From an uncultured Gammaproteobacteria bacterium (lineage in GTDB: Bacteria; Pseudomonadota; Gammaproteobacteria; JABCZS01): DNA of 64,000 nucleotides. The position numbers and the translations under genes are program-made. The stretch lies in assembly GCA_963848305.1 (NCBI GenBank), contig CAWKDC010000001.1, positions 448,001 to 512,000 of the forward strand, read 5' to 3'. The notes under the pieces were generated by a model that ran no database searches, was not told the DNA's origin, and was given only the letters and a program-made list of their open reading frames with translations. Positions 1 through 64,000 of this stretch are shown piece by piece; positions within the stretch are counted from its first letter, which is position 1, and each line of letters begins with the position of its first letter.

Positions 1-707
1 CGGCTTCGAGCTCCACAAGGCTGTCGATCTGCAAAAGGGCCGAAAGCTATTTCTTACATGGGCTTACACAAGCTCAGCTCAGCCAAGCCATATTCCCCTT
101 GGGCGAGATGCATAAACCCGACGTGCGTGCCATTGCCCGCGCTGCTGGGCTGGTCAATGCTGATAAAAAGGATTCAACAGGTATTTGCTTCATTGGTGAA
201 CGCGCGTTTAAAACGTTTTTGAAGGATTATCTTCCCGCCCAACCAGGTAATATCGTGACAGTTGATGGCAAAACAATAGGGTCGCATGAAGGATTAATGT
301 ATTACACCCTTGGGCAACGGCAAGGGTTGGGCATTGGCGGGCTGGCTGATGCGAGCGAACTGCCCTGGTACGTTGTTCGCAAAGACATGGTGAATAACCG
401 CTTGATTGTGGCACAGGGCAGTGATCATCCTTCCCTATTCACCAGCAAAATATTGGTTTCTGAGATACACTGGATCGGGGAAGCGCCCACCTTTCCTATG
501 ACGTGTCAGGCAAAGACTCGGTATCGCCAGGCAGATCAAGCTTGTACGATCACCCCTGTTAACGGGCGATATTTAATCAGTTTTGATGTGCCGCAACGCG
601 CGGTCACATCGGGGCAATCGGTTGTTTTTTACAACGGCACCCATTGTTTGGGCGGTGCCACTATTGAGGATATTGACGATGGACATACAAGCGCTTTCGC
701 CCCTTGA
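1..707 (+). CDS. mnmA: tRNA 2-thiouridine synthase MnmA (5'-truncated by window)
   Basis: Motifs [39 protein letters not shown]; apparent indel near nt 40 in the KDQSYFL segment. Confidence 0.95.
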
Positions 708-2013
708 CGGCCGTTATGCAGACATTGCCGATCCGCTGCGTCGGGTTTTCAGCGAATATGCGCTGATCCGCTATCGCTACCGCGTCGAAATGGCTTGGTT
801 TTTATTTTTATGTGACACGCTGGATGTGCCCGTTTTGCGTGCTGTCAATACATCAGACAAAGCTTATCTGAATGAATTGTGCGATTCATTCGACATTGCA
901 GATGCTGCTGCGGTGAAAAAAATCGAACAAACCACACGTCATGATGTAAAAGCACTTGAATATTTCATGAAATCACAATTCGCCACACGCGAGACCTTGA
1001 GAAATGCGCAAGAATTTATTCATTTCGCGTGCACCTCTGAAGACATCAACAATATTGCGTATGCCTTCATGACGCGTGATGGTCGCGCGCTGCTCACCAC
1101 ACATTATCAAACGATCATTGATGCACTCGAACACTTTGCCAAACAATGGGCTGATCAGCCGATGTTATCGCGCACGCATGGGCAAAGTGCGTCACCGACG
1201 ACGGTCGGTAAAGAATGCGCTAACATTGCGTATCGGTTAACGCAAGGTTTGAAGCGCTTAAACAACGTCGTTGTGTCTGCAAAAATCAACGGCGCTGTCG
1301 GTAATTTTAATGCCCATCATGTTGCGTTTCCCGATATTCACTGGCCGTCGGCAGGGAAAGCATTTATTGAATCGCTTGGATTTGAGCAACATCCTTTTAC
1401 CACACAAATTGAACCGCATGATCATTTATGTGAAATGCTTGATGCTATTGCTGCGTTAAACGTTATTTTGATCGATTGCTCGCGCGATATGTGGGGTTAT
1501 ATTTCCCTGAATTATTTTAAACAGCGCCCTGTTGAAGGTGAGGTCGGTTCTTCCACCATGCCGCATAAAGTCAACCCGATTGATTTTGAAAATGCAGAAG
1601 GTAATTTTGGGATTGCGAATGCGCTGGCACGATTCATGAGTGATAAATTACCCATATCTCGTTTTCAACGTGATTTAAGCGATTCTACTGTGTTGCGCAA
1701 TCTCGGCGTGGTGTTTGGTCATACCGTCTTGGGTTTGGTTGCATTAAACCGAGGATTGGGTAAATTGGACATCAACCGCGACGCAATCAGCACTGATTTG
1801 AACAATCATCCCGAAGTGCTGACTGAGGCTATTCAAACAGTGATGCGCTGCCACGGGCTGGAAGCACCTTATGAGCAATTGAAAGCATTGTCTCGAGGCA
1901 AAGCATTAACGCTCGAATCCTTACGTGCGTTCATTGAAGCACAACCATTGCCGGAAGCGGATAAAACGAGATTATTGGCATTAACGCCGGCAGGGTATAC
2001 AGGTTACGCTTAA
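679..2013 (+). CDS. purB: adenylosuccinate lyase
   Basis: Starts [13 protein letters not shown]; signature [20 protein letters not shown]; follows mnmA. Confidence 0.97.
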
Positions 2014-2795
2014 AACCGTATCCCGCCACCGACGCCGATATACCGCTGAAACCCACCGAGTTCGCCGCTGATACGCTGGCCATATTCTATATCTAATTCA
2101 AGGAATTCTAAAGGCAAGTATTGAAACCCCGTATCGGCATTATACCCATCCGTTTGATGTGGCCCGGTTTTACTTTGGCCATACGCTTCAGCATACCATT
2201 GGAATACGTCATTGATTTGCCATGTAAAAACGAGATCTGGGTTAACACTGGTGTATCGCTCACCGCCGGCACTTGAAGAGGTTGTGGCCGTCGTTACGCC
2301 CAACATGAAAGCCAGTGAAAGCGCACTATTGAAGGTGTAATTCACGATACCATTTACCGCCGCACCCGTCCCATCACTCCCCAGGGCCTCTGAACCAGAA
2401 GGAAGTGTGACCAATCCTTCTGCTGCCCAGATCCATTGTCCCCTCACCGGAAATTGATGCTTAAAACCCAAGCTGGTCGCTCCAACACCCTGCACAGGCT
2501 CATCCAACCCATACTGTATAACATAGAGAGGCAAAAGCACGGTGATTTCATTCCCTGCGGGCAAACCAAAACGGGTCTGAAGCTCAGGCAAGTTGATGGC
2601 AGTGCCTTCACCTGGATAGAGCGTTTGATATTGCACACCCGCCTCCAGAATCACCTGGTCAGGTTTAACAGCACATACGCTATCGGCCACCGTAGGGCGA
2701 TTCAGTACAGCCAATAAGCTAGCGCAGGGATCGTCCGCCCACAGTACCGTGGGAAGCAGCAGAAGTAGCAAGATATGACGTTGGTTCATACGCAT
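2010..2795 (-). CDS. outer-membrane beta-barrel of the MetA-pathway/transporter family
   Basis: Signal peptide, NRPTVADS motif, amphipathic strands, C-terminal Phe (GIRF). Confidence 0.65.
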   Translation of the reverse strand: MRMNQRHILLLLLLPTVLWADDPCASLLAVLNRPTVADSVCAVKPDQVILEAGVQYQTLYPGEGTAINLPELQTRFGLPAGNEITVLLPLYVIQYGLDEPVQGVGATSLGFKHQFPVRGQWIWAAEGLVTLPSGSEALGSDGTGAAVNGIVNYTFNSALSLAFMLGVTTATTSSSAGGERYTSVNPDLVFTWQINDVFQWYAEAYGQSKTGPHQTDGYNADTGFQYLPLEFLELDIEYGQRISGELGGFQRYIGVGGGIRF

Positions 2796-2908
2796 CTATC
2801 CATGAGTGATAAAAATCAAGTATAGTCGTCTTGCAATTCCCTGCTGCAACCTGTGAATAACCCTAATCAGCAAAATGTTTCGATAGTCCCATGAACAAGT
2901 AGGGTTCT

Positions 2909-4615
2909 TTATAAATCACTATTTTTGATGTGTTGATCTTGTAGATTCCATTTCAATTCCGCTGGCGTAGCTTCTTTCGTTTTTCTAGCTTCGAAAAGGA
3001 GAGTCAATTTATGGATCACACCCGAAGCCGCTGGAAATCCCCCATCAAATGCATCGTACTGGCCTGATTCGAGGGCTACAACCGCAGCACGGATCAGCTG
3101 TCCGCGTAGTGTGTTTGGATGAGATTTAATCCAAGCTGACAGTTCATCAGTATGGGCTCGATGTAATATATGGAGATGTTCTTTAAATAAGTTGAAAATA
3201 TTCTCAGCCGTTTGTCTATAACCCACACCCCTCGACGAAAAAATAATAGTCGCGATCACATTGCTCGGTTCGCCGGCTGCAACAGCGGTTGGATTCTCGG
3301 GATCCGGTCGAATCGCCTCTTCGAGCAACAACAATGCCATTATTTTATTATCGACATTATTTTTATTCCATTCGCACCAGAATGCTTTTTTCAATTCATT
3401 GGCAATTATATCCTTCTGAGAAACTAAAAAAGAAGGTGGTGATTTCCAAAGATACCCTGGAAAAAATCTTCTCATTTTATTGAGAAACTTATAGGGACAG
3501 CCAATCTCTGCATTATTTATTTCAAATCCACCAGAAGAACGTAGCCGTAAGCATTTTGATTCAAAAACTCCAGTAAGTTTCTCCAAGCATTTTAATTCAA
3601 AAACTTCAATAAGTTTCCCCATTTCACGGGTGTTCGGAATCGTTTGTATACGTTTACGGGATTCATATAACTCGAAAAGGCATTCATCATTTTTATTTTT
3701 TAACTCAAATATGAAAGGATAGGTATGGAGCAATTGAAGATGGTCTCTTATTAGATCTCGAAGATATTCAATATCATCAAAGACAGGAAAAATTGATACT
3801 TTAGTCAACATCGTTTTATTTGTACATAGGAGCACTGAAAGAGTCATTTCAATTTTATCATGTTCAGATAAACGAGAGTCTCCAATGGCGGTAAGAATCT
3901 GCTGGGCACGGTCTGGATAATCATCAACATTTTCACTGTTGATGGTTTTAAGTAACTCAAGTCCTTTTTTGTCAAAACCATCGTCAGAATTTAGAATGAG
4001 CGAAACATCCATCTTTTTGTTCGGAGATTTCTCTGCTATCGCTTCGCACAGCTGGCTTAACTCATTGAATATCGGATAGTCTCCTTTATTTTCTTTAAAC
4101 AAACCTTTAAGTATATAAAAATCAGGGCACAACTGACCCAGTACATCTGTGAAATCTTGTAGATTGTTCTTAATAAATTGAGCATATACGCTTATCTTAC
4201 GTTCATTCTGTACAATATGCGCATGACTTACATAGTTAACTTTATTTTGACTCGAATCACATTTCGTATTGATCTTGAAAAAGGAAAAATAGGTATTTAA
4301 AAACTTTATTCTCAAATTGCAATCAGATTTAATACATGTCGGGAGGTTATTAATTACTTCATCAAGCAGTGGTTTTTTTTCAGTGGACGGCTGATTCAAC
4401 ACAACATCAAGCGAATGATTTTTATCGTCAATAGCGAGCATTAAATGACAGATGACAACTTCCATTAAAAACTTTGAATTGTCTTGTTCGCTCAATACAT
4501 TGCTTATGTTCTTGGATATAACTGTGCTATCATCGTAATCTGCCCTAGCATTTTCCAAGCGTGCTCGTAACACACTAATCAGTCTATCTAACTGCATGAT
4601 TGTCCTCCCATCCAT
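2909..4615 (-). CDS. hypothetical AT-rich helical protein, effector-like orphan
   Basis: 568 aa ORF, lower GC than flanks, no recognisable motif; TTGACT-17-TAGAGT promoter upstream. Confidence 0.6.
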   Translation of the reverse strand: MDGRTIMQLDRLISVLRARLENARADYDDSTVISKNISNVLSEQDNSKFLMEVVICHLMLAIDDKNHSLDVVLNQPSTEKKPLLDEVINNLPTCIKSDCNLRIKFLNTYFSFFKINTKCDSSQNKVNYVSHAHIVQNERKISVYAQFIKNNLQDFTDVLGQLCPDFYILKGLFKENKGDYPIFNELSQLCEAIAEKSPNKKMDVSLILNSDDGFDKKGLELLKTINSENVDDYPDRAQQILTAIGDSRLSEHDKIEMTLSVLLCTNKTMLTKVSIFPVFDDIEYLRDLIRDHLQLLHTYPFIFELKNKNDECLFELYESRKRIQTIPNTREMGKLIEVFELKCLEKLTGVFESKCLRLRSSGGFEINNAEIGCPYKFLNKMRRFFPGYLWKSPPSFLVSQKDIIANELKKAFWCEWNKNNVDNKIMALLLLEEAIRPDPENPTAVAAGEPSNVIATIIFSSRGVGYRQTAENIFNLFKEHLHILHRAHTDELSAWIKSHPNTLRGQLIRAAVVALESGQYDAFDGGFPAASGVIHKLTLLFEARKTKEATPAELKWNLQDQHIKNSDL

Positions 4616-4845
4616 ACACCCTGCCTACAGATACTCTACCGGGATGCATCATTTTAGTCAATAATCTAATTTATATATAAAGCAAGATTTTCTATCTAAT
4701 TGAATTACCAGCTGTTTTGAGCGAAATGGAATGAATTAATATAACGCTATGATTTTAAAGCAATAATGCTATTATGGTGGCAAAAGCTTGGTTTGGATCG
4801 TTCGTTCTGATAGAATGATAATAAATTGATACAGAGAGTTGACAC

Positions 4846-6592
4846 ATGACCAGTTCCGATACTATTTGCTGTCACATTTACTACCAGTTAAAAACCCAAA
4901 AAAGTCCCTATCTTCAAAAGGCAATATTGGGTTATGTGGCACTTTCACAACATCGACTTGTAACGTCAGCGGAACAGATTGAGCGTCAGATAGAGGCAGC
5001 GCTTGAAGGTGAGAATCCACTCTATATTCACTGGTATTCCATCGATTGGAAGCATTCAATTGCTCAAAAACTTATCTCAAGAAAGGTCGACACGAAAGCC
5101 ATTATCAATCATCGGACTGGCCCTGCAGCATATTTTACCCGTGCACAAGCACACCCTGTTGTTGGAACAGAAAGCGCTACTCATCTCACGATTGTGCCTC
5201 ATGTGCATTCTCTCTTTAATTCTCACCACTCAAAATATCTCATTAATGGTGATCAAATACAGATCATGTCTTGGGATATTGGGTGGCACGACACTGAAGC
5301 CAATGCATCTATTATCATTAAAAATGATAAGTTAGCGAAAAAAATGCTTAATTTATTTGAAAAACAGAAAAAACGCTGTCAAGGCCTTTTGGATGAAATG
5401 CATGATACATTTGTTGAAACGGATGATAACAACAAAAATATTCTGATCCTTTCAAAAAATGAATCCACGGGCCCCTCTCAAACGTATGCAATATCGCTCC
5501 CCGTTTCATTCGGCCTATCTCCAGGTGATCCAAAACGCTCAGACAAATATTTATATCTGCACACCCAATATCAATGATCACAAAATCTTAGAAGCGCTTT
5601 CACTTGCTGCATCGCGAGGCGTGAAAGTGGTGATCTTAATTGGAAAACATGCCAATGATAGCCGAGAAAGAAAACCATTCATGGGCGGAACAAATTTATC
5701 ATCACTTGAATCCCTTTTTCAAAAAACTGATCCTTGCTATCACGAGAATATTGAAGTCCGATGGAATTATTATGAGAACGTCTTTGGAGACGATTTAAAT
5801 AGACGAAAAATACATGCCAAATTCGCCATTTTTGACGAGGAGATCGTCATGGCAGGAACCTCACCACTGGATAAGCAATCCGTCTATTTTTCTGAGGAAC
5901 TGGATGTTATTATTCAGAACGATGAGATTGCAAAACAATATATGAGCGCGTTTCAGGATTTCTCGAACGAAAATAGAACCGATGATAAAAAATGTTTTAA
6001 CGGCGTGACAAAACGGGATGAATTCATCAACTACCATGTCGAACGACTTGAATCTTTTAAAGTAGCCATTAAAAGAAACATCCAAAAGTCAGTAAAAAAT
6101 GATAATGAATTTAATTCCCTATGGACTACCATTGAACAAGCCAAATCAAGACGAGCAGTATTTAAAGGCATTCATGATGGAATGGAATCTGCGAAAAAAA
6201 ATAACAACTCACCTTTAGAGAGCGTATTACGTTCCACCTTAGAAGACTTCTTCTCTATGACAGAAAAACATCAATATATCGAAGCAGAAACTGTTCATTT
6301 TAATCTATCACCGACATATCCCCTCTCTTGGAGTATTGGTCTTGGCGTTCTCTGTGGGGCAGGATTATTAATTAGCTTCTTCCTCATGAATCACTATGAG
6401 ATATCTGTCACCAACAATTCTTACGATCATTGGATTGAAGAGGTGTTCAATATTCATGTTGATGCCAGCAGAAACCGTATTGCACCCACCACCCCTGTCA
6501 CGCTAGTCGCATTACCGATATTATTTGGCGTGGGTATCGGCTTGTACCGAAGCTGGGTCAAAGAGAAAAAAATCAACCCAGCCCCCCTGTAG
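4846..6592 (+). CDS. phospholipase D-family protein with C-terminal TM pair (split by frameshift near 5455)
   Basis: Variant HSKYLINGD in ORF 4846-5577 and canonical HAKFAIFD in overlapping ORF 5459-6592; AQTNIYICTPN motif. Confidence 0.75.
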
Positions 6593-6666
6593 ATCCAGAT
6601 AAGATTCATTTAAGATCCCCTATCCTTCGCCGATACCCTCTCTGAATACCCTTAAAACGAGAGGAG

Positions 6667-6912
6667 ATGATCATGACCAACAAGAAACACCCTGTGGATG
6701 ACATTCAGGAAGATATTCGGAATGAAGCCCATGTATTGAAGGCCGATGCTGAAGAGCTTATCCATGATGTGACTGAAAAAGCACAACATCTTGAACAAGA
6801 AGTGGAAGCTTATACGAAAGCCGCGAAACAGTACATCACGAAAAATCCTTTAAAATCAACTGCCATTGCAGCATTTGCTGGGGTATTGATCGGCAAATTG
6901 TTTGGCAAGTAA
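6667..6912 (+). CDS. ElaB/YqjD (DUF883) tail-anchored membrane protein
   Basis: Helical N-terminus then YITKNPLKSTAIAAFAGVLIGKL. Confidence 0.8.
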   Translation: MIMTNKKHPVDDIQEDIRNEAHVLKADAEELIHDVTEKAQHLEQEVEAYTKAAKQYITKNPLKSTAIAAFAGVLIGKLFGK

Positions 6913-6916
6913 TAAA

Positions 6917-7276
6917 ATGAAGGACAATCCCTTTGAAAAGCTGGGAAGCGCTTACCTCGCCCTCATCCGTGAGCATGCCACCCTTTTTACATTGGAAAAG
7001 GCCCTCGCCAAACAAAGTATCCTGCCGTTTTTGATCAGTATGGGGGGTAGCTTCTTACTGATCATCAGCATATGGATCACCCTCCTCGTGATTACATCCT
7101 ATGGGATTTATCTGCTGACGCAGAACCTGAACAATACACTTATCATCATCAGCGTGATTCAATTGGTAGGCCTGGCACTCGGGCTCTTCTTGATGAAAAT
7201 GTATCTTAAGCGTATGGGATTTAAGCACACGCGGGCTCATCTTAAAATGTTTTTGGAGAATGATGATGAGCCGTAA
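6917..7276 (+). CDS. YqjE-like membrane protein (holin-like family)
   Basis: Two TM helices, F..TR..L C-terminal motif, operon position after DUF883. Confidence 0.65.
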   Translation: MKDNPFEKLGSAYLALIREHATLFTLEKALAKQSILPFLISMGGSFLLIISIWITLLVITSYGIYLLTQNLNNTLIIISVIQLVGLALGLFLMKMYLKRMGFKHTRAHLKMFLENDDEP

Positions 7277-7514
7277 ATCCCTGATCAAATCGATTCAAGA
7301 AACGAATGATGCGATCACGCTGCATCAACGTCAAATACATGCGGCCAATGAAGCCATCTCACAGGCCATCACCCCACCCACCCCTTATGTCTATGCCCTG
7401 CCGATCGTAGCATTTTTATTGGGATTACGTTATTCTAAGGTGTGCTCGAAAGTCGTATCATTGAAACAGATGTATACTTACGGGATGTTGCTTCTTCCTC
7501 TGTTTAAGGACTAA
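7263..7514 (+). CDS. YqjK-like small membrane protein
   Basis: Coiled N-terminus plus TM; third gene of a yqjDEK-like operon. Confidence 0.5.
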   Translation: MMSRKSLIKSIQETNDAITLHQRQIHAANEAISQAITPPTPYVYALPIVAFLLGLRYSKVCSKVVSLKQMYTYGMLLLPLFKD

Positions 7515-7517
7515 CGC

Positions 7518-8687
7518 GTGTCTGATTTGCTCCGTCAAGATCTGAAAACCCTTGTGAATATTAACAGCCACTCACTCAACCCCGTCGGCGTACGTGCCGT
7601 AGGGGAATACTTGCGACCAAGGTTTGAGGCGTTAGGTTTTCATACCGAATGGCATCCAAACACCGATCCACATTACGGCGATCATTTGTTTGCAACACAT
7701 CCAGGCACAGGTTCTCACATTTTATTATTAGGCCATTTAGACACAGTATATTCTGTTGACAGTCCCTTTCAACACTACCATGACACGGCAGACAAAGCCT
7801 TCGGCCCCGGTGTGTATGACATGAAAGGCGGCCTGTTGGTGATATTGTACGCACTCGAATCATTGCACGCTTCAGGTTTCCTGAAAAACAAGCACATCAC
7901 TGTCGCATTATTGGGCGATGAAGAACAAACGTCTCAACCTTGGGAAATCAGCCGTCAAGCATTATTAAAAGCAGCACTAACCGCAAACATTGCGCTCGGT
8001 TTTGAATTTGCGCGAGCATTGAACGTTGCGGTGATTGAACGACGCGGCACAACCAATTGGACGCTGGATGTCCGCGCCAAAGGTGGTCATTCATCACGCA
8101 TCACGCATGTGGACAGTGGCTCAGGCGCGATTTATCATACCATGCGTATTTTACAAAACATGCGCGATGAAATGCTGAAACATGACGGGTTAACATTGAA
8201 TCCTGGCGTGATCGCCGGCGGCAGTTCCCTCATCGTGAAGGAAGCCAGCATTGAAACCGTGGGCGCGCAAAATATCATTGCATCCCATGCGATGGTGCGT
8301 GGAGATGTGCGCTATACGCACCGTGATCAACTTGATGCAGCGGAAACGGCTTTACAACATCTTTTGCACGATAAAGATGATCCACACATGCAAGCCGTCC
8401 TAGCATTTTCACCCCCGAAACCTGCCATGGAGCGCAAACCGGGTAATGAGACTTTGCTCGCTCAATTCAGTGAGATCAGTGTGTCATTGGGCGGCGAACC
8501 GGTACATGCCGTTGATCGCATGATTGCCGGCGCCTCTGACATGAACATGGTCAGCCCTTACGTTCCTGCCTGCCTCGACAGCCTTGGCGTATTCGGCGGC
8601 GGTGCACATACTGAACAGGAATGGATGAGTATCCAAGATTTCCCGTTTGTGGTTGAGCGGGTGAAAAGGATGTTACTGTCGATCTAA
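7518..8687 (+). CDS. M20 metallopeptidase (carboxypeptidase G2-like)
   Basis: LLGHLDTV, GPGVYDMKGG, GDEE, GGGAHT motifs. Confidence 0.88.
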   Translation: MSDLLRQDLKTLVNINSHSLNPVGVRAVGEYLRPRFEALGFHTEWHPNTDPHYGDHLFATHPGTGSHILLLGHLDTVYSVDSPFQHYHDTADKAFGPGVYDMKGGLLVILYALESLHASGFLKNKHITVALLGDEEQTSQPWEISRQALLKAALTANIALGFEFARALNVAVIERRGTTNWTLDVRAKGGHSSRITHVDSGSGAIYHTMRILQNMRDEMLKHDGLTLNPGVIAGGSSLIVKEASIETVGAQNIIASHAMVRGDVRYTHRDQLDAAETALQHLLHDKDDPHMQAVLAFSPPKPAMERKPGNETLLAQFSEISVSLGGEPVHAVDRMIAGASDMNMVSPYVPACLDSLGVFGGGAHTEQEWMSIQDFPFVVERVKRMLLSI

Positions 8688-8771
8688 ATCATCATTTTAT
8701 CTTTTATATCAGTGTGTTGCATGATAATCTCTTTTGTGTTGAAGCATGACTGGTAATTTCAGAAAAATTAT

Positions 8772-8790
8772 TGTACACTGAATATGTACA
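8772..8790. promoter_or_regulatory. TA operator: two TGTACA palindromes
   Basis: TGTACA at 8772-8777 and 8785-8790 just upstream of the antitoxin RBS; same core as the E. coli yefM-yoeB operator. Confidence 0.55.
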
Positions 8791-8805
8791 TATCCAGGAG
8801 CTCCT

Positions 8806-9036
8806 ATGAAACAGATTAATATCACAGAATTTCGTCAGCATTTACCGAGCTATTTGTCCTCTGTACAAAAAGGTGCTGAAATCATGATCACTTCCCATGG
8901 TCGTGTCATCGCCCATATTGTGCCTCCTGCAGAGCCTCAAAAAAAGGCGCAAGAAAAATTACAAGCGTTGCGTCAACATGCCGTTGTTGGAGATGTCACT
9001 TCTCCCATTGACGAAGAATGGGGCGCTGCTCAATGA
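8806..9036 (+). CDS. Phd/YefM-family antitoxin
   Basis: MKQINITEFRQHL...IMITSHGRVIAHIVP Phd fold pattern. Confidence 0.9.
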   Translation: MKQINITEFRQHLPSYLSSVQKGAEIMITSHGRVIAHIVPPAEPQKKAQEKLQALRQHAVVGDVTSPIDEEWGAAQ

Positions 9037-9431
9037 TCATTTTAGATACATGCGCGTTAATTTATGATGCACTATCGCCAGAAAAATTAGGGAGGGCGGC
9101 TAAGAAGGCTATTTTTGCTTCAGTCAAATCGGGCACATTGGCATGTAGTGATATCAGTTTATGGGAAATTGGGATGCTCATTCAGAAAAAGAGATTAGAG
9201 CTTGATCTTTCCACTGTTGAATTTCTAGACTTGGTGCTACAGGCGCGGGGGCTGCAAGTACTCAGTATCACCACTGAAATTGCAGCACTCGCTACGGATA
9301 TTGTTCAATTCAAACATGCAGATCCTGCTGATAGAATCATTGCAGCAACAGCAATGCACCATCGTGCGAAATTGTTAACCAGCGATAAGAAATTACAAGC
9401 ATTTTCAGGATTAGTCACGATTTGGGACTGA
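9033..9431 (+). CDS. vapC: VapC PIN-domain toxin
   Basis: IILDTCAL, SLWEI, HADPADRIIAATA, LLTSD; ATGA overlap with antitoxin. Confidence 0.92.
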   Translation: MIILDTCALIYDALSPEKLGRAAKKAIFASVKSGTLACSDISLWEIGMLIQKKRLELDLSTVEFLDLVLQARGLQVLSITTEIAALATDIVQFKHADPADRIIAATAMHHRAKLLTSDKKLQAFSGLVTIWD

Positions 9432-9643
9432 TCAAATACAAGGACTATTTGCCCCCTTTGAGGGTTTTTTGAGGGTTTAGATACGCAAAGTTTAGCCAGG
9501 CAGCCCATTTTTTATCTAAAAATCAGTCAGTTATAAAAGGCGGCATTATCAGTTTTCGCCTACAACGCTCACTATACCTATTGATAATTCAGATCAAGCA
9601 TGTTAACATTCTCAAATCTGTCATAATAGAGGAATATATCATC

Positions 9644-10651
9644 ATGAATAATGGGAATAATATCCAAAATAATCAAAATGCGGAATTCATATCGGCAATA
9701 CGTAACAAAGATTTTACCACGGTTTTTAACCTCATCAGCAAACCGGGACTAGACATCAACTGTGCACAACCTGAGGCTCACCGCACGAGATGGGATAGCT
9801 CAGATCAAGATCCAATCCCCCCTCAAGATATCACACCCCTTATAGAGGCGACAACGCGTGAACGATTTGATGTTGTGGCGCTCTTGTTGGGTCAAATTGA
9901 TATCAAGGTAGATGCTACCTGGAGAGGAAAAACTGCAGAGCAATGGGCAGAGGGGAAAATAAAAACATTATTTGACGCTCATGCTAAAGGGTATTCCAAA
10001 TCCTGGTTCATTGAGGAAGCTAAAAATGCCAGCCAACCCATCACCTTTTTCAAAGCAATCCGCAACGCCGACCTAGTGAAAACAACATCTCTCCTATCGA
10101 ATGGAACAAATATCAATATCATCGCTGAGAACAACACATCTGCCCTGGTGTTATGTGCAGCGGGAAGAATTCTAGGAATAGGACTTGCATTCACGCCGAT
10201 ATTGAGTGGAATGAACATGGCATTCATCGAGAATAATTTAACCACATTCAAGAAGAAAAGCTCTATAGATAAGACGCCCTTTCTTGACGAACGATTTATA
10301 CCCGTCGCTAACGCCTTGCTAGACAAAGGAATCGACGTCAATGCTCGAACACACGACGGACTAACAGCACTGATATTGGCTGCCGCAGTGGGCGATATAC
10401 AATTTATTTCGTTACTGATGTCGAAACGCCCACATGATCTTAACATGAGTCTACGTGATAATGAGACCAGCAGAAATGCCAAAGAATGGGCAGAAAGATG
10501 CGGACATACCTCTGTTGTTTCAATCATAGAAACATATGAAGATTTCGCAAAAAATACAACACACGTAGAAACTCCCGTGAGATTGAGCGGCTCCAGCGCT
10601 AGCACTTCACAACCGGGTCAGCGTAACAATTCTTCGTTAGAGCCATCTTAG
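9644..10651 (+). CDS. ankyrin-repeat protein, effector-like
   Basis: TPLIEA, GKTAEQWA, DVNARTHDGLTALILAAAVGD ankyrin motifs; Ser-rich tail. Confidence 0.85.
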   Translation: MNNGNNIQNNQNAEFISAIRNKDFTTVFNLISKPGLDINCAQPEAHRTRWDSSDQDPIPPQDITPLIEATTRERFDVVALLLGQIDIKVDATWRGKTAEQWAEGKIKTLFDAHAKGYSKSWFIEEAKNASQPITFFKAIRNADLVKTTSLLSNGTNINIIAENNTSALVLCAAGRILGIGLAFTPILSGMNMAFIENNLTTFKKKSSIDKTPFLDERFIPVANALLDKGIDVNARTHDGLTALILAAAVGDIQFISLLMSKRPHDLNMSLRDNETSRNAKEWAERCGHTSVVSIIETYEDFAKNTTHVETPVRLSGSSASTSQPGQRNNSSLEPS

Positions 10652-10687
10652 AAGAGAGTCGTACAGCCTGGTAAATGGAAAGAGAGA

Positions 10688-12061
10688 TCAGCCAATATAT
10701 TCCATCAACATCTCCACAGGCACGCGGGTCTGCACCAATGTGTCGCGATCGCGAATGGTTACCGTGTCTTTCAAGGCTGGATCGGAATCTTCAGCGCCGA
10801 TGGTGTCAAAGTCGACGGTGATGCACACAGGCGTGCCGATTTCATCGTGACGACGATAATTTTTACCGATGTTGCCTGAATTTTCAAGCACCACACGACC
10901 GCGCACATGACCACGCAATGTATTCACAATATTCTCAGCATAAGAGACCAGTTCTGGCTTGTTTTTCGCCAAGGGCACGACAGCGACTTTGATGGGTGCT
11001 AAATGCCGTTTCAATTTCAACACAGTGCGCGTTTCGCCATTGGGCAAGGTTTCTTCACAATACGCTTCCGCTAACACGGCCAAAACACCGCGATCGACAC
11101 CGGCGGAAGGTTCGATCACATAAGGAACAAACCATTCTTTAGATTCTAAATCTTGCACGGCCAATTTTTGCACGCTGTCATGATTGGGCAATACTTTAGC
11201 AGTGATGTTAAACGATTCAGGCGATTTGGTGTGTGAACCCAAATCGTAATCCGTGCGATTCGCCACCCCTTCCAATTCTTCCACGCCATGCGGGAAACGA
11301 TAACAAATATCGACAGTAGCTTTAGAATAGTGTGCAAGCTCATCTGACTTTTGTGAAACCTTCTCAAGATTCTCCGCACTCAAACCCTGAGACAACCACC
11401 AATTGTAACGTTGATCTACCCAATATTGGTGCCACTTGTCGTCTTCGCCGGGTTTCACAAAAAACTCTAATTCCATTTGCTCAAATTCACGCACACGAAA
11501 TATAAAATTGCGGGGGGTGATTTCATTGCGAAAGGCTTTACCAATTTGTGCGATACCAAAAGGCAGTTTCGGCACCACACTATCCATCACATTTTTAAAA
11601 TTCGTGAAAATGCCTTGAGCGGTTTCAGGACGCAAATAGGCCAACGCATCATCGTTCACGACCGGACCAACTTGCGTGCGGAACATCAAATTAAACGGAC
11701 GAGGTTCCGTTAAGTCTTTTTTACCGCACACCAAACACTGGCCGTCTTTCACAAAATCTGCACGGAAGCGGGACTGACAGTTTTTGCAATCAACCATAGG
11801 ATCAGTAAAGGTTTCTTCATGACCAGAATGCTGCAACACCGTGCGGGCGGTCACAATACTGGAATCCAATCCTTCCACATCATCGCGGTTATATACCATG
11901 GACTGCCACCAGGCTTGTTTCAGATTATTTTTAAGCTCAACACCCATAGGGCCATAATCATAAAAGCCTTGTAGCCCGCCATAAATCTGACTGGACGGAA
12001 AAATAAAACCACGGCGCTTACAGAGCGCGACCAAAGATTCCATGCTTGTTGCTGCCATCAC
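10688..12061 (-). CDS. glyQS: glycine--tRNA ligase, homodimeric alpha2 type
   Basis: [48 protein letters not shown] and C-terminal anticodon domain. Confidence 0.96.
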
Positions 12062-12098
12062 TCACCCGCTTTAATGAAGAAAGCGGTATACTACCACG

Positions 12099-13007
12099 AT
12101 GTCGACCTCCATTGAAACACTGTTAGCGAGCATTCCCCCTTCAACCCTGAAGAGGGCTGCTGAAACATTGTCCCAGCGTTACCGTGATGGGGATAAACCT
12201 TATTTAACGGAAACATCACATTATCTGGCCTATTTGGCTGTTCGTCTACCAGCTACTTTTCAAGCCATATCAGCCGTGTTTCAATCGATTGATCCGTCCA
12301 CGGTTCACTCATTTTTAGACCTTGGGGCAGGCCCAGGAACAGGCTATTTGGCCGCTCAAGCCCATTTTACTGCGCTGACGGAAGCCACGTTGGTCGAAAC
12401 AGACCCTCAATTTATCGATATCGGCAAGCAAATCACTGATGGGCCGGTCACGTGGAAGCGCGCTACCCTTCCGACTATTCTGCCTCCACACGATGTGGTG
12501 CTCTTATCCTACAGTTTGAGCGAAATGGATGAGCCTGAGAAAGTCTTGAGATCTGCCTGGATGGCGACACAACAATATTTGGTGATTGTAGAACCCGGTA
12601 CTCCCGCGGGGTATGAACAATTGATGGGGGTTCGTGACGCCCTCTTATCTGAAGGCGCTTTCATGGTTGCGCCTTGTCCAAATGCCCTTCCCTGTCCCAT
12701 GACAAATGGTGACTGGTGCCATTTTCCTGCACGGGTTGAACGCAATCGTTTGCACCGTTATTTAAAAAGCGGCACGCTCAGCTATGAGGACGAAAAATAC
12801 AGTTTTATCGTGATGTCAAAAACGGAAAAACCATTGCCCCGGGCACGTATTATTGCACCCATCACCTTCAAAAAAGGACATATGATTTTACCTTTATGCA
12901 CGGAAGGCAAAATTGAGGCAACAGTGGTTTCACAAAAAGACAAAGCGCTGTATAAAAGCTGTCGGAAAAAAGAATGGGGCGATGCATTTTCAGGAGATAA
13001 CACATGA
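12099..13007 (+). CDS. Rsm22/METTL17-like SAM methyltransferase-fold protein
   Basis: AYLAVRLPAT, LDLGAGPGT, VEPGTPAG, APCP..CP...WCHF, YEDEKYS. Confidence 0.85.
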   Translation: MSTSIETLLASIPPSTLKRAAETLSQRYRDGDKPYLTETSHYLAYLAVRLPATFQAISAVFQSIDPSTVHSFLDLGAGPGTGYLAAQAHFTALTEATLVETDPQFIDIGKQITDGPVTWKRATLPTILPPHDVVLLSYSLSEMDEPEKVLRSAWMATQQYLVIVEPGTPAGYEQLMGVRDALLSEGAFMVAPCPNALPCPMTNGDWCHFPARVERNRLHRYLKSGTLSYEDEKYSFIVMSKTEKPLPRARIIAPITFKKGHMILPLCTEGKIEATVVSQKDKALYKSCRKKEWGDAFSGDNT

Positions 13008-13816
13008 AAACGGTTTTTCTAATAATGGTTATATTTTTCCATCAAGCCCATGCTGGCATCACGACCATTCCTTTTCATAACACAGTATTCGAAAAAGACT
13101 GTTGCCTCGTGATTTCCCATGCAGGTGGCAGCATTCAAGGTTTTCCTTACACCAATTCTCTCGAAGCATTGGATGCCAATTATGCATTAGGGCGACGGGT
13201 TTTTGAATTAGATTTTGATCAAACAAAAGATGGCCATTGGGTGGGCAGCCATGCCTGGGACAATCAACCATTATCTCGATATGACAGGATCATGTCGTTA
13301 TTTGGCGCCGCTGCGCCGAAACCAACGGCGCCCACGCTGGCTGATTTCTCAAGTCAAGCATTACATGGGAAATTCACACCATTCACATTGTCTTCTCTCG
13401 CAGCGTGGCTCAGCCAACACCCCGATGCCACTGTCGTCATCGACACGCAAAATGTTTTGCCAACACTTTATGAAGCGTTGGATGCATACCCCACGATTCA
13501 ACACCACATTGTGTTTCAAGCCTATGATCAGGCCGATCTTGATTTTCTGGCCTCAAAACACATTCCGATGTCACGCATTATTTTTTCAAATTACCAATCC
13601 ATGCTGAATGCTGATCAACTGATCGCCCTGTTTATACGTGAGAAGATCGGGGCGCTCACTTTGCCAGCATCCCAAGCCCTTCAAGACATTCACACATTGC
13701 GCGCTGCATTGCCTAACACACCGATTTATGTTCACGGCAAGCCCGCCTCGATTAATTCACTAGAGTTGCAAGATCGTTTTGCGGAAGCGGGTGTCTCGGG
13801 GTTTTATCTTGATTAG
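13004..13816 (+). CDS. glycerophosphodiester phosphodiesterase-like, exported
   Basis: Signal peptide; ISHAGG, YTNSLEA, FELDF, TKDG motifs. Confidence 0.75.
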   Translation: MKTVFLIMVIFFHQAHAGITTIPFHNTVFEKDCCLVISHAGGSIQGFPYTNSLEALDANYALGRRVFELDFDQTKDGHWVGSHAWDNQPLSRYDRIMSLFGAAAPKPTAPTLADFSSQALHGKFTPFTLSSLAAWLSQHPDATVVIDTQNVLPTLYEALDAYPTIQHHIVFQAYDQADLDFLASKHIPMSRIIFSNYQSMLNADQLIALFIREKIGALTLPASQALQDIHTLRAALPNTPIYVHGKPASINSLELQDRFAEAGVSGFYLD

Positions 13817-14742
13817 AAAAAATGTTGACGTTCGTGAAGAGTACATTTTCGCCGCTCTGCTTTTGGGCCTGTGAGTGACTGTGGCGATGTTTTTCCCTCT
13901 AGTTCATCCAGCGCTTTCCGATACCCTTCTTCATAGTAGGCTGCAACTTTGTAGCTTAATTCAACGATGTCGTAACCCTTTTTTAGCCTGATATATGTTT
14001 TTGAACGCTCCCGATCCTTGATTCGTCCATAAACTCTTTTGAGCCTTGAAAAAAAATCACCAAATTTTAATGTAGGCCTGGCGATTAAATCTTTCATTAA
14101 TTTATTGGTCTGTCGAAAAAATCCTTTGATCCTTGAAAAAAAATCCCCATATTTTAACGCCCGCCTGAGGATTAAAGATTTCATTAATTTTAGTGTACTC
14201 TCCGCTGAGGAAACGGATTGACCTCTATTGATATTCTTCAGCAACGAGTGACTGCTGACGGCCAGCTTATGCAGCGTTTTACTTTTGACCCATTGGCGAG
14301 GGATAAGCCAAGATGTGAATCGATGTGTTTTATTGTATTCCGCTGAAAATCTCTCTGTCACATCTTTAAGAGGGTTGATTATTGTTTCACCCATGACTTT
14401 GCGGTGGTTAGCGAGTTCTGTTTGACGATCAAAAATACGCTGTTGTAATCCTACAATAGCGGGATCGTCACAGACTTTAATGAGATGTTTTATCTCTATA
14501 ATATCGCGATCTTCACAATCCTCACTGACTTGATGGCTTGCAAGAATGGCGTACATGCCCTCCTCTGTCAAGTGCAGTGCCTGCAATCTCTTTTGGCGTA
14601 GTTCATTGTCCGGCATTCTAGCAGTGTATGACAAATTTTCGATGACTTTTTCATAGGATTTAATCTGCACCTCAGGGTTATTAACCACTGCATCCAATAA
14701 TTTTATATGTTCACGTAATACGGCCTTATGATCACTCATCAT
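13813..14742 (-). CDS. hypothetical basic helical protein with internal 29-aa duplication
   Basis: 309 aa ORF; repeat KLMK.LI.R..LK.GDFFSR. Confidence 0.6.
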   Translation of the reverse strand: MMSDHKAVLREHIKLLDAVVNNPEVQIKSYEKVIENLSYTARMPDNELRQKRLQALHLTEEGMYAILASHQVSEDCEDRDIIEIKHLIKVCDDPAIVGLQQRIFDRQTELANHRKVMGETIINPLKDVTERFSAEYNKTHRFTSWLIPRQWVKSKTLHKLAVSSHSLLKNINRGQSVSSAESTLKLMKSLILRRALKYGDFFSRIKGFFRQTNKLMKDLIARPTLKFGDFFSRLKRVYGRIKDRERSKTYIRLKKGYDIVELSYKVAAYYEEGYRKALDELEGKTSPQSLTGPKAERRKCTLHERQHFF

Positions 14743-14977
14743 GTGCCTCCTTCACTACTACCACAAGTGAGCAGTATACTTCGCTTCTGATCATTAAGTC
14801 AATATTATGACGGCGTGAAATTTTAATAAATAATTGATATATAGATATTTTTTATCATGGCAATCAAGTACGCAGGCTGCGACATCACATCTCAAAGAAG
14901 CATATTGAAAAGAATAGTAATGATCAGCTAAAGATGTAAACCCTTGCAGCCTGCGCAATCGGCTTGCTTCGTGAGCG

Positions 14978-16090
14978 CTATTTCAAAGAATTGCGCACGA
15001 GGGTAGCCGGCTCTTCGGCTGTCGGGTGAGCCCGCTGTTCAAGGTGTTGTTTAAGGATGTTAAGCGCTGATGTTTTTGCTCGACATAGTTTTTCAAGGCC
15101 GACCGCACCGACAAGGCGTGGCCCTGGCGCGCCCCACACCGCCGCCCCGGCATAAATCGCAAAATCAAAACCCAAACCCGTCGTGGGCGGAGAAGAAATT
15201 GGAGGGAAATAGGAAATATCAGAAGATGATTGATAATTGTATAAAGTGAGAGAACGGGTGGGTGGCTGGTTTTGTTCCATACGATCGTAAAGACCCTGGA
15301 AGAATGCCTGGGCATCAACGGCCGGAACCAAACGCTCTAAATAACCAATCACTTGACACCAAAAGAGGGAGAGTTGATTGTCATTCCAGGGATCCCAGTT
15401 TTGACTGTAGACGTCAAAGGCTTCAATCAAATAATTGAGATTAAAGTGATGACCTTCGGTGACTTCTTTGGGAAGAAAATAGTGTCTGAATTCATTTAAA
15501 ACCGCTTGGGTTTCGGGGCTTGTTGGGTCATTTGTGAGGGCATTGACTATCTTATCCATCAATGCGGTAAATTCAGCTTCGACCTGTGGGTACTCAAAAC
15601 CACTGGGGAATTGCTCTTGCATTTGTCTTTGTGCGCGCTGTATTCCTGTTTCGATAGTCTCGCCGTTTTCATTCTTATAAATAACTTGATGGGCATGCTT
15701 GAGCATGTCATTGTAAATCTCACTGTCTCCAGTTCCTAAGGCGGCTTTAAAGGCAGAGCTTTTAACCCTTCTTGGCACCACTCGGTCTTCATCTATACCC
15801 GATGCCCATTCAACTCCGCTTGTTTCAATAAACATGACTTTGGGATTGGCAGCAATCATCGCTTTTGCTTTTTTGACATTCTCTTCGGTGGGCTTTAAAA
15901 CATAGTCCATGAGCTGCTTTGCAGCGCGTTCATCAAGGCCTGGCTGAATCCAAGCGCGAGTTTCACGGTTCATAATCAAGGTCGCTGCCGTGGCGGGTGT
16001 TGAATACATCGCAATTCTGGCAATCAACTCAGGGGGTAAGGCCGGTAAAGCTTGTTCTGCAGATGCCTCAGGTTCCTTTGATTTAAACAT
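14978..16090 (-). CDS. F-box-like effector candidate
   Basis: N-terminal LPALPPELIARIAMY; C-terminal LFWCQVIGYLER/QAFFQGLY/LGFDFAI resembles Legionella effector-like proteins (recalled, unverified). Confidence 0.6.
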   Translation of the reverse strand: MFKSKEPEASAEQALPALPPELIARIAMYSTPATAATLIMNRETRAWIQPGLDERAAKQLMDYVLKPTEENVKKAKAMIAANPKVMFIETSGVEWASGIDEDRVVPRRVKSSAFKAALGTGDSEIYNDMLKHAHQVIYKNENGETIETGIQRAQRQMQEQFPSGFEYPQVEAEFTALMDKIVNALTNDPTSPETQAVLNEFRHYFLPKEVTEGHHFNLNYLIEAFDVYSQNWDPWNDNQLSLFWCQVIGYLERLVPAVDAQAFFQGLYDRMEQNQPPTRSLTLYNYQSSSDISYFPPISSPPTTGLGFDFAIYAGAAVWGAPGPRLVGAVGLEKLCRAKTSALNILKQHLEQRAHPTAEEPATLVRNSLK

Positions 16091-16194
16091 GGAATACCTC
16101 AACGATGAAAATAAGTTAGAAAGAAGAATACTGTAAAGACAATATAAAGTCAAATACTTAAGGCCATTAGGAGAATAAAACCAGGTTAAAATAG
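16021..16194. repeat. 174 bp direct repeat copy 1 (promoter + RBS + first 23 codons)
   Basis: Colinear with 17505-17678, roughly 90% identical by eye. Confidence 0.95.
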
Positions 16195-16272
16195 CAGAGG
16201 GTCAGACGCGTCAGCGCCGCAACCCTGGGTAATGATAGTAATAATATGGCTAGATTACCCTTGGCACACTGG

Positions 16273-17574
16273 TCAATTATTTTTGAAGGTTCGCAATTTA
16301 ATACAGGGTAAGAGTGGCGCCTCATGAAGCAAGCTATGTAAATTTGATAGCGACGACTTAACGTCTGGATAACAAACCAGTTTATCAATAAGTCCCGACC
16401 ATGGTTGTGGCGCTTTGCCACCTTCTCTGTAACGATGGATTGCATTTTCACCAACGCTCTCCCGAATCATTTGAAAGGCCAAATTTTCCAGGTATACTTT
16501 CCCATATTCATCAATTTGATTTTCATCAAAGATCTGATCAATGGTTTTTTGAAAACGAATCAATGCCCATAAGATGGGGATAGCTTGATGTCTATCATCA
16601 ATATAAATGTTTACAATTTCTTTTGCATCATCGATGTTAAAAAAGCTAAATTCAACAGCCACTTCATCATAATATTGATCATTTACCAAGCAGGAAGCCC
16701 GCTTTTTATTTCCATAGCAATGCGCCCCCATACTTTTTAATAAATTCAATGTATCTTGATCGTGAGTGTATAGTTCTATTTTTTTGCACTGTTTTGATGA
16801 CTGGATTAACTGATGGCGCAAATGGGCAATGGCAGAGTCATCATAACCTGAATCCAAATTAATGCTCCAAAATATAATATGTGAAAATCTCAGCGTTCCA
16901 TGGGTACCTGAAATGTTCAAATGATTTGATTTCGAACAAACATCTGATTTTAACTTAGGCATGACGGGCAAAAATGGTTGGACAGATGATATAGATGACT
17001 CTAAAATATTTTCATCAAGAATGTATTCCATATAGCGAGCACCCATTCTCCATTTGTTTCGATATTCTTCTGGCCCGGTTTCTCTGCGGGGTCGATCTGC
17101 AAATTCAACAGTTGGAGTAAATCCCATTTTTTTTGCTAGCTGAAAAGCGGGATCATTATCAGTTGTTATCCCCATTTCAATGCGTTTAATCATCGGCCTT
17201 TTTCTTACTTCCTCCATAAATAATTTATAAAAAAGTCTACCCAAATTTCTGCCAAGACAGTCTTGATGAACAGCGAAAGAGCCAAATTCGACAGTGTGTT
17301 GATATTTTCCTTGCTTTGTAACAATTCTGCGGACAGCAACAATTTTTTGGTCTTCTTTTAATACATATACTTCACTGGTATTAAAAATTTGTTTGAAATC
17401 TTCCTCGTGCGTAGTTTTTTCAAACGCTAAAAAAGGCAAAACATGTTCTTGCTTCCAAATATCACAAATGGCATCAAAGTCTGATGTAGTGGCTTTATAG
17501 AGGACAATCAACTCAGGGGGTAAAGCCGGTAAAGCTTGCTCTGTAGATGCTTCAGGCTCCTTTGATTTAAACAT
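16273..17574 (-). CDS. GNAT acetyltransferase with borrowed N-terminus
   Basis: FAVHQDCLGRNLG acetyl-CoA motif, NDPAFQLAKKMGF; begins MFKSKEPEASTEQALPALPPELI. Confidence 0.8.
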   Translation of the reverse strand: MFKSKEPEASTEQALPALPPELIVLYKATTSDFDAICDIWKQEHVLPFLAFEKTTHEEDFKQIFNTSEVYVLKEDQKIVAVRRIVTKQGKYQHTVEFGSFAVHQDCLGRNLGRLFYKLFMEEVRKRPMIKRIEMGITTDNDPAFQLAKKMGFTPTVEFADRPRRETGPEEYRNKWRMGARYMEYILDENILESSISSVQPFLPVMPKLKSDVCSKSNHLNISGTHGTLRFSHIIFWSINLDSGYDDSAIAHLRHQLIQSSKQCKKIELYTHDQDTLNLLKSMGAHCYGNKKRASCLVNDQYYDEVAVEFSFFNIDDAKEIVNIYIDDRHQAIPILWALIRFQKTIDQIFDENQIDEYGKVYLENLAFQMIRESVGENAIHRYREGGKAPQPWSGLIDKLVCYPDVKSSLSNLHSLLHEAPLLPCIKLRTFKNN

Positions 17575-17678
17575 GGAATACCTCAACGAAGAACATAAGT
17601 TAGAAAGAAGTATACCGTAGAGACACTATAAAGTCAAATACTCAAGGCCATTAGGAAAATAAAACCAGGTTAAAATAG
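17505..17678. repeat. 174 bp direct repeat copy 2
   Basis: Matches 16021-16194; holds minus-strand TTGACT-17-TATACT promoter. Confidence 0.95.
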
Positions 17679-17723
17679 AGGTTTTATGTTTGAAATCAGG
17701 TGGTTGCCTCGAGAATGTCAACA

Positions 17724-17940
17724 GGCCAAGCTGCGACTGAGCAGCAGCCACTATTATTATCCAGACCAGCGCAAGTAGCTTTGCAGCCTCAACAATCACT
17801 GATAGTGTGCTAATTTGTCAAGCATGATGTCGACGTATAGAAGACACAAGAATGAAACCACTCCACTTGCAGCACAGTATCCCATTGTTTTGATTGGTGC
17901 CGGCGCGGGGAATCGAACCTCGGACCTACTGATTACGAAT
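17724..17940. repeat. att repeat: 46 bp tRNA-Thr 3' fragment (17895-17940) plus ~170 bp downstream sequence
   Basis: Near-identical to 26762-26984 apart from a 6 bp indel and two substitutions. Confidence 0.95.
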
Positions 17941-18080
17941 TATAACAACTGATTTTATATACGTTTAAAATCTTTTATAATCATTTTGAATCTTTTATAT
18001 TTTCGATTAGATATCATATACATAAAATAAGTTTCTGATATAATCCCTGTGAATGTTTTGGAAACAATGTTAAATATACT

Positions 18081-18100
18081 GTCGACACATAGTCGACACA
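18081..18100. promoter_or_regulatory. putative integrase arm-type sites (GTCGACACA x2)
   Basis: Tandem 9-mers 11 bp apart between att and integrase; TGTCGAC also occurs in both att arms. Confidence 0.5.
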
Positions 18101-18135
18101 CGCTATCAGTCCCAATATACCGCAAGGAGCACAAT

Positions 18136-19368
18136 ATGAAGATTACCAAAAAAATTGTCGATGGCTTAATCCTTCCTCCCGTAGAAGCTGTCGGCAAAAC
18201 AGCACAAAAACGTTACTACGACGACTCACTAAAAGGATTTGGCATTCGTGTGACCTCTGGTGGATCTAAGTCATTTTTTATCGAAAAGCGCATAGGCGAT
18301 AAGCTACGACGTATCACCCTAGGTCGCTATGGCGAGCTAACGGTTGAGCAGGCTCGTAAAGAAGCTCAGAAACTCCTGGGTCAAATTGCCTCTGGTGTTG
18401 ATCCTATCGCACAAAAACAAGCTGCGAAGATGAGTGCAGTCACCTTAAACGATGCCTTCGGTGACTATATCCTGGCGCGCAAAGGCTTAAAGGATAAAAC
18501 TGCCTACGATTACAAACGGTGTATTGAAATTGCATTTGCCAAATGGAAAGACAAACCGCTTGCATCAATCACCAAAGATAGCGTCTCAAAACTGCATGAA
18601 ATGCTTGGCTCCGAACATGGTCATGCCTATGCCAACCTCTCCATGCGCCTACTGCGCGCAATTTTTAATTTTGCCATTGCAAAATATGAAGGCGAAGACG
18701 GTCGATCGCTCATACCCGAAAATCCCGTCAAACGATTATCGCAAACGCGAGCATGGTACCGTGTAGACAGACGACGCACATTCATCACGGTACATAAACT
18801 AACTGAATGGTATTCGGCAGTCACAGTCCTGTTAAATCCTGTACTTCGCGATTACTTGTTGTTCACTCTGTTTACTGGCCTTCGGCGACAAGAAGCAGCG
18901 AAACTGCAGTGGCATGACGTTGACCTTCAGGCAAAGACCTTTACGGTGTCTGATACAAAGAATAGGCACCCCCATACCCTACCCTTATCTGATTTTTTAT
19001 ACGAACTTCTTTGCAAGCGAAAGGAAGCGACAACAAAAGCCTACGTTTTCCCAGGATCAGGCAAAGGTGGCTACATCATTGAGCCACGCAAACAAATGGC
19101 AAAAGTGACGCAAGCAAGTGGTGTTGAGTTCACTGTTCATGATTTACGGCGCACATTTATTACCATTGCTGAAAGCATCGATATATCTGCATATGCCCTG
19201 AAGGGCTTGATGAATCATCACATGTCGGGCGATGTGACAGCGGGTTATATCATGACAGACGTCGAGCGATTGCGTAAGCCGATGCAACAGATCACCGATT
19301 ATCTTTTGAAAGCGATGCATTTGAAGGAAGATGCCGAGGTGGTTCCAATAAAATTGTCAAAAGCTTAA
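18136..19368 (+). CDS. int: tyrosine integrase with N-terminal arm-binding domain
   Basis: GFGIRV..GGSKSF, TGLRRQEA, HDLRRTF, MNH, VTAGY catalytic residues; AAGGAG RBS. Confidence 0.95.
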   Translation: MKITKKIVDGLILPPVEAVGKTAQKRYYDDSLKGFGIRVTSGGSKSFFIEKRIGDKLRRITLGRYGELTVEQARKEAQKLLGQIASGVDPIAQKQAAKMSAVTLNDAFGDYILARKGLKDKTAYDYKRCIEIAFAKWKDKPLASITKDSVSKLHEMLGSEHGHAYANLSMRLLRAIFNFAIAKYEGEDGRSLIPENPVKRLSQTRAWYRVDRRRTFITVHKLTEWYSAVTVLLNPVLRDYLLFTLFTGLRRQEAAKLQWHDVDLQAKTFTVSDTKNRHPHTLPLSDFLYELLCKRKEATTKAYVFPGSGKGGYIIEPRKQMAKVTQASGVEFTVHDLRRTFITIAESIDISAYALKGLMNHHMSGDVTAGYIMTDVERLRKPMQQITDYLLKAMHLKEDAEVVPIKLSKA

Positions 19369-19398
19369 GTAATCATGCAGAAAAAATGATCATTGCTA

Positions 19399-19427
19399 TT
19401 GACATTTCAAAATAGGTAATTGATAAT
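19399..19427 (+). promoter_or_regulatory. sigma70 promoter
   Basis: TTGACA-N17-GATAAT. Confidence 0.7.
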
Positions 19428-19433
19428 TCGAAT

Positions 19434-19710
19434 GCACCTCGTCAAAGGTTTCTATGACTGGCAACTGGGCCATTACCATCCAGGGTCTACCTACTCAAAG
19501 GGTTCTATGGGTGCGACAAGCGCATAATCTTGGACGCATTCTCCACTAGGGAGAGTTGTAGCGGAACAGTCTTCATCTGAAAATGTGAAGCAGATATCCC
19601 ACTGTGTAAATGGGAGACAAGATCGTCCTAGTAGATTAAGTCATAACGGGAAATATCGACGCCTTTAATGTCGATAAAATGGTTCTTGGTGCTTTTTTAT
19701 AAAGCGCCTG
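19434..19710 (+). ncRNA. candidate structured leader/ncRNA
   Basis: Nested long-range stems and at least six hairpins between the promoter and the xis-like gene (manual folding). Confidence 0.5.
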
Positions 19711-19745
19711 GAGTGATTTACGTTTTGATTTAATAAGGACTGATC

Positions 19746-19985
19746 ATGACTGATCTTACCTATTCTTCATTGGCAATAAATTCTGCGCCAAAACTTCTCA
19801 CTGAGCATGAAGTTGCTCCAATTATCCGAAAATCCGTTCATTGGCTCCGGCGCGATCGTTGGAAAGGCGGACCGGATGCTATCCCCTATAGAAAACTAGG
19901 CTCATCTGTTAGATACGATCTGCAGAACGTTATCACCTGGATTAATTCGCATGGTCTACAAACCTCTACCAGTGAAGTGAGGTAA
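19746..19985 (+). CDS. excisionase/AlpA-like HTH protein
   Basis: LLTEHEVA..IRKSVHWLRRDRWKGG..PYRKLGSSVRY pattern. Confidence 0.85.
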   Translation: MTDLTYSSLAINSAPKLLTEHEVAPIIRKSVHWLRRDRWKGGPDAIPYRKLGSSVRYDLQNVITWINSHGLQTSTSEVR

Positions 19986-19988
19986 GCC

Positions 19989-20357
19989 ATGGAATACAAA
20001 AAATACACCGCAGGACGTGGTGAAAACGTCCATGCGGTCAACAATTATCCCCGCGCAAAGTATATAAGAAATGAGCTCGATCGTGACAAACGCCCTTCAC
20101 CGTTGAAAGTGCTATCAATGTTCGACATTAAGCCTGGAAAAGCAAATGCTGCGGGCTTCTGGAGAATAAAATGTCCGTTTCACAAGCAAGGCAAGGAAAA
20201 AAATCCAAGCTTTGATATGCACCAGGTCGACGGGTATTTCAAATGCCATGCCTGCGGAGCAAAGGGGGGTGATACGATCGCATTTTATATGCAAATGACT
20301 GATAGCACCTTTTCGGAAGCAATCAAAACGCTTGGTATCGTGAGAGGTGCAAAATGA
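19989..20357 (+). CDS. CHC2 zinc-finger (primase ZBD) protein
   Basis: CPFH...PSF...FKCHACGAKGGD..F.M....FSEA. Confidence 0.88.
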   Translation: MEYKKYTAGRGENVHAVNNYPRAKYIRNELDRDKRPSPLKVLSMFDIKPGKANAAGFWRIKCPFHKQGKEKNPSFDMHQVDGYFKCHACGAKGGDTIAFYMQMTDSTFSEAIKTLGIVRGAK

Positions 20358-22582
20358 GCACTTCAATCGTTATACAGGAAACAGCACAAGAAGCTGCACG
20401 TAGGCTTACAAAATATTGTCAGGATAATGGGTATAAACTCAACAATCTCTATGAATACAGGGATAGTGCAGGGATTACCGTATATTATCGTCTCAGATTA
20501 GATCATCCTACAAATCCCAAGAAAATATTCCCAATGCACTATCATCCTACAAAAGGCTATCAATTAAGCGAGCCAGGTGCATTTTCAGCTGGTCAAAAAC
20601 CGTTGTATGATTTGTTTTATCTTGTGCAACACCCTGATGCGATCGTATTTGTTGTAGAAGGAGAAGGGGTAGTAGATGCGCTGAATGCGTTCATTGCGTT
20701 ACAGGGGGCATCTTCAAAATATGTTGCAGTCACAAGCGGTGGAGCAACAAGCGCAAGTAGCGCAGATTGGTCCAATCTGGCGGGAAGGATAGTACGGATT
20801 TGGGGAGATAATGACGATCCTGGCAAAAGGTATGCAAATGTGGTTGTCGCCATTTTGTACGAACTACGTTGTAACGTATCAATCTTAGATATTTCAGGAT
20901 TAAACCTACCAGAGGAAGGTGATTGTGTTGATTGGTTGGCAGCTAATACCCAAGCAACAATTGATGATTTGCTTGGCATACCTGTGCTCAAACTTGAACA
21001 GCAGGAGCATGAGAACCTGCATTTAAAAGATGCTGAATGGACTATTCCGGGTTCAATATTAGCACCTCTACATCCTGTCCCGACTTTTGAGGCAGAAATA
21101 CTTTTGCCAAAACCATTATGTGAATGGGTGATGAGTGAAGCTGAGCGCATGTCTTGTCCACCTGATTTTATTGCAGTTGCTGCAATAGTTTCTTTAGGTT
21201 CAGTGATAGGTGCGCGATGTGGAGTGCGTCCTAAATCTCAGGATCCATGGATAGTCATACCCAATCTATGGGGTGCAATTGTTGCACCCCCATCTTCTAA
21301 GAAATCACCCGCGATTGCGAGAGCCTTTAAGCCCATTAACACACTTGCAGAGAAGGCAGTTCAACAATTCGATGAAGAAATGGAAGGGTATTCTGTTAAA
21401 AAAAAACAATACGAGGCGATGCGAAGAGCGCATGAAAAAGCAATTGATAAAGCTGCGAAAACCGCTTTAAATGACGGGGATCATGAATTGCAAACAGCCC
21501 TCATGAGATATCAACACTTTGAGCAAAATGCACTTAAAGAGCCGACACTTAGACGATATAAAACCAATGACAGCACAATTGAAAAAATTGGTGAACTGCT
21601 GCAAGAAAATCCAAATGGGTTGCTTGTCGAAAGGGATGAGATCGTTGGCCTGCTGTCTACTTGGGAAAAGCACGGGCATGAAGGTGATCGGGCATTTTAT
21701 CTTGAATCATGGAATGGCACATCAAGCTACAATACAGATAGAATTACTCGTGGCTCAATTTCAATACCAAACCTTTGTCTTTCTGTATTCGGCGGAATAC
21801 AGCCTGATAAGCTTATTGCATATCTCGAGCAGGCTGCTTATGCGTTATCAAACGATGGCATGTTACAAAGATTTCAGTGTATTGTTTACCCGGATCCCAC
21901 ACCATGGAAATGGTCTGATTCCAGGCCAAATGATCAGTTGCAAGAAATGGTAAACAAGAAATTTGAAACTCTATCTGAAATTGACTTTGGGACACTTGGC
22001 GCATCACCTGGTGATTGCCATTCAAAGCATGCCTTCTTTAGATTTGATAATGAAGCGCAGCAAATTTTTATAGATTGGACTTCCGAGATAAACAAAGTCA
22101 GAATACCTCAAGAACCACAACCCATTATTCAAGAACATTTGGCGAAATATGATAAGCTCTTTTCTGCCATTGCACTGATCCTGCATCTTGTTGACTGTGT
22201 TTCATCGGGACAAGGTGGCCCAATCACAGCAGAATCGGCATATCGCGCAGCTGCTTGGTGTGAGTATTTAGAAAAGCATGCCAGGCGATGCTATGGTCTT
22301 CTCATTGACGATGGATTACGCTCAGCTCAGGCTTTAGCAGAAAAAATACAGAACGGTAGGCTCTCAGAGGATTTTACAGCTCGAGATATAAGTCGTCATA
22401 ATTGGAGATATCTAACATCAGAAAATTCAGTTAAATCAGCTCTTGAATGGCTTGAAGAAGAGGGATGGGTACGTTCGACTGAAACAGGGGGAAGTGGCCC
22501 TGGTTCGGGACGACCAACAAGACGATACTCGATCAATCCTCACCTTAAAACAATTAAGCAGAGGAGCGATGAAAATGAGTGA
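20354..22582 (+). CDS. Toprim-DUF3987 (YfjI-like) replication protein
   Basis: VVEGE, WGDNDDPG, GDCVDW Toprim motifs; PNLWGAIVAPPSSKKSPA, RDE, FGGIQP, DGMLQRF DUF3987 motifs. Confidence 0.88.
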   Translation: MSTSIVIQETAQEAARRLTKYCQDNGYKLNNLYEYRDSAGITVYYRLRLDHPTNPKKIFPMHYHPTKGYQLSEPGAFSAGQKPLYDLFYLVQHPDAIVFVVEGEGVVDALNAFIALQGASSKYVAVTSGGATSASSADWSNLAGRIVRIWGDNDDPGKRYANVVVAILYELRCNVSILDISGLNLPEEGDCVDWLAANTQATIDDLLGIPVLKLEQQEHENLHLKDAEWTIPGSILAPLHPVPTFEAEILLPKPLCEWVMSEAERMSCPPDFIAVAAIVSLGSVIGARCGVRPKSQDPWIVIPNLWGAIVAPPSSKKSPAIARAFKPINTLAEKAVQQFDEEMEGYSVKKKQYEAMRRAHEKAIDKAAKTALNDGDHELQTALMRYQHFEQNALKEPTLRRYKTNDSTIEKIGELLQENPNGLLVERDEIVGLLSTWEKHGHEGDRAFYLESWNGTSSYNTDRITRGSISIPNLCLSVFGGIQPDKLIAYLEQAAYALSNDGMLQRFQCIVYPDPTPWKWSDSRPNDQLQEMVNKKFETLSEIDFGTLGASPGDCHSKHAFFRFDNEAQQIFIDWTSEINKVRIPQEPQPIIQEHLAKYDKLFSAIALILHLVDCVSSGQGGPITAESAYRAAAWCEYLEKHARRCYGLLIDDGLRSAQALAEKIQNGRLSEDFTARDISRHNWRYLTSENSVKSALEWLEEEGWVRSTETGGSGPGSGRPTRRYSINPHLKTIKQRSDENE

Positions 22583-23009
22583 TTGGTTGCAGATTGCGAA
22601 AGAAAAAATCTCCAAAAGGCCTGATCATAGTACTGCCATTACTGACAATAGAGATCTAATGTCACTATTGACAGTACATAGGCCGCAAGATTCAGATGTT
22701 TCGCCTGCTTCTAATGTCACTATTGGCAGTACCTCATCTGAGGTTTTGTCGAATTTTTTTGAAAAGGCACCGACACTAGACATTGAATTATTGTACGACG
22801 ATATACAATGGCTGATCAGAATTTGTCTTGGAATACCAGCAGCCAAATTAAGGGGGCTATTCGATGGATATATTCGGCGATGGCTCAAAGCAATGTCACA
22901 AGAACCTGCCATTCACAAGCGTCAAAATATTGGACGTTACCATGCCAACACCTTTTTGCGAGAAACACTATCACAAACCAGGTACAATTCCATCAACCAC
23001 AGGAGATAA
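22575..23009 (+). CDS. hypothetical satellite protein
   Basis: GAGGAG RBS, coupled to the DUF3987 gene. Confidence 0.55.
   Translation: MSDWLQIAKEKISKRPDHSTAITDNRDLMSLLTVHRPQDSDVSPASNVTIGSTSSEVLSNFFEKAPTLDIELLYDDIQWLIRICLGIPAAKLRGLFDGYIRRWLKAMSQEPAIHKRQNIGRYHANTFLRETLSQTRYNSINHRR
22630..22732. repeat. three 22-bp iteron-like repeats (putative origin)
   Basis: CTAATGTCACTATTG(A/G)CAGTAC at 22656 and 22711; inverted variant at 22630-22651. Confidence 0.7.
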
Positions 23010-23014
23010 TCGTC

Positions 23015-23380
23015 ATGAACGATTCAGAAATGCTGACGAAGCTATGGTCTTTTATCGGTATTAAAGGTATTCAGCATTACCTTGAAGGCCGTGATATTAC
23101 TGAGGAAGAAAAATTTGAAGCAAAGAAACAACTCAAGATCATGGGATATGTTGCCATTGAAGATGAGACCAGTCAACAACGTACTGAACGTGAAGCCAGT
23201 GAATTGTTAGACGATCTCTGGGAAGCAACTTCTGTCGATGAGATGGTTGCATATCTCAATTACCCTCTGGCAACGCAGGAAGGTCGTGAATCGACGATCA
23301 CGCAAATGGGCTTACGAGGATACAAAGCTGTCCTTAAAGACGATTTACGCCCTGCAGTTTGCAGAGATTTTGCAGGTTAA
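23015..23380 (+). CDS. hypothetical satellite protein
   Basis: AGGAG RBS; internally repeated pattern YL.....TEE/QE...MG. Confidence 0.55.
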   Translation: MNDSEMLTKLWSFIGIKGIQHYLEGRDITEEEKFEAKKQLKIMGYVAIEDETSQQRTEREASELLDDLWEATSVDEMVAYLNYPLATQEGRESTITQMGLRGYKAVLKDDLRPAVCRDFAG

Positions 23381-23391
23381 GGGGGTGATTG

Positions 23392-23829
23392 ATGGCACAA
23401 TTTCAAGCCGGGCAATCAGGCAATCCGCACGGTCGGAAACCAGGCTGTTTGAATAGACGCACGCAATTATCAAAATTGCTCGAGCCACATGCTGAAGAAC
23501 TCATTGGCATTCTCGTGCACCAAGCTAAAGCCGGTGACCCAAATGCCTTAAAGCTATGCATTGAAAGGCTCATCCCAAAGCCGAAAAGCGGAGGTCCTAG
23601 CATTTCTCTACCAAACGTGGATACCTCCCTGCCGGATCACCTAGAGCTGTTCAGGGAGGCATTGTTGCTTACCCTTACGAATCAGGATGAGATCGATCTG
23701 GATGCCCTGAAGGTAATTTTGGAGCTCATCAGTGTATGTCATAGCGAGAAGCTTGCAGTCAAGGACGACGATGAGTCTGACCAAAGACTTGCTGAACTAG
23801 TCAAGAGGCTGCAGCATCAAACTATTTAG
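23392..23829 (+). CDS. DUF5681 protein (terminase-small-subunit-like)
   Basis: FQAGQSGNPHGRKPG and AKAGDPNALKLCIERL. Confidence 0.8.
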   Translation: MAQFQAGQSGNPHGRKPGCLNRRTQLSKLLEPHAEELIGILVHQAKAGDPNALKLCIERLIPKPKSGGPSISLPNVDTSLPDHLELFREALLLTLTNQDEIDLDALKVILELISVCHSEKLAVKDDDESDQRLAELVKRLQHQTI

Positions 23830-23879
23830 CGGCGAAGACAGTTGACCCACGATACCTGATCACCTACAGACCGTATAAA

Positions 23880-25184
23880 TTATTTTCCAGTTTGCTTGCT
23901 GACGACATCACTCATAATGCTCCATATTTTGTCGTCGGAGAAACCAAATTTTTTGCTCCATTCATTGTATCCTCCTTGTCCATAGTTGGTGCTTGTATAG
24001 ACAAATGGAATTTGCCCGTTCATATTATGTGATCCACAGTATGGCCCAACATAACTTCGACAAGTGGAGGTGTAAATAGCGATACAATTTTTGCCATCAT
24101 TACTGCAGTCGATTGCTCGAAAGCCTGCGGAATTAGCAGTACCCTGAAAAGGGAGAAAGACACTACTTTGCGTCCACTGCGTGCCTCCATCCGAGCTAGT
24201 ATAAATGATCCCAGCTCCTGCATTGTTAGTCTGTACAACTTTGCCAACTGCTATACAATATTCATCATTATCCCCATTGCAAGTAACACTATTTAAGCCT
24301 CCCCCAAGTCCCTGCTTTGGTATATATAATGACCAAGTAATTCCACCATTGGAAGTTCTGTAAATTAGTGGCTGACCAGGTTCGGTTGGTAATTTTCCTG
24401 CTATTCTCCCAACTGCAATGCAATATTGACCAGTTTTCTTATCGCAAGCAATCGAGTTAATCTTTGATTCGCTAGTATACTTTTGAATGGGATAAGTATC
24501 CCATGTTATACCGCCGTCAGTGCTCACGTATGAAACAAAGGTTGTTGTATTGTGGTCGATTTCATATCCTGAATTATAATCACCAATTGCTGTGCAAAAT
24601 TGCCCATCGTTACCGGAGCATGATACGATGCGAAGAGCAGATCCTAGAGTTCCAAGTCCATTCGGATAATGTGCTGTCCATTTACCTCCGTTATAGCTTC
24701 GATACACAATTGGTTGCATTAATGATCCCGATGAATTTGTGTATGAGCCAACTGCTACACAATTTTTTCCCATACATGATATATCTACTAGACCCGATGC
24801 TCCACCATGCGTATCAATACTAGACGCGCCCCAGCTTTGGCCTGCATTGTTGCTTGTGTACACGACAAATGTCGTACTATTATAAGTGCCATATATGTCA
24901 CCAACAGCTATGCACGTTTTACCATCGTTCATGTTGCAGGTAAGCCCCCTGATAAATCCTGAGCCAATACTTTGTGATGTTGTCCAATTTTTTCCTGAAT
25001 CAGTAGTTTTATATACAACCGGTCTCATGTCCGCAGAAGTAGATCCTGTCCTCTCATTGAGCATGACGACCGCTGAAAAATCATCATCATTCGTGTACGT
25101 ATTAGATGCATAGGCTGTTGTAAGCATCGAGAGCGTTATGAATATGCATATAGAAAGATATTTTGTCATTGCATTTGTACTCAT
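23880..25184 (-). CDS. secreted Cys-rich Asp-box (BNR) beta-propeller protein
   Basis: Signal peptide; repeated S.DGG.TW boxes alternating with C..C.AVG. Confidence 0.8.
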   Translation of the reverse strand: MSTNAMTKYLSICIFITLSMLTTAYASNTYTNDDDFSAVVMLNERTGSTSADMRPVVYKTTDSGKNWTTSQSIGSGFIRGLTCNMNDGKTCIAVGDIYGTYNSTTFVVYTSNNAGQSWGASSIDTHGGASGLVDISCMGKNCVAVGSYTNSSGSLMQPIVYRSYNGGKWTAHYPNGLGTLGSALRIVSCSGNDGQFCTAIGDYNSGYEIDHNTTTFVSYVSTDGGITWDTYPIQKYTSESKINSIACDKKTGQYCIAVGRIAGKLPTEPGQPLIYRTSNGGITWSLYIPKQGLGGGLNSVTCNGDNDEYCIAVGKVVQTNNAGAGIIYTSSDGGTQWTQSSVFLPFQGTANSAGFRAIDCSNDGKNCIAIYTSTCRSYVGPYCGSHNMNGQIPFVYTSTNYGQGGYNEWSKKFGFSDDKIWSIMSDVVSKQTGK

Positions 25185-25329
25185 TCAATAATCCAATTTT
25201 ACAGTGATAAGTCAGCCATACATGCTTCATGACATTTGATGTTTTTTGTATTGTCAAACGATTGCCTAAACTAAAAATGATACTCATTGCCCGAGGTTGG
25301 TATAAGTATCAGGCTCACATCCTATAAGA

Positions 25330-25575
25330 ATGATTAAAAAATGTCCAGCACTTTTAAAGTTAGGTAAAAAGATCAGAGACCTTAGGAAAGCCCGGGGGTA
25401 CTCTAAAGAGAGCTTTGCCGATAAGGTGGGCTTAGATAGGACCTATATCGGGGCTATAGAGCGTGGTGAACGAAATATCGCTGCCTTAAACCTCATTCGC
25501 ATTCCAAAGGCCCTTAAAATAGAAGTTGGCGAACTGTTCCCACCCGTAAAAATACCCCAGATTGATTCGCTATAG
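25330..25575 (+). CDS. Xre-family HTH regulator
   Basis: GKKIRDLRKARGYS..FA..GLDRTYIGAIERGERN. Confidence 0.9.
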   Translation: MIKKCPALLKLGKKIRDLRKARGYSKESFADKVGLDRTYIGAIERGERNIAALNLIRIPKALKIEVGELFPPVKIPQIDSL

Positions 25576-26761
25576 TTGCATGTGATGCACTCCCTTTTAG
25601 AGTAGTATGAGGCTTGCTTTTCTTCATTATTTGTTAGATAATGGACTATATGTAGTCTTGGCTGTACAGCGGGAGAAGATGAAAATGATTGATATCAAAG
25701 ACATAGAAAAACAAGACAAAGCAGGTGAAAATTCATCTATTACCGCCGCAGTTCCAGCAAAGACAATTGATCTCGCCACGTTAATCGCACCCCTAGCCGC
25801 ATTCCCCAGTGTTTTTGAAGCTATTAATGACAAAGAGATAGATGAAACAAGAATTGCTCTCCTGCAACAGCTTTCAAGCAACAAAGATACTGACGCAAGA
25901 AAAGCAATCCATAGCGTGCTGATAGACATGGAATGGCACTTTTCTACGGAAAAGCCCACTTGTGGCATTATGTTCGAAGAAATGACCTCTGAAAATAAGT
26001 CTCGGTTTATCATCTTTCTTTCGGGATTTGAAAACACCCCTACATACACTTTATACCTCAAAGAGAATTTAATAGGTTGGCTTAATATTAAAAAAACTTA
26101 TCCGGTAACAGGGCTTCCCTTGAACCTGGGTGAAATGGCATATTTACAGAATGTGCATGGAATTGATATTGATAACCCTTTAGTTGGTTTAAATCCCGCA
26201 ACGCTAATCCCTGCGGTCCAAAGTACAATGGCAGATTATATGGCGGAATATCGTTGGGAATTTGAAACACGAGGTACATGGGCAGTAGCTTGGCTCATAT
26301 TTAAGGAATGTGCTGCATTGGGGGTTATTGGTTGTATCATTGTATATGCGGGGTTTTGCGCCTTGCTCATCCCTGCCCATGCATCTGTCTACGTAACAAA
26401 CCTAACAACTCGCGAGCATAGACCTTTTACCGATTTGTTTAATATTTCCCCTGATAACAGAAATAGTGGCTTTGCTTATGCATGCACATACATGGTCTTA
26501 TTTAGCGCGATTTTTACTGCATTATTCGTGACCGGAGCCGCCCAAAGCATGGCGGAGGATTTTATAGAGTCAACCATGCCCAATGCCGCGTCTCATTCAG
26601 GGATGTTGACAACCTATTTTGCAGTTTGCTTTGCATCGCTTATCTCGAGTTTACCGTTGTACTTCTCAATATTATTAGCCGGAAAGTCGCTAGAGAGTAA
26701 GGTAAATCGACTTTTTGGTGAAGATCACGTAAGTCGATTATTGGCCTCACAGCGTGCAGCT

Positions 26762-27014
<253 letters not shown>

Positions 27015-27095
27015 AATACGTATATAGCCAAGGCGCCATTGTACATAAAAATTGATATGAGGTGTAGGGGGGGGATTGCCCTACAACGAAAGAGC

Positions 27096-27118
27096 AAAAA
27101 AAACCCCGCATCGCGGGG
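27096..27118 (-). terminator. intrinsic terminator of pilA
   Basis: CCCCGC-ATC-GCGGGG stem with 8-nt U tract on the minus strand. Confidence 0.75.
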
Positions 27119-27167
27119 TGTGGGCTAGTAGTGATTACAGCTTTATCTTTATTAAAATACAGCTTGT

Positions 27168-27617
27168 TTAAACCTTATCTTGATGCTGAACGCGGCAATT
27201 TTGAGGTAAGTATTTACTCTCTATTCCATCGCCATTGCAAAGCCAATTGATTGAACCGCCATTGTCATTGGCGGATAATACTAAATTCTTGCCTGTTAAC
27301 CCTTTGCCTGCGCTGTCTCCAAAGGTCACAATGATCTGATTGTCGGATACAGCCACGCTGCGGACAAAATCTCCCCTGATACTATCAGGGCGGGGCATGC
27401 CTGCAACACTGTTATTATGGGGCCAGCTGCCTTGTGACATATAATATTCCATCACGGACAACTTCGCACCCGAAGCCAAGCTCAAGCCTTCCGACACCTT
27501 GCTACGGATGGTGAAATCGTTATATGCCGGTATCGCAATCATGCTTAAAATGCCAATGATGGCGATCACTATCATCATTTCGACGAGCGTGAAACCTCGT
27601 GCCGCTAACCTAATCAT
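27168..27617 (-). CDS. pilA: type IV pilin
   Basis: [23 protein letters not shown] prepilin motif; C-terminal disulfide loop. Confidence 0.93.
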
Positions 27618-27773
27618 TGTCTCTCTCCAATCGTTTTTTTGGCTGTCTTTAAAGACATTTGCCTTGTTTATTCAATATAGCAAACTTTCAGCATCATGCT
27701 CAAAAAAAAACCAATATTTTTTCACTTGACCTGAGGGCTCCAAAACCGTATCATGCGCTATCACGAGGAAAAC

Positions 27774-29096
27774 ATGTCAGGCAAAGTCTTTATCAAAACC
27801 TATGGTTGTCAAATGAACGAGTACGACTCGTCTAAAATGTTTGATTTACTTGAGAAAACACAAGGTCTGACCAAAACAAACACCCCGGACGATGCGGACG
27901 TTATCCTCCTGAATACTTGCTCCATCCGCGAACGCGCCCAAGAAAATGTCTTTTCAGAGCTAGGCCGGCTACGTGAATTCAAGATCAAAAACCCCAAAGT
28001 CGTCATTGGTGTCGGGGGATGTGTGGCCTCCCAAGAAGGGGCGGCCATTCGTACCCGCGCTCCCTACGTAGACCTGGTTTTCGGCCCCCAAACCCTGCAT
28101 CGGTTGCCCACCATGATGGCTGCGCTGAACGATGGCCCTCAAATTGATATCCAATTTCCCACGATTGAAAAATTCGACAACCTCCCCGAGCCACGCGCAG
28201 AAGGCGTGCTTGCCTATGTGTCTATCATGGAAGGTTGCAGCAAATATTGTACCTTTTGTGTGGTGCCTTATACGCGCGGGGAAGAAGTCTCTCGGCCATT
28301 CGACGATGTCTTGGCAGAGGTCGCCAGCTTGGCTGACCAAGGCGTGAAAGAAGTGACTTTGCTCGGGCAAAATGTGAATGCATACCGCGGCACGATGCAC
28401 GATGGGCATATCGCCGATTTGGCTACACTCATTGAATATGTCGCCGAAATTGACGGGATTGAACGCATTCGTTACACGACCTCCCATCCTGTTGAATTTT
28501 CCCTCGCATTGATTGAGGTTTACGGCCGCGTCCCCAAACTCGTGAACCATTTGCACTTGCCCGTTCAATCAGGCTCTGATCGCATTTTATCCTTGATGAA
28601 ACGTGGTCATACCGTCTTAGAATATAAAAGCAAAATCCGAAAATTACGCGCCATCCGCCCTGATATCACCATCACTTCTGATTTTATCATTGGTTTTCCC
28701 AGTGAAACTGAACACGATTTTGAACAAACCATGAACCTGATCCAAGACATTGGTTTTGATCACAGCTTCAGCTTTATTTACAGCCCACGTCCTGGCACCC
28801 CCGCCGCGCAAATGGCTGACGATACGTCTATTGACATCAAAAAAGAAAGACTCGCTCTATTACAGCAGCGCATTCACCAACAAACAGACCGTATCAGCCA
28901 AGCCATGGTCGGCCATACTTATCCCATTTTGGTTGAAGGCCCCTCCAAAGATTTTCCGGGCAAACTCAAAGGACGAACGGAAAATAGCCGCTATGCATAT
29001 TTTGAAGGAGACACCCGTCTTATCGGACAAGTCGTCCCCGTCACCATGACACACGCAGGGCATCACTATTTACAAGGCAGACTGGCGCACGCATGA
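27774..29096 (+). CDS. miaB: tRNA methylthiotransferase MiaB
   Basis: [20 protein letters not shown] radical SAM motif, TRAM domain. Confidence 0.97.
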
Positions 29097-29578
29097 TGGA
29101 CATTGACATACAGATCGCCAGTCATTATTCCCCCCTCCCCACCTCAACCGATCTGGCACGATGGGCAGAAACCACGCTCAAACATCAACATACCACAGCG
29201 GATCTCACCATACGGATTGTCGACGAAGCCGAGATCATTGAGCTTAATGAACATTATCGCGGCAAACACAAGGCCACGAATGTGCTATCTTTCCCCATGG
29301 AAGCCCTCTCTGAAGCAGAAGCAACGCTCCTCGGAGAGTCAGACAATTATCTTGGGGACATCGTGATCTGCGCACCAGTTGTGGCCGCCGAGGCCGCGCA
29401 ACAAAGAAAAACATTTGAAGCCCATTTTGCACACATGGTGGTTCATGGTACCCTACACTTAATGGGGTATGATCACGTGACCACCGCACTGGCGGAGGTC
29501 ATGGAACCCCTAGAAGTGCAAATTTTAGCATCCATGCAATTTCCTAACCCATACGAGGCCAATGACAGAAATGAGTGA
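29093..29578 (+). CDS. ybeY: endoribonuclease YbeY
   Basis: [17 protein letters not shown]. Confidence 0.96.
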
Positions 29579-30419
29579 CGAGAAACCCGCGAGTAGTATT
29601 AAGAAATTCCTGCGTTCCTTTTTTCAATCCCCCATGGAAGACAAGGATGAGTTGTTCGAACTGTTAACTGAGGCTCGCGAAAATGAATTGCTGGATAATG
29701 ATGCGTTCGAAATGCTGGAAGGCGTTTTATCCGTCGCTGAAATGCAAGCCCGCGACATCATGATCCCCCGCGCTCAAATGGTCGTGATTGAGAAAGATAC
29801 CCACTTGAATGATTTCTTACCTGAAGTGATTGCGTCAGGTCACTCGCGTTTTCCTGTGGTCAGCGAAGACAAAGATACTGTTGTCGGCATTATTCTCGCC
29901 AAGGATATTTTGAAACATTTGTTTGCCCGGCATGAAGAACCTTTTCGGATTGATGAATACATGCGTCCACCTGTGTTCGTGCCAGAGTCCAAACGTCTGA
30001 ATGTGTTACTGAAAGAATTCCGCACCAATCGCAATCACATGGCTGTGATCGTCGATGAATACGGCGGGATTTCAGGTATCGTCACGATTGAAGATATTCT
30101 CGAAGAAATTGTTGGCGAAATTGCAGATGAACATGACGCGAAGCAAGAGACCGCTTTCATTCGCCGTCAAGATAGTCATTATTTTTTGGTGGATGCCCTC
30201 ACCCCTGTTGAAGATTTCAATGAATATTTTGAAACAGAATTGCCTGAAGAAGATTTTGACACCGTCGGTGGATTGGTGATGCAATCATTTGGGCATTTGC
30301 CAGAAACAGGTGAAGTCACTTCATTAAACGAGTATGTGTTTGAAGTGATGGAAACCGATGATCGGCGAGTGTTGAGTTTGCGGGTGAAGAAAGGGAATAT
30401 GGAAGTACCTACGCACTGA
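29571..30419 (+). CDS. corC: Mg/Co efflux CBS protein CorC
   Basis: SGHSRFPV, VDEYGG, TIEDILEEIVGEI. Confidence 0.93.
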   Translation: MSDEKPASSIKKFLRSFFQSPMEDKDELFELLTEARENELLDNDAFEMLEGVLSVAEMQARDIMIPRAQMVVIEKDTHLNDFLPEVIASGHSRFPVVSEDKDTVVGIILAKDILKHLFARHEEPFRIDEYMRPPVFVPESKRLNVLLKEFRTNRNHMAVIVDEYGGISGIVTIEDILEEIVGEIADEHDAKQETAFIRRQDSHYFLVDALTPVEDFNEYFETELPEEDFDTVGGLVMQSFGHLPETGEVTSLNEYVFEVMETDDRRVLSLRVKKGNMEVPTH

Positions 30420-30472
30420 ATATCCCATGATTTCTAGGCGCCGTAAAGCATCCATATTTGAGACCATGACTA

Positions 30473-31966
30473 ATGCCAAAGATCCATCACCCTATCATCA
30501 CCATCCTCCTCGGCGCTGTCACCGCCCTTGCTTTTGCACCGTTGCAATGGTTTATCATTGCCATGATCACACCTGCGCTGCTTGAGCGCAGTATCTATCA
30601 ACAAGGCGCAAAACAAGGAGCACTTCGCAGCTTCTTATTTGGTTTAGGCTTTTTCGGCGCGGGTATCTCTTGGGTGTTCGTGAGCATTCACGATCACAGT
30701 GAAGCCCCGCTGTGGGCTGCTCTCGCCATCACATTTATTTTTATCGCCGCTTTAGCAGGCGTGCTCACAATGATGGGGGCTGTGTATGGCGCACTCACCC
30801 AGCGGCTACGCACACCCTCTTTACTGATCTTTCCGTTATTATGGGTGTTATTCGAATGGGTGCGCACGTGGCTGTTCACTGGTTTCCCGTGGTTATTGCT
30901 CGGCTACACGTTGATCGACACACCGTTGCAAGGTTTTGCGCCATTATTCGGCGTCTACGGTTTATCGTTTATCTGCGTATTGATTGGTGTTGTCACCGTT
31001 AGGTTATTTTCCATGACACTTCGGCAACAAATCATCAGCACTGCTTCCATCTCGGTATTATGCATTGCAGGCTTATACTTGAGTCATGTTGAATGGACGC
31101 ACCCGATTGGCGAGCCTAAAGTATTTGGGTTGGTACAAGGAAATATTCCACAGGAAATCAAATGGGATCCCGCTTCTGCCAAAGCCAACTTGGCCACCTA
31201 TCGCTCCCTCACACACACCCTCAGCACCAGTCACATCGTGGTCTGGCCTGAGGCGGCCTTCCCCTATACATTGCCTTATGGACGCGAATCTTTGTTGATG
31301 ATCGATGAAGATGCGCGCCACGCCCATCAAGCGCTCGTCACGGGTGTGGTGATTGCAGATCAACATGATCGCTATACCAACAGTGTGATTGCCATCGGTG
31401 ACAATGCAGATGGCCGTTACGATAAATACCATCTCGTGCCTTTCGGAGAATTTGTCCCGTTTCATGAATGGCTTGGCAGTACGTTTGATTGGCTAAAGTT
31501 GCCGATGAGTTTTACTGAGCCGGGTTTGAAAATTCAGCGCCCGCTTGAAGTACAGGGATTGATGATCACCCCCCTGATTTGTTATGAAATTGTATACCCT
31601 GAACTGTCTCGCCTGCGCGCATTGGACAGCGATGTGTTGCTGACGGTCAGCAATGATACCTGGTTTGGCCGCTCCCTCGGGCCACTTCAACACATGCAAA
31701 TGGCGCGCATGCGTGCGTTGGAAAATGGTCGAATGTTGGTTCGCGCGACCAATAATGGCATCACAGCAATCACTGATCAACACGGCTACATTCGTCAACA
31801 AGCACCGTCAGATCAAGCCACCACATTGACTGGGGTTGTTCAAGGATACGCTGGCCAAACGCCGATCATGCGGTTGGGGCATCACGTGTTGTTGATGTTG
31901 ATGGCGGCGGCTTTGGTGGGGGTTGTTATGATCCCTCGCCGCCCCTCTACATTACCCGGAAATTAA
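30473..31966 (+). CDS. lnt: apolipoprotein N-acyltransferase
   Basis: TGFPW, WPEAA, KYHLVPFGEF, ICYE. Confidence 0.95.
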   Translation: MPKIHHPIITILLGAVTALAFAPLQWFIIAMITPALLERSIYQQGAKQGALRSFLFGLGFFGAGISWVFVSIHDHSEAPLWAALAITFIFIAALAGVLTMMGAVYGALTQRLRTPSLLIFPLLWVLFEWVRTWLFTGFPWLLLGYTLIDTPLQGFAPLFGVYGLSFICVLIGVVTVRLFSMTLRQQIISTASISVLCIAGLYLSHVEWTHPIGEPKVFGLVQGNIPQEIKWDPASAKANLATYRSLTHTLSTSHIVVWPEAAFPYTLPYGRESLLMIDEDARHAHQALVTGVVIADQHDRYTNSVIAIGDNADGRYDKYHLVPFGEFVPFHEWLGSTFDWLKLPMSFTEPGLKIQRPLEVQGLMITPLICYEIVYPELSRLRALDSDVLLTVSNDTWFGRSLGPLQHMQMARMRALENGRMLVRATNNGITAITDQHGYIRQQAPSDQATTLTGVVQGYAGQTPIMRLGHHVLLMLMAAALVGVVMIPRRPSTLPGN

Positions 31967-33366
31967 TAAACTGCCACGGATCGCTCTCATCCAACTCTTC
32001 CCTGAACAAACGGCTGCGCCCTTGAAGCGGCGTCCAATCTGTGTATGCGCCGACCATGCGGCCTAAATAAGGGTTTGCAATTTCGAGCACAGTTTCATAT
32101 GGCAAGTCATCTGGATCTAAGATCCCCTCAAACGGATTTTTAATCGCCCACACCATCGCACCCAAAATGCCTGCGCCCACTTGCAAGCTCGTTGCAGTAT
32201 TGTAAGGTGCTAATTTGCGCGCTTCATGTACCGATAATTGCGACCCATACCAATAGCCCCCGAAATCATGGCCCATGAGCAAACCACCCAATTCATCAAT
32301 CCCTTCCACAATGTCTTTGCCAAGTACGCGGTGGGTTTCTTGCACTTCCATGTTTTTACCCGCCATTTCATGAATGGACAACACGGCTGCATCACAAGGA
32401 TGATAAGAATAATGCACAGTAGGACGGTAAACCACTTCATCATTGTCTTTCACGGTGAAATAATCTGCAATAGAGATAGATTCTCCATGGGTGATCAGAA
32501 AACCATGAAACGGTCCTTCCAGCGGTGTCCAACTACGCACACGCGTTAACACACCAGGGCGCTCCAAACAGATCGCGGCATCGCAGCCAAAGTCATGTCG
32601 ATAGCCATCATGCGGAAAATGTTTTTCATGCGAGCCCCAACCCAACTCTGCCGGTTGACAACCTTCGCTCACAAATCCATCCACAGACCATGTGTTCACA
32701 AATTCATTGACGCGCTTTTGAGGAGAGGCTACTTGTGTGTCACGCTCAGCGCAATGTATCACTTTGATCTTCAGCTTGTGTGCCAACGCAGCCCATGCTT
32801 CGCGTGTGGTGGGCCTTTCGGCAGGCATGTCTAGATCGTTTGCAATCGTGATCATGGCCTGTTTCACCCAGTGGGAAATCAAACCAGGATTGGCGCCATG
32901 TGCAGAAATGGCGGTGGGGCCGGCGGGTAAGCGTTCACGCAAGGCGAGCATTTTTTCACGGATCGCATAGTTGCTCCGCTCAGAGAGACTCAAGGAAGGA
33001 TCTGTGTAGCCACCGGGCCAAGGTTCAATGCAGGTATCGAGATACAATGCGCCTAGTTCGTTACACAACTCCATTAAGGCAATACTAGAGACTTCCACAG
33101 AAACATTCAAGAGAAAATCCCCTGGGCCCCAATAAACTCCCCAAGACGGATTCATAATTCTCTTCCGTCAACGCATTGACAACGAAATTGATGCCATACG
33201 ATAACGCTTCTTCATGACCACGGTGATCAGCCGTCACGATGGTGATTTGCTCAGGTCCCATATCAATATGTCGTAAAATCAACGGCAACACCCCTTGCCC
33301 GATGCTCCCAAACCCCACCATGATGATTTTCCCCGTGAATACAACGTGTTTCTTATCGAGCATCAT
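31947..33366 (-). CDS. hss: homospermidine synthase (frameshift near 33127)
   Basis: GFGSIGQG, HGANPG, NTWSVDGF, QPAELGWG, YRPTVHYSY across two overlapping ORFs. Confidence 0.92.
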
Positions 33367-33514
33367 CCCACTTCACTCCTACAACAACTGAGCATGAAGT
33401 GTACATTAAATGAACAGAAACGCCAAGCTTTGTGATATTATCTGTTGCTTGAAACTCGAAAAAAGGCTAAGATGATTGGGCTGGCCGCACATCAACAATG
33501 GAGTGTTGTATTCA

Positions 33515-34216
33515 ATGTCCACTTTCTTATTAAAAGGCTCTCAATACACGCTCACTGCGTTACAGCTCCTTTCGCTCGATTATAAAACCTTCAAAGAACA
33601 ACTTGCTGAAAAAGTAAGCCAAGCACCAAAGTTTTTCAACCGTACGCCCGTCGTGATTGATCTGCAACGTGTTGCCAGCCTGCCCGTCGCCATCCAGTTC
33701 GAACAACTCTTCAGTATTATTCGTGAACATGGGTTGGTGCCCGTGGGCGTTCGAGGTGGCACACCGGAACAGCAATCACAAGTCAGTGAGATGGGTTTGG
33801 CTATTCTGCCTGAATCTAAAACCGAAAAATCCGAAGCTACACCTGCACCGGAGCCTCCGCCTGAAGCGCCCGCCAAAGAAATCACTTCACAGAACATACT
33901 CATCACGCAACCCGTCCGCTCCGGGCAACAAGTGTATGCACGCGGTGGCGATTTGGTGATCATCGCGTCTGTGAGTGCTGGTGCAGAAGTGCTCGCGGAT
34001 GGGAACATCCATATTTATGGTTCATTGCGCGGTCGCGCATTGGCCGGCGTAAATGGTGATGCCAACGCACGTATTTTTTGTCAATCACTGGAAGCCGAGT
34101 TGGTCTCAGTGGCAGGACAATATTGCGTGAGTGAAGACTTGCGAGGTCCCCACTGGGAAAAAGCGGTCAGCATCGCATTACAAGGCGAGCACTTGCAAAT
34201 ATCGCCTTTGTCATAA
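33515..34216 (+). CDS. minC: septum site-determining protein MinC
   Basis: PVRSGQQVYA, DGNIHIYGSLRGRALAG. Confidence 0.95.
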   Translation: MSTFLLKGSQYTLTALQLLSLDYKTFKEQLAEKVSQAPKFFNRTPVVIDLQRVASLPVAIQFEQLFSIIREHGLVPVGVRGGTPEQQSQVSEMGLAILPESKTEKSEATPAPEPPPEAPAKEITSQNILITQPVRSGQQVYARGGDLVIIASVSAGAEVLADGNIHIYGSLRGRALAGVNGDANARIFCQSLEAELVSVAGQYCVSEDLRGPHWEKAVSIALQGEHLQISPLS

Positions 34217-34248
34217 ATACTTCAATTACTTTGTAGAAGGATCCTATC

Positions 34249-35085
34249 TTGAACAACACAACTCAACAAAAACGCCCTTGCCAAGTGGTGGTGATCACCT
34301 CCGGTAAAGGCGGTGTGGGTAAAACCACCACCAGTGCAGCCGTCAGTACCGGCCTTGCGGAACTTGGCTTTAGAACTGTTGTCATTGACTTTGACGTAGG
34401 CTTACGTAACCTGGATCTCGTCATGGGTTGTGAACGCCGTGTAGTGTACGATTTCGTGAACGTGATTCAAGGTGAAGCCACTTTAAATCAAGCGTTGATC
34501 AAAGACAAACGCAACGAAAATTTATATATCCTTCCCGCATCACAAACACGCGACAAAGACGCACTCGATAAAGATGCCGTCGGCCGCGTGATTGAAGAAT
34601 TGAAAAATTCCTTCGATTACATCGTGTGCGATTCCCCTGCCGGGATTGAAAGCGGTGCGTTGATGGCACTTTATTATGCTGATCTCGCCATTGTGGTCAC
34701 GAACCCAGAAGTCTCCTCTGTGCGCGATTCCGATCGTATTCTCGGCATTCTGGCAAGCCGCTCATTGCGCGCAGAAAAAAACCTGCAGCCAATCCGCCAA
34801 TTCATGTTGGTCACTCGCTTCTGCCGAACCCGTGCCGCCAAAGGCGACATGATGTCCGTCAAAGACATTCAAGATATTTTGGGCGTGCCCTTGCTGGGCG
34901 TGATCCCCGAATCCAAAGCAGTCCTTCGCGCATCCAACGAAGGTGTTCCTGTGATTGTGAACAAGGAATCCGATGCAGGCCAAGCTTACATGGACGCTGT
35001 TCGCCGCTTATTGGGCGAAGAGATCCCCATGCGCTTTGTCGACAAACCCACCCTTCTTGAACGTATTTTTGGGGCAACAGAATAA
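34249..35085 (+). CDS. minD: MinD ATPase
   Basis: SGKGGVGKTT, DFDVGLRNLD. Confidence 0.97.
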   Translation: MNNTTQQKRPCQVVVITSGKGGVGKTTTSAAVSTGLAELGFRTVVIDFDVGLRNLDLVMGCERRVVYDFVNVIQGEATLNQALIKDKRNENLYILPASQTRDKDALDKDAVGRVIEELKNSFDYIVCDSPAGIESGALMALYYADLAIVVTNPEVSSVRDSDRILGILASRSLRAEKNLQPIRQFMLVTRFCRTRAAKGDMMSVKDIQDILGVPLLGVIPESKAVLRASNEGVPVIVNKESDAGQAYMDAVRRLLGEEIPMRFVDKPTLLERIFGATE

Positions 35086-35087
35086 TG

Positions 35088-35345
35088 ATGAGCATATTTG
35101 ATTTCTTCCGTGCCAAGGCTCAAGCGCAACCTTCCACGGCCAGTATCGCCAAAGAGCGCCTTCAAATCATTGTGCAGCACCAACGCGGCAATCAAGAGAA
35201 CGTTGATTTTATGCCAAAATTGCAGCAAGAGTTGTTAGAAGTGATCAGCCGTTATGTGAACGTTGATCCCAATTTGGTGAAAGTCGCGTTAGAAAGAAGT
35301 GATGAGCGCTCGGTGTTAGAGTTAAATATAACATTACCGGGGTGA
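35088..35345 (+). CDS. minE: MinE
   Basis: TASIAKERLQII, VLELNITLP. Confidence 0.95.
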   Translation: MSIFDFFRAKAQAQPSTASIAKERLQIIVQHQRGNQENVDFMPKLQQELLEVISRYVNVDPNLVKVALERSDERSVLELNITLPG

Positions 35346-35350
35346 AAATT

Positions 35351-35377
35351 GTAAGGGCGCAGCATACTGCGCCCTTA
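35351..35377. repeat. REP-like palindrome between convergent genes
   Basis: GTAAGGGCGCAG-CATA-CTGCGCCCTTA; half copy at 55925-55944. Confidence 0.7.
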
Positions 35378-35401
35378 AAACATCCCTGCACAATTTCATC
35401 A

Positions 35402-36394
35402 TCAAAGCCATTTCAACCATCGCAGCGTGAATAACACGCTGAGCGCAATCATGCCCATGCCGGATAGAACAAACCAAAAACTGTACAGTCCATTTTCAGC
35501 AGGCAGATGAAAATTCATCCCAAAAAGCCCAGTCAAAAAAGTGAGTGGCAGGAAAACAAATGAAATGATCGTGAGCATGCGCATGATTTCGCCAGTGCGA
35601 TAGGCTGCATCCGCCTGAATACTGGCAATGATGCTGTCGAGTAAATAGCGTGACGAATCGATGGTTTCACGAATATTCACAGATTCTCGCATCAACTGCA
35701 TAAAGGAAACACGCGCTTCATCGCTGATTTCATGTGTTTGCTTGGAAGTGAGCATCAATAAAATAATTTGCAGATTCGCATTCAACTTCTTCAAGGTTAA
35801 AATATTGTATCCTGCAGCAGCAATTTTGTTGATATTTTCAGCATGATCACCCTTAATCAAACCAAATTCCAAAGCATCTAGGAAGTTATCACCCGTCAAA
35901 TTTAACCGTGCATAATTATATAAACAATGCTGAAACAATAAAAAAACGATAAAACCAGCTGTTTTTCCGGCCAATTTAAAATTTTCATCATAACCTTCAT
36001 GAACATAATTAACCAGATCAAGCGGCTGTTGGTGATACGTGATCGTAAATCGTTTGCCAATCAGCACTAACAATGGCAAATGCCGAAACTCCTGCAGATC
36101 GCGGCTGGTATCACCTAAAGATTCCGCATTTTCAATGTCATAGAGGTAAAACGAAATTGCAGCCGGTGTGTCGTGAATATGCGGTAGAATTTCTGGGTTA
36201 TTAAAATGATCTGTCCATTTGGAATAGATGGACAACGTTTCTATGAATTGTTGCAAAGCGCCTATATTCGGATCAGTGATATCCGCCCAGAAAAACAGAT
36301 TCGGCTCATTCCATAACTGTTTGAGCCGCGCTTCGTCAATGACTTCAGTCTGTTTTGTGTTCGTATCGAAAGAGACAATGTTGAGTCCGTTCAT
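35402..36394 (-). CDS. corA: CorA-family Mg transporter
   Basis: FLPLTFLTGLFGMNF. Confidence 0.88.
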   Translation of the reverse strand: MNGLNIVSFDTNTKQTEVIDEARLKQLWNEPNLFFWADITDPNIGALQQFIETLSIYSKWTDHFNNPEILPHIHDTPAAISFYLYDIENAESLGDTSRDLQEFRHLPLLVLIGKRFTITYHQQPLDLVNYVHEGYDENFKLAGKTAGFIVFLLFQHCLYNYARLNLTGDNFLDALEFGLIKGDHAENINKIAAAGYNILTLKKLNANLQIILLMLTSKQTHEISDEARVSFMQLMRESVNIRETIDSSRYLLDSIIASIQADAAYRTGEIMRMLTIISFVFLPLTFLTGLFGMNFHLPAENGLYSFWFVLSGMGMIALSVLFTLRWLKWL

Positions 36395-36402
36395 ATTGTT
36401 TC

Positions 36403-38755
36403 CTATTCAAGACCGAGCCAAGTTTCAACAACAGTATCCGGGTTGAGTGACATACTGCCGATATGTTGTGCCAATAACCACTCTGCAAAATCTGGGTAAT
36501 CAGAGGGGCCTTGACCACAAATACCATTATACTTCCCGAGACGATGACAAGTTTCAATCGCTCGGGCAATCAACATTTTAACAGCAGGATTTCGCTCATC
36601 AAAACTTTTCGCTACCAAACCAGAATCCCTGTCTAAGCCGAGGGTTAATTGGGTTAAATCATTGGAGCCGATCGAAAAGCCATCAAAATATTGCAAAAAT
36701 TCTTCTGCCAATAACGCGTTAGACGGGATTTCGCACATCATGATTAATTTTAGACCATGTTCGCCCCTTTTCAATCCATGGCGCGCCAATACTTCTATCA
36801 CTGCTTTCGCTTCTTCAATGGTGCGAACGAAAGGCACCATCAATTCAACATTATCAAATCCCATGTCTTCACGGACTGATTTCATCGCTTCACATTCCAT
36901 CGCGAAACAAGCTTCAAAATCAGGATGCACATAGCGTGATGCCCCACGATAACCAATCATGGGGTTTTCTTCTGACGGCTCATATTCTGAACCCCCTATC
37001 ATATGGGCATATTCGTTGGATTTAAAATCGGATAAACGTACAATCACTGGTTTTGGATAAAATGCAGCAGCGATGGTCGCAACGCCCTCCTTCAATTTAT
37101 CCACATAAAAATCGCGTGGACTGGCATAACCTGAGATAGCATTGCTGATCGTTTCTTTTAGTTTGGGTGATAACGTATCGACATTCAACAAGGCTTTCGG
37201 GTGAATGCCAATCATGCGGTTGATCACAAATTCTAATCGAGCAAGACCCACACCGTGATTCGGCAATTTTTGAAAATCGAAAGCACGATCAGGGTTGCCG
37301 ACATTCAGCATGATTTTGACAGGGATTTTAGGCATTTTTTCCACATCAATGTCTTTGACTTCGAATTTCAAAGCACCTTGATACACATACCCAGTATCAC
37401 CTTCTGCGCACGACACCGTCACCATTTCACCTGGGCGGATCTTTTCCAGTGCATTACCACACCCAACCACAGCCGGAATCCCGAGTTCACGTGCAATGAT
37501 AGCCGCGTGACATGTACGCCCGCCTCGATTCGTGACAATGGCTGATGCGCGTTTCATCACGGGTTCCCAGTCAGGATCCGTCATGTCTGTGACCAATACA
37601 TCGCCAACTTGTACGCTGTTCATGTCTTGCAAACCTGCCACCACACGCGCAATCCCTTGGCCAATTTTTTGACCAATCGCGCGGCCTTCCGTTAAAACAG
37701 CCGATTTTTCAAGCAACTCATAACGTTGCATGGTTTGCCCTTCTTGTGAAGTCACTGTTTCGGGACGTGCTTGAAGGATATACAACTTGCCATTCACACC
37801 ATCTTTCGCCCATTCAATGTCCATAGGCCGATTGTAATGTGCTTCAATCGACATGGCAAAACGCGCCAATTGAGTTGCATCTTCGTCGGTCAAACAAAAC
37901 TGTTTTTGATCGGCTGCAGGAACGTCGACTATCTTCACGCGCTCTGCTGGGTTATCAGAGTAAACCATTTTAATCGCCTTGCCGCCAATTTTTCTGCGGA
38001 TCACCGCCTCTTTTTCTTTTTTCCAGCGCGATTTTGGAGACATAAAATTCATCGGGATTCACAGCTCCTTGCACCACCATTTCACCCAGACCATAACTGG
38101 CGGTAATGAAAATAACCTGATCAAAACCCGACTCGGTATCAACCGTGAACATCACGCCACTCGAGGCTAAATCACTGCGCACCATTTGTTGTATGCCCGC
38201 CGACAATGCCACCTGTTCGTGCGTAAAACCTTGGTGAATACGATAAGTGATGGCTCGATCGGTGAACAGTGAAGCGAACACAGTTTTAATGGCAGACATC
38301 ACCCCATCAATGCCATGAACATTCAATAACGTTTCTTGTTGTCCTGCGAATGAAGCATCCGGTAAATCTTCTGCCGTGGCAGATGAACGAACGGCAACTG
38401 TAAACCCTTCTCCGAGTTGATCGCAGAGTGTTTTATAAGCTGCTGCCACGTCTTGTTGGAAATCAGCTGGGAAAGGCGTGTCTTCAATGGCTTGACGGAT
38501 CCGCTTGCCTGCCGCTTGCAGCGCATCAATGTTGTTGATATCTGTTTTGTCCAACAATTCATAAATCATTTTGGACAAACCAGATTGTGCCAGGAACTGC
38601 CGGTATGCCTCTGCTGTGGTCGCAAAACCCGTCGGTACATCAACCCCAGCTGCACTTAAATGGCGAACCATCTCGCCTAACGAGGCATTTTTGCCACCGA
38701 CTGTCTCGATATCACTCAGTTGAATTTCATTGAACCATCGTACGTTCTGAGACAT
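36403..38755 (-). CDS. ppsA: phosphoenolpyruvate synthase (frameshift in A-runs near 38010-38022)
   Basis: [40 protein letters not shown]. Confidence 0.96.
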
Positions 38756-38814
38756 TTTTCCCTCGCAAGCCTTATAACAGGATATAATTGTACCAAACTT
38801 ATGGGAGATACAGG

Positions 38815-39633
38815 ATGCAACGTTACGTTTTTTTTATATCCGATGGCACGGGCATCACGGCTGAAACCCTGGGCCAAAGCCTGATCTCCCAATTTGCAGG
38901 CATTGAGTTCATACATAATACCCTGCCCTACATCGACAACCTCGACAAGGCCAAAGCGATTGTCCAGCAAATCGACGATATTGTCACGCATGAAGGCGAG
39001 AAACCGATTGTCTTCATCACGCTGATCGATAAATCCTTGCGCGAATGTATTGGCACCAGCCAAGGCGTGACGATCGACCTGTTCAGTGTGTTCATCCCCA
39101 AACTGGAAGCTGAACTTGGCATACCTGCCAGCGGCGAAAAAGGCCGCTCGCATGGCGTGCATGACAATGCCCAATATTATGCCCGAATTGAAGCCATCAA
39201 TTATACCCTTTCAACCGACGATGGATTGAACCCTAATTACTATGACAGTGCTGATGTGATACTACTCGGTGTCTCGCGCAGTGGTAAAACCCCAACCTCT
39301 CTTTATCTTGCCATGCATTTTGGGATTGCAACCTCCAACTATCCCCTCACCGATGATGATTTGTCTGATGGCGTGTTGCCCAAGGTCATGCGTCCCTATG
39401 CTAAAAAATGTTTTGGCCTAACGATTGACCCCAAACGCCTACAACAGATCCGCATGCAGCGGCGTGGAGATGGCAATTATGGCACGCTCGCACAGTGTGA
39501 ACGGGAAGTTCGGCAAGCCAAATCTATTTTTGATCACCATGATATTCCCATGTTGGACACGACCCAATTGTCCGTTGAAGAAATAGCAACGCATATCGTG
39601 GTCGCCATGAAATTGGTTCGGAAAATCGGCTGA
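38815..39633 (+). CDS. ppsR: PEP synthase regulatory kinase/pyrophosphorylase
   Basis: ISDGTGITAE, GVSRSGKTPTSLYLA; divergent from ppsA. Confidence 0.94.
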   Translation: MQRYVFFISDGTGITAETLGQSLISQFAGIEFIHNTLPYIDNLDKAKAIVQQIDDIVTHEGEKPIVFITLIDKSLRECIGTSQGVTIDLFSVFIPKLEAELGIPASGEKGRSHGVHDNAQYYARIEAINYTLSTDDGLNPNYYDSADVILLGVSRSGKTPTSLYLAMHFGIATSNYPLTDDDLSDGVLPKVMRPYAKKCFGLTIDPKRLQQIRMQRRGDGNYGTLAQCEREVRQAKSIFDHHDIPMLDTTQLSVEEIATHIVVAMKLVRKIG

Positions 39634-39718
39634 AATTAATTCACGCCATCATTCATTTTTATTTGCACGGCTAAGAAACCGACATCTATACTGAGTATCA
39701 CCTGCCTCAGCGGTACCC

Positions 39719-39913
39719 ATGAAGGCAACTATAAAAAATGGAGATGACAACATGAATGAATATGTGGATTCACTGCCTTATCTAGAAATAAATGAAAGTA
39801 GTCAACCAACCGACAACTGGGACTTAATGCACATTGTCCATGTTGTTCAACGCAACCCCTTGAAACAAGTGCAAAAATTCAGTTATATGCATACGGTTAA
39901 GATAGCTCGCTGA
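39719..39913 (+). CDS. small hypothetical protein
   Basis: Short ORF; GGAG RBS before internal ATG at 39752. Confidence 0.3.
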   Translation: MKATIKNGDDNMNEYVDSLPYLEINESSQPTDNWDLMHIVHVVQRNPLKQVQKFSYMHTVKIAR

Positions 39914-40002
39914 TGTAGGATGAGCGTGCAGCACCACAGATAAGATTTCCTTGATAATGTAAGACGGTCTGAGACTGGCCTGGGGAACCCCAGGCCAGCC
40001 AC

Positions 40003-40642
40003 TCATGCGCAATGAGGCGTCACCACCAACTGAACCCCAAATTCCTTCAACTGCTCAATCGTGTAAGGCGCGTCATGAGCAGGCTCTGCCGTATTGGCCA
40101 ATAAAGGCACAGACAACGCCCGGGTGAGTATCCGATACTCCCCCTCATTCGATATACCATCAATGTAAATCATGTCGGCTCCCGCAGCGATGTAGGCCTT
40201 GCAACGCGCCAAAGTCGCTTCCAACCCATCCGTTTTCAAGCCACTGCAACGGGCCATCAGCACAAAACTGGCGTGTTTACGGGCCAGATAAAGCTTGTCG
40301 GAACCGGGCACACATGGCTTCAACGGTGAAGCGTTTTTGGTCGATATGATCATCCATATGAAGGCCCGCTGCCCCAAGGGCTTCCAGGGCAACCAGCATC
40401 TCACAGAGATGGTGGATCCCTTTTGTGGCATCGACTAACACCGGTAATTGGGTGGATTTAACCAATTGATGGGCATCAACCACGGCATTACGCAGGGTGG
40501 GGGGGGTGAGGTGTAGAGCTTGCGAACCTGCCTGAGCTGCCTTTAAGCCAATCTCCACGTTGGGCGTGGCTGTCAGGTGCAGAAAACCAGTTTCCCGCAA
40601 AATATCACGGAGTTTTTCTCCAGGGTATCGAATGGTGTCCAT
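40003..40642 (-). CDS. degenerate ICL/PEP-mutase (PrpB-like) protein, frameshift near 40290
   Basis: LPVLVDA, FVLMAR, RCKAYIAAGADMIY, VPLLAN; lacks the KRCGH loop. Confidence 0.7.
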
Positions 40643-40684
40643 GCGCGTCCTTGTGCATTTGTTTTAAAAAACATTGAGTTGAAA

Positions 40685-40807
40685 TCAGAGACCTGGCATC
40701 GTGGCCAACCAATAGACAACGCCCGCCGTGAGGGTGAGGATAATCACCAATGCCGTGATCCCATCCACCATGTCATCTGAAAGGCCTTTCTTTGTTTCTT
40801 TCGTCAT
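40685..40807 (-). CDS. 40-aa single-TM membrane protein
   Basis: MTKETKKGLSDDMVDGITALVIILTLTAGVVYWLATMPGL with AGGAG RBS. Confidence 0.6.
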   Translation of the reverse strand: MTKETKKGLSDDMVDGITALVIILTLTAGVVYWLATMPGL

Positions 40808-40863
40808 TGGAAAAATCTCCTGAATATGGTTGTGATGATAATACGCAAAACTTAAATTTGCAA

Positions 40864-43800
40864 CTAACGTTTCGAAATGAATGTGTACGCGACGGGTACA
40901 ACCAACAATGAAAACAGCGTGCCAAACAACATGCCGCCCACGATCACCCAACCCATTTGACTCCGAGACACGGCCCCTGCTCCACTGGCCAACGCCAAGG
41001 GAATAGCGCCCAGCACCATCGCGCCTGTCGTCATCAAAATAGGGCGTAACCGCATCACGGCGGCTTCACTCACTGCTTCAAATGTATCGAGGCCTTTGGC
41101 CGATAACTTATTGGCCACGTCGGTGATCAGAATACCATGTTTGGTGATCAAGCCAATCAATGTCACAAAACCTATTTGGGTATAAATATTATTCGTGCCA
41201 CCTGTGATTTTCAACATGAGCAATGCGCCAATAATGGAAAAGGGAACCGTCAACATGATGATGAGAGGATCTCTGAAACTCTCAAACTGCGCGCTCAGGA
41301 CAAGGTAAATAAAGATCAACGACAGCAGCACTGTCATCACCATTGCACCACTGGACTCCATATAATCTTTCGTGAAGCCAGCCCACGATGTTTTGGCATT
41401 GGCAGGCAGTGCACTCAGAGAGATACTATCGATCGCTTCCACCGCATCACTGAGCGAATAACCCGGCGATAAATTCGCCGTTAAGCGCGCCGCCCTCATG
41501 CGATTATAATGCGGCAAGGTATTGGCACGCACCACGGGCTCAAGCGTGATCACCGCAGACAAGGGTACCATTCGCCCGGTTTTGGCACGCAGATATATAT
41601 GGTTGATTTGATCAGGGTTGGAACGCAAATCCTCTTTCAACTGAACCATCACATCATAATTTTCGCCACTCGATTCAAAATCACTGATGTGGCGTCCGGC
41701 AAATAAAATATTCATGGCATCATTCAAATCAATGAATGAAATACCCAAATTGCTGATCAAATCCCGATTGATTTTCACTGAAATTTGTTGACTGTCCATT
41801 TTCAAATCGGTTTGCACACTGTTCAAACCAGGATATTTTGATAATGCGGTTTGAAGACTTGTCATCACCTCCGCCAATTCTTCATAGGTGCCAGACATCT
41901 GGACAACCATGTCGATCGGTGTGTTGCCGCCGCTGCCGCTGTCAATCGGAGGCAAATCGATCGCAAATATTTGAGCACCCGGGATGCGCCACAGTTTTTG
42001 CTGAACGTCTTGCGTGATCGCGCTTTGTTTGCGTGACCGTTCGTCCCAAGGCTTTAAGACCAAGAATGCAATACCTGATTCCGTTCCGCCTGTGCCCGTC
42101 ACGACCACCAAATTTTCACGCTCAGGCGTGTCAATCAAAGCGGATTGCACACTCGTCATGATTTCATCTAAATAATTGAAACTTGAATTGGTGGGTGCTG
42201 AAACAGAAACAAATACAGCCCCCATGTCTTCAGTGGGAGCGAGCTCAGAAGGTAGCGTCGCAAATAAAAAACCACCCGCTGCAGCGATACCGATGAAAAA
42301 GAAAACCACCACCTTGCGACGTTGCAGAAAGAAACTCAGCCAGTAACGATAGCGATTATCCATGCGCTGCATAAAATGTTCAAGCCACACAGTATATCGA
42401 TTTTGCTCCAACTGTTTAGGCAGAATATACGCGCACATCATGGGAGACAAAGACAAAGCCACAAAGCCTGAAACGATCACGGCACCTGCCAATGTGAATG
42501 CGAATTCTCTGAAAATGGCACCCGTAAAACCGGGGGTAAAACCAATCGGCGCATACACTGCGGCGAGCGTCAATGTCATGGCGATAATGGCAAAGCCGAT
42601 TTCCTCGCTGCCCTTTTTTGCAGCCTCAACAGGCGCCATACCAGCCTCGCGGTATCTGAAAATATTTTCTAACATCACGATCGCGTCATCGACCACCAAA
42701 CCAATCGCTAACACCATGGCGAGCAATGTCATTGTATTGATAGAATAACCCAGTACATAAATAAGGCCGAACGTGGCGATTAAACATAAGGGAATGGTGA
42801 TGATCGGAATCAACGATGAACGCATCGATCCTAAAAATGCAAACACGACCAACACAACCAATACAATTGCTTCGTAAATCGTTTTATACACACCGTCGAT
42901 CGAAGACTTGATGAAAGTGGCATTGTCGAAGCTCACTGTTACTTTCATACCTTCTGGCAGGTTTTTTTCAAATGCTTCAAGACGCGCCTTTACTCCCGCA
43001 GATACATCCACAGGATTGGCAGTACTTTGCGGCACGACCGCCAGTACCAACGATGATTTCCCATCCACTCGCACCGCTGTATTTTCATCAAGTGGTCCAA
43101 TGTTCACATCCGACACATCACTCAAGCGCACCATTTTGCCCGCATCATCACGCAACACCAATGACTTGAATTCATCCACATGAGACAATTTCGTGTCAGG
43201 GTCGATGATCACATTGCGGTAAATCCCTTTGATATCGCCACTGGGCAGAGATTGGTTTTGTTCAAGCAGCACCTCTTTAATGTCGCCGACGGTCACTTTA
43301 CGTGATGCCATGCGCAGGGGATCAGGCCAGATGCGAACCGAATATTTTCGGGCGCCAAAAATATGGATGTTACCCACCCCTTCGACCTGTTGTAATTCGG
43401 TCTTGATGTAACGATCGATATAATCCGTTAAGGCGAGCGGATCACGGTTCACATCGCTGAATGAAATATAAATCGAGGGAGATGCATTGGGATCGGCTTT
43501 CGTGAGAACCGGATCATCGGCGTCGTCAGGCAAACGTTTGCGCACACGAGACAATTGATCACGAATATCATTCATACCCTCACTGATATTATAATCCGCG
43601 ACAAACGTCACCACGACAGAACTTCTACCCTGCCGGCTTTTAGACGAAATGACGTCTAACCCTTCCACGCCAGCAATTGCGTCTTCGATAGGGATAGTGA
43701 TTTGCTTTTCGATCAATTCGGCGTTTGCGCCCGTATATGACGTGGCAATTTCAACGGTGAATTGCTCTGTCTTCGGCAATTCACGTACTGTCAGTCGATC

Positions 43801-43887
43801 AAAACCAATGTACCCGACAATCAGCAAAACAAGGTTGATGACGATGGCCAATACCGGCCGCTCAATACACAATTGTGATAAACGCAT
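40864..43887 (-). CDS. RND efflux permease (AcrB/MexW-like)
   Basis: IERPVLA, AIGLVVDDAIVMLENI, RLRPILMTT. Confidence 0.95.
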   Translation of the reverse strand: MRLSQLCIERPVLAIVINLVLLIVGYIGFDRLTVRELPKTEQFTVEIATSYTGANAELIEKQITIPIEDAIAGVEGLDVISSKSRQGRSSVVVTFVADYNISEGMNDIRDQLSRVRKRLPDDADDPVLTKADPNASPSIYISFSDVNRDPLALTDYIDRYIKTELQQVEGVGNIHIFGARKYSVRIWPDPLRMASRKVTVGDIKEVLLEQNQSLPSGDIKGIYRNVIIDPDTKLSHVDEFKSLVLRDDAGKMVRLSDVSDVNIGPLDENTAVRVDGKSSLVLAVVPQSTANPVDVSAGVKARLEAFEKNLPEGMKVTVSFDNATFIKSSIDGVYKTIYEAIVLVVLVVFAFLGSMRSSLIPIITIPLCLIATFGLIYVLGYSINTMTLLAMVLAIGLVVDDAIVMLENIFRYREAGMAPVEAAKKGSEEIGFAIIAMTLTLAAVYAPIGFTPGFTGAIFREFAFTLAGAVIVSGFVALSLSPMMCAYILPKQLEQNRYTVWLEHFMQRMDNRYRYWLSFFLQRRKVVVFFFIGIAAAGGFLFATLPSELAPTEDMGAVFVSVSAPTNSSFNYLDEIMTSVQSALIDTPERENLVVVTGTGGTESGIAFLVLKPWDERSRKQSAITQDVQQKLWRIPGAQIFAIDLPPIDSGSGGNTPIDMVVQMSGTYEELAEVMTSLQTALSKYPGLNSVQTDLKMDSQQISVKINRDLISNLGISFIDLNDAMNILFAGRHISDFESSGENYDVMVQLKEDLRSNPDQINHIYLRAKTGRMVPLSAVITLEPVVRANTLPHYNRMRAARLTANLSPGYSLSDAVEAIDSISLSALPANAKTSWAGFTKDYMESSGAMVMTVLLSLIFIYLVLSAQFESFRDPLIIMLTVPFSIIGALLMLKITGGTNNIYTQIGFVTLIGLITKHGILITDVANKLSAKGLDTFEAVSEAAVMRLRPILMTTGAMVLGAIPLALASGAGAVSRSQMGWVIVGGMLFGTLFSLLVVPVAYTFISKR

Positions 43888-44945
43888 TAGGCACCTGCCG
43901 CTTCGGTTAAAATTTCAACCTTTGAACCATCACGTAAGCTTTGATGACCTCGAGCAACCACAGTTTCATTTGCTTTCAAGCCTTGCAGAATTTCAACCCG
44001 ACCCTTGAGACGTGAACCAATCATCACGGCACGGCTTTGCACTGCATCTTTGTCGATCACAAATACTTTGTAACCGGTAATCGTGGCGATGACAGCTTCT
44101 TCAGGCACACTCAACGCATTCGGATTTTCAGATAACACTTGAGACACTTCACCCGACAAACCTGGCGATAAAGATTCCATGGGGTTTTCAAAATGGGCTT
44201 CAACTGTAATTGTCCGTGTATCCACGTCGACCTGAGGACTGACAAAACTCACATATCCTTCGAACACCTGCTCAGGAAATGCGCTGGTATGAAAACGCAC
44301 GACTTTACCGAGTGACAACTGGTTCAAGTAACGCTCGGGCACCGCATATTGCACTTTCAGGCTGCTTTTGTCGACAATACGGACTAAATTCTGACCCGAC
44401 GTGATGTATTGACCTGGGCTCACAAAACGCAAATCCAACCTCCCCTTAAATGGCGCACGGATATTGGTTTTATCGAGCTCTGCTTGCGCATATGCGAGAT
44501 TCGCTTGAGCGACTTTTAAATTGGCATCTGCTTTATCGACTTCTTGTTGCGTGGTCGCGCCTTTCTTAATGAGTTGCGCCACACGGTCATAATCCAACTT
44601 GGCCAAGGCCACTTCTGCCATCCGCTGTGTTTGCATGGCTAGTTGGGTAGCATCATTCAACTTCACGAGCAATTGATCTTTCTCTACCATTGCGCCTTCT
44701 TGGAAGTCGACGTGAGATACAATCCCATTCAATTCAGATGCGACATTGGCCTCGTTCTCGGCAACCATCGAACCCAATGCATTCACCAACACAGGCATGG
44801 GAGAAACGGTGACTTTGGCTGCAGACACAACTGTTGTGGGGAATTCAAAACCGTGGGCAGCTTTCTTGCTAATGAACAAATATGTCACGAAAAGTATGAC
44901 AAGCATTGAAATTACCATTATAATCGTCTTTCGTTGTTTCATCAT
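43887..44945 (-). CDS. RND periplasmic adaptor (MFP)
   Basis: N-terminal TM, IRAPFKG, VPEEAV. Confidence 0.92.
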   Translation of the reverse strand: MMKQRKTIIMVISMLVILFVTYLFISKKAAHGFEFPTTVVSAAKVTVSPMPVLVNALGSMVAENEANVASELNGIVSHVDFQEGAMVEKDQLLVKLNDATQLAMQTQRMAEVALAKLDYDRVAQLIKKGATTQQEVDKADANLKVAQANLAYAQAELDKTNIRAPFKGRLDLRFVSPGQYITSGQNLVRIVDKSSLKVQYAVPERYLNQLSLGKVVRFHTSAFPEQVFEGYVSFVSPQVDVDTRTITVEAHFENPMESLSPGLSGEVSQVLSENPNALSVPEEAVIATITGYKVFVIDKDAVQSRAVMIGSRLKGRVEILQGLKANETVVARGHQSLRDGSKVEILTEAAGA

Positions 44946-45010
44946 ACCCTCGGGTGTGTTTGTAAGGATAAATTCCTAATGAATTGCATTCTACCAAAAA
45001 AGAGGTCAAC

Positions 45011-45841
45011 ATGCCTGGCTCACACATCATTTCTAGCATAGAATCTGCATTTGATCACATCAATGAGATTTCTGCAGACAAAGCCCCTACCAACTTGCTC
45101 AACACGTTGGATGATATTATCACAGCCTTGAACCACGGCGAGCTTCGCGTCGCACAAAAAATCAATGGCACATGGCAAACACAAGAGTGGATCAAAAAAG
45201 CCATTCTACTATATTTTCGCACGCACAACAGTGAACCCATGGAAGGCGATTTGACGCGCTACTTCGATAAAGTGCCCCTCAAATATACAAACGCCACCGA
45301 CACTGATCTCAAACAAAGCGGCGTACGGCTTGTGCCTGGCGCGGTTGTGCGCGCGGGCGCGTACATTGGCCCCAATACTGTAGTGATGCCCAGCTTTGTG
45401 AATATTGGCGCATATGTCGGTTCAGGTTGTATGATAGACACCTGGGCCACAGTTGGCTCCTGCGTGCAAGTCGGTAACAACGTGCATATTTCCGGCGGTA
45501 CAGGGCTCGGTGGGGTATTAGAACCCATACAATCCCACCCCACCATCATTGAAGACGATGTCTTTATTGGCGCCCGCAGTGAGGTGGTGGAAGGCGTTCG
45601 CATTGGCGCGGGATCCGTACTCAGCATGGGCGTGTTTATCGGCGCCAGCACCAAGATCTATGACCGGACGACCGACGAGATTTTATACGGCTACGTTCCC
45701 GAAGGCAGCGTGGTTGTTCCCGGCAATCTCCCCTCGTCCGATGGCAAGTGCTCTTTGTATTGCGCTGTGATCGTCAAGAAAGTCGATCTGCAAACCCGAA
45801 AAAAAGTAGGTTTGAATGCCCTGCTGCGAGATGAATTGTAA
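45011..45841 (+). CDS. dapD: tetrahydrodipicolinate N-succinyltransferase
   Basis: [34 protein letters not shown]. Confidence 0.97.
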
Positions 45842-45993
45842 CAAAATGTCAATGAAACTCTTGTTCTCATTTAAAAACAATAGGTTATAAAATATTTGAT
45901 GCACTCTCGGTTCCTTGACGATCGCCCATGCATTTGGTTTACTGTACCATGTGTGGCTTCCCTCCCGTGTATTGGTAATTAAGGTTTGTTTAA

Positions 45994-46893
45994 ATGATAT
46001 GTTCTAATAACCCTGCAATATTAAAACAAACAATTGTCAATACGTTTATAGAAGGTACCAATTTCGATGGGTTTCAACAAGCAATAACAGAATTCATTAA
46101 AATAACTGATACCTATAAAATCGATCTCAAAAATTTAACTTACAACAATGAATCATTGATTGCATACGCATTAAATCAAAATAAATTAACAACTGTGCAA
46201 ACAGCCATATACAAGCTTTATTTTTTTTGTTTGGGCGATCAAATCATTGAAACAGAGAAAGAGAAGGATTATTTACTCGCCGCCAGTCAAAAAGAAAATA
46301 CCGACCTGATTCAGGTGATATTCTATGCCTATGATGAACTCGCCAAAAGTGTTTTATATAAAGATAACGGATTACCTATTAAAGAACGGATATCCGCAGC
46401 AAAAAAACATAACAAAACATTATTGCAATATTTCAAATCACCGCAAGGAAACACGCTCATCCAGAAACCTGTTTTAATTGTTCCTATCACTGTGATAAAG
46501 CCCCCAGAACCATTTGTAATGCCTAGCCCACTCAACGACTCAAGTGATTTTTCCTCGAATTTAAAAACTGAAGAAGATAAAGAGGAAGACCTTAAACTCG
46601 ATCCCCTCCATTTCGAACAAGACACCCGCATCGGCATGGGCATTGGATGCATCTTTGCATTAACCATCATCACGCTCGCTTACACCCTCTCTGACGATAC
46701 CCTCCGAGACGGATTTTATAACATGTTTCAACACATGCATGATGACTTTCACCACACCCACGGCGACCCCACTGGGCACATCAACGTCAAATTGGGCGCA
46801 CGTGTAGGCTTCTTCTGTGTGCTGACTGCAGGTGCCGCTGCAGTCGGCGGTTTGCTATGCGGGCCGGTGCGGCGAAAATTGGGAGGCTGGTAG
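45994..46893 (+). CDS. hypothetical protein with C-terminal TM pair, effector-like
   Basis: AT-rich N-half, two TM helices separated by a His/Asp-rich loop. Confidence 0.6.
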   Translation: MICSNNPAILKQTIVNTFIEGTNFDGFQQAITEFIKITDTYKIDLKNLTYNNESLIAYALNQNKLTTVQTAIYKLYFFCLGDQIIETEKEKDYLLAASQKENTDLIQVIFYAYDELAKSVLYKDNGLPIKERISAAKKHNKTLLQYFKSPQGNTLIQKPVLIVPITVIKPPEPFVMPSPLNDSSDFSSNLKTEEDKEEDLKLDPLHFEQDTRIGMGIGCIFALTIITLAYTLSDDTLRDGFYNMFQHMHDDFHHTHGDPTGHINVKLGARVGFFCVLTAGAAAVGGLLCGPVRRKLGGW

Positions 46894-47001
46894 AGCCGCT
46901 CATGTAGCGCCCGAAGGGAGCAAATGGGGGGCTCTGCTTCTGACTCCTCTGACGAGGCTGGGGGAAATCGCATGCTGTGCCCCCCATTCCGCCGCCGCAG
47001 T
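46892..47001. repeat. palindromic element X copy 1
   Basis: GGGGCTCTGC.TCTGAC.CCTCTGACGAGGCTGGGGGAAATCGCAT...CCATTCCGCCGCCGCAGT, repeated at 47392-47469. Confidence 0.85.
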
Positions 47002-47003
47002 GT

Positions 47004-47373
47004 GATAACGCTTTTCTTTCGCGCCTTCAGCGCTCGATCTTTTCTTTTATACATTTCCCAGGGTTACGGTGCGCTACGCGCACCTAACCCTGGGCTATAA
47101 ACTTTAAGGCCTGCGGCCTTTGTGGATTAACGATCAATCATGAACGAGCCACGGTAAGCATGGGCAAGAGCAACAAATTTGATTTTAACGCCCCCTAGAA
47201 AAAGGGGGCAGCGCGGGGGATTGTTAATCAGCCCATTTGACGATGGCACAGATTTATTCTTCCGGATCGTCCAAATAATGCTCATGTTCTAACCAAAGCA
47301 CATTGATGATACCGCAGGCGACAGCGAGGCTGACGCCGAGAATCCAGGTGAAATACCACATAATCGTTGCTCC
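47004..47373. repeat. 370 bp direct repeat Y copy 1 (contains cydX and palindromes)
   Basis: Near-identical to 49052-49421, about 5 substitutions. Confidence 0.96.
47254..47361 (-). CDS. cydX: cytochrome bd subunit CydX, duplicate copy
   Basis: MWYFTWILGVSLAVACGIINVLWLE. Confidence 0.88.
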   Translation of the reverse strand: MWYFTWILGVSLAVACGIINVLWLEHEHYLDDPEE

Positions 47374-47469
47374 CTTCGGGAGCTTCATGAGGGGGCTCTG
47401 CATCTGACGCCTCTGACGAGGCTGGGGGAAATCGCATACCGTGCCCCCCCCCCATTCCGCCGCCGCAGT
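47367..47469. repeat. palindromic element X copy 2
   Basis: Matches copy 1, with the inner CTCATG.AGC.CCCGAAGGGAGC unit inverted. Confidence 0.85.
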
Positions 47470-47545
47470 CACGGTTGCTCAAAATTATGTTGCACAACTC
47501 ATTCTTTGGTGGTATGCTGTTCATACTACTCTAGGAGGCTCAGAC

Positions 47546-49056
47546 ATGGTAAACAAAGAAGCGATCAAACAGGCACTTCTGGCGGTAGATCCAGATAAAG
47601 TCGAGCTCAAAGCGCTTCTAAATCACCACGCCGAAGGGTCGGCTGAGCGACAGGCCGCCTACGATTGCGCAACTGATTTGTGCTACGAAACTGTCATGGA
47701 GCTGTATGAGAAGTACGAGAGTTTAAAAAAAGACGAAACGACGAGGAAAGAGAATCCTGACGCTATAATTAATAAATTAAGGATCAGCAAAAATAACATA
47801 AGTGTTATATTAGAAGGTCACCACAATAAAGCCGACGCTACCGATAAGATGGTCAAGATAGCGATCGAAAAATGGAATGAGGCAGCCAACTTCTCTAACT
47901 TTGTCGCTATGCTTTTTTTATTCCTTAAGAGGGATGAAAGAATCAGGCTTTTTAAGGCTATGACAGAAAAAGCCATCACATTTGTATCGCGACCATATTT
48001 TTTTCCAGCTTTTGTCGTTCAGGCTAGAACCCACTCGTTATTCCTTGACATGGATACTCTAATCATCCGTGCCAGAATTCATAGAGGACTCAGAGAAAAG
48101 TATGCTACAGATCAAATTGTTCTGGCTCCTGACGATGATGTTGACGACCCCATCATTAGATCACGCGAGCGAGAAAACAGTTTTTCAGATGACACACAAG
48201 CTCTTTTGGAATTACTTTTAAACAAAACAGGTATTTTTACAAATGATGAACTCACAGAGTCTCAAACAATAGGCAAGGAATGGCGATTACTTCGTGGCAT
48301 TGTCGCACATGGACAATTGAACTTGCTCAAAGTATTTTTGCAAGCGTATCCCCAAGCCATCAAAGAATCCCTTGCCTACAAAAATTTTGAGGCGATCAGC
48401 ACAGCGGCTGGACATGGGCACACAGATATTGCGTCGTATATACTTGCAAAGTACGCATGCGCTGACAGTAGAAAGGAAGCGATTTGTGCAGCACTACGTG
48501 CCGCCGCTTTTGCTGGCCAGCGTGACACCGTAGGACGCATTGTGCGAACCGATATATCTGCGTCACAAGCAGCTTTGGGAAATTATTCTAAAGAAAAAAA
48601 AGAGATCAGCATAGTTTGCTCATGGAAGTCATATTTTGTCGAATGATGACAAATCATCATGAACCAGAAAGCATTATTAGAATGGCTTATCCCACTGCTG
48701 ATGTAGAGCTACCAAAAAACTTGGATGAAATAGAAAATTTCGTATGGATAAAATACAGGCCTATATATAAAACCCCTGCTGCCGCAGGAGTGCTTGCCTT
48801 GCTGGTGGGAGCCGCTGTTGGCCTAGGATTGGGATATGGCGAAGTGAACATGCTCGAACCTTTTGACAATATTCACGACAGTCACAAAAATGAAAAACTG
48901 GCCATTGCAGGTGTTGCGTTTGTTGCGGCTGCACTCACGGCCCTTTTGGGTGCTTGGTATGTGAACCATGAAACGAAAAAGGCGCTGACGTTTAGAGATA
49001 CGCTGGGTAGTAGCAGTGCTAAACCAAAGGATGTTACCAACTCTGCGTTGCGATAA
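47546..49056 (+). CDS. ankyrin-like protein with C-terminal TM pair (probable frameshift in A-run near 48595)
   Basis: AISTAAGHGHTDIASYIL, ALRAAAFAGQ; overlapping downstream ORF supplies two TMs; AGGAGG RBS. Confidence 0.65.
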
Positions 49057-49421
49057 CGCTTTTCTTTCGCGCCTTCAGCGCTCGATATTTTCTTTTATAC
49101 ATTTCCCAGGGTTACGGTGCGCTACGCGCACCTAACCCTGGGCTATAAACTTTAAGGCCTGCGGCCTTTGTGGATTAACGATCAATCATGAACGAGCCAC
49201 GGTAAGCATGGGCAACAGCAACAAATTTGATTTTAACGCCCCCTAGAAAAAGGGGGCAGCGCGTGGGATTTTTAATCAGCCCATTTGACGATGGCACAGA
49301 TTTATTCTTCCGGATCGTCCAAATAATGCTCATGCTCTAACCAAAGCACATTGATGATACCGCAGGCGACAGCGAGGCTGACGCCGAGAATCCAGGTGAA
49401 ATACCACATAATCGTTGCTCC
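49052..49421. repeat. 370 bp direct repeat Y copy 2
   Basis: Matches 47004-47373. Confidence 0.96.
49302..49409 (-). CDS. cydX: cytochrome bd subunit CydX (operonic copy)
   Basis: Same 35-aa peptide, AAGGAG RBS, directly after cydB. Confidence 0.93.
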   Translation of the reverse strand: MWYFTWILGVSLAVACGIINVLWLEHEHYLDDPEE

Positions 49422-49474
49422 TTTCTGTCATTTGTGACAACCCCCACCACAGAGGGGGGGCGTCGCACGCCACC

Positions 49475-50627
49475 TTAATATAAGGATTTATCTTCTTCCC
49501 GTATCTTCTCCGCCGTCACCTTGCCGGACAATTTACGGTACACCCAAGTGACATACACCATCACAACGGGTAAGACTAACACATTCACCACTACAATCGT
49601 TGCCAATGAGGTGTGGCCCGCTGTTGCATCCCAAATCGTTAAACTGTGTTCGGGCATAGACGAGGAAGGAAAAATGAACGGAAACATGCTGGCTCCCGCT
49701 GTCATGATCGTGCCTACCACCGCAATACCGCTGGACAGAAATGCCAGCACATTCAAACGGAACCGCGAAAAAACAATCCCGATCAACGCAGCCACTATCG
49801 CCGCTATTGGAAAATAGCGAATGAAAGGATAAACCTCATAATTTCGCATCCATGCACCGACGGCCATGGTCACGCTCTTGCCCAATGGAATGATATTGTC
49901 ATGCTCAGAACCAGACAGCTTCAACAGCTGGTAACCCGAAATTTTATACGCAATGCAATAACCTGCAAGCAAGAACAGTGCGACGTATAATAAAGATGTG
50001 ATATTCGCAATCAACCGAGCGCGATTTGCGACTGGCCCTTTCAGTGCGCATCACCAAATAATGTGCGCCATGCATGATCAACATCATGAGTGATATCAAT
50101 CCACACAAGACAGCAAAGGGATGAAATTGTTGCAACACGCTCCCTGTGTGGAAGCTTTGCATAAAGGGATTGAAATGAAACGGCACGCCCAATAACAAAT
50201 TACCAAACGCGGCTCCAAACACAATCGGGGGGACTAAGCTAGCCAGAAATAACGCCCAATCCCAGCTGGCGCGCCACTTTAACCCAGGCATTTTAGAGCG
50301 ATAATCAAAGCAAACAGGACGCAAAAAAAGTGTCCACAACAATAAAAACAAGACCCAATAGAAGACAGAAAATGACGTCGCATACGCGAGTGGCCACGCC
50401 GCAAACAATGTCGTGCCAGCTGCGATAAACCAGACTTGCTGGCCTTCCCAAATCGGCCCAATCGTATTCAATACAATCCGGCGTTCGCCATCGGTGCGGG
50501 CGACAAATGGATATATCGCACCTATCCCTAAATCAAAACCATCCGTCAAGGCAAACACGATCAAGAATAACCCGACCAAACCCCACATGATCAGCTTCAA
50601 CATCATGAAATCAAACAATGCGTCCAT
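49475..50627 (-). CDS. cydB: cytochrome bd subunit II (frameshift near 50035)
   Basis: TDGFDLG, IGPIWEGQQVW, FPFIFPSS, SLTIWDA. Confidence 0.94.
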
Positions 50628-50637
50628 GGAGCCCCCT

Positions 50638-52212
50638 TTAATTTGAACGTGATGAAAACATAGCCATTTTTTCATGATAATAACGACCCGTGCCCAAACT
50701 GCTGGGGCCGAGCTTGATGTATTTCATCATCAAGAACACTTCGATCACGATCAACACGCCATATAATAAAACAAAACCTGACAAGCTTAACCAAACATCA
50801 CGCGCAGTGACACTCGAGACCGACATGAATGTCGGCAACACGCCACCAATCGTCCAGGGTTGTCGTCCCATTTCAGCAACAATCCAACCCAATTCAGCCG
50901 CAATCCAGGGAAGCGGAATACATAACACCGCAAACCACAAGAAAGGTCGATTGTGCCAAACGGTTTTCTTCATGCCGCCATACACCGCCATAAGATAGAG
51001 CAATAAGAGCAGGAAGCCACAGGCAACCATGACGCGGAAACTCCAAAATGTCACGAACACATTGGGAATGCTGTCTTTTGCAGCATTTTGAATGTCGGCC
51101 TCAGACGCATCAACCACATTGTCTGTGTAACGTTTGAGCAATAAACCATAACCCAACTCGTCCTTCACGGCATCGAACGAATCGATTAAATCTTGACTGG
51201 GATGAGGTTGGGTGCGTAATTGATTCAAGATCCCATAAGCCGTCATCCCATCACGAATCTTATCTTCATGTTCTGCGATCAACTCTTTTAACCCTTTCAC
51301 CTCTTGTGTGAAGGAACGTGTGGCAATCAAGCCCATCATCCAAGGAATTTTTACTTCATAGTCAGTGCGCATCTCTGCTTGATTGGGAATGCCAAACAGG
51401 GTAAAGCCTGCAGGCGGTTTTTGCGTGTCCCATTCCGCCTCAATCGCTGCCAATTTGACCTGCTGCACGTCGCCGATTTCATAACCGCTTTCGTCGCCGA
51501 GCACGATGACGGATAACACAGATGCCAGACCAAAGCCCGCAGCCACCGCAAAAGAACGCTTGGCGAAGGCCATGTCGCGCCCTTTCAATAGATAATAACT
51601 GCTGATACCGAGCACGAAGGTCGATGCAGCCACGTAACCAGCAGATAAAGTGTGTACAAATTTGACCTGCGCAACTGGGTTGAAAAATACTTCCGCAAAA
51701 TCGACCAATTCCATGCGCATGGTTTCGTAATTAAATTCCGCACCAATGGGATACTGCATCCATGCATTCGCGATTAATATGAAGAGCGCAGATAAATTAG
51801 AGCCGAGCGCCAATAAAAATGTGGCTGCCAAATGCTGAGGTTTGCTGAGTTTATTCCAACCAAAGAAGAATAACCCTAAAAAGGTGGATTCAAGCATGAA
51901 AGCCACGGTGCCTTCAATCGCCAAGGGAATACCGAAAATATCGCCGACATAATATGAATAGTACGCCCAATTTTGTCCAAACTGAAACTCCATCGTGAGC
52001 CCCGTCACCACGCCCATCGCAAAGTTAATCGCAAAGAGTTTGCCCCAAAATTGCGTCATGTCTTTGTAAATTTGTTTACCGGTCATGACGTAAACCGATT
52101 CCATGATCACCAGGATCCAGGACAATCCCAATGTGAGGGGCACGAACAGGAAATGAACAATCGCAGTGAATGCGAACTGAATGCGCGAAAGCTCTACCAC
52201 CGAATCAATCAT
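50638..52212 (-). CDS. cydA: cytochrome bd subunit I
   Basis: HFLFVPLTLG, EFQFGQNW, KLAAIE, EMGRQPW. Confidence 0.97.
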   Translation of the reverse strand: MIDSVVELSRIQFAFTAIVHFLFVPLTLGLSWILVIMESVYVMTGKQIYKDMTQFWGKLFAINFAMGVVTGLTMEFQFGQNWAYYSYYVGDIFGIPLAIEGTVAFMLESTFLGLFFFGWNKLSKPQHLAATFLLALGSNLSALFILIANAWMQYPIGAEFNYETMRMELVDFAEVFFNPVAQVKFVHTLSAGYVAASTFVLGISSYYLLKGRDMAFAKRSFAVAAGFGLASVLSVIVLGDESGYEIGDVQQVKLAAIEAEWDTQKPPAGFTLFGIPNQAEMRTDYEVKIPWMMGLIATRSFTQEVKGLKELIAEHEDKIRDGMTAYGILNQLRTQPHPSQDLIDSFDAVKDELGYGLLLKRYTDNVVDASEADIQNAAKDSIPNVFVTFWSFRVMVACGFLLLLLYLMAVYGGMKKTVWHNRPFLWFAVLCIPLPWIAAELGWIVAEMGRQPWTIGGVLPTFMSVSSVTARDVWLSLSGFVLLYGVLIVIEVFLMMKYIKLGPSSLGTGRYYHEKMAMFSSRSN

Positions 52213-52405
52213 ACCTTTCTCCTTCAGATGTTATCAAATGTGCAGCAACGGCGATCCCATTCAGAGAAGGCCCAATCGGATTAGAAAAGAAAAAATGGTG
52301 AATCAACATGAGGCCAGCGAGTTTGATGGCGATGAGCAACCAGAGCTCCCACATGAGTGGTAGGCGCGTGGTGAAGAAAAAATCATGAACCCATTGTCGA
52401 AACAT
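52205..52405 (-). CDS. cydP: CydP-like small membrane protein
   Basis: L.WELWLLIAIKLAGL.LI..FFFSNP single TM immediately upstream of cydA. Confidence 0.7.
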   Translation of the reverse strand: MFRQWVHDFFFTTRLPLMWELWLLIAIKLAGLMLIHHFFFSNPIGPSLNGIAVAAHLITSEGERYD

Positions 52406-52594
52406 GGTGCGTCTCCCCTTGCTGCGGCAAGTGTAGCACATAATATCGCTTTATTGTTCCAAAGAAAATGGATAAGAATTTAACAGATAACGCGGCCATG
52501 AAACTGAAAAATAGGCTGACATTTCGTGCGTTTTTATCTGAGATCCGGTATCGATCTAAAATCTTATGTCCGCTGATATTAAATTCTCACTGGG

Positions 52595-52663
52595 TCCCGC
52601 ATAACAATCTGTGATGCCTCACCTTATTTTAATCTCCCCGAGACAGATTGTTTGCGGGATGAC
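52595..52663. repeat. long palindrome (RPE/REP-like)
   Basis: TCCCGCATAACAATCTGT...ACAGATTGTTTGCGGGA-TGAC. Confidence 0.6.
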
Positions 52664-52694
52664 GAAGGATGTGGGGGAACGGATGCAACTTCTC

Positions 52695-53360
52695 CTACAC
52701 GACATTATCCCGAATATATGTTGGCAACGCGTGCTCGGCACTCACGACTTTCCCCTGCAAAAAATCTAACGCAGCTAATGTGACAATCGCAGCGGCTTGC
52801 GGCATGATATCTGGATAGACAGCTTTTAATGCCGGTTTTGCTTGAAAAGATGCAGCATATTCTTGAAAACCATTCCCTGCCCCGATCCACGCAGGGGGAT
52901 CGACTGGGTAAGGCGCAAGATTCGGGGCAACCACACTCTCCTCCCCCTGCAACAGCATCCCCGCTGCTTCATCCCACTGATAGAGTCCCCAATATATTTC
53001 AGACTTGCGTGCATCCAGAGCAACCGCCACGTTTTTCTCATGCGTTTGGTCGAATGCTGCATACGCCATCGCCCGCAAACTGGAAATCGGCAACACGGGC
53101 TTTTGAGCACCGAACGCTAGCCCTTGAACCATCGCGGCGGCGATCCGTATCCCCGTGAAACTGCCCGGCCCTGCCCCAAAAGCAATCGCATCCAGTTCAT
53201 TCAAGGTGATCTGAGCCTCATGCAACAAGGAGTCGACAAAAGCCAGCAACATTTGGGTATGCTCACGTGGCGCGTGCAGTGAGCGTGATAAAACCTGCCC
53301 CTTGACGCTTAAAGCGGCAGAGCATTGTTCAGATGTGGCATCGAGTGCGAGTAAAATCAT
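52695..53360 (-). CDS. tsaB: t6A biosynthesis protein TsaB
   Basis: GPGSFTGIRI, ALDARKSEIY. Confidence 0.95.
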   Translation of the reverse strand: MILLALDATSEQCSAALSVKGQVLSRSLHAPREHTQMLLAFVDSLLHEAQITLNELDAIAFGAGPGSFTGIRIAAAMVQGLAFGAQKPVLPISSLRAMAYAAFDQTHEKNVAVALDARKSEIYWGLYQWDEAAGMLLQGEESVVAPNLAPYPVDPPAWIGAGNGFQEYAASFQAKPALKAVYPDIMPQAAAIVTLAALDFLQGKVVSAEHALPTYIRDNVV

Positions 53361-53449
53361 AGACCTGAACTCTACGCCTTTTTCTGATGATGAGCAAGAG
53401 CATGTTGTTTTGATGGATATTCTTCATCGCATGTCTCTCGCACTTTCAG

Positions 53450-53534
53450 CATTTCCTAAGGTTCCGATGCGCAGTTTACCCCCGCAGCAGGGGCGCATCT
53501 AACCCTAGGCTATATGCTTTAAGGCCTTGCGGCT
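53450..53534. repeat. diverged copy of the CCCAGGGTT...AACCCTGGGCTA palindrome
   Basis: Aligns with 47053-47118 and its counterpart in repeat Y copy 2. Confidence 0.7.
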
Positions 53535-53619
53535 TCTTATCATGATTATTCATGCCACCCTTAGACAATGTTGGTGAACTATGTTAAACTGGCATGAGTG
53601 AGATTTGGAGCATACCACG

Positions 53620-54360
53620 ATGAACCATGACAGCATTCATAAAGAACTCAGCAATGAATTCGACCAGTTTCAAACCCTGCTTTTGTGCCAGAAATTGTTC
53701 GTGAATAAAAACGGGGCACATATACTCCCTAAAAATGTCATGCAATTGATTTGTTTATATTTTCTCGCTCCTTTTCAAGCACTCAATCAATATACTCCCT
53801 TAGTTGATCTTGAAGAGAATTTACGTTTATACCTGCGTATGAAACGTGAAGGAGTTACCGTATCTGATCAACACCTTGAAGAAATTGAAACTGCTCAAGC
53901 TAGCATACTGCCCGCTATTGAAACCCTTGAAAAGGTTTTGCATGGCCAGTTACGCACAAACTTGAAAAAGCACTTCTATGATATCTATCATGCATTTGAT
54001 CGTGGATTCAGGTTACAGTACAATTACTCTCTCCTATTTTTGTCGCACAAAGGGCAAATTCCTAATCCCTACGCCAGTCTTTTTATAGAAATGGGCGCAG
54101 CGTCGTACCATGATGTGGATAATGATGGTAAAACATACCTGCACCGCTTAATTGGCAACAATAATATATTTACATGCCGTAAAAATGTTAAACGTGCAGT
54201 AGAAACCATTGGCATTGATCCCACCCTAAAAGACAAGGATGGGAAAACAGCCCGTGATTATGAATCAGAAAAAGATGCAGGAAGAAAAAAAGTGATTGAT
54301 TATTTAAAACAAGCTGAAGAAGAAGAGCCTATACGTTGTATTCGATCTTTATTCAATTAA
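53620..54360 (+). CDS. hypothetical protein with ankyrin-like C-terminus
   Basis: DNDGKTYLH and DKDGKTARDY motifs; LPKNVMQLICLYF is F-box-like. Confidence 0.55.
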   Translation: MNHDSIHKELSNEFDQFQTLLLCQKLFVNKNGAHILPKNVMQLICLYFLAPFQALNQYTPLVDLEENLRLYLRMKREGVTVSDQHLEEIETAQASILPAIETLEKVLHGQLRTNLKKHFYDIYHAFDRGFRLQYNYSLLFLSHKGQIPNPYASLFIEMGAASYHDVDNDGKTYLHRLIGNNNIFTCRKNVKRAVETIGIDPTLKDKDGKTARDYESEKDAGRKKVIDYLKQAEEEEPIRCIRSLFN

Positions 54361-54389
54361 AGTATATCCCTTAAATTTGGATCTACACA

Positions 54390-54795
54390 ATGATCACTGC
54401 AACACAGGAAACATTTTCTCAAACCATTCAAAGAATAAAAGATGAAAATGATACCCTAACAGGGCCGGCGCTATTTGAAGCTTTTGCAGCCTGGTTGCGG
54501 ATTTACGTGAACCCATGGGTGATAAAGGCAAATGCAGAACATCCTGATACACCAGATATCAGCTATCGCAAAATTAAACAGGCAGCGGACGTTACTCGAT
54601 GAAATACCCAATGGTTGGGGGGAATATAACATTATCTGGATATGTGCAGTCCTCAATGCTGCCGCCTGTACGGTTCTGTGTGTCCGTGAAGAACTTATCT
54701 CTACGAGAAGGAGTGCTGTCGCTCGCCCCGTCCTGACGCAGCGAAACGAGGAGAATCTTGGTGATCAAGAAATGCAGATTATGCTGCTGCGATAA
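54390..54795 (+). CDS. hypothetical protein, probably one gene split near 54590
   Basis: Two overlapping same-strand ORFs (54390-54602, 54532-54795). Confidence 0.35.
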
Positions 54796-54859
54796 GCAAG
54801 CAATTATTTGTGAGATTAATGCGGCCTTACAAATAACGTCAATGATGATGCCAAAATAG

Positions 54860-54890
54860 AAAACCCCGTACACGAATGTACAGGGTTTCC
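54860..54890. terminator. probable bidirectional terminator
   Basis: GAAAACCCCGTACA-CGAA-TGTACAGGGTTTCC between convergent genes. Confidence 0.6.
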
Positions 54891-54951
54891 AAGTTCCCTA
54901 AACCTCTGCCCCTATAGATGCTCAGGGCGGGTGGTTAAGCGCTCCGACGGA

Positions 54952-55539
54952 TTAAACCGCTGGATGAGCTACAACCACTTGAGGAGCTGCAACACGTTTC
55001 TTAGAACGTCTTACAGTGCGTTTTTTAGGAGCAGCTTTCTTAGCAGCCTTTCTTGCACCCTTTTTACGGGTTGCTTTCTTGGCAGCTTTAGGCTTTGCTG
55101 ATTTACGAACTTTACGTTTCGTGCCAGCAGCTTTACGCTTTGCACCAGCTTTACGCTTGGAAGACTTTTTAACGGTCTTCTTTGCAGCCTTTTTCAACGC
55201 AGCAGCAGCTTTCTTCAAGTCAGCGCGTAATTGAGCACGCAATTTCTTGAGTTCAGCAGCATGTTTTGCCTTCAGCTTTCTAGCTGCGACAGCATGCTTT
55301 GCCTTTGCACGTTTCAACATAGCAGCCGCTTTAACACGGATGGCTCTCAAACGTTTTGCAACGCTTGCGCCTTTGCTAGCTGTACGGCGCTTGGTAGCTT
55401 TCTTTGCTACTTTGCGGGTTGATTTACGTTTAACAGCAGCTTTCGTCGCTGTCTTACGCTTTGCTGCTTTGCGTTTAGGCTTAGCAGCTGGTGCAGCTTT
55501 CGCTGCAGCTTTTTTCACTTTACGTTTACGTGTAGCCAT
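54952..55539 (-). CDS. histone H1-like nucleoid protein (Hq1/HctB/AlgP-like)
   Basis: 195 aa dominated by K, A, R with KKAA/KRK repeats; AGGAG RBS. Confidence 0.85.
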   Translation of the reverse strand: MATRKRKVKKAAAKAAPAAKPKRKAAKRKTATKAAVKRKSTRKVAKKATKRRTASKGASVAKRLRAIRVKAAAMLKRAKAKHAVAARKLKAKHAAELKKLRAQLRADLKKAAAALKKAAKKTVKKSSKRKAGAKRKAAGTKRKVRKSAKPKAAKKATRKKGARKAAKKAAPKKRTVRRSKKRVAAPQVVVAHPAV

Positions 55540-55967
55540 AGTTTAGTCTCCTGAACTACTGTATAAGGGCGGTCAATAAAAACATAGCACATATGCAGAT
55601 AACTTCCACAACGCAAGTTGTTTTTTTTCAAAAAACCTTCAGATAATTCATAAAACTAGAATTAACTAATTGTTTTTAAAGGAAAATATTTTTTGAATTA
55701 TTTTGAAGAAAATTGTCATATCTAACAGTTGGTTATCACTTTTTTCATCAAAACAGCCTGTAGCCATAAAATTATTTGATGGTAAAGAGGGTCAATTTTC
55801 TGTAAAATGGCCGATGATTAAGAAGGCGTTGCACGTGTGTGGAATCCCTACGGCCAATAGGCCGCCCCCCTTTTCCAAAGGAAGGCAAGCATGCGAAAGC
55901 CCACCGCTTTCACGGGGATAAACTCAGCATACTGCGCCCTTACACCTAAATATATGAGAAATAAAGA

Positions 55968-58337
55968 ATGGCAATATCAAAACCCAAGAAAACAACGACC
56001 AAGAAATCTGCGGCCGCAGCTGATGCCCTGCCCAAACGTCTCATATTACTCCCCTTGGTTGAGCGGCCATTTTTCCCGCCCCAAACATTGCCGCTGTTAT
56101 TAGACAAAGAGCCCTGGCACAAAAGTATTCAACAAATCATTGAAACCAATGAAGGCGCGGCGGGCCTCATATTAACGCGTGCACAAAGCTCAGACGCCTC
56201 TAAGCCAAAAGATTTCTACCCTGTTGGAACCGCCATACGCGTACATCAACCTGTTGAAGCAGGTGAACAGGTTCAAATCATTGCAGAAGGTGCCAAACGA
56301 TTTAAAATTTTAAAATGGATTAAAAAAACACCCCCTTTTTTAGTCGAAGTCGAATACTTGGAGGATACGCAATCCAGTTCTGATGAGAAAAATAAAGCGT
56401 ATGTGATGGCCATTATCACTGCCCTTAAAGAATTGATTCCCCTCAATCCACTCTATTCCGAAGAGCTCAAATTTTTCCTCAAACGGTTTATTCCGAATGA
56501 TCCTTCCTACCTGTCTGATTTTGCAGCCAGCCTCACCAGTGCAGACAAGGAAGAACTTCAAGATATTTTGAATACGACAGATATCAGCAAACGTCTGAAA
56601 AAAGTTGTGCTGTTATTGAAAAAAGAAACTGAACTTGTGAAAATGCAGGTGAAGATCAGCGAAGAAGTCGAAGAAAAGATTGATGAACAACAACGTCACT
56701 TTTTCCTCAACGAACAATTAAAAGCCATTCAAAAAGAATTGGGTATCGCTAAGGATGATCGCACGGCTGAAATTGATCGATTTGAAGAAAAAATTGCTAA
56801 ATTACATTTACCCGAAGACACCCATGCCCGTGTTGAAGAAGAACTGGATAAACTCACTGTTCTGGAAATGGGATCACCCGAATATACGATCACCCGTAAT
56901 TATTTAGAATTGATCACCAGCCTACCTTGGCACACTTATTCAAAAGATAAACTCAGCCTGGTCAGTGCGCGCCGTATTTTGAACAAAGAACATGAAAGCT
57001 TGGATGATATCAAAGATCGCATTCTTGAGTTCATTGCAGTAGGTTCTTTGAAAGGCAAAATCAGCGGTACCATTTTATTGCTGGTCGGCCCACCCGGCGT
57101 TGGTAAAACATCAATTGGTCGGTCTATTGCCCATGCGGTTGGACGCAAATTTTATCGTTTTTCAGTCGGCGGCATGCGTGATGAAGCAGAAATCAAAGGC
57201 CACCGTCGCACATATATTGGCGCGATGCCTGGCAAAATCATTCAATGCTTGAAAGAAATGAAAGTGGCCAACCCGATCATCATGCTCGATGAAATTGACA
57301 AAATTGGAAGCTCTTATCAAGGCGACCCTGCATCTGCGCTGCTCGAAGTGCTCGACCCAGAGCAAAATAAAGATTTTCTTGATCATTATTTAGATATCCG
57401 TTTTGATTGCTCTAAAATCATGTTTATCTGCACTGCAAATCAGATCGACACGATCCCTCAAGCTTTATTAGATCGTATGGAAGTCTTGCATCTTGCCGGC
57501 TATATTCTTGAAGAAAAATTGCGTATCGCACAAAAACATTTATGGCCACGTTGTTTGAAAAACAGTGGCATTTCTGCTCACCAATTAATCCTGACTGAAC
57601 CTGCTTTGCGGATGATCATCCAGTCCTATGCACGCGAATCAGGCGTACGCTCATTGGAAAAATATCTGGCACGCATTGCGCGCAAAGCGGCCGTGAAAAT
57701 TGTCGGCGGCATGAAAGGGAAAATAACCATCGGACCCAAAGAGTTGCAAGAATATTTAGGCATTGCTCCTTTCATTGATGAAAAACCACTCGAAGGCATT
57801 GGTGTCGCAACAGGCCTTGCATGGACATCCATGGGTGGCGCGACGCTCAGCATTGAAGCCACGCAACATGCCGCCAAAGATCGTGGGTTTAAATCCACTG
57901 GTCAAATGGGCGATGTCATGAAAGAATCTGCGCAAATTGCATTCACCTACGTGTTAAGCACTTTGAAAGAGTATGGTTTATCTGAACATGTGTTCGAAAA
58001 CAGTCTCGTTCATTTACACATTCCTGAAGGCGCCACACCAAAAGACGGCCCATCCGCGGGTATCACGATGGCCACTGCCCTGTTTTCGCTGGCGATGAAT
58101 AAACCTGCGAAAACACAGATTGCGATGACAGGGGAATTGACCCTCACCGGTCAAGTGCTGGCCGTCGGCGGAATCAAAGAGAAAATCATTGCAGCCAAAC
58201 GCATTGGCATTCATGAAATCATCATGCCTGACAGCGTGCGGAAAGATTACGATGAATTGCCAGCGCATATCAAAGAAGGATTAGTGGTTCATTTTGTCAA
58301 ACATTATCGAGAGGTATTTGATTTGATGTTTGAATGA
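55968..58337 (+). CDS. lon: ATP-dependent protease La
   Basis: GPPGVGKTS, HRRTYIGAMPG, PKDGPSAG. Confidence 0.97.
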   Translation: MAISKPKKTTTKKSAAAADALPKRLILLPLVERPFFPPQTLPLLLDKEPWHKSIQQIIETNEGAAGLILTRAQSSDASKPKDFYPVGTAIRVHQPVEAGEQVQIIAEGAKRFKILKWIKKTPPFLVEVEYLEDTQSSSDEKNKAYVMAIITALKELIPLNPLYSEELKFFLKRFIPNDPSYLSDFAASLTSADKEELQDILNTTDISKRLKKVVLLLKKETELVKMQVKISEEVEEKIDEQQRHFFLNEQLKAIQKELGIAKDDRTAEIDRFEEKIAKLHLPEDTHARVEEELDKLTVLEMGSPEYTITRNYLELITSLPWHTYSKDKLSLVSARRILNKEHESLDDIKDRILEFIAVGSLKGKISGTILLLVGPPGVGKTSIGRSIAHAVGRKFYRFSVGGMRDEAEIKGHRRTYIGAMPGKIIQCLKEMKVANPIIMLDEIDKIGSSYQGDPASALLEVLDPEQNKDFLDHYLDIRFDCSKIMFICTANQIDTIPQALLDRMEVLHLAGYILEEKLRIAQKHLWPRCLKNSGISAHQLILTEPALRMIIQSYARESGVRSLEKYLARIARKAAVKIVGGMKGKITIGPKELQEYLGIAPFIDEKPLEGIGVATGLAWTSMGGATLSIEATQHAAKDRGFKSTGQMGDVMKESAQIAFTYVLSTLKEYGLSEHVFENSLVHLHIPEGATPKDGPSAGITMATALFSLAMNKPAKTQIAMTGELTLTGQVLAVGGIKEKIIAAKRIGIHEIIMPDSVRKDYDELPAHIKEGLVVHFVKHYREVFDLMFE

Positions 58338-59320
58338 GCGCCGAAAGCAGTCTGATATGTGAATCGCTATCATTCAACGCTGGAATATAATGATAATGCT
58401 GTCCGCCTGCTGCTAAAAATACTTGCTTCAATGTATGGCTCAACTCTTCTAACGTTTCCAAACAATCTGCGCTAAATGACGGACTGATCACATCGACATG
58501 ATCAATCCCCTCGCCTGCCCAGGCTTTCAATACATCAACCGTGTAAGGCTTCACCCAAGCTTTACGGACCAAAACGGGATTGAAAGGTCACTTGATACTC
58601 TTCTGCATTCAACTTTAAACGCGCAGCCAATAAACGGGCAGTGTCATGGCATTGATCGGGATACGGATCGCCCGCATGATGATACTCTTCTGGTATTCCG
58701 TGAAAGGACAACAACAACCGTTGCCCGCGTCCTCTTTCTCTCCAATGGTTTTCGATGGATTGAGCCAATGCATCGATGTACAATGGATGATCATGATAAG
58801 ACCGGATGGTATGAATAGGTGGGAGATTGAGATCATGGTGCTGTTTCAATACATCAAAAACGGATTCGGTCGTGGTCACAGAATATTGTGGATAAAGTGG
58901 CAATACAAATAATGAACCATGATTGTTTTGCGCAATGGTTTTCAAAACATCACGCATGTTGGGTTCCCCGTAACGCATGCCGACGTAAACCGTATTATTG
59001 CTCAGGGCTGCTTGAAGCTTTACAGCAGTGCGGGTGGTGATCACACGAAGTGGGCTCCCCTCATCCCACCAAATACTTTGATAGAGCTTGGCAACTTTAG
59101 GGGAACGCAAGGGTAAAATGATAAAGTGTAATAATGGGCACCAAAGCCAGCGCGTAAGGCCAATCACACGTTTGTCATGCAAGAATTCAGCCAGGAAAGA
59201 TTTAACGGCGTGTGTAGTGGGCGCGGTGGGCGTGCCGAGGTTGATGATGAGTGCGGCATCCGTTATAACCCCCGTTTGATGGGCGCAATTACGCGCCCCT
59301 ACAAGAGGGTCATTCATCAT
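58297..59320 (-). CDS. hemH: ferrochelatase (frameshift near 58565)
   Basis: NLGTP, PLYPQYS, SFHGIP, FQSRFG, FSADCLETLEE. Confidence 0.94.
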
Positions 59321-59658
59321 TTCACTTGCTCTTTCGTGATCGCCTGAGCCTCAGTCAACAAACGGTGTAGTTCTTGTTTGGGCAGCATGCCGGATTGAAC
59401 AAAGACTGCTACTTGATGGCGAATGATCACGGTCGTAGGCACTGAGCGCACATTGAACGCGCTGGCCAATTCCTGTTCTTTGCTGACATCGATGGTTCCA
59501 AATAACACAGCGGGGAAATGCTCAGCCATGTCTTTCACCGTTTCTTTAAACGATTGACAAGGTTCGCACCAATCGGCGCTGAAATCCATCACGATAAAAT
59601 CATGTTTATCGAAATACGTATCAAAATTATCTTTGTTCAATGAAATGACTTTACCCAT
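59317..59658 (-). CDS. thioredoxin-family protein
   Basis: DFSADWCEPC, VRSVPT. Confidence 0.9.
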   Translation of the reverse strand: MGKVISLNKDNFDTYFDKHDFIVMDFSADWCEPCQSFKETVKDMAEHFPAVLFGTIDVSKEQELASAFNVRSVPTTVIIRHQVAVFVQSGMLPKQELHRLLTEAQAITKEQVK

Positions 59659-59661
59659 GCG

Positions 59662-60334
<673 letters not shown>

Positions 60335-60718
60335 GGAAGACTCCTTCAATGAAGATAAAATGCGCTTCACGCGCTGCCATAGGGCTTCTTGCTGATTGAG
60401 CGATAGTGTATCAAACCGCGCCCCATTCGCCAATGCCAAATGTTGCATCCACAAAAATCGCTTTAAAAACTTCTGGTTAGCCAATCCCAGGGTTTCTGTA
60501 GAGCATAGTCCGGTCAGCCGCGCCACCTGTGTGAGCGTGAGAAAACAATCTCCCAACTCTTCTTGGATGTCCTTTTTGTCTTTCTTTTCAATGGCTTCAA
60601 TACACTCTTCACACTCTTCTATGAGCTTTCGCAGTGCTAAGCGCGGATCCTGCCAATCAAACCCCTGAGCAGCGGCCATCTCGCCAATAGCGTGTGAATG
60701 GATGAGGGGGTCGGTCAT
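60335..60718 (-). CDS. mazG: single-domain MazG-like nucleotide pyrophosphohydrolase
   Basis: [26 protein letters not shown]; ATGA-coupled to relA; no stop before adk in this assembly. Confidence 0.8.
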
Positions 60719-62913
60719 GAGGATTCCTCTTGAGAGCGGGCGCATTCAATCACATTGGGGAGTGCACTCAAGCGAGACAATACACGTGATAACATCGCCA
60801 AGTCGGCCACTTCCACGGTCATGTCGGTGCGCACAGAATTATCCGCTCGATTTGATTTAGAATGGAGCGAGGTGACGTTGACTTTTTCAGACGATAAAAG
60901 CGAAGTGATATCGCGTAATAAATCTTTGCGATCATACGAATGAATAAAAATATGTACGGGATACATCTGACTTTCATTTCCGCCCCAATTCACTGCAATG
61001 ATTTTTTCAGGATGTTCTTCTTGTGAATAGTGAATATTCGGACAATCAGCACGATGAATGGACACCCCTTTCCCAAGTGCCAAATAACCTAAGATAGGAT
61101 CTCCGCGCACGGGCGAACAACATTGTGCATAGGTGGCCAATAAATTACCAACACCGGAAATCGTGATATCGTCATGATGTTTTTTGGCAGGAATATGTCG
61201 TCTTACAGGCGCTACCCTATTCAAATCTTGACCGAAAGCAGTGTGCAAGACTTGCGCCATGCGAATATCACCGCGGCCTAATGCAGCTAAAACATCATCA
61301 CCACTTTGTAAATTAATCTTTTTAGCAACTGCTTCTAGATCAACAGAACCCAAATTCAACCGATCGCATTCTTTATCTAAATATTGTCGGCCATCTTGAA
61401 TATTATCGTCCCTGTTTTGCAACCTGAACCAGGCTCGTACTTTAGATTTGGCACGTGATGTGAATAAGTAACCGGATTCATTGTGCAACCAATCCTTCCC
61501 GGGACGAGACTCGCTTTGCGCAATGATTTCAATTTGATCACTGCTGTTTAAAACATAGGTTAAAGGAACCATTCGCCCATTGACTTTCGCACCGCGCGTC
61601 CTGTGACCCAGATCGGTATGGACATGATAAGCAAAATCGAGCGGGGTAGATCCTTTAGGTAAATCCACTACCTCGCCTTTGGGCGTGAAAACATAAACGC
61701 GATCTTCTGTCACGGTATTTTTCAATTCATTGAATAGATCATCGGCGTTGCTGATTTCTTGTTGCCACTCAAGCAATGCGTTCAGCCATTTCATTTTGTG
61801 TTGATCAGGCAGCGCCGTTTTAGCCCCTTCTTTGTAGGCCCAATGCGCACAGACACCTATTTCAGATTCTTCATGCATGGCGTGAGTGCGGATCTGCACT
61901 TCCAATACTTTTCCCTGAGGCCCGACAACAGCAGTGTGAAGCGATCGATAACCATTGGCTTTAGGAGCTGCAATATAATCGTCAAATTCTTTTGGGATAT
62001 GTGGCCATAAACCATGAACAATACCCAATACCGCATAGCAATCGCTGATTTTATCAACCAATACGCGAATAGCTCGCACATCATACACTTCTTCGTATTG
62101 GATATTTTTACGTTGCATTTTCCGCCAAATCGAATAAATATGTTTGATGCGACCATCCACACTGGCATGCACACCTTCTGATTTCATTTTCTGTGTCAGT
62201 GTTTGAATAACTTCATCAACCGAGCGTAGGCGATCCAATCGTTTTTCGGCTACCAATTTCGCAATTTGCGTATATTTCTCTGGTTCTAAATATCGAAAGC
62301 TGAGATCTTCTAACTGCCACTTTAAATGTCCGACACCCAAACGATTGGCGAGTGGAGCATATACTTCCCGCGCTTCAATTGCCAGTGATTTTTGAATATC
62401 GGGTTTTGCGTCTCTTGCGTATTCTAACGCGGCAATATGATGCCCTAGCTTGATCAACACCACACGGATGTCTTCCACCATTGACACTAACATTTTACGC
62501 AAATTATCCAGGTGATGTGCATAATCATCTAAATCGACTTCATAGGCACGCAAATGATGCAGTGCATCCATTTGCTTGACACCCATGACTAATTTTGCAA
62601 TATCAGACGAATAATGCGATTTCAAATAAGACTCATTGAACTGTTTCGCAATCGCCATGGGATAAATAAAAGCGGCCGCTAAGCCATCGGGATCCAAATT
62701 GATTTCGGCTAAAATTTCGACGAGATGTGCGCCGGAAGCGATGAAGACAGGATCAAGTTTTTCTGTTTCAGCATAGGACAATGCTTTCTCACAAGATGCA
62801 CGAAGTTTTTCGCGGTAAGGATCGCCCATGTAGGCGACCACATGGCTCAACCAAGGTGACAGCGTTTCAACCGTTAAAGGCGCTTCTAGAATCGTCTTCC
62901 TCAGTTTAGCCAT
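60715..62913 (-). CDS. relA: (p)ppGpp synthetase RelA
   Basis: [36 protein letters not shown] and ACT domains; no intact HD motif. Confidence 0.96.
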
Positions 62914-62914
62914 G

Positions 62915-64000
62915 CTAACCTCTTTTGAACAGTGCCATTGCTTCCGTGTGCTGTGTGTGCGTAAACATGTCCATCGCACCGAGTCGCGCCAAATGATAAC
63001 CTTGCTCTTTCAAAATCCCTGCATCACGAGCCAATGTCGCGGGATTGCAGGACACATACACAATGTGTGACGGGTTCCATTGCTTGATGCGCGTCACAAT
63101 ATTCTTCGCACCCGTTCGAGGTGGGTCAATTAAAAGTTTGTCGTATTGACGCATTGCCCAAGGCGCATCCAGTGTTTCACTGTCCAGATCTGCAGCGTGC
63201 CCTTCAATATTGATGATGCGGTTGAGTGCAGCATTTTCAGCCAGACGCAGCACCATCCCTGGGTCCCCTTCTACCGCAACCACTTGTTGCGCACGTTTTG
63301 CCAAGGGTAATGAAAAATTCCCCAGTCCACAAAATAAATCTAACACGGTTTCGCTATGATCAACTTGAAGCCACTCCATCGCCTGCGCCACCATTTTGGT
63401 ATTCACGGCTTGATTGACTTGAATAAAATCGTTAGGGTGAAATTGTAAGGTAATATCTGAGACACCGAGCGCATAATGCAATCTTTCAGGTGAATCATTG
63501 GCAGGCCAAATTCGGTGAACTGTATCGGGACCTTTCGGTTGTAAATATAGATGAAAACGCGTTTGTTCAGCAAATGCAAGCAATGCCGCCATGTCTTTGC
63601 TTGAGATGGGTGTCAGATGGCGAATGGTGATCGCTGTCGCGTCATCCCCAACCGATAATTCAATTTGAGCAATGTCTTGGCGGTTGTCAAACGTTTCGAA
63701 TAAAGCGCGCACTGTTTCCCAATGATCAGAAAATTCAGGTCGCACCACAATACAGGTTTTGCAATCCGTTAAATAACGCGAGGATTGTTCCCGAAAACCC
63801 ATCAATAATTTTTCCTTTTTATTCACATAACGCAATCCAATACGAGCGCGGCGACGGTAGCCAATGGGTTTGTCTTGAAGCGGCGCAACCACTTCATCAG
63901 GTATCACATTCCCAAAATGTTGCAGTTGTTCTAGCAATTGTGTTTCTTTCATTTTGATTTGCATAGCAGGAGACATGTGCTGCAAATCACAGCCACCACA
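62915..64000 (-). CDS. rlmD: 23S rRNA m5U1939 methyltransferase (5'-truncated)
   Basis: CGGCDLQH, FIQVN, LDLFCGLGNF, DPPRTG, YVSCNPATLARD. Confidence 0.96.
   Translation of the reverse strand, partial: CGGCDLQHMSPAMQIKMKETQLLEQLQHFGNVIPDEVVAPLQDKPIGYRRRARIGLRYVNKKEKLLMGFREQSSRYLTDCKTCIVVRPEFSDHWETVRALFETFDNRQDIAQIELSVGDDATAITIRHLTPISSKDMAALLAFAEQTRFHLYLQPKGPDTVHRIWPANDSPERLHYALGVSDITLQFHPNDFIQVNQAVNTKMVAQAMEWLQVDHSETVLDLFCGLGNFSLPLAKRAQQVVAVEGDPGMVLRLAENAALNRIINIEGHAADLDSETLDAPWAMRQYDKLLIDPPRTGAKNIVTRIKQWNPSHIVYVSCNPATLARDAGILKEQGYHLARLGAMDMFTHTQHTEAMALFKRG

What the first reader, a model, noticed from the sequence alone, without database searches (positions are those of the whole stretch)
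19399..19745. Candidate novel structured RNA between integrase and excisionase
A near-consensus promoter precedes ~310 nt with no long ORF and nested pairings: TATGACT(19453)/AGTCATA(19639), GTCTACCTA(19485)/TAGTAGAT(19629) and ATCTTG(19527)/CAAGAT(19618). These enclose three hairpins (19540-54, 19571-90, 19597-615) in a cloverleaf-like junction. An alternative or pseudoknot pair GGACG(19532)/CGTCC(19624), a direct repeat TCAAAGG.TTCTATG (19442, 19495) and two more hairpins (19654-76, 19688-708) are also present. It sits where a repressor would be, so RNA-based immunity or attenuation, analogous to P4 CI/C4 RNA, is plausible.
Basis: partly seen in the sequence, partly recalled or inferred. Interest (0 to 1): 0.75.

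Follow-up and report, generated by a model that had tools for sequence, protein, structure and literature searches.

The report
RNA lock on satellite excisionase gene
A 9-kb phage-satellite-like island carries a conserved, uncatalogued non-coding leader that is predicted to fold over the ribosome-binding site of its excisionase-like gene, likely keeping the island silent until an upstream hairpin loop would pry it open.

Summary
Its cloverleaf (19449-19650) folds no better than shuffles (z -0.4) and is not conserved. The conserved structure is the 3' domain, 19621-19745: a three-way junction whose outer helix pairs with the Shine-Dalgarno of the xis/AlpA-like gene. It has z -3.4 to -5.4 in 5 of 5 homologues (47-68% identical). 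In a model-fitted alignment, 15 of 36 pairs change on both sides. The motif follows xis, not int, and precedes different replication modules. In 4 of 5 homologues a 5' hairpin loop is complementary to the anti-SD strand, with compensatory changes (post-hoc P 0.0006). This suggests a pseudoknot-type opener, though nested-fold energies do not support one. No Rfam, C4 or isrK match. Best reading: a cis translational lock on the lytic operon of a PICI-like element, trigger unknown. A trans immunity RNA is a weaker rival. Expression is not shown, only five sequences exist, and XRE-HTH genes could still be repressors. The scan earlier noted a similar SD-hiding alpA leader in an E. coli island (e1-022970, unchecked).

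The parts
17768..17940 (.). attL-side copy of the 173-nt direct repeat (3' part of tRNA-Thr plus downstream DNA; a further 57-nt repeat at 17719-17775)
   Evidence: 99% identical to 26812-26984
18080..18098 (.). Tandem TCGACAC-type repeats before int; likely integrase arm-type sites (inferred)
   Evidence: same repeat class in front of most related integrases
18136..19368 (+). Tyrosine integrase (Arm-DNA-bind_3 + Phage_integrase); best relatives 62-78% identical; the named ones are Legionellales or unclassified Gammaproteobacteria
19399..19427 (+). Sigma70-like promoter, 11/12 consensus; a promoter-like site also lies upstream of the leader in the homologues
   Evidence: 3 of 4 homologues score 9/12 or more; L011 has a perfect -35 with a TGn -10-like element, my reading
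19454..19549 (+). 31-codon upstream ORF ending in the loop of hairpin H1; not conserved, probably incidental
19538..19556 (+). Hairpin H1; loop and 3' flank (19545-19551, ACTAGGG) complementary to the anti-SD strand 19626-19632; predicted opener
   Evidence: stem probability 0.95; loop complement in 4 of 5 homologues
19597..19615 (+). Hairpin H3 just before the lock; stem changes CCCA/TGGG to CTCA/TGAG in L011 with a similar loop; weak or different in the others
19621..19632 (+). Anti-SD strand a'; 19621-19629 pairs with 19736-19745
   Evidence: pair probability 0.95-1.0; GTCCT/AGGAC vs ATCCT/AGGAT vs CACCGTGA/TCACGGTG in homologues
19635..19648 (+). Strand b' (most conserved sequence, AGTCAT.AC); pairs with 19721-19734
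19654..19676 (+). Hairpin H4 (TCGAC...GTCGA core), sequence nearly invariant, with G-U changes
19677..19719 (+). Long hairpin H5; sequence free, pairing kept (10 of 11 pairs change on both sides in at least one sequence)
19736..19745 (+). Shine-Dalgarno region (AGGA at 19736-19739) of xis, paired in the predicted fold
19746..19985 (+). Excisionase/AlpA-like HTH gene (79 aa); no Pfam hit itself, but 23 of 25 family members hit HTH_17
19989..20357 (+). CHC2 zinc-finger primase piece
20354..22582 (+). Toprim + DUF3987 primase/helicase
23389..23829 (+). DUF5681 protein, in the slot where two relatives carry a small terminase; no PHROG hit
25330..25575 (+). XRE/HTH_3 gene; possible protein repressor or cargo
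26812..27014 (-). attR repeat (26812-26984) overlapping the intact tRNA-Thr(CGT) at 26939-27014

Best explanation
The spacer is likely the 5' leader of the xis-primase operon of a PICI-like integrative element, and its conserved 3' domain is predicted to fold back over the xis Shine-Dalgarno, likely keeping the excisionase/activator untranslated, while an upstream hairpin loop would compete for the same anti-SD strand and open the lock. Shown: the element's gene order and att repeats; five divergent homologous leaders, always directly before the xis clade; the same fold predicted in each with compensatory changes; the loop/anti-SD complementarity. Inferred: transcription from 19399-19427; translational repression; that the loop pairing forms (as a pseudoknot, or first during transcription because the loop is made about 190 nt before the SD); and that a helper-phage product or a short leader-derived RNA tips the balance. 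Untranslated leader RNA may also expose the downstream primase genes to Rho, as in P4 (recalled, untested).
For: 3' domain z -5.4, -3.7, -4.1, -4.6, -3.4 on the + strand, 0 of 60 shuffles as good in each of 5, at 47-68% pairwise identity. On the CM-fitted alignment 83.8% of cells pair (29-53% when partners are slid) and 15 of 36 pairs change on both sides (shuffles 8.2 +/- 2.0, 0 of 500). RNAalifold on the unfitted MAFFT alignment gives 14 of 36. The anti-SD helix is rewritten while pairing is kept (window GTCCT/AGGAC, L099 ATCCT/AGGAT, L067 CACCGTGA/TCACGGTG) and is worth 10-16 kcal/mol. SD unpaired probability is 0.01-0.23 in full leaders and does not change from 15 to 55 C. There are 3-9 G-U pairs per fold, and the + strand is 9-16 kcal/mol more stable in 3 of 5 and about equal in 2, which fits RNA better than a DNA cruciform. 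The motif tracks xis: cargo genes separate it from int in L011 and L067, replication genes differ among carriers, and model R1 found only these carriers among 86 + 88 sources. A 6-7-nt complement of the anti-SD segment sits in a 4-5-nt hairpin loop in 4 of 5 homologues; shuffled 5' domains reach 4 of 5 at any position of the 3' segment tested in 0.06% of draws. L011 changes both sides (ACCAAGA/TCTTGGT, 7 WC pairs with its own target, 4-5 with the others). GN-PICIs depend on an AlpA activator, and a global repressor is unclear (PMC6092414, passages).
Against: Only five distinct sequences; L067 was picked by its xis, and all five trained the model. The tool warns that 5-25% of unconstrained alignments beat its shuffle control on percentage paired. 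b' and H4 hardly covary. No transcript: the one RNA run has a single 216-nt contig over xis (19787-20002, depth 2.6) and none over the leader. The opener is weak: the loop criterion was set after seeing the data (P 0.087 without the loop condition), window and L166 share the same loop, and L067 lacks the match. Native 5' domains do not lower the nested cost of opening the RBS more than shuffled ones in window, L011 or L099 (11, 15, 17 of 30 as low; L166 3, L067 0). The loop duplex (-8 to -10 kcal/mol, before paying 1.5-7.4 to open H1) is weaker than the SD helix. L166's minimum-energy fold rearranges H4. Structured leaders are common before distant xis genes too (14 of 52 with z of -3 or lower), so SD burial may be a general damping device rather than a switch. 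An XRE-HTH gene in the element could be a protein repressor.
Confidence: 0.6

Rival explanations
1. Trans-acting immunity RNA (P4 CI / P1 C4 type; the first reader's idea). A processed piece carrying a' and b' pairs with the SD region of nascent or incoming cognate transcripts and shuts them off, while the 5' domain plays the seqA role.
For: The central strand has complements both upstream and downstream, the CI/seqA/seqC topology described in PMC4825925 (section 21). C4 and isrK hits occur in several GN-PICIs (PMC10111431, passages). H4 and H5 could protect a processed 3' end (inference).
Against: No C4 or isrK match at the locus. The cis fold alone buries the SD, so no trans partner is needed. 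No terminator was found to define a small RNA, and no small-RNA data exist.
Confidence: 0.14
2. Static lock opened by a protein or nuclease. A helper-phage RNA-binding protein recognises the invariant H4 junction, or RNase III cuts the stacked a'/b' helices around their internal loop and frees the SD; the 5' loop match is incidental.
For: H4 and the junction bases are conserved in sequence beyond what pairing needs. The stem / internal loop / stem geometry resembles RNase III processing signals (recalled). Nested energies show no help from the 5' domain.
Against: It does not explain the loop complement with compensatory change. Host RNase III is constitutive (recalled). No candidate protein was identified.
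Confidence: 0.13
3. DNA-level operator. H4 is an inverted pair of integrase arm-type sites, or the repeated RTCAT words are AlpA/Xis sites, so that control is transcriptional.
For: H4's 5' arm (TTCGAC.C in four homologues) matches the TTCGACAC repeats before the same integrases at 7 or 8 of 8 positions. AlpA activates its own promoter in EcCICFT073.
Against: The changes keep RNA pairing but break the DNA word (L166 GTCGG; G-U pairs; the wholly rewritten a'/SD helix in L067; sequence-free H5). TCGAC/GTCGA words occur 26 times in 9.3 kb and 1.5 per kb genome-wide.
Confidence: 0.08
4. Neutral or chance folding of an AT-rich spacer, or a single-strand DNA origin/transfer hairpin.
For: Minus-strand z-scores are also strong in 4 of 5; the element encodes a primase.
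Against: The same fold is kept across 47-68% identity, always ends on the xis SD, and is independent of the replication module.
Confidence: 0.05

Closest known systems
ColIb-P9 / IncI repZ leader (Rfam PK-repZ type; PMC4705826, passages)
   Same: A stable structure masks the SD of a mobile-element control gene, and a distant stem-loop's loop pairs near the RBS to hold it open.
   Different: No conserved leader peptide and no antisense Inc RNA found here. The loop pairs with the anti-SD strand about 110 nt upstream of the SD. The target is an excisionase/AlpA gene, not rep. No Rfam match.
Gifsy-1 IsrK / isrK-orf45-anrP (RF01394; PMC4825925, passages and section 21)
   Same: A prophage leader with a dominant translationally silent fold and an alternative fold; a 5' portion could activate in trans.
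   Different: No isrK hit, no terminator defining a short form, and no orf45-like coupled ORF.
P4 CI RNA (seqA/seqB/seqC) and P1/P7 C4 antisense RNA (RF01695)
   Same: Sits in the lytic-operon leader of a satellite; a central strand has complements upstream and downstream.
   Different: No CM match. The downstream complement is the xis SD within one cis fold, and processing to a trans RNA is not shown.
int-alpA RNA motif (Weinberg 2017; description recalled, name seen in a table of PMC12370729)
   Same: A structured RNA beside integrase and alpA-type genes.
   Different: No hit in Rfam 15 scans of the window or four homologues. The paper's supplement could not be read, so the drawn structure was not compared.
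Gram-negative PICIs (EcCICFT073; PMC6092414, PMC10111431)
   Same: Co-directional int, AlpA/HTH_17 and primase between att repeats; small terminase in two relatives.
   Different: HTH_17 rather than Phage_AlpA; helper phage and packaging unknown; an SD-burying alpA leader was not described in the passages read.

Membership tests
C4 antisense RNA (RF01695) | Match to the covariance model | tested here: not met
   0 matches at E<=10 in the whole genome; none in 19300-19800
C4 / P4 CI immunity RNAs | Antisense strand with complementary sites upstream and downstream in the same leader | tested here: inconclusive
   downstream complement strong; upstream complement 6-7 nt in a loop in 4 of 5, not significant by duplex energy (p 0.04-0.97)
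C4 / P4 CI immunity RNAs | Processed stable small RNA acting in trans | not testable with these tools
   only contig-level RNA data; no cover of the leader
isrK (RF01394) | Match to the covariance model | tested here: not met
   10 weak matches in the genome, none over cut-off and none at the locus
isrK (RF01394) | Intrinsic terminator giving a short isoform | tested here: not met
   no terminator-like site in the window's spacer; homologues not scanned with the tool
int-alpA motif and other Rfam 15 families | Match at gathering score | tested here: not met
repZ-type pseudoknot switch | SD masked by stable structure | tested here: met
   predicted in 5 of 5
repZ-type pseudoknot switch | Upstream loop pairs near the RBS structure | tested here: inconclusive
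   complement in 4 of 5; energetically weaker than the lock
repZ-type pseudoknot switch | Leader peptide whose stop lies at the masked RBS | tested here: not met
   no conserved uORF; the window's ends about 190 nt upstream of the SD
repZ-type pseudoknot switch | Antisense RNA opposite the loop | tested here: inconclusive
   no shared minus-strand promoter at relaxed thresholds; no stranded reads
Gram-negative PICI | int + AlpA/HTH_17 + primase, co-directional, between att repeats | tested here: met
Gram-negative PICI | Helper-phage-dependent induction and packaging | not testable with these tools
   TerS in L011 and L067; none called in the window; no excision joint in 8 runs of sparse contigs
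RNA thermometer | SD helix melts across physiological temperatures | tested here: not met
   SD accessibility unchanged 15-55 C in 5 of 5 (prediction)

The most novel reading that the evidence does not exclude
A new class of RNA switch does the job of the missing master repressor in PICI-like satellites of Legionellales-type bacteria. A three-way-junction lock on the AlpA/excisionase SD is opened by an SD-mimicking hairpin loop, in cis as a pseudoknot or in trans as a short leader RNA, when a helper-phage product acts on the invariant H4 junction. A second leader family in Legionella elements, with the same topology and a covarying H4-like hairpin, would make it a widespread principle.
Probability: 0.25. 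Interest if true: 0.8.

Novelty: new variant of a known kind. Interest (0 to 1): 0.56.

Why it matters
[quoted passage not shown] A conserved SD-burying leader with a defined anti-SD strand, a candidate opener loop and natural compensatory variants turns that question into a small reporter and SHAPE experiment in laboratory E. coli. It also adds an RNA motif absent from Rfam 15. If it is only a static damper on a toxic activator gene, it is a modest new cis-regulatory motif.

Tried and rejected
Direct repeat 19442/19495: two AAAGG+ATG words heading 31- and 6-codon ORFs; uORFs differ in every homologue, and the repeat is not evident in the alignment. Riboswitch-like nested ON state: native 5' domain no better than shuffles in 3 of 5; duplex-energy tests p 0.04-0.97. 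Thermometer: rejected. Internal or antisense promoters: none shared. Spacer blastn: no match in plasmids or phages; 3 short, weak hits (E 0.001-0.006) among 60 relatives, none confirmed by the model. More homologues through the xis profile: nothing new in 12, 86 (one search repeated the same 86), 31 (45), 203 of 206 (46), 41 (84), 22 (85) and 20 single genomes (40, 80-82). In 400 of 401 class genomes there was one distant xis with a stop and no motif. Four genomes were not scored by the tool. Viral pattern scans: 2 and 4 loci, one each being L166; the rest were judged chance (only L260 of the three was read, and it lies in a DNA-polymerase-like ORF). DNA around the other close xis proteins (P0122-P0145) could not be obtained, so about 20 further leaders stay unexamined. 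Expression: run X7 holds one 216-nt contig over xis at depth 2.6 and nothing over the leader; DNA carry-over is not excluded, so it is not used as evidence. No excision joint in 8 sparsely covering runs. RNAalifold on ten Legionella-type leaders recovered only the 5-bp hairpin because the alignment was poor. Literature search returned irrelevant papers. The Weinberg 2017 supplement was unreadable and may bear on the int-alpA and c4-2 comparison.

Full report
Context. The flagged spacer lies in a 9.0-kb integrative element bounded by a 173-nt direct repeat (17768-17940 / 26812-26984) that overlaps tRNA-Thr(CGT). Gene order is integrase (18136-19368), spacer, a 79-aa HTH gene (19746-19985), CHC2 zinc finger, Toprim-DUF3987 primase/helicase, two unknowns, DUF5681, a BNR-repeat cargo gene, an XRE/HTH_3 gene and an unknown. 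The named integrase relatives are Legionellales or unclassified Gammaproteobacteria. The 79-aa protein has 24 close relatives; 23 of the 25 hit HTH_17, and one relative hits excisionase PHROGs. Relatives carry phage-type replication initiators or primases, and two a small terminase, so the family is PICI-like. Helper dependence was not testable.

Observation. Rfam 15 has no match at gathering score in the window except the tRNA, and only two chance hits at E<=10 in 19300-19800. The proposed cloverleaf region folds no better than shuffles (z -0.38, 21 of 60), whereas 19615-19750 has z -5.4 (0 of 60).

Homologues. Among 245 loci gathered mostly through the integrase, nhmmer with the spacer hit L011 (E 2.6e-7), L099 (0.0015) and L166 (0.055), plus three weaker hits elsewhere that I set aside. 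The three lie directly before an xis 56-71% identical to the window's. L067 (same element as L117, xis 58%) shows the same core words at the same distance from the start codon. In L011 and L067 a cargo gene separates int from the motif, so it belongs to xis. A covariance model from these five found nothing else above 18 bits in 86 and 88 sources. Profile searches of several hundred further genomes and two viral pattern scans gave no sixth sequence. The analysis therefore rests on five sequences, 47-68% identical in the 3' domain.

The conserved structure. Each homologue folds its last ~130 nt into the same shape. An outer helix pairs strand a' with the xis SD. After an internal loop, a 7-14-bp helix pairs b' (AGTCAT.AC) with b2. 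A junction then carries hairpin H4 (TCGAC...GTCGA) and a long hairpin H5; L166's minimum-energy fold rearranges H4. z-scores are -3.4 to -5.4. On the model-fitted alignment 83.8% of cells pair and 15 of 36 pairs change on both sides, with 0 of 500 shuffles as high; sliding partners gives 29-53%. The unfitted alignment gives 14 of 36. Both lean on five related rows, and the fitted one leans towards the model. The clearest changes are in the SD helix: GTCCT/AGGAC in the window, ATCCT/AGGAT in L099, TCCT/AGGA in L166, a U-G in L011, and a rewritten CACCGTGA/TCACGGTG in L067. H5 keeps pairing with free sequence; b' and H4 are mostly invariant and say little by covariation. The SD helix is worth 10-16 kcal/mol and does not melt in prediction from 15 to 55 C. 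G-U pairs, and the greater stability of the + strand in 3 of 5, favour RNA over a DNA cruciform. Linkage to xis rather than to any replication gene argues against an origin.

The possible opener. The 5' domains are strings of small hairpins that differ among homologues. In four, a 6-7-nt complement of the anti-SD segment lies in a 4-5-nt hairpin loop: window 19545-19551 with 19626-19632, L011 with changes on both sides, L099 with one, and L166 with the same loop as the window. Shuffled 5' domains give such a coincidence at any position of the segment tested in 0.06% of draws. The criterion was chosen after seeing the data; without the loop condition P is 0.087, and L067 lacks the match. Against it, duplex energies are not significant, nested folding shows no help from the native 5' domain in 3 of 5, and the loop duplex is weaker than the SD helix. 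ViennaRNA cannot score the pseudoknot, so these tests do not exclude it. No leader peptide, terminator, internal promoter or antisense promoter is shared.

Mechanism. Most likely the leader is transcribed from 19399-19427 and, once complete, buries the xis SD, so the activator/excisionase, and with it excision and replication, stay off (inferred). The loop is made first and mimics the SD, so it could capture a' during transcription or invade through the internal loop. Something extra (a helper-phage product, or a short leader RNA in trans) would have to favour that state (inferred, weak). I put 0.6 on this account, about 0.75 on the lock alone and about 0.4 on the loop being functional. Rivals are a trans CI/C4-like RNA (0.14), a protein- or RNase III-opened static lock (0.13), a DNA operator, given H4's likeness to the integrase's arm-type repeats (0.08), and chance or origin (0.05). 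The XRE gene at 25330-25575, with a look-alike in L011 (judged by eye), means the element is not proven repressor-free.

Wider pattern. Of 52 leaders before distant xis homologues, 14 have z of -3 or lower (25 shuffles each, start codons picked automatically). Ten Legionella-type elements share a second leader: a promoter about 200 nt upstream, a long outer helix and two hairpins, one of them CGGCA...TGCCG, which differs from H4 by an A-U to G-C swap. It is not hit by my model or, in the four loci scanned, by Rfam, and its SD burial is weaker (opening cost 4-12 kcal/mol). Others use a simple local SD hairpin. SD burial thus seems a recurring trait of this gene family, which supports function but tempers the claim of a dedicated switch.

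Comparison with known systems. It works most like the ColIb-P9 repZ leader (masked SD opened by a loop pseudoknot; PMC4705826, passages) but lacks the leader peptide and antisense RNA. It resembles IsrK (silent dominant fold; PMC4825925, passages and section 21) and P4 CI / C4 in topology, but fails their models. GN-PICIs rely on AlpA as activator with an unclear repressor (PMC6092414, passages), and some carry C4/isrK-type RNAs (PMC10111431, passages). PMC2864571, PMC5737381, PMC12370729 and PMC10724649 (references only) were seen as passages; the int-alpA description is recalled and its supplement was unreadable. Searches listed no paper on such a leader, judged from listings and the passages read; the library lacks most subscription journals.

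Expression. One metatranscriptome has a single exact 216-nt contig over xis and none over the leader; this shows nothing about the RNA. No excision joint was seen.

Verdict. The feature is real, but it is not the fold described. It is a new, Rfam-negative cis-regulatory leader of a known kind (SD sequestration in a mobile element), with a testable candidate switch. Interest 0.56.

Noticed in passing
L062:9140-9345, L073, L051, L069, L063, L113, L006:4590-4815, L025, L066, L033 (leaders before xis): Second structured leader family in Legionella-type elements: promoter, long outer helix (e.g. GAATTTTCAA/TTGAAAATTC) and two hairpins including CGGCA...TGCCG. In L025 and L066 the 5' strand has a rival upstream partner. 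No Rfam hit at the leader in the four loci scanned.
   Followed up: partly
L007:9490-9545, L020, L124, L129, L130, L133, L140, L156, L158, L162, L163, L036 (before xis): Simple local hairpins that pair the SD of distant xis homologues (z down to -8.9 in L007).
   Followed up: partly
window 18080-18098 and upstream of most related integrases: 11-12-nt-spaced tandem repeats in sequence classes (TTCGACAC, TTCTACAT, TGCGACAC, GTCTAC) before the integrase start; likely arm-type sites that could covary with the arm domain.
   Followed up: no
window 17719-17940 and 26757-26984: The att duplication is unusually long and includes the 3' end of ORF 25607-26857, suggesting a relic of an earlier tandem island at the same tRNA.
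   Followed up: no
window 14978-16153 and 16273-17586 (minus strand): Two adjacent genes share a near-identical ~25-aa N-terminus with an F-box-like LPALPPELI word (label recalled); one continues as a GNAT, the other has no Pfam hit. They look like eukaryote-directed proteins of an intracellular bacterium.
   Followed up: no
G000:C3:198878-204500 (L005:1379-7034): A second integrative element near another tRNA-Thr, with int, an AlpA-like gene and primase pieces; it lacks this RNA motif.
   Followed up: partly
G000:C3:3019-17647: Cluster of 15 tRNA calls on contig C3, including odd anticodons (Ile-TAT, a Cys-ACA call, a Pyl-CTA call); may be a phage- or plasmid-type tRNA array.
   Followed up: no
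L067:8340-8570: This homologue has replaced its anti-SD/SD pair, carries two copies of the new anti-SD word and two hairpins with the same loop; it looks like a recent duplication and rewiring.
   Followed up: partly
L006:7871-8168: RAGATH-13 and RAGATH-32 RNAs on the 14.6-kb Legionella fallonii plasmid III, which also carries a relative of this integrase.
   Followed up: no
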